Source: a virus
Lineage: Duplodnaviria > Heunggongvirae > Uroviricota > Caudoviricetes
DNA: 17,980 nucleotides
Direction: 5' to 3' (one strand)
Virus record (IMG/VR): IMGVR_UViG_3300026122_000001
Below are positions 1-17,980 of this stretch, one piece after another. The notes beneath the pieces were generated by a model. It saw nothing but the letters and a program-made list of their open reading frames with translations. It ran no database searches and was not told where the DNA came from. Position numbers and translations under genes: made by a program. Each line of letters starts with the position of its first letter. Positions within the stretch are counted from its first letter, which is position 1.

Positions 1-90
1 GGCTCTACAATGGGCTCCGGGACCGGCTCGGGCTCCACAATGGGCTCCACAATGGGCTCCGCAATGGGCTCCGCAATGGGCTCCGCAATG
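1..90. repeat. 12-nt tandem repeat GGCTCC(A/G)CAATG, 5 tandem copies at 31-90 plus a variant at 1-12
   Basis: Read directly; encodes EPI(A/V) units on the minus strand. Confidence 0.95.
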
Positions 91-128
91 GGCTCTGGCA
101 CGACAATCGGCTCAGGCAAACTTCGCAT
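1..128 (-). CDS. Pro/Glu-rich repeat protein, N-terminal part (runs off the window edge)
   Basis: Manual translation from ATG 128: MRSLPEPIVVPEPIAEPIAEPIAEPIVEPIVEPEPVPEPIVE..., open to position 1. Not in the ORF track. Start codon uncertain; only a weak AAGG upstream. Confidence 0.6.
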   Translation of the reverse strand, partial: MRSLPEPIVVPEPIAEPIAEPIAEPIVEPIVEPEPVPEPIVE

Positions 129-147
129 TGTTCTACGTGCCTTTAGA

Positions 148-194
148 GTGATAAACGTGCTTGTTAGGTAATCGAACTATAACAAGCTTATCAC
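148..194. other. Imperfect intergenic inverted repeat / hairpin
   Basis: GTGATAA(148-154) pairs with TTATCAC(188-194) and GCTTGTTA(159-166) with TAACAAGC(180-187); 4-nt bulge, 13-nt loop; no U-tract after it on either strand. Confidence 0.6.
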
Positions 195-203
195 ACAAAC
201 GGC

Positions 204-734
204 CTAAGTCAAGGAACAAAGTTCAAGAAGTTCAGACTTTAGCTGACTGTCACAGTCACCAATGGCCTCGGCCAGTAGGCGGGACTCCTCCAAATACATC
301 CGAATGTACTTATTGGGAGGGGTCAGCGGCATCTCTCGCAGGTTATCAATGCGGTCCAGCAACTTGAGAATGCGGGCACCACGGCTGGCACCCGCTATCG
401 CCGCCCGCATAGCCGCCTTGCGTTGGGCTCGTGGCACGCCTTTGAACGCATCACCGAGCCCGGGGCTGGTCGGGTCTGTCAATTCACCCACCATGTCAGC
501 CACGCACTCACCGAACGGGACGGCGATGTCGTCATACGTGACCCAGGTATCTTCGATAGTGTCGTGCAGGAAAGCTGCCATAACTCTGGTTTCGGTGGCT
601 TCGTCATGTGAAGCCATACGCCCGGCAATACGCGATGGGTGGGAAATGTAAGGCACGCCGGTGTATTTCCGAACCTGGCCTTGATGAGCCTGGGCAGCGA
701 ACCTTGCCGCAATCAGTATGTTATTCTGGCTCAT
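204..734 (-). CDS. HD-domain hydrolase, RelA/SpoT hydrolase-like (small alarmone hydrolase / Mesh1-like), 176 aa
   Basis: AAQAHQGQVRK, PYISHP, AAFLHDTIEDT, FGECVADMVGELTD and KLLDRIDNLRE match HD_4/Mesh1 motifs. Start moved to ATG 734, which has an AAGGAG SD. No synthetase domain. Confidence 0.9.
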   Translation of the reverse strand: MSQNNILIAARFAAQAHQGQVRKYTGVPYISHPSRIAGRMASHDEATETRVMAAFLHDTIEDTWVTYDDIAVPFGECVADMVGELTDPTSPGLGDAFKGVPRAQRKAAMRAAIAGASRGARILKLLDRIDNLREMPLTPPNKYIRMYLEESRLLAEAIGDCDSQLKSELLELCSLT

Positions 735-1092
735 TGGGGCTCCTTGGAATAGTGTGTCTGTGATCCCAATCCTGTTTCTGGTGTGCCCATACCTTGTGGT
801 TGGCTTCATCCAAGCGAACATGTAGCGTGGCGATGTACGCAAAGTCACGCGCCCGGTCGATGGCAAACTCGACGGGCACACCATGGTTGTACAGCGTGAC
901 AAAAATCGCAGCCGCCTTTCGTGCCGCAGCCTTGTTCTCAACAGGCCCTAGACTAACAACACCATGAGCCCAAACAAGAGACCAAGTATGCGAAGGCTCA
1001 CGCCCCGCTGGGCTGCGTGGTAGGCTTTCGACCAACACATGGTTGACCTCCAAGATGTTCTCGTACTGTTCGGCCAAATGAAAACCGCTCAT
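721..1092 (-). CDS. Hypothetical protein, 123 aa
   Basis: ATGA overlap with the upstream gene; contains the SD of the HD gene at its 3' end. Confidence 0.75.
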   Translation of the reverse strand: MSGFHLAEQYENILEVNHVLVESLPRSPAGREPSHTWSLVWAHGVVSLGPVENKAAARKAAAIFVTLYNHGVPVEFAIDRARDFAYIATLHVRLDEANHKVWAHQKQDWDHRHTIPRSPNEPE

Positions 1093-1322
1093 TCCAAGAC
1101 CCCCAGTTTCTTTCGGTACAGGGCCATCTTTGTCCCGGCATGTGGGTCACCCATGAATTCCAGTGCAAGCTGGTTCAACTCGATGTCACATTCGGTGCAT
1201 ATCGGACGCATGATGTTGTTGTCGGCACACGCTGACCATTGCTGCGTTGCCTTTGCGCCACATCGGACACACTTGAGCCGGGCAAGGCCTCTTTCGGTGT
1301 AGGGTTTCTTTCGGTCACTCAT
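1089..1322 (-). CDS. Small Cys-rich (CxxC...CxxC) hypothetical protein, 77 aa
   Basis: CVRC and CTEC motifs; overlap-coupled at both ends. Confidence 0.8.
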   Translation of the reverse strand: MSDRKKPYTERGLARLKCVRCGAKATQQWSACADNNIMRPICTECDIELNQLALEFMGDPHAGTKMALYRKKLGVLE

Positions 1323-1985
1323 TTGATTTGCTTCCCCTGGATAAGGCCGAGCACCCGAGCCTGTCGGAGCAGCTTGATGACAATCTTGGCGTCATCTACA
1401 GCCGTGTGTGGCACCTCGCCCGGGATACCCGCGCTCCATGCACTGTTTCATCCCGGGTAGGCGGTTCCCGTCGGTGTCCGGCCGCCAGTAATACATCGCT
1501 GGATCGATTGCCCGATGTCGGAAAATCACTTTGTCATTGCCCAGTTCGAGCCGCCTCAAGAACTGAAGATCAAATGCGCCAAAGTTCTTACCGGCCGCCG
1601 TGAGATGGTCACGTAGATCAAAACCGTTCTCCCGTAGGAATTCACATATCTCAAAGCCAACCTCACATGGTTGGTAGATTGGCACATACTCATCGAAGCC
1701 CATCTTCAAAGCTTCCGCTTCATCCTTGGGCTGGAGGGCCAGGTACTTGAAGATTTCGGCATTGAGCCACAAGGCATAGGGGGTGCCATAGAAGTATTCT
1801 GTCCGTGTCGAATCGTCCCGGCCACGAGAGTCATCCGAGCTAAGGAAACACCGGAAGGTCGGCAGATCATCCATAGGCGAATCCCAATCCGCAATGACGA
1901 TCCCGACTTCCAAAACGGAACACCACTCTGGGTCGAGCCCGGTTGTTTCAAGATCAATGCTCAGGTATCTGCCCTCTTTACCCAT
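1319..1985 (-). CDS. DEDDh 3'-5' exonuclease (DnaQ/RNase T-like), frameshifted near 1430
   Basis: ExoI IDLETTG and ExoII GKNFGAFD lie in ORF 1392-1985. ExoIII HTAVDD lies in the +1 frame (AGIPGEVPHTAVDDAKIVIKLLRQARVLGLIQGKQIK*), whose TGA (1319-1321) overlaps the next ATG. Confidence 0.85.
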
Positions 1986-2202
1986 CAGCTTCCTCGTCTC
2001 GATGAAGGTTGCATTCTTTTACCTGGTCCCACAACAAAGAGAGACCTTCCACTTCCCAGTCGCCACGATCCATAAAGCCACAGTACCCGCAGTCATGCTC
2101 CGTCTTGTCTGTCCGACGTGCCCAGTGTGGGCACAACCCGTTCTTGTCATAGCAATACGGGCCCTTGGGTATTCCAATCTGGCGGTTAGTCGGTCTGGGC
2201 AT
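1978..2202 (-). CDS. Small Cys-rich hypothetical protein, 74 aa
   Basis: Start reassigned to ATG 2202 (TGATG overlap); CYDKNGLCPHW...CGYC...WDQVKEC. Confidence 0.8.
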   Translation of the reverse strand: MPRPTNRQIGIPKGPYCYDKNGLCPHWARRTDKTEHDCGYCGFMDRGDWEVEGLSLLWDQVKECNLHRDEEADG

Positions 2203-2636
2203 CACTCGCCCTCGTTCAGCAGCGTGATGTCTTTCAGGTAGTCGGGCATCTGGCCCTTCTCTGCTTTGTACCACCGCATGCAAGCTCGACGTTCCGTATA
2301 TTCGATGCCTAGTTCTTGTATTAACGAGACTGGCACCGAGACCGCCTCGGCCCCGACGAATCGCCCGTCCAGGTAGACTACAAACTCGTCATCACCGACG
2401 TTGACCACAGTGAGACGTTTGGATGGCTGTTTGCTGACCAGTCGCGGGAACTTCCAGCACACATACCGATAGCCAGCCAAGCCGACCTCCGTGGTGTATT
2501 TCAACAGAAATGTGAAGAGGTGTGTGGCAACATAGATGCCGCCGGACAGCATGAGCAAGGTTCCCAGCAGCATACACACGGCTGGAATCACGTCAACGAA
2601 CGCAGCAAACATCAGTCGGTCTAAGATCGCATACAT
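2202..2636 (-). CDS. Hypothetical membrane protein, 144 aa
   Basis: Hydrophobic N-terminal segment (AFVDVIPAVCMLLGTLLMLSGGIYVATHLFTFLL); overlaps at both ends. Confidence 0.75.
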   Translation of the reverse strand: MYAILDRLMFAAFVDVIPAVCMLLGTLLMLSGGIYVATHLFTFLLKYTTEVGLAGYRYVCWKFPRLVSKQPSKRLTVVNVGDDEFVVYLDGRFVGAEAVSVPVSLIQELGIEYTERRACMRWYKAEKGQMPDYLKDITLLNEGE

Positions 2637-2863
2637 CAGTCAGTCCTCTCGGTTAGGTCCAATTCTACAATCATTGGGTTGGGGTGGACTTCCCAACCAC
2701 GGTAGCGGTATTGATCGTTGGCAACACGAGCTTTCGCAGCAACCGGGCCAGCACGAGTAGTCCAAATACTTGCCTGCTCCATCGTGACCCATGGGTGTCC
2801 GAACCGTGTGGACCGTCGATAATACAAGTTGGTGGCGGGGTCCCGCAGCATGAAGACAATCAT
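2636..2863 (-). CDS. Hypothetical protein, 75 aa; paralog of 3931-4161
   Basis: Start ATG 2863 (ATGA overlap); MIVFMLR...LYYRR...WV...ASIW..R.GP shared with the paralog. Confidence 0.8.
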   Translation of the reverse strand: MIVFMLRDPATNLYYRRSTRFGHPWVTMEQASIWTTRAGPVAAKARVANDQYRYRGWEVHPNPMIVELDLTERTD

Positions 2864-3507
2864 TTCTTGGCTTTCTTTTTGAAAACATGCCCGCACTCCG
2901 GGCACTTCAATGTTCGTGGGCCCACCTTAGTCTTGCACCCAGGGCATTCTTTCTTAGGGGCCTTCCGCTTTGGCTTCACTGGCTGCTCCAAGACCGTGCC
3001 GCTGACAACCTGCATCGGCGGGGCCACCGTCTTGGCCTTGGGCTTCTTGGCCTTGGGCTTCTTGGCCTTGGGCTTCTTGGCCTTGGGCTTGGGCTTGGGC
3101 TTCTTTGATTTCAGCGTGTGGTCAAGACAATGATCCGTACCGGCCACAGCATTCTTCCTACACTTTGGTTTGGAACACCGTCCGAGTAATTCGGCTGCCG
3201 CCAACGGGAAGTGCTCACGGAAATGCACCTCACACAACTTCTGGGCTGCCAACATCGTGCGATTCAGTTTGTATTGTCGCTGTGCCAGTTTGTCCCATAG
3301 AATACCAAACTCTGGGTCACCCAGCGTGGTCGGGTAGTAGCCGGGGTCCATAGGAATCCCGTCGTACTCGCTGCGCCAAACGATACGGTAGCGGCCACAA
3401 GTGGTTCGCCACTCTTTGTAGCATCGGTCCGTGCCCTGCTTGTAGCTGGTCGGAACCTTCTTGCCACGATACCGTCGCCATTCCAGTAATAGCTTCGCCT
3501 TGGCCAT
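2860..3507 (-). CDS. Basic protein with C-x4-C-x9-C-x2-H motif, (KAKKP)n linker and C-terminal double-CxxC zinc ribbon, 215 aa
   Basis: Start ATG 3507 (TAATG overlap); CSKPKCRKNAVAGTDHCLDH; KPKAK repeats; CPGC...CPECGHVF. Confidence 0.8.
   Translation of the reverse strand: MAKAKLLLEWRRYRGKKVPTSYKQGTDRCYKEWRTTCGRYRIVWRSEYDGIPMDPGYYPTTLGDPEFGILWDKLAQRQYKLNRTMLAAQKLCEVHFREHFPLAAAELLGRCSKPKCRKNAVAGTDHCLDHTLKSKKPKPKPKAKKPKAKKPKAKKPKAKTVAPPMQVVSGTVLEQPVKPKRKAPKKECPGCKTKVGPRTLKCPECGHVFKKKAKK
3031..3102. repeat. 15-nt tandem repeat CTTGGCCTTGGGCTT x4 (3031-3090) plus GGGCTT x2
   Basis: Read directly; encodes KPKAK units in frame. Confidence 0.95.
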
Positions 3508-3695
3508 TAACCGCGCCCTCGACCGGCCCGTGGGTGGCAAGGGCTGTATCTCATATGCACAGCCGGGCACGGGAATTTGCGGACCAACTTCATCTTGCCA
3601 CACTTGGGGCACTTCTTCTTGGCCTTGGTGTCACTCTGGACTTCTTCAAACTCGTGATTGCACTCGTCGCATCTGTATTCGTAGGTTCGCCACAT
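3507..3695 (-). CDS. FmdB-family zinc ribbon protein, 62 aa
   Basis: TYEYRCDECNHEFEEVQ...CPKCG...LVRK pattern; GGAGG SD before ATG 3695. Confidence 0.85.
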   Translation of the reverse strand: MWRTYEYRCDECNHEFEEVQSDTKAKKKCPKCGKMKLVRKFPCPAVHMRYSPCHPRAGRGRG

Positions 3696-3697
3696 GC

Positions 3698-3934
3698 TTA
3701 CCAATCCTCCGGGATGATGACTGTATTCTGTGTTTGGCTCAATTTGACATGTCGATTATCGCTCTCCCGGTCGCCTTCAATGAGGCGGTAGTCAGGAGCA
3801 CCATCGACATGGGTGACCCTGATTACGTGCATTTGTACTGTTGTATGCCGGACAGCATACAGCAGCCTCATGCCCGCCTTGATCTCTCGACAGAAGCGAT
3901 CCCGTGGGTTGTATTTACCTTCGTACTCGCTCAT
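3698..3934 (-). CDS. Hypothetical protein, 78 aa
   Basis: ATGA overlap upstream; contains the SD of the next gene. Confidence 0.75.
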   Translation of the reverse strand: MSEYEGKYNPRDRFCREIKAGMRLLYAVRHTTVQMHVIRVTHVDGAPDYRLIEGDRESDNRHVKLSQTQNTVIIPEDW

Positions 3935-4161
3935 ATCTGCTCCCGCATGACTTCGGCCATATTGTAGTGTTCCAGCACCATGACAACTTCCTCGTCAGGT
4001 GAGTGTTGTCGCACCCACGATGCAGCACTGGTCGGCCCACGGCGATGCACCCAGATCGATGCTTCGCTTTGATGGACCCATGTCTCGCCGCTATTGCCCT
4101 TGCCACAAGTCCGCTTGTAGTACAAGTCAGTTCCATCTTTACGCAACATGTAGACAATCAT
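3931..4161 (-). CDS. Hypothetical protein, 76 aa; paralog of 2636-2863
   Basis: Start ATG 4161 (ATGA overlap, GGAG SD); shared motifs with the paralog. Confidence 0.8.
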   Translation of the reverse strand: MIVYMLRKDGTDLYYKRTCGKGNSGETWVHQSEASIWVHRRGPTSAASWVRQHSPDEEVVMVLEHYNMAEVMREQI

Positions 4162-4937
4162 AGTCTCCACTCCCGGTAATCCAGTCTGGTTGGCCCCTCA
4201 TATTGCGGCAACCCATTTTCTTTGGCGATGTTGTTGCAGTAGATTCGGTCATATTCGACCGTCGTGCAATTCCTGCCTAGCCGCTTGCACACCCGCATTG
4301 TCGTGCCGGACCCACCACAGGGATCAATGACGCGCTCGTTCTCTTGGGTGGCCATCAGAATACATCGGGCCACCAGGTCTTCATGTAGCTGTGTCGGGCA
4401 CCACTTTCGGCGTTGTCCACTGTTGCCGGTCACTCTGGGGAAATCAAACACGTCCCCTGGCACCCGGCCCCGCTTGTCGGCCCGCTTGTCGCCGTGCATT
4501 TGCCGCCAAGACGGAACACGAATTTGATCGGGATACAAGTCCGCACCCTCTCGCGTGAATCGCCAAAGCGGGCGGTGATTGTTGCCCAGGTCGTGGTGAT
4601 TATGTTGACCGAACGTGAAGGTTTGAATACACGGCTTTACTGGAAGCCACTTGGCATCATGGTCAGCATTCCAGTGCCGTATACACCCATTGAATAACTC
4701 GCCGAAGTCAAGCGTGTGTTTGGCATTGAACGAAATCCAAAACACCTCGGTCTTCCGCATCAGCAGCCCAACGGCTTCGCTGATCCAATCCAAATAGGCA
4801 CCGTGCTTTGTGCGATCCTTGTAGGACCGATACTTCAACCCAATATTGTCAGGCGGATCAAAGAAGCCCGCCGTGGCAGGCATGAGGTTTCCCAACACGC
4901 TTTCACACTCAGCGTTTATCAATCGGTAACGGCTCAT
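4158..4937 (-). CDS. Beta-class amino (N4-C/N6-A) DNA methyltransferase-like protein with atypical DPPD motif IV, 259 aa
   Basis: Motif IV-like FFDPPDNIG near the N-terminus; PTQLHEDLVARCI; motif I-like VIDPCGGSGTT near the C-terminus (beta order). Start ATG 4937. Confidence 0.9.
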   Translation of the reverse strand: MSRYRLINAECESVLGNLMPATAGFFDPPDNIGLKYRSYKDRTKHGAYLDWISEAVGLLMRKTEVFWISFNAKHTLDFGELFNGCIRHWNADHDAKWLPVKPCIQTFTFGQHNHHDLGNNHRPLWRFTREGADLYPDQIRVPSWRQMHGDKRADKRGRVPGDVFDFPRVTGNSGQRRKWCPTQLHEDLVARCILMATQENERVIDPCGGSGTTMRVCKRLGRNCTTVEYDRIYCNNIAKENGLPQYEGPTRLDYREWRL

Positions 4938-5101
4938 TGTTGACCTTGCTTCGCTAGATGGGCTTTGGTACGGCACGGGACACAAATACGAATGACCCGC
5001 CAGTCGACAGCAGCCGCAACCTTTGTTAGTGGGTGGCCACAATCAGGGCAACAGTGCTTGGGGCACAAAAGGTTACACACGGCGTGGAATAATCTTCTCA
5101 T
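4934..5101 (-). CDS. Small zinc-finger-like protein, 55 aa (not in ORF track)
   Basis: Manual translation MRRLFHAVCNLLCPKHCCPDCGHPLTKVAAAVDWRVIRICVPCRTKAHLAKQGQQ*; fills the gap exactly with ATGA overlaps at both ends. Confidence 0.8.
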   Translation of the reverse strand: MRRLFHAVCNLLCPKHCCPDCGHPLTKVAAAVDWRVIRICVPCRTKAHLAKQGQQ

Positions 5102-5412
5102 GGTTCTATCTTATCATCACCGTCGGGGTCTGTCAAGGTCGGACCATCAGTTTTTTCGGGCTGCACCCGCTGGAGTGTAAGGATCAGCCTGGGGATATAC
5201 TGACCCACCTCGGGTGGTGGATCGTCTTCGTGTTCCCACAACATGGGCACTGACACAAGCTCGCTACCCTCAACCTCAGCGGTGGCAGCCAAGATGTCGA
5301 AGATGCGTGCCAGCCGCTCACCAGTAAGCTCGTTGCCCACCATACGTTTCCGTTGGATGGGAACCAGCTTGCTGGCATCGGGCGGGGTGAACTGGTCGTC
5401 TTTGTCAGGCAT
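5098..5412 (-). CDS. Hypothetical acidic protein, 104 aa
   Basis: Start ATG 5412, overlapping the upstream stop region; ATGA overlap downstream. Confidence 0.7.
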   Translation of the reverse strand: MPDKDDQFTPPDASKLVPIQRKRMVGNELTGERLARIFDILAATAEVEGSELVSVPMLWEHEDDPPPEVGQYIPRLILTLQRVQPEKTDGPTLTDPDGDDKIEP

Positions 5413-5743
5413 CGGTTTGAATCCTGCGTTCCACGATCCACCCCTTGGGCAGCCGTTTGTTCCTGGAGATGCCGCAGACTTTCTTGACCTGGCTCTTGGC
5501 CTCACTCTTAGTGTGGGCCAACACGGTCTGGGTGCTCAGGTCGATGGGGACCGACCCGTCTGTCCAAGCCCATAGCTGCTTTTCTTTGGGTACATCCGCT
5601 GCAATGAAGCCCATGTCAGTCATGGCCTCCTTTTGCATCTTCAGAGCGCGAGCCCTGACCTCTTGGCTGTTCAACTTACGTGTTGATGGCTCGACACGCT
5701 TGCCGTATAATTTGGGTCCACGACGACTTTGACTCTGGCTCAT
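5405..5743 (-). CDS. Hypothetical basic protein, 112 aa
   Basis: AAGGAG SD before ATG 5743. Confidence 0.8.
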   Translation of the reverse strand: MSQSQSRRGPKLYGKRVEPSTRKLNSQEVRARALKMQKEAMTDMGFIAADVPKEKQLWAWTDGSVPIDLSTQTVLAHTKSEAKSQVKKVCGISRNKRLPKGWIVERRIQTDA

Positions 5744-5753
5744 ACTGGTCTCC

Positions 5754-6245
5754 TTATGGTTTCAGTCCCGATCCAATGAAAACGAATGCGTCCTCTTTGG
5801 AGCCATAGGCTTCAAAGTGGTCCGGTATGATACGAACAGCACTGAATTGCCGGGCACCCAGCCATTCACTGACATCATCTGGGTGCCCTGGGAAACAAAT
5901 GCTCTCGGGCACCACTATCCGTAGCTGTGTAAGTCCAATGATGCTAGCCCCGGTTACTACGTCTCGCAACAGCTTTGTCCCTGCACCTCGTCTGCGAAAT
6001 GCTGGCTTGACAGCAAGACGCTCTACCTCAGCCGTGCGATCGGAAGTTCTGGTGGCTTCGTGCCAAACCACAAACCCTACCGGAACTTTGTGTACTGCGG
6101 CAATGACGGCATGCTTATTAGGGTCTTTGATCGTTTCACGCCACCAATCGAGACCCTTGGCGCCCTCATAACATTTGATCTCGATGTCCGTAAGATAGTT
6201 GATGTCGCTTGGCATGACTTGTCGCACATTGATGTCCATAATCAC
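5754..6245 (-). CDS. GNAT-family N-acetyltransferase (RimI-like)
   Basis: VGFVVW, VERLAVKPAFRRRGAGTKLL (acetyl-CoA binding R/QxxGxG) and a C-terminal EDA motif. Start is GTG 6245 or ATG 6239. Confidence 0.9.
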   Translation of the reverse strand: MIMDINVRQVMPSDINYLTDIEIKCYEGAKGLDWWRETIKDPNKHAVIAAVHKVPVGFVVWHEATRTSDRTAEVERLAVKPAFRRRGAGTKLLRDVVTGASIIGLTQLRIVVPESICFPGHPDDVSEWLGARQFSAVRIIPDHFEAYGSKEDAFVFIGSGLKP

Positions 6246-7255
6246 CCTCGATATTGTGTGGAAGATCGGGTAACCTGATTCATAAAGTCACCCAATGAAG
6301 TTCCTATGTGTGCGTTAATTGCATCGGCCTGACCGTCGAGCAACGCGCACCTTGAAGCATTTTCTTCGGCGTTAAGCTCGGGGAAAATCAACCCTTGTTC
6401 GATCCGGTTCCACGCATCCTGCAATCGTTGCAGGAGACATTCCTGGTAAACCTTCGAGATACGTCCCGCATGGTTGGCAACCCGAATCAACGGTTTGTTC
6501 CCAGGCCCCTGGGGCTTGCAGGCAAGTTGATCGATCCGCACGATCAGCTTCTCTTCACCGACCTCTTCACCCATCATCCAGCCATACATGCAACATTGGT
6601 CTGCCCATGAAGCATTGTTGGCCTCCAAATAACCAGTCCCGATTGTGACCCCGTGCCAATGCAACGGTGTGTACAATTTGTGGGCCTTACCAGCCCCACG
6701 ACTGGGTTTGGCAGTCTTGATATTCCAACCATCTCGTACCCGCACGTACCCTTTGCATGGGCTGGTTGCGCTCTTTGCCGAACAGTAGCCGTTCACCTTC
6801 CAGTCCAGAACGACGTGGGCCCCTGATTCATGGACGAAACGGCAGTCCGGCTTTCCGAATATCGGAACGCCACCGACCACAGCTTCGGCGTCAAATTCAA
6901 ACTGTGGCGGCTCTTTGGCTGCTTGCAACAGGGCAAGCAACTCGTCAAAGGACCCAGTTTCCTTGTAGGCCTGGAAAGCATAAAATCCATGCTCGTAGCC
7001 CCATTCGTGATTTTGTGGCTCCACTTGAGCCTCGAACAATGCGTCCAATGTATACTCAGGGTTGCTCCCCTGACCGAACAACGCTGCGTACAACGCAGAC
7101 TTGCAGAAAGCATCAAAGGCTGAGCCTGCCGCCATATAATGGTTCTGTGGAACCTTCGGCGGCTTCACGTTAGCGAGGTGCTTCACATAGTATTCTTCCG
7201 GGTCTTTCTCGAACAGACCGAGGGACGACGGGCTCATATACTTAGGCTTGCGCAT
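6242..7255 (-). CDS. PD-(D/E)XK superfamily nuclease (RecB/Cas4-like phage exonuclease), 337 aa
   Basis: MSPSSL, GSAFD, GKPDCRF, VLDWK, QCCMYGW motifs; AAGGA SD. Confidence 0.8.
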   Translation of the reverse strand: MRKPKYMSPSSLGLFEKDPEEYYVKHLANVKPPKVPQNHYMAAGSAFDAFCKSALYAALFGQGSNPEYTLDALFEAQVEPQNHEWGYEHGFYAFQAYKETGSFDELLALLQAAKEPPQFEFDAEAVVGGVPIFGKPDCRFVHESGAHVVLDWKVNGYCSAKSATSPCKGYVRVRDGWNIKTAKPSRGAGKAHKLYTPLHWHGVTIGTGYLEANNASWADQCCMYGWMMGEEVGEEKLIVRIDQLACKPQGPGNKPLIRVANHAGRISKVYQECLLQRLQDAWNRIEQGLIFPELNAEENASRCALLDGQADAINAHIGTSLGDFMNQVTRSSTQYRG

Positions 7256-7263
7256 AATGTTCC

Positions 7264-8265
7264 TTAACTAAAAACTTGGTTATGGGTTCGGTTGACGCGA
7301 ACGAATGTCGCGCACTTTGGCAGGTCTTTCAGGGATCGTGCCCCGACATACGAGCAGGCTGATCGGAGGCCGCCTTGAATCTGCTGGAGCACATTGGTGA
7401 CAGGGCCCTTACGTGGCACATCGACACCCTTACCTTCGGCTGTGGAATAATCAGCTACCCCATCGGAATGTTTGTCTTGGGCTTCTTCGCTGGCCATCCC
7501 GTAGAACCGGCAGGTGTTGCTCTCGTCGGTGCCAGCAAACATGCCGCCCAGCATGACAAAGTCCGCCCCGGCACCAAAGGCTTTGGCCACATCCCCAGAA
7601 TTCACACAGCCGCCATCCGCACAAATATGGCCACCCAGACCATGGGCTGCCTCTGCACACTCCATAACAGCCGACAGTTGGGGGCAACCTACACCGGTGA
7701 TGATCCGAGTCTCGCATACGCTGCCCGGGCCAATGCCGACTTTGATTATGTCAGCGCCTGCCAACAGAAGCTCTTGCGTCATCTCAGGCGTGGCAACATT
7801 GCCCGCCATAATGATTGACTTTGGAAATCGTTCCCGAACAGCCCGCACCTTTTCGACGAAGCATTCAGTGTACCCATTGGCCACATCGAGACAAATCAGA
7901 TCGAGGTCTACCTGTTGAGCCCGAACATCTTGTAGCTTGTCCCAATCAGCTTGCTTGAGCCCCAGTGTGTAGAACGACCCCGATGAGTCGACAGGCTCGT
8001 CGCGAAAGAATTCCACCAAGGTTTCCTCTGACATGAACTTGTGCAGGCTTGTCAGCATTCGGTATTTTGACAGCGTTCGTGCCATCGCAATGTTTCCGAT
8101 GGTATCCATGTTGGATGCAATGATCGGGACACATTCCAGATCGAGCGGGCTGTGCTTAAAGGTGAACCGCCGAATCAAGTTGATATGCTTGCGACTCGGC
8201 ACGTCCGACCGCTTGGGCCGAAGCAGCACATCGCAGTAATCGAGTTTTACGTCAGGTACGATCAT
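7264..8265 (-). CDS. guaC: GMP reductase (E. coli GuaC type), 333 aa
   Basis: KLDYCDVLLRPKRS, PIIASNMD, ICLDVANGY, AGNVAT, KVGIGPGSVCETR, ADGG, FYGMAS, AEGK, GGLRSACSYVGA; no CBS domain. Start ATG 8265 (TGATG overlap). Confidence 0.95.
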   Translation of the reverse strand: MIVPDVKLDYCDVLLRPKRSDVPSRKHINLIRRFTFKHSPLDLECVPIIASNMDTIGNIAMARTLSKYRMLTSLHKFMSEETLVEFFRDEPVDSSGSFYTLGLKQADWDKLQDVRAQQVDLDLICLDVANGYTECFVEKVRAVRERFPKSIIMAGNVATPEMTQELLLAGADIIKVGIGPGSVCETRIITGVGCPQLSAVMECAEAAHGLGGHICADGGCVNSGDVAKAFGAGADFVMLGGMFAGTDESNTCRFYGMASEEAQDKHSDGVADYSTAEGKGVDVPRKGPVTNVLQQIQGGLRSACSYVGARSLKDLPKCATFVRVNRTHNQVFS

Positions 8266-8705
8266 CACGCTATTTTCACCTTCTCCCACGGGAAGACAAT
8301 CCAGGCTTGGGGTTTGGTCTCAAGGAAATAGGCATGTGGTTGCCCTGGGCTGTGATACAATACTGCCACAGCGTTGCCTTCCAGACCAAAATGCTCGTCA
8401 AATAAGTCCAACGTCCCGCCCTCATCAATGAGATCATCAACAATCAAATTCCCAGTGGGTTGTGTCAGTTTACCAGCAACAATCGGCGGCACTCGTTTTG
8501 TCTCGCCATCATAGCGGCTGATGCGTACCGACTCGTGCGGGAGGTCCAAGATGGCAGCAATCCGTTTGCCGATATACAACCCACCGTTGGCGATACTGAC
8601 AACTCGCTGTATTTCCCACCCCATTGACTGTATGTTGCGAGCAAGCTGATCGATCTTTTGATCGACCTCGGCCCAGGTCAGGTGGAATTTCTTTGGGGTC
8701 ATCAT
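8265..8705 (-). CDS. Type I purine phosphoribosyltransferase (Gpt-like)
   Basis: HLTW, SIANGGL, PRPP loop LIVDDLIDEGGTL, C-terminal WIVFPWE. Start ATG 8705 or 8702. Confidence 0.88.
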   Translation of the reverse strand: MMTPKKFHLTWAEVDQKIDQLARNIQSMGWEIQRVVSIANGGLYIGKRIAAILDLPHESVRISRYDGETKRVPPIVAGKLTQPTGNLIVDDLIDEGGTLDLFDEHFGLEGNAVAVLYHSPGQPHAYFLETKPQAWIVFPWEKVKIA

Positions 8706-8917
8706 TGGCTGAGTACCCGGAAACAAAGGATCAATGTAATGGTCAGGACGGCAACAACTGCCCAAATGACCGTGCGTCCCACGGCCATGTCATGTTTACT
8801 TTGAAGCTGCTGAGCATGCGCGATATGGTGCTTGCCCCATCGTGGATGCCACACGTAGTCCATGCCCGGACGACGCTTCCAGCCAGCCATTTCCAACTCT
8901 TCCATGTGGGCTTCCAA
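8702..8917 (-). CDS. Small hypothetical protein with C-terminal TM helix (start uncertain: TTG 8917 or ATG 8905)
   Basis: 3' part of ORF 8702-9250; VIWAVVAVLTITLILCFRV is hydrophobic; stop overlaps the PRTase ATG; GGAG lies 10 nt before TTG 8917. Confidence 0.6.
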   Translation of the reverse strand: MEAHMEELEMAGWKRRPGMDYVWHPRWGKHHIAHAQQLQSKHDMAVGRTVIWAVVAVLTITLILCFRVLSQ

Positions 8918-8924
8918 CTGTCGG

Positions 8925-10040
8925 TCACTCCGCAGGCCGCTTACGCCAATACCGGGCCTCTTTTGGGATACCGTCATCGGAGAGTTCTCGGTACTTGAAG
9001 GTGACAACATCGCCTGGTTGAAAGTGTTCCCCTCTGAACTCATCTGGCATAACCTCCCCTGGTCGAGTGCGGGCATAATCAGACTGGGTCGAGTCTGCAA
9101 ACGATCGTTCTGGTATCTTGAACCCACCACCGAGTTTGAATTCGATGTCGCCGAACCGGACCACAACGGCTCCGATTTTACCGAGCAACAGGCCTTGTTT
9201 ACCCTGTTCACCAGCAACGAATCGGACAACAGTTCCCTCAGCGTCCTCAAATGGTTTGTACTTCAAAATGGCCTTGACCCGCTTGGGGACCCAGGTTGCC
9301 ATCGGGTCACGCAGTACGAGGCCTTCTGCACCTTCATCTAGGATTTTGATGTACCTCGCAGCCGCTTGTTCTTTGGCCTCGTCCTCGTCCATGCTCAAAC
9401 GAGTCTGGTGGTGGAGGAAAACCGTCGGGCCAGTTGATGGGATAGCCTCACGGAGCATGGCCAGTTCGTTATCGAACGTGGCAGCTTCGGGTAGGTACTG
9501 AAAATCATCCCGCACCTGTGTCGGCCGAGCCTGGAACCATTTTGCGATCTCTTGTGCAATAATGGTCTCATGCATGTTCTGGTTCTTGATCTCGCCGTCC
9601 CGGAAAACAGCCGCGAATGGCGGCGAACCAAAGACACAGAACTGAAGCTGGTCCCATCGTTCGTCTGGTGTGTCCCCCGCACAAATGGACCGGCATAGTT
9701 GGAAGTTCCCACGTCCTGCCCAAAGCTCGCCGTCCAGTGGAATGCACGGCAACGTGTTCAGGAACCAATCAGGGGCAATGATGGGGTTGCCGTACCGTGA
9801 CCACAGACCGGTCGCCCGTGGCTTGATCTTTGCCTTCATGCCGCCCTTTTTGGGGTGCGTCACTCCGGCCCACGGAACATCCCGGGTATCACAGTCACGG
9901 CTGATGCCACCGTCCCAGAAACAACGGGTGCCGTCAAGCTTCTCGGACATGTAGTATCCGGCAACCTTGCTCTTGAGCGGGTCATATTTGCCCGCTTGCA
10001 TCAAAAACTCACGGCGTGGTAGCTTCGTTTCCGTCGTCAT
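8925..10040 (-). CDS. ATP-dependent DNA ligase (minimal viral/LigE-like type)
   Basis: Motif I SEKLDG, III LDGELW, IV EGLVLR, V ILKYKP and the OB-domain end TFKYRELSDDGIPKEARY. Start ATG 10040 (AAGGA SD); GTG 10091 is an alternative. Confidence 0.95.
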   Translation of the reverse strand: MTTETKLPRREFLMQAGKYDPLKSKVAGYYMSEKLDGTRCFWDGGISRDCDTRDVPWAGVTHPKKGGMKAKIKPRATGLWSRYGNPIIAPDWFLNTLPCIPLDGELWAGRGNFQLCRSICAGDTPDERWDQLQFCVFGSPPFAAVFRDGEIKNQNMHETIIAQEIAKWFQARPTQVRDDFQYLPEAATFDNELAMLREAIPSTGPTVFLHHQTRLSMDEDEAKEQAAARYIKILDEGAEGLVLRDPMATWVPKRVKAILKYKPFEDAEGTVVRFVAGEQGKQGLLLGKIGAVVVRFGDIEFKLGGGFKIPERSFADSTQSDYARTRPGEVMPDEFRGEHFQPGDVVTFKYRELSDDGIPKEARYWRKRPAE

Positions 10041-10087
10041 CGTCAATTCCTTGGTAGTGACTGGGGCTTGGTACTGGTTAAGGCGAC

Positions 10088-11125
10088 TCACACCACGGTG
10101 GTGCCACGGCTGAAGAACTTGGTTGTCCGACCACGCTGGTGATACCGACTCGCCAGTTGGAACTCGTCTTCAAGCTGCTCGGTATCGCACTTGCGAACGC
10201 CCCGCTTGAAGAAACGCTTAGTTCGATTCCGTTGATGATACCGGCTGGCTACTTCATCTGTGTCGGCCTCGTCGGCCTCGTCGGCCTCGTCGGCCTCGTC
10301 GGCCTCGTCAACCGGGTCGCCTTCAAAATCCGATTCGTCATAGTCATAGTTGACCTCTTCAAGATCATCGGCAGGTGGGTTCAGCACCTCATCAACATCT
10401 TCGTACAACCACAGATGGCTGGACAACAGGACGATAATTTCGTCCAAATCTCGCATTTCACTTCGTAGTCCGGCTAGCTTGCTGTTCAACCCACAGATTG
10501 TGTTGCGAGCAATGTGGACCGTGTTCCACAGATAGTCGACCTCGGCCTGCTTGTTCGCGATGGTCTCTTTCTGAGCAGTGGCTAGTTGAAGCTGTTCCTC
10601 GAAAGCATAGGTTAGTCGTTTCACCTCGGCCCGCTGAGATTTTGCCAGTGCCACGATTTTCTCCAGTGATGCCTCAGCCGAGGTGGCCCGATCTGAAGCT
10701 GCCAAAGAAATAGCGCCGAATGTCTCAGCCGCTAGGATGATTCCCTCACGATCCTTCTGTGCCTGGCCGGTTTCATAATTGGCATTGTCACAAAGGTTCA
10801 CTTGCAACTGCATGGCTTCGCTGTAGTCGGCTACAAGCTTATCCATGGATACCTGATATTGAGTTTGCAGACTGGTCCAAGCTGTCGCAAATTCAGTATT
10901 GCGGGCTATGCTGGTTTCGATCAGACCCTCCACCAGCGTGTCGGTCTTTGCAGTCGCCTCCATAGTCAGCACAACACTGTCTGTTACCTGTTGTTTCCAG
11001 GCAATGGTCCGGTAGCGTTCCAGGCCGAGTGTAACGGCCATATAGCATATGGTTGCAATCAACATCAGTTTCCATGCAACGCCGCACACGTTGCTGAGTC
11101 GTTGGGCAGTTTCTCTCAAATTCAT
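10088..11125 (-). CDS. Membrane-anchored coiled-coil protein with acidic repeat tail, 345 aa
   Basis: GGAGGAG SD before ATG 11125; N-terminal hydrophobic segment VAWKLMLIATICYMAVTLGL; long A/E/Q/L-rich helical region; (EAD)5; duplicated C-terminal motif. Confidence 0.85.
   Translation of the reverse strand: MNLRETAQRLSNVCGVAWKLMLIATICYMAVTLGLERYRTIAWKQQVTDSVVLTMEATAKTDTLVEGLIETSIARNTEFATAWTSLQTQYQVSMDKLVADYSEAMQLQVNLCDNANYETGQAQKDREGIILAAETFGAISLAASDRATSAEASLEKIVALAKSQRAEVKRLTYAFEEQLQLATAQKETIANKQAEVDYLWNTVHIARNTICGLNSKLAGLRSEMRDLDEIIVLLSSHLWLYEDVDEVLNPPADDLEEVNYDYDESDFEGDPVDEADEADEADEADEADTDEVASRYHQRNRTKRFFKRGVRKCDTEQLEDEFQLASRYHQRGRTTKFFSRGTTVV
10262..10306. repeat. 9-nt tandem repeat GTCGGCCTC x5
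   Basis: Read directly; encodes (EAD)5. Confidence 0.95.
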
Positions 11126-11149
11126 CTCGAACTCCTCCAATGGGGTTTG

Positions 11150-11800
11150 TTACTGCTCACACAGACGTTGGGTGGCAGCTAAAAATCGACGGTGAATATC
11201 CCTCACGAGCAAATAAACGGCAGTCCTTGGTAGGCCAAGTATGGTGGCGATGTCATCTGGAGAATGGCCTTCTTCGCTAAGCTGCAAAATGGACCGTTCC
11301 TCTTCTGTGTTGGGGATCGATTCAAGAAAGTCTCGCAGGTCAGTCATGGACGGGTCGGCTTCAAAATAGGCACCTTCTGGGCATGGGATGTTGCTGACAC
11401 CTATTGAGTCCTGACCTGCGGCGGCCTGGTTACGATGCGTGCGAGAGCTTCCGACATATTGTTGTTCGAGCACCCAGTCACCGATGCAACGATAGATGCA
11501 GACTCTCAGGAAGGCTGTTATGTTGTCATGGTCCTGCAATGCCCGATCCAGGGCGATTTCATTCACCTTTTGTGTCACGGCCAACAGCCCCTCGGAGATC
11601 ATATCGTCATGGAGATAATTGGCACCGTATGTTGCCCCATACGCGACGGCGACTAACTCGACCAACCACCAATGTGCCAAAATCATTTCCTGAATTGCCG
11701 CATGGTCTCCTTGTCGGACTAGCACCAACAAGTCGTCTATCTCTTCTGGTGTGCGGGTATACGAGCTAAGGTCTTGTTTGACAATGTTGTTGGCTGACAT
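11150..11800 (-). CDS. Sigma-70-family-like factor (compact; regions 2 and 4), 216 aa
   Basis: QGDHAAIQEMILAHWWLVELVA (region 1.2/2.1-like), DDMISEGLLAV (2.2-like), C-terminal HTH LSEEGHSPDDIATILGLPRTAVYLLV; GGAG SD before ATG 11800. Confidence 0.75.
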   Translation of the reverse strand: MSANNIVKQDLSSYTRTPEEIDDLLVLVRQGDHAAIQEMILAHWWLVELVAVAYGATYGANYLHDDMISEGLLAVTQKVNEIALDRALQDHDNITAFLRVCIYRCIGDWVLEQQYVGSSRTHRNQAAAGQDSIGVSNIPCPEGAYFEADPSMTDLRDFLESIPNTEEERSILQLSEEGHSPDDIATILGLPRTAVYLLVRDIHRRFLAATQRLCEQ

Positions 11801-11831
11801 AGGTAACTCCGTTAAATGATACAATGATCCA

Positions 11832-12311
11832 TTAAGTGATTTGTGTGATCCACCAGAAACAGTCAATCTCGAAGCCTATCATTGCCAGTTCCGCCAGCGG
11901 GTAAACGGAACCCTTCCCGGCCGGGTCAAAAATATACTGACCATCCCAAGCCAGGGCATGACCTGTGCCGCCAGCCGTGCGGCCCGTGACAACCCCCTGT
12001 CTACCGTCCATCAGTTTCATAATGGTATCCAATCGGTCCAGCTTGTCTGACTCAGGATAAACAGGGAGTATCTCTTTCCCATTTGTGTATTGTGGCATAA
12101 CCTCCAGCGGCGTGCAAGTCTTATCCATGGAAATTAGGGCAAGCATACATTCTGATGGCTGTATGCCCCTGGGATAACCGGACTGAAAGACAACTTCGTC
12201 ACCCTGGTGGCCAATGTACCAATCCAGCAAAACCCCAATAGGAATGTCCATAGCCATCGCAAAGGCTGCAGCCACACACGTCCAGTCATTGACACACGTT
12301 TGAAGTTTCAT
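11832..12311 (-). CDS. Papain-like cysteine peptidase (C39-like), 159 aa
   Basis: WTCVAAAFAM (Cys nucleophile at a helix start), GHALAWD and FDP motifs. Confidence 0.7.
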   Translation of the reverse strand: MKLQTCVNDWTCVAAAFAMAMDIPIGVLLDWYIGHQGDEVVFQSGYPRGIQPSECMLALISMDKTCTPLEVMPQYTNGKEILPVYPESDKLDRLDTIMKLMDGRQGVVTGRTAGGTGHALAWDGQYIFDPAGKGSVYPLAELAMIGFEIDCFWWITQIT

Positions 12312-12481
12312 TGCCCACGTCGCTCCGATTTGGGTTGTTCAATGGCACGACCCTGCTTTACCGCTTTGGCCTTTGCTGCTTTACGGCTTGCGGCATCCCC
12401 GGCCGTATAGGTGTACGGTTTGCCGCCTTCCCCGTATTTGTAGGCTGGCTTGCCACCAGATGTAGTTCGCATCACTGGCAT
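12308..12481 (-). CDS. Small basic hypothetical protein, 57 aa (not in ORF track)
   Basis: Manual translation MPVMRTTSGGKPAYKYGEGGKPYTYTAGDAASRKAAKAKAVKQGRAIEQPKSERRGQ*; TGATG and ATGA overlaps fill the gap exactly. Confidence 0.85.
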   Translation of the reverse strand: MPVMRTTSGGKPAYKYGEGGKPYTYTAGDAASRKAAKAKAVKQGRAIEQPKSERRGQ

Positions 12482-12903
12482 CAGTTCTTGTCCTTGTCCT
12501 CTAGTGGGTTGTTGGTGGTCATGTCGTCAATCATGCCATTCAGTTCGTCCATCGCGTTGTCCCAAGCTGGGTTCCAATAGTCCCGCATGTTTGGTGGCTG
12601 CCAAAGTCGATCGTACTGTTCCTCGGAGACAGCAGTGAGAATCCAAATACCAACACCGTTCTTCTCCCAGATAGGCCATTTGATCCGTTGAGCTTTGGTG
12701 AACACATAGTGTCCCTCAACTTTGACATCAATCCAACGGTGCCCGTGCTCAAGGTGTGCAATGAACAGATCGGGGATACCACGCTGAAACATATTGCCGA
12801 CCATACGTTCAACAAGCCACCCGCGAGCTTCCAAGAAGTCCACCAGGTCGCGTTGAATGTAGTATTCAGGTCCATGGGTAATATGCTTCCGTGGTTTCTT
12901 CAT
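12481..12903 (-). CDS. VRR-NUC-type PD-(D/E)XK nuclease (putative junction resolvase), 140 aa
   Basis: EYYIQRDLVDFL, GIPDL, WIDVK motifs; typical neighbour of phage PolA. Confidence 0.85.
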   Translation of the reverse strand: MKKPRKHITHGPEYYIQRDLVDFLEARGWLVERMVGNMFQRGIPDLFIAHLEHGHRWIDVKVEGHYVFTKAQRIKWPIWEKNGVGIWILTAVSEEQYDRLWQPPNMRDYWNPAWDNAMDELNGMIDDMTTNNPLEDKDKN

Positions 12904-13085
12904 GCCGGTTCGTGGGCCTTGACGGGAATCTCGATACCGTCAATCACCTCAAGTGTTGAGATAAGCGACCGCTTGGACTTCGTGTCCCAGGCCTTGACCT
13001 TACGCTGGCAAGCCAATGCGCGGAGTTGCGGGTCAGTGAGTGTCCGCAGCCAATCGTGGCGTGCAGCGGGGGTTTTAAGTGGCAT
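12900..13085 (-). CDS. Small protein resembling Rho N-terminal/SAP helix-extension-helix domain, 61 aa
   Basis: LTDPQLRALACQRKVKAWDTKSKRSLISTL fits the Rho_N/SAP-like spacing; GGAGG SD. Confidence 0.6.
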   Translation of the reverse strand: MPLKTPAARHDWLRTLTDPQLRALACQRKVKAWDTKSKRSLISTLEVIDGIEIPVKAHEPA

Positions 13086-15765
13086 TGATAGCCTCCATTG
13101 GTGGCGGGATATATCCCTCGGGTTTGCAGATTTCTCGGAGTCTGGTGTCTTGTTCGGGTGTTAAATCACGTTTCACTTGTGCCAGCTTCTGTGATTTGGT
13201 AATCTTCATGGCAGTGTCGAATTCCTGCTTTCGACGTTGGTACACGCCCATCAGTTCTTCGTCTGCCAGATCGTCGCCCTTGGGCTTCTTTGGAGAACTG
13301 ATACCGTTGGCGGCCAGTTCCTCAGTGGCCAGTTCCTCGGCCTGCGAGTCCAGGTATTCATCGTATGTGGGCATCAAGGCAATCGGACGAATCAGGTCGG
13401 TCTCGGAGCCACCCTTCTTCTCGGCCCAGTTAGCCTGAACCTTGTTCCAGGTCATGCCCAGCAGAGTTACCTTGTCTCGGTATGACTCAGTGACTCGACG
13501 TACCACAGCGGCCACAGGGTCGACGTATGTCGGGTGAGTGACACACATGACTTCATCATGGATGTTCATGGGTGCAACCATAAGCTCGTGGATACCAACC
13601 GGTTGCAGGTCCCAAATGGCCCGTTGCACTTCCTTGGTAATCATGGCACCCGGAGACTGAATCAAGTGGTTGGCTGCCGCCCGGGTGTTCTGAGCTTGAA
13701 TCTGGAATGCTGCGCCATAAAGGGCTGAGGACGCTGCGCCACCGGCTGTTTGTGGCCCACGTACCTCGTTACGCACCACATTCATTTTCACATCACGCCA
13801 TTGTTTGGGCACACTCTGTGCCAACTTGAACAAGGCGCTGATGACAGAGTTCTCCAGCGTGAAGTATCGACGGAAGCCCAGGAAGGTTTCGCAATGGTCG
13901 CTGGGGTCCTTCCACACTACTCGTGTGCCGATGCCCTTTGGTTGCGTGAGAGCACAGAAAGCCTGTTGTACACGTTCGCGAGCCGCTTTCACACCGGGGA
14001 ACCGTTTATCAAACCCCTTGAAGGCTTCCTCACCAATGTCCAGCGGAATCCCCTGGTTCTGGTATAGTGTGTTATGATCGCCGCCATAGAGCATGGCGAA
14101 GATGGCCGACTTACCGGGCCCATACATGTCGTTCTTTGTACCATCCGACTCCAAGACTTCCTCGTAGGTAGTGCCAGGGAAAATTTCCATGGCGAACATC
14201 GCATGGATTTTTCTACCTTCCAGCAACACCTGATGCAGCTTGGGGTCCTTGAATACGGCGTCGGCAATTGTAACCTCGAATGCGTCGAAGTCACCACCAC
14301 ACAGGACGTTGTCGCCTTCTGTGAGTGGGAACATTTTCCGCACAGCTTTGTCATGCTTGATACCTTGGGCATTCAAGCCATCGCCACCGGACATACGTGA
14401 ACTCAGTGTTCCGATGACTTTGAAGCTGGCATGGAACCGCCCGGCCTTCAACAGCTTGGCGTACAACTCGACTTCTTTGGCCGCGATTTTGACATCCAGA
14501 ATCTCTTGGGCTCGAATTGCCGCCGGGCTGGGTCCACCCTGCATGAAGCCTTTGCCATCACAACGTGGGCAAGGGTCGCCTTCCATTGTGATGCCGGACG
14601 CAAAACACATGGGGCACCCATCGCCTTCGTCACATTTCATCTGCGCAATCTCGGTCAGCACCTTTTTCTTGGTGCTGTTGTCCAACGGGATTGCCTCTGT
14701 GTCAGTCATCTTCTCTCGGATATATTTCCGAACAGCAGATGGCTTGTTGATGTTTACAGGCGAGTGCGACAGAACGCTGGCGGCGTTGGTCATCAATTTC
14801 CTGATGCCAGGAATGTTGATTTTGAAGCCACGCCAACGAACCACAGCCACCATGCATGCAAGCTCGCTGTCGGTGTCACCAGCCGGTGGTGACTCGAAGT
14901 GGTAATAAAGCTCTCGTGTATACACCACATCGTCCGTGGCGTACTCACGCGCACCTTCATGGGTGTGCCAATGATCGATGTGCTTTTGAATCTTGGCAGG
15001 CCAAGCATACCCCCGGAGAGAACCATCCGGCTTGTATACCGCCCAGTCCTTCTCAGGGCTGGACACAGCCGAGGCATACGGGGCATAACCCAATTCGGCC
15101 GGGCGATCAGTTTTGGGCAACTCGATGTCCGAGAAGTGCGCCTTGGGTTTCTTACCCAATGCATACTCGGCGAGAAACTTCAGACCACCAGCAGGGTTGA
15201 ATTTCAAGACCACGTCTTTCAGACACGGGTCTACCAGCCCAGTCTTGCGGTCCGTGACATCAAAGACCTTCCAACGTGGGCCCGACTTGTCTTTGGTGCG
15301 GGCAAACAGGATATCGTCGAATTTCACCCGACCCTCAAGCTCCATGGCCATCGCGTAGGCCAATGGTGTAGGCACCCGTCTGATCCTGACATCTTTCCGT
15401 GACATCAGCTTTTGATACGGGCCTCGGCGGGAATGCAGTAAGAGGTCACAAGCAGCCTTTGGTTTCAATCCGGGGCCAAAGCAGCCTTCAGATTCGCGGG
15501 CTGCAATCTCTTCGATATGTTCTTCCGGAATCCAATCCTTGGGGAACAACGAGAAGATTGTGTAGGTCTTGGCGAGGTGGAACCAGTCAAAGACAAGATT
15601 GAACCCACAAACCTCACGCTCGCAAATGAACTCGATCAAGGCCAGCGTTTTGTGGATGGGCTGTTTCCATACTTCAAAGAGATGGATTGGCCCGTCATCC
15701 TCGGCCCACTGGAGCAGAACCATCTGACCGTGGAGACCACAGGTTTCTGTATCAAAAAAGATCAT
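13075..15765 (-). CDS. polA: Family A DNA polymerase with 3'-5' exonuclease, phage type, 896 aa
   Basis: ExoI FDTET, ExoII GFNLVFD, ExoIII YATDD; RFHASF...SSRMS...LNAQ; motif A GGDFDAFE; motif B KSAIFAMLYG; ANHLIQ; motif C IHDE. No 5'-3' exonuclease domain. Confidence 0.96.
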   Translation of the reverse strand: MIFFDTETCGLHGQMVLLQWAEDDGPIHLFEVWKQPIHKTLALIEFICEREVCGFNLVFDWFHLAKTYTIFSLFPKDWIPEEHIEEIAARESEGCFGPGLKPKAACDLLLHSRRGPYQKLMSRKDVRIRRVPTPLAYAMAMELEGRVKFDDILFARTKDKSGPRWKVFDVTDRKTGLVDPCLKDVVLKFNPAGGLKFLAEYALGKKPKAHFSDIELPKTDRPAELGYAPYASAVSSPEKDWAVYKPDGSLRGYAWPAKIQKHIDHWHTHEGAREYATDDVVYTRELYYHFESPPAGDTDSELACMVAVVRWRGFKINIPGIRKLMTNAASVLSHSPVNINKPSAVRKYIREKMTDTEAIPLDNSTKKKVLTEIAQMKCDEGDGCPMCFASGITMEGDPCPRCDGKGFMQGGPSPAAIRAQEILDVKIAAKEVELYAKLLKAGRFHASFKVIGTLSSRMSGGDGLNAQGIKHDKAVRKMFPLTEGDNVLCGGDFDAFEVTIADAVFKDPKLHQVLLEGRKIHAMFAMEIFPGTTYEEVLESDGTKNDMYGPGKSAIFAMLYGGDHNTLYQNQGIPLDIGEEAFKGFDKRFPGVKAARERVQQAFCALTQPKGIGTRVVWKDPSDHCETFLGFRRYFTLENSVISALFKLAQSVPKQWRDVKMNVVRNEVRGPQTAGGAASSALYGAAFQIQAQNTRAAANHLIQSPGAMITKEVQRAIWDLQPVGIHELMVAPMNIHDEVMCVTHPTYVDPVAAVVRRVTESYRDKVTLLGMTWNKVQANWAEKKGGSETDLIRPIALMPTYDEYLDSQAEELATEELAANGISSPKKPKGDDLADEELMGVYQRRKQEFDTAMKITKSQKLAQVKRDLTPEQDTRLREICKPEGYIPPPMEAINAT

Positions 15766-15803
15766 GGCTGGGACCGTATACAATGGGGAGAGGCAGTTAT
15801 CAT
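15762..15803 (-). CDS. Putative leaderless uORF, 13 aa (MITASPHCIRSQP), stop overlaps polA ATG
   Basis: ATG 15803 is the 7th nt after the -10 box; TGA 15762-15764 overlaps ATG 15765-15763. Confidence 0.5.
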   Translation of the reverse strand: MITASPHCIRSQP

Positions 15804-15816
15804 ACCCCTATTGTAT
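15778..15816. promoter_or_regulatory. Inverted repeat overlapping the polA -10 box and start site (possible operator or hairpin)
   Basis: ATACAATGGGG (15778-15788) versus CCCCTATTGTAT (15805-15816): 11 bp with a 1-nt bulge and a 16-nt spacer. Confidence 0.55.
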
Positions 15817-15838
15817 CAAGAATCCGCCCTGCTGTCAA
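15810..15838 (-). promoter_or_regulatory. Sigma-70-type promoter upstream of polA
   Basis: TTGACA (15838-15833), 17-nt spacer, TACAAT (15815-15810) preceded by TGn (extended -10). Confidence 0.85.
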
Positions 15839-16911
15839 GCAGATTCCCCGGAGTCGCCAGATATTTCGGCTCGAAGCTCCTCGGTGGAGATTGTGTTGAG
15901 GGCCCAGGCCAGGGCTCGTGGGGCGGACACCTGGAAATCGCCGGTCATAAGCTCGGCAATCATGTCCTGTATTTCCCGCTTACGGCGTACCCCAAGCCCC
16001 CTAGATCGGCGGTAGATTTCTATCGAAGACAGGCCGAGTTTCTTCTGTTCCGCGAGTTGGCCAAAGAACCCATACGGACGCTGTTGTTCCATGTACTGCT
16101 GGATGTCCAACTGCGTGACGATACCGGCCGCAGCGGCCTGCTGGACCTCCTCGGGCAGCTTCATCAACTCCAGCCGCACCCTAACCCACCGTGGGCCACG
16201 ATTCACCCTGGTTTGAATCTCCTGCATGGATTGGTCCTGGCAGATACTCTGTAGGGCCCGGGCCTCCTCGAATAGGGTCAAGTCCTGACGGTCCAGGTTT
16301 TCCGTGAAATTCAGAAGTCGGGCCGCTTGATCTGTCAGCCCGGGTCGCAGAATGGCGGGTATGTGGGTCCACTTGAGCAGCTTTGAGCAGGCAAGGAACC
16401 GTCTGTGGCCCGCGACAATCCGCCACCGGAACCCGGCTGGTATTCCGCCCGGCACATCCTCACCCGGTTGGATAATGATGGGAGCTTCTAGCCGCGAGTC
16501 CTTGATACTGTTGGCAAGGTCGTTGACAGTATTCAATGGGATGGCTGGCCGACAGTTGAACCCTTTGTCCAAAAAGATTTCACTAACGGGTATGTTGTAC
16601 ACCTCATAGCCATCTGCCTGTGACATACAGGTTCCCCAGGCTTCTGCAATCTCTTCTGTATGATTTGCCGGGACCCAATCTTTTGGTAGCCGCTCGAAAA
16701 CTTCGTAGACTTGCTTGAGTTGTCGGGCTTCAACCAAACTGCTAAGTTCGTCCATCTCTTTGGTTCGGATAAACTCAATCAGGTCCATGGTCTCGCGCAC
16801 TGTGCTTGTTTGCACCTGATGGGTATGGGTGATCCCATCGTCCACAGACCAGGCGATGGTAATCAACTCGGAACCGTACAAGCCGCTCGTCTCTGTGTCG
16901 ATATAGATCAT
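15835..16911 (-). CDS. Fusion protein: N-terminal PolA exonuclease-like fragment + ParB/Spo0J CTPase and HTH domain, 358 aa
   Basis: Residues 1-89 align with PolA residues 1-88 (35 identities). ParB motifs: FNCR, LANSIKDSRLEAPIII, IVAGHRR, TENLDRQDLTLFEEA, HTH and LMKLPEEVQ. Confidence 0.9.
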   Translation of the reverse strand: MIYIDTETSGLYGSELITIAWSVDDGITHTHQVQTSTVRETMDLIEFIRTKEMDELSSLVEARQLKQVYEVFERLPKDWVPANHTEEIAEAWGTCMSQADGYEVYNIPVSEIFLDKGFNCRPAIPLNTVNDLANSIKDSRLEAPIIIQPGEDVPGGIPAGFRWRIVAGHRRFLACSKLLKWTHIPAILRPGLTDQAARLLNFTENLDRQDLTLFEEARALQSICQDQSMQEIQTRVNRGPRWVRVRLELMKLPEEVQQAAAAGIVTQLDIQQYMEQQRPYGFFGQLAEQKKLGLSSIEIYRRSRGLGVRRKREIQDMIAELMTGDFQVSAPRALAWALNTISTEELRAEISGDSGESA

Positions 16912-17213
16912 GCGTCCAACCGAGAGGTTTGTGGATATTTACCACCATACGGGCGGGCAGTAACTGTGGCTTGAACAAACTTGCCCGTTCGACGGACCAG
17001 TTCCAATCGCACTGCATGGCGGTCCTCAAGGGGATTCATATGCAGGTCCAGTAAAATGTTGTCCGACCCCTGGAGAATCTCCAGCACGATCGGAACCAAC
17101 TTCCGACACCGCTGGACTACAATGAGGCAAGCTTTGAGAAGCACTGGTTGACTGTATTCCCCGTCGCCTCGCCGATGCTTGTTGATGATCTTCTCAGCTT
17201 GTCGGCGTCTCAT
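16908..17213 (-). CDS. Hypothetical protein, 101 aa; N-terminus paralogous to 17194-17454
   Basis: ATGA overlap with the ParB fusion; shared RQAEK...H motif. Confidence 0.75.
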   Translation of the reverse strand: MRRRQAEKIINKHRRGDGEYSQPVLLKACLIVVQRCRKLVPIVLEILQGSDNILLDLHMNPLEDRHAVRLELVRRTGKFVQATVTARPYGGKYPQTSRLDA

Positions 17214-17454
17214 ACCAGTCCATTTCCACCGCTGCTATTGTGCGGCCCAAAAATTCATACTCGTGGTTCTGCAACCTTCGGAAGAGTTTGTTGGTGGCGT
17301 CCAACTGGACTAGCATAACCACCCGTGGGATATACCAAGCCTTTGGCCGCCGACGGAGGACAGTTTTGAAAGCCTCATAGACAGTGGCCTTGGAATGCTC
17401 GGTGAGTTCCCGACAGTGATTGATAACCACCTTTTCAGCCTGTCTGATTTTCAT
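17194..17454 (-). CDS. Hypothetical protein, 86 aa; N-terminus paralogous to 16908-17213
   Basis: Overlaps both neighbours; shared motif. Confidence 0.75.
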   Translation of the reverse strand: MKIRQAEKVVINHCRELTEHSKATVYEAFKTVLRRRPKAWYIPRVVMLVQLDATNKLFRRLQNHEYEFLGRTIAAVEMDWYETPTS

Positions 17455-17794
17455 ACCATTCCCCCTCTACTACCTGCACGGCCTCGTCCCAGAACATATA
17501 AGACTCGCGTTCGAGCCAATCCCAAATAGCCCGACGGAGAAATGCTTCCCAGCCTGCTTCCAAGCTTGGACCGTCGATGGCATAGGCGGTGTAACAGCTA
17601 GCCGCATCGCCAGGTTGATAGCCTGTGACGGTAGCAATCGTAAACCCGAGTGGTTCAGCTTCTGGGTCGTCCCCGTCATCGAGTCCTGTCCGACCTGGGG
17701 TGCCCTCGGTGTACTTGAACTCTATTTCAACCTCGGCGTACACACCAGACTTACCCAACGGCCCTATTTCCATAATGACAAAGTGTTTGCTCAT
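17435..17794 (-). CDS. Hypothetical acidic protein, 119 aa; paralog of upstream partial gene
   Basis: ATGA overlap; YAIDG...W..FL...IW motif shared with 17791-17979. Confidence 0.8.
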   Translation of the reverse strand: MSKHFVIMEIGPLGKSGVYAEVEIEFKYTEGTPGRTGLDDGDDPEAEPLGFTIATVTGYQPGDAASCYTAYAIDGPSLEAGWEAFLRRAIWDWLERESYMFWDEAVQVVEGEWYENQTG

Positions 17795-17979
17795 CGATCG
17801 TCCCAGGTTAGTCCTTCAAGTGCATCGTCAATGATCGTTTGCTCGTTCTTGTAGACATAGGCCCACACGCGCTGGTACAGAAGTGCTTTCCAACGGGGCT
17901 CAATGTCGGCTCCATCCACATGGTAGCTCTCATGGTAAGAGCGGAGTGTACCGGCCACACCACGCACCTCAACGATGCG
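17791..17979 (-). CDS. C-terminal part of a hypothetical protein (5' end outside the window)
   Basis: Manual translation ...RIVEVRGVAGTLRSYHESYHVDGADIEPRWKALLYQRVWAYVYKNEQTIIDDALEGLTWDDR*; TGA overlaps the next ATG. Confidence 0.8.
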   Translation of the reverse strand, partial: RIVEVRGVAGTLRSYHESYHVDGADIEPRWKALLYQRVWAYVYKNEQTIIDDALEGLTWDDR

Positions 17980-17980
17980 T

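Follow-up and report, generated by a model that had tools for sequence, protein, structure and literature searches.

Chimeric genes can arise by partial duplication of a neighbouring gene, and phage genomes become mosaic via illegitimate recombination. A survey (PMC12704722) reports that it is common to find orphan ParBs and lineage-specific fusions of ParB-CTPases, above all on mobile elements, and that the ligand of some ParB folds is ATP or GTP rather than CTP; no exonuclease or DnaQ partner of a ParB-CTPase appears in its main text. In the window described here (the whole stretch of 17,980 nucleotides that was analysed), an orphan ParB gene is extended at its N-terminus by a stretch homologous to the beginning of the adjacent family-A DNA polymerase gene. 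Our analysis suggests that this extension is probably, though by no means certainly, a lineage-specific partial duplication of polA that became a tolerated N-terminal appendage on the orphan ParB. The features of the locus are the following:

15835..16911, minus strand: fusion ORF P0001, 358 aa, a polA-derived N-terminal fragment followed by the ParB core.
16627..16911, minus strand: lineage-specific insertion of 285 nt, fusion codons 1-95, homologous to polA codons 1 to ~95 (BLASTP; DNA alignment).
15835..16626, minus strand: native ParB core, 263 aa from M96 to the stop, with ParB_N CTPase fold, HTH and helical C-terminal region.
13075..15765, minus strand: family-A DNA polymerase gene polA; it starts with the ATG at 15765, and its product of 896 aa carries a DEDD exonuclease domain at the N-terminus.
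15502..15765, minus strand: codons 1-88 of the resident polA, the part that matches the fragment.
16644..16656, plus strand: 13-mer CTGCAATCTCTTC, copy in the fusion ORF at the 3' end of the fragment homology; its minus strand encodes EEIA.
15501..15513, plus strand: second copy of the 13-mer CTGCAATCTCTTC, inside polA.
16908..17213, minus strand: upstream gene of 101 aa, whose TGA overlaps the ATG of the fusion ORF (ATGA).
15810..15838, minus strand: sigma-70-like polA promoter (TTGACA-17-TACAAT with TG), which overlaps the parB stop.

Just upstream of the fusion locus lie two gene pairs that are tandem paralogues.

With residues 1-110 of P0001 as the query, BLASTP aligned residues 1-89 of the fusion with the N-terminus of the adjacent polymerase at 35 of 89 identities (39%) with one gap and an E value of 1e-21, the same count that a first-pass annotation of this DNA had read from the letters. 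The 13-mer that it had singled out occurs exactly twice, at 15501 and 16644, where shuffled sequences give an expectation of 0, and in the fusion ORF and polA alike it codes for EEIA, at the 3' limit of the homology. The three closest ParB relatives (72, 66 and 58% identical; 263-265 aa) start at the position equal to M96, as do more distant homologues. In blastn comparisons with the loci L004, L005 and L001 both flanks align, and the window has 285 nt extra. The insertion falls cleanly after the ATGA overlap with the upstream gene and before the ATG of native parB, and the overlap is kept both in the window and in the relatives that lack the insertion.

By its sequence and predicted fold, the gene belongs to the orphan ParB/Noc/KorB type, a predicted DNA-binding protein of the CTP-switch kind. 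ParB_N (PF02195) scored above its curated cut-off over residues 104-206 (32.3 versus 26.3 bits), and the ParB family profile matches Noc 7nfu with an E value of 3e-33. The fragment and the ParB part were folded separately, each with its own homologues; the ParB part gave a predicted fold with pLDDT 85-97 that matches Noc, ParB and KorB structures. It had been claimed that the ParB motifs and the HTH are intact. This holds for the nucleotide-binding motifs GxxRxxA and ENLxR, present as AGHRRFLA (167-174) and ENLDR (204-208), which are invariant in 8 and in 31 relatives and align to AGERRWRA and ENLQR of Noc. HTH_ParB reached 22.3 bits, just below its cut-off of 22.6, yet an HTH after the CTPase fold is supported by the family profile, which aligns through the Noc HTH, and by the model, which matches Noc and KorB over ~200 residues. 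Pfam detected no C-terminal dimerisation domain (PF23552), and no ParA-activating motif [LFI]G[KR]G[LFI] was seen on reading the fusion protein sequence. The absence of a ParA, which had been reported for the window, extends to the whole 128-kb virus record, in which no ParA-type ATPase (PF13614, PF01656) was found while the controls were positive.

The motif alignment likewise agrees with the earlier description of the fragment as inactive. ExoI (DxE) is present as D5 and E7 in MIYIDTET, and ExoII (Nx(2-3)[FY]D) is lost, the GFNLVFD of the polymerase having become ELSSLVE, although FNLVFD is found in nearly all family members. Other family-invariant residues are also lost, and ExoIII (Yx3D) is absent since the fragment stops at residue 95, before that motif. 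When aligned polymerase N-termini were supplied for folding, the fragment reached pLDDT 88.7 and formed beta1-3 and three helices (alphaA, alphaB, alphaC), the first half of the DEDD exonuclease fold, not the full five-stranded fold. Because ExoII is lost and ExoIII is missing together with the second half of the fold, the fragment, judged by its residues, cannot be a nuclease. Foldseek with the fragment model returned no significant match. Separately, two proteins of ~100 aa, P0113 and P0117, consist solely of a polymerase N-terminus and could be traced to no contig.

The first-pass annotation had named beforehand, as an outcome that would count against its proposal, a failure of the fusion to recur, and the fusion was found in one genotype only. 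An alignment-based scan of viral contigs (a single-protein query of viral contigs had returned none) gave 39 related IMG/VR loci in which a polA of the same family lies 70-3300 nt downstream of parB. In these 39 contigs the fragment matches the polA start alone, and nothing resembling a polymerase stands in front of parB in any of them. HMMER found no second polA-fragment-ParB fusion in 1.84e9 representative proteins. The fragment itself gave 20 HMMER matches in this set, none of them in the hit table more than 40% identical over the full fragment; of the 13 that were read, 12 were polymerase N-termini in which an ExoII-type motif is kept and the other was an unrelated protein of repetitive sequence, and a ParB was present in none. 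A metagenome contig scan returned no relative and no second fusion, and a word-indexed search for longer proteins with the fragment, a method of low sensitivity, returned only the query. Against GenBank phages, tblastn of ParB gave ParB-core matches only, at about 25-35% identity, and PolA had no match at 1e-10. The polA-fragment-ParB fusion is restricted to one genotype and is not a recurrent architecture. Since ~40 related phages are without the fragment, the fusion has little appearance of a system for polymerase control in general, and the proposal that it is part of a polA control or tethering system is not supported, given its absence from the three closest relatives, the 39 parB-polA loci, the 1.84e9 proteins and the metagenome scan. 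Nor is it an integral part of a control module together with the polA promoter, inverted repeat and uORF, as had also been suggested, because relatives that lack the fusion have conserved the promoter; conservation of the uORF/inverted-repeat region at the promoter, whose inverted repeat lies at 15778-15816 between parB and polA, is seen mainly in the closest relative, L004.

In the explanation that we favour, the orphan ParB gene belongs to a replication module, parB followed by polA, that a group of uncultured phages has conserved. One lineage carries 285 nt copied from the beginning (~95 codons) of a polA of its own clade and set in frame between the ATGA overlap and the parB ATG, likely by illegitimate recombination or by tandem duplication followed by deletion; both genes begin with ATGA. 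Ribosomes coupled from the upstream gene would then start at the polA-type ATG and add 95 codons to ParB, the translational coupling of the upstream gene now feeding the polA-type start codon of the fusion ORF. Native-length ParB may also arise from M96. The appendage is the N-terminal half of a DEDD exonuclease fold, devoid of nuclease activity, and occupies the position of the ParA-contacting tail of canonical ParBs, where additions to the N-terminus are tolerated. We regard it most likely as a folded tag that the protein tolerates and that is perhaps of mild use, not as a dedicated polymerase-control device.

In a tree of 56 polymerase N-termini the fragment joins its own phage clade with a terminal branch length of 4.6, the median being 0.58, and its origin lies with the polA of this clade, in which the PolA N-termini are 86-95% identical to one another. 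It is possible, if somewhat unlikely, that the 285 nt came not from duplication of the resident gene but from capture of polA sequence of a co-infecting, divergent relative, most of the divergence then predating the insertion. The divergence of the fragment does look protein-constrained, and the resident polA is no nearer to the fragment than are the polAs of L001, L004 and L005: all four are alike at 37-39% amino acid identity in a 23-row alignment, and at 53-57% nucleotide and 41-43% amino acid identity in a four-way codon alignment. At informative sites the fragment carries E39 and D43, in contrast to K and A in the resident polA. The Jukes-Cantor (JC) distance of the fragment at codon positions 1+2 is 0.58, at or above the one-branch neutral distance since the L004 split (within error of compatibility), for which the four-fold-site d4 is 0.92-1.0 over two branches. 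A "neutral clock" claim that the fragment is too diverged to postdate this split was dropped, since 0.58 and 0.92-1.0 are compatible within error. However, no polymerase N-terminus closer than 42% was found in the 1.84e9 representatives or the 39 related loci, a working donor would have carried ExoII, and the tree puts the fragment at its own clade and not on a deep branch.

The pattern of substitutions bears on whether the appendage does anything. When the differences between fragment and polA were placed at random, with equal nucleotide differences per codon position, 24.5 +/- 2.8 amino acid identities resulted against the 35 observed (P ~2e-4), and the BLOSUM62 sum was 90 +/- 19 against 195; only 7.7% of the randomised sets were free of stops. 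Conservation relative to polA is highest at second codon positions (0.69), followed by first (0.52) and third (0.46). Because the substitutions are more conservative than random placement gives, the fragment is probably translated and partly constrained, its confident fold being a further sign of constraint on the protein, and "mere passenger" may understate its status, as far as one genotype can tell. Neutral evolution of the fragment, another outcome held in advance to speak against a control function, is thus not what these numbers suggest: the fragment is not decaying purely neutrally, which leaves room for a lineage-specific function.

A stronger claim is that the fragment is a selected new domain, which tethers the ParB clamp to the polymerase or a partner, or decoys a partner, and so adds a new layer of replication control. 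The substitutions are conservative and clustered in an open frame, the fold is confident with the homologue alignment, and the conserved parB-polA linkage across the phage group makes a connection between ParB and replication plausible. We nevertheless consider this unlikely. The architecture is known from one genotype, the branch of the fragment is very long, many residues that are invariant in the family are gone, and the fragment is half of an RNase H-like fold deprived of the elements that pack against it in PolA; inside the full-length fusion model its pLDDT is 41-61. PolA already has its own N-terminal half in cis, and the frame of the fragment would be open in any case because translation of ParB depends on it. 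Predicting a complex between the fragment and residues 7-330 of PolA gave a score of 0.00, which weighs neither for nor against binding. We regard as very improbable the further reading that selection has made the half-exonuclease an adaptor or decoy coupling a CTP-gated ParB clamp to the polymerase or its partner, a newly born link of replication control caught shortly after a partial duplication of the polymerase gene gave rise to it.

The main product could instead be ParB from the native M96, the 95 upstream codons being merely an in-frame leader and the fusion protein minor. All relatives start there, and M96 is preceded by GGGGA ~7 nt upstream, a Shine-Dalgarno-like element that resembles those of other genes in this phage. 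On the other hand, the frame runs from 16911 to 16626 without a stop, the ATGA coupling by which ParB starts in the relatives is retained at 16911, and the conservative substitutions suggest that the 95 codons are translated, which makes this quite unlikely as an account of the main product. A chimeric assembly or misjoin at the fusion joint has next to no probability, because the fragment and polA copies share only ~55% identity in DNA and so do not form a repeat that an assembler could collapse or duplicate, the reading frame continues through the joint, and both an independent Logan assembly of SRR5210212 and contigs of three different lengths give the sequence again. This assembly is 100% identical over 5146 nt across the joint, and 4 contigs, one of them from it, encode the identical fusion protein; the joint is no artefact of assembly.

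With the partial polA duplication as the favoured reading, the locus would offer a natural example of a new phage protein architecture, in which 95 codons of a neighbour were copied in frame onto a complete gene, start-to-start. The appendage is dispensable for the conserved orphan-parB/polA module common to ~40 related uncultured phages, and the more general question concerns the role of a ParA-less ParB directly upstream of a polymerase and its promoter. If the appendage were functional, it would provide a handle on what ParB does at the replisome.

The phage protein resembles the CTP-dependent DNA clamps Noc, chromosomal ParB (Spo0J) and KorB in having a ParB_N fold with AGHRRFLA and ENLxR followed by an HTH. 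It differs from them in being phage-encoded, in having no ParA, no ParA-binding motif seen on reading and no Pfam-detected PF23552, in the location of its gene directly upstream of polA, and in its 95-aa polymerase-derived N-terminal extension. In contrast to ParABS systems, this ParB has no cognate ParA in the 128-kb genome and no ParA-activating motif. The fragment is homologous, in the polA of its own clade, to the first ~95 residues of the DEDD (DnaQ-like) 3'-5' exonuclease domain of phage family-A polymerases, with ExoI DxE, beta1-3, alphaA and alphaB, but is without ExoII, ExoIII and the second half of the fold. Like the orphan and fused ParB-CTPases of mobile elements (PMC12704722), the gene is phage-borne, encodes the fold outside a parAB operon and carries an extra lineage-specific module; the partner here, however, is a truncated and degenerate copy of a neighbour in one genotype and not a recurrent Pfam domain. 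As in chimeric genes formed by duplication of a neighbour, the fragment was copied beside its parent, fused in frame and then diverged fast. What sets this case apart from them is the unusually precise start-to-start placement, which preserves both the coupling and the whole downstream protein.

All long ORFs of the window lie on the minus strand, and its annotations are of phage type (HD phosphohydrolase, methyltransferase, GuaC-like dehydrogenase, PRTase, ATP-dependent ligase, sigma factor and family-A polymerase). The source IMG/VR virus record is 128,458 bp long and complete by CheckV, with the window as its bases 95-18074. The two genes discussed here are as follows.

15835-16911, minus strand: fusion ORF, whose product P0001 is 358 aa
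15765 (likely ATG), minus strand: polymerase ORF, next after the fusion ORF, with an N-terminus that reads MIFFDTET

The first-pass annotation had matched the N-terminus of the ParB gene to that of PolA at 35/89 identities, and BLASTP of P0001 residues 1-110 against the neighbouring polymerase reproduced that match (E 1e-21, one gap). The 13-mer it had placed at 15501 and 16644 was located at both positions and nowhere else (0 expected); both exact copies encode EEIA, and each lies where the homologous stretch of its gene ends. Its reading of the exonuclease motifs was the same in the alignment to polymerases, where ExoI is retained, LSSLVE stands in place of ExoII FNLVFD, and the fragment (P0001 residues 1-95) ends ahead of ExoIII. 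A separate 197-aa protein (1392-1985, minus strand) has a DEDD ExoI-like start (SIDLETTGL); its match to PHROG 192, 'DNA polymerase exonuclease subunit', is limited to residues 3-36, and a Pfam search gave no match.

When P0001 was modelled with the ParB homologue alignment, residues 101-358 had a pLDDT of 85-97 and residues 1-100 of 41-61. Modelled by itself on an alignment of polymerase N-termini, the fragment reached a pLDDT of 88.7. This model is one half of a DnaQ/RNase H-like fold and consists of three strands, helix A, a long helix B that begins where ExoII used to be, and one further helix. A Foldseek search with it returned nothing significant; RNase T, RNase AS and retroviral integrase cores were among the many RNase H-like proteins in its weak rows.

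In a collection of 5.8 billion proteins, the nearest ParBs (P0004, P0005 and P0006, 72%, 66% and 58% identical) are 263-265 aa long and give a query coverage of only 73%; their starts, and those of more distant homologues, align with M96 of P0001. Their contigs maintain the gene order small ORF, parB, polA. Both flanks of the window align by blastn with L004, L005 and L001, contigs of the closest relatives that lack the fusion, and 327 nt in the window face 42 nt in L004; the extra sequence reads as a clean 285-nt insertion. In L004 the parB ATG overlaps the TGA of the upstream gene (GCATGAAC). The window retains the same GCATGA, followed by polA-like codons, with the native parB ATG 285 nt further on, and the polA start likewise reads ATGATC.

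Taken as a whole mechanism, we consider it rather probable that duplication of part of polA, at its 5' end, gave a ParB with a dead half-exonuclease appendage. The duplicate would have been placed ahead of parB, start codon to start codon, likely by illegitimate recombination through the ATGA that both genes have, or, alternatively, by tandem duplication from parB to polA codon 95 with later loss of the first parB copy. Coupling from the upstream 101-aa gene would then yield ParB carrying the catalytically dead appendage, at a position where ParBs tolerate extra N-terminal sequence. M96 may in addition serve as a start for native-length ParB; a GGGGA element stands 7 nt before its codon, as in other genes of the phage. 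The neighbourhood has a record of such events: immediately upstream, two pairs of genes are tandem paralogues (16908-17794 and past the window end, L008:1765-3004). The 118-aa/119-aa pair shows 30% identity (E 3e-10) and the 86-aa/101-aa pair 34% over 50 aa (E 4e-4); one pair is common to L004, and an uncalled counterpart of the 86-aa gene lies in L004:672-854 at 71% identity.

Among the window, L004, L001 and L005, the polymerase N-termini share 86-95% identity, and the fragment is 37-39% identical to these and 27-38% to more distant family members. A maximum-likelihood tree built from 56 N-termini attaches it at its own clade, beside L001 and the window+L004 pair, on a terminal branch of 4.6 changes per column (median 0.58). 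Long-branch attraction draws sequences to other long branches, not to a short-branched clade, and since this attachment is contrary to it we take the fragment to descend from a polA of the phage's own clade and to have changed at a strongly accelerated rate afterwards. By parsimony, the insertion happened after the L004 lineage had split off. At 4-fold sites the window and L004 are 0.92-1.0 apart, and the fragment differs from the resident polA by 0.58 at codon positions 1+2; duplication soon after the L004 split would be just about compatible with these values, and capture of the fragment from a co-infecting relative is also possible.

An open frame alone proves nothing about the fragment, because without it ParB could not be translated from the coupled start. 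Identity to polA at codon positions 1, 2 and 3 is 0.52, 0.69 and 0.46. When the same count of differences per codon position was placed at random, identical residues numbered 24.5 +/- 2.8 (35 observed, P about 2e-4), the BLOSUM62 sum was 90 +/- 19 (195 observed) and only 7.7% of the sets were stop-free. The changes are thus not random, which argues that some protein-level constraint has acted on the fragment.

The fusion does not recur. Residues 1-95, searched with HMMER in 1.84 billion representatives (E 1e-3 or better), gave only 20 matches, none above 40% identity over the full fragment; the 13 inspected comprised 12 polymerase N-termini with an ExoII-type motif and one unrelated repetitive protein, with no ParB. 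Two matches, P0113 (100 aa) and P0117 (102 aa), consist of the polymerase N-terminus and nothing more, and their C-termini align with each other (..FVDL / ..YVDI), near the end of the window fragment; such proteins may point to polA genes of other phages that are split or interrupted. No relative turned up when metagenomes were scanned with the fragment, and GenBank phages matched the ParB core only, with none matching PolA at 1e-10. An IMG/VR scan by alignment returned 62 loci, of which 41 (L011-L051) have a ParB at least 31% identical; in the 39 of these with a same-family polA downstream, the fragment matched that polA start and nothing upstream of parB. Searches with residues 1-95 and with ParB thus gave no second fusion in proteins, IMG/VR loci or metagenomes.

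What these loci share is the gene pair. In 39/41 an orphan ParB, without ParA, is followed on the same strand, after 70-3300 nt, by a polA of the same family (window 13075-16626), which makes this a conserved parB-polA module of an uncultured phage group whose polymerase has no GenBank phage relative. The stop codon of parB is overlapped by a sigma-70-like polA promoter, TTGACA-17-TACAAT (with TG), that is kept in all four close relatives; this and the conserved place directly upstream of polA suggest a role for ParB in the replication module, which occurs without the fragment. In 15766-15838 a 26-nt block (ttcttgatacaataggggtatgataa) is identical in the window and L004, though identity at 4-fold sites is about 45%. 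The -10 box is covered by an 11-nt inverted repeat (15778-15788 / 15806-15816), a candidate operator that could be bound by the ParB of P0001. The first-pass annotation had described the fusion accurately as such; its proposal of a polA control module is unsupported because the fusion is a one-off, and we regard a lineage-specific function as improbable.

A repeat-induced misjoin is ruled out, because the fragment and the polA copy are only about 55% identical in DNA; the exact fusion protein is recorded on four contigs, and one of these, a Logan assembly of SRR5210212, matches the window at 100% identity across 5146 nt, both joints included.

The ParB core carries ParB_N (residues 104-206, 32.3 bits, Pfam cut-off 26.3) and HTH_ParB (residues 209-266, 22.3 bits, just below the cut-off of 22.6), and PHROGs names P0001 a ParB-like partition protein. 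The motifs reported as intact, AGHRRFLA and ENLDR, are invariant among ParB relatives. The family profile matches Noc 7nfu (E 3e-33), and the core model resembles Noc, ParB and KorB structures. No ParA is present across the genome, which extends the earlier observation beyond the window, and the native ParB begins a few residues ahead of the CTPase fold, without the ParA-contacting tail. The same genome has a second protein with ParB_N and HTH_ParB (G000:C1 near 52,080-53,240; L009:841-2001, minus strand), a 386-aa frame that probably starts at an internal Met and has a degenerate nucleotide motif, DGLYRLN where GxxRxxA is expected. A survey reports orphan ParBs and lineage-specific ParB-CTPase domain fusions as common, above all on mobile elements, and mentions no exonuclease partner in its main text (PMC12704722); the architecture of P0001 falls under the known orphan ParBs and ParB-CTPase fusions.
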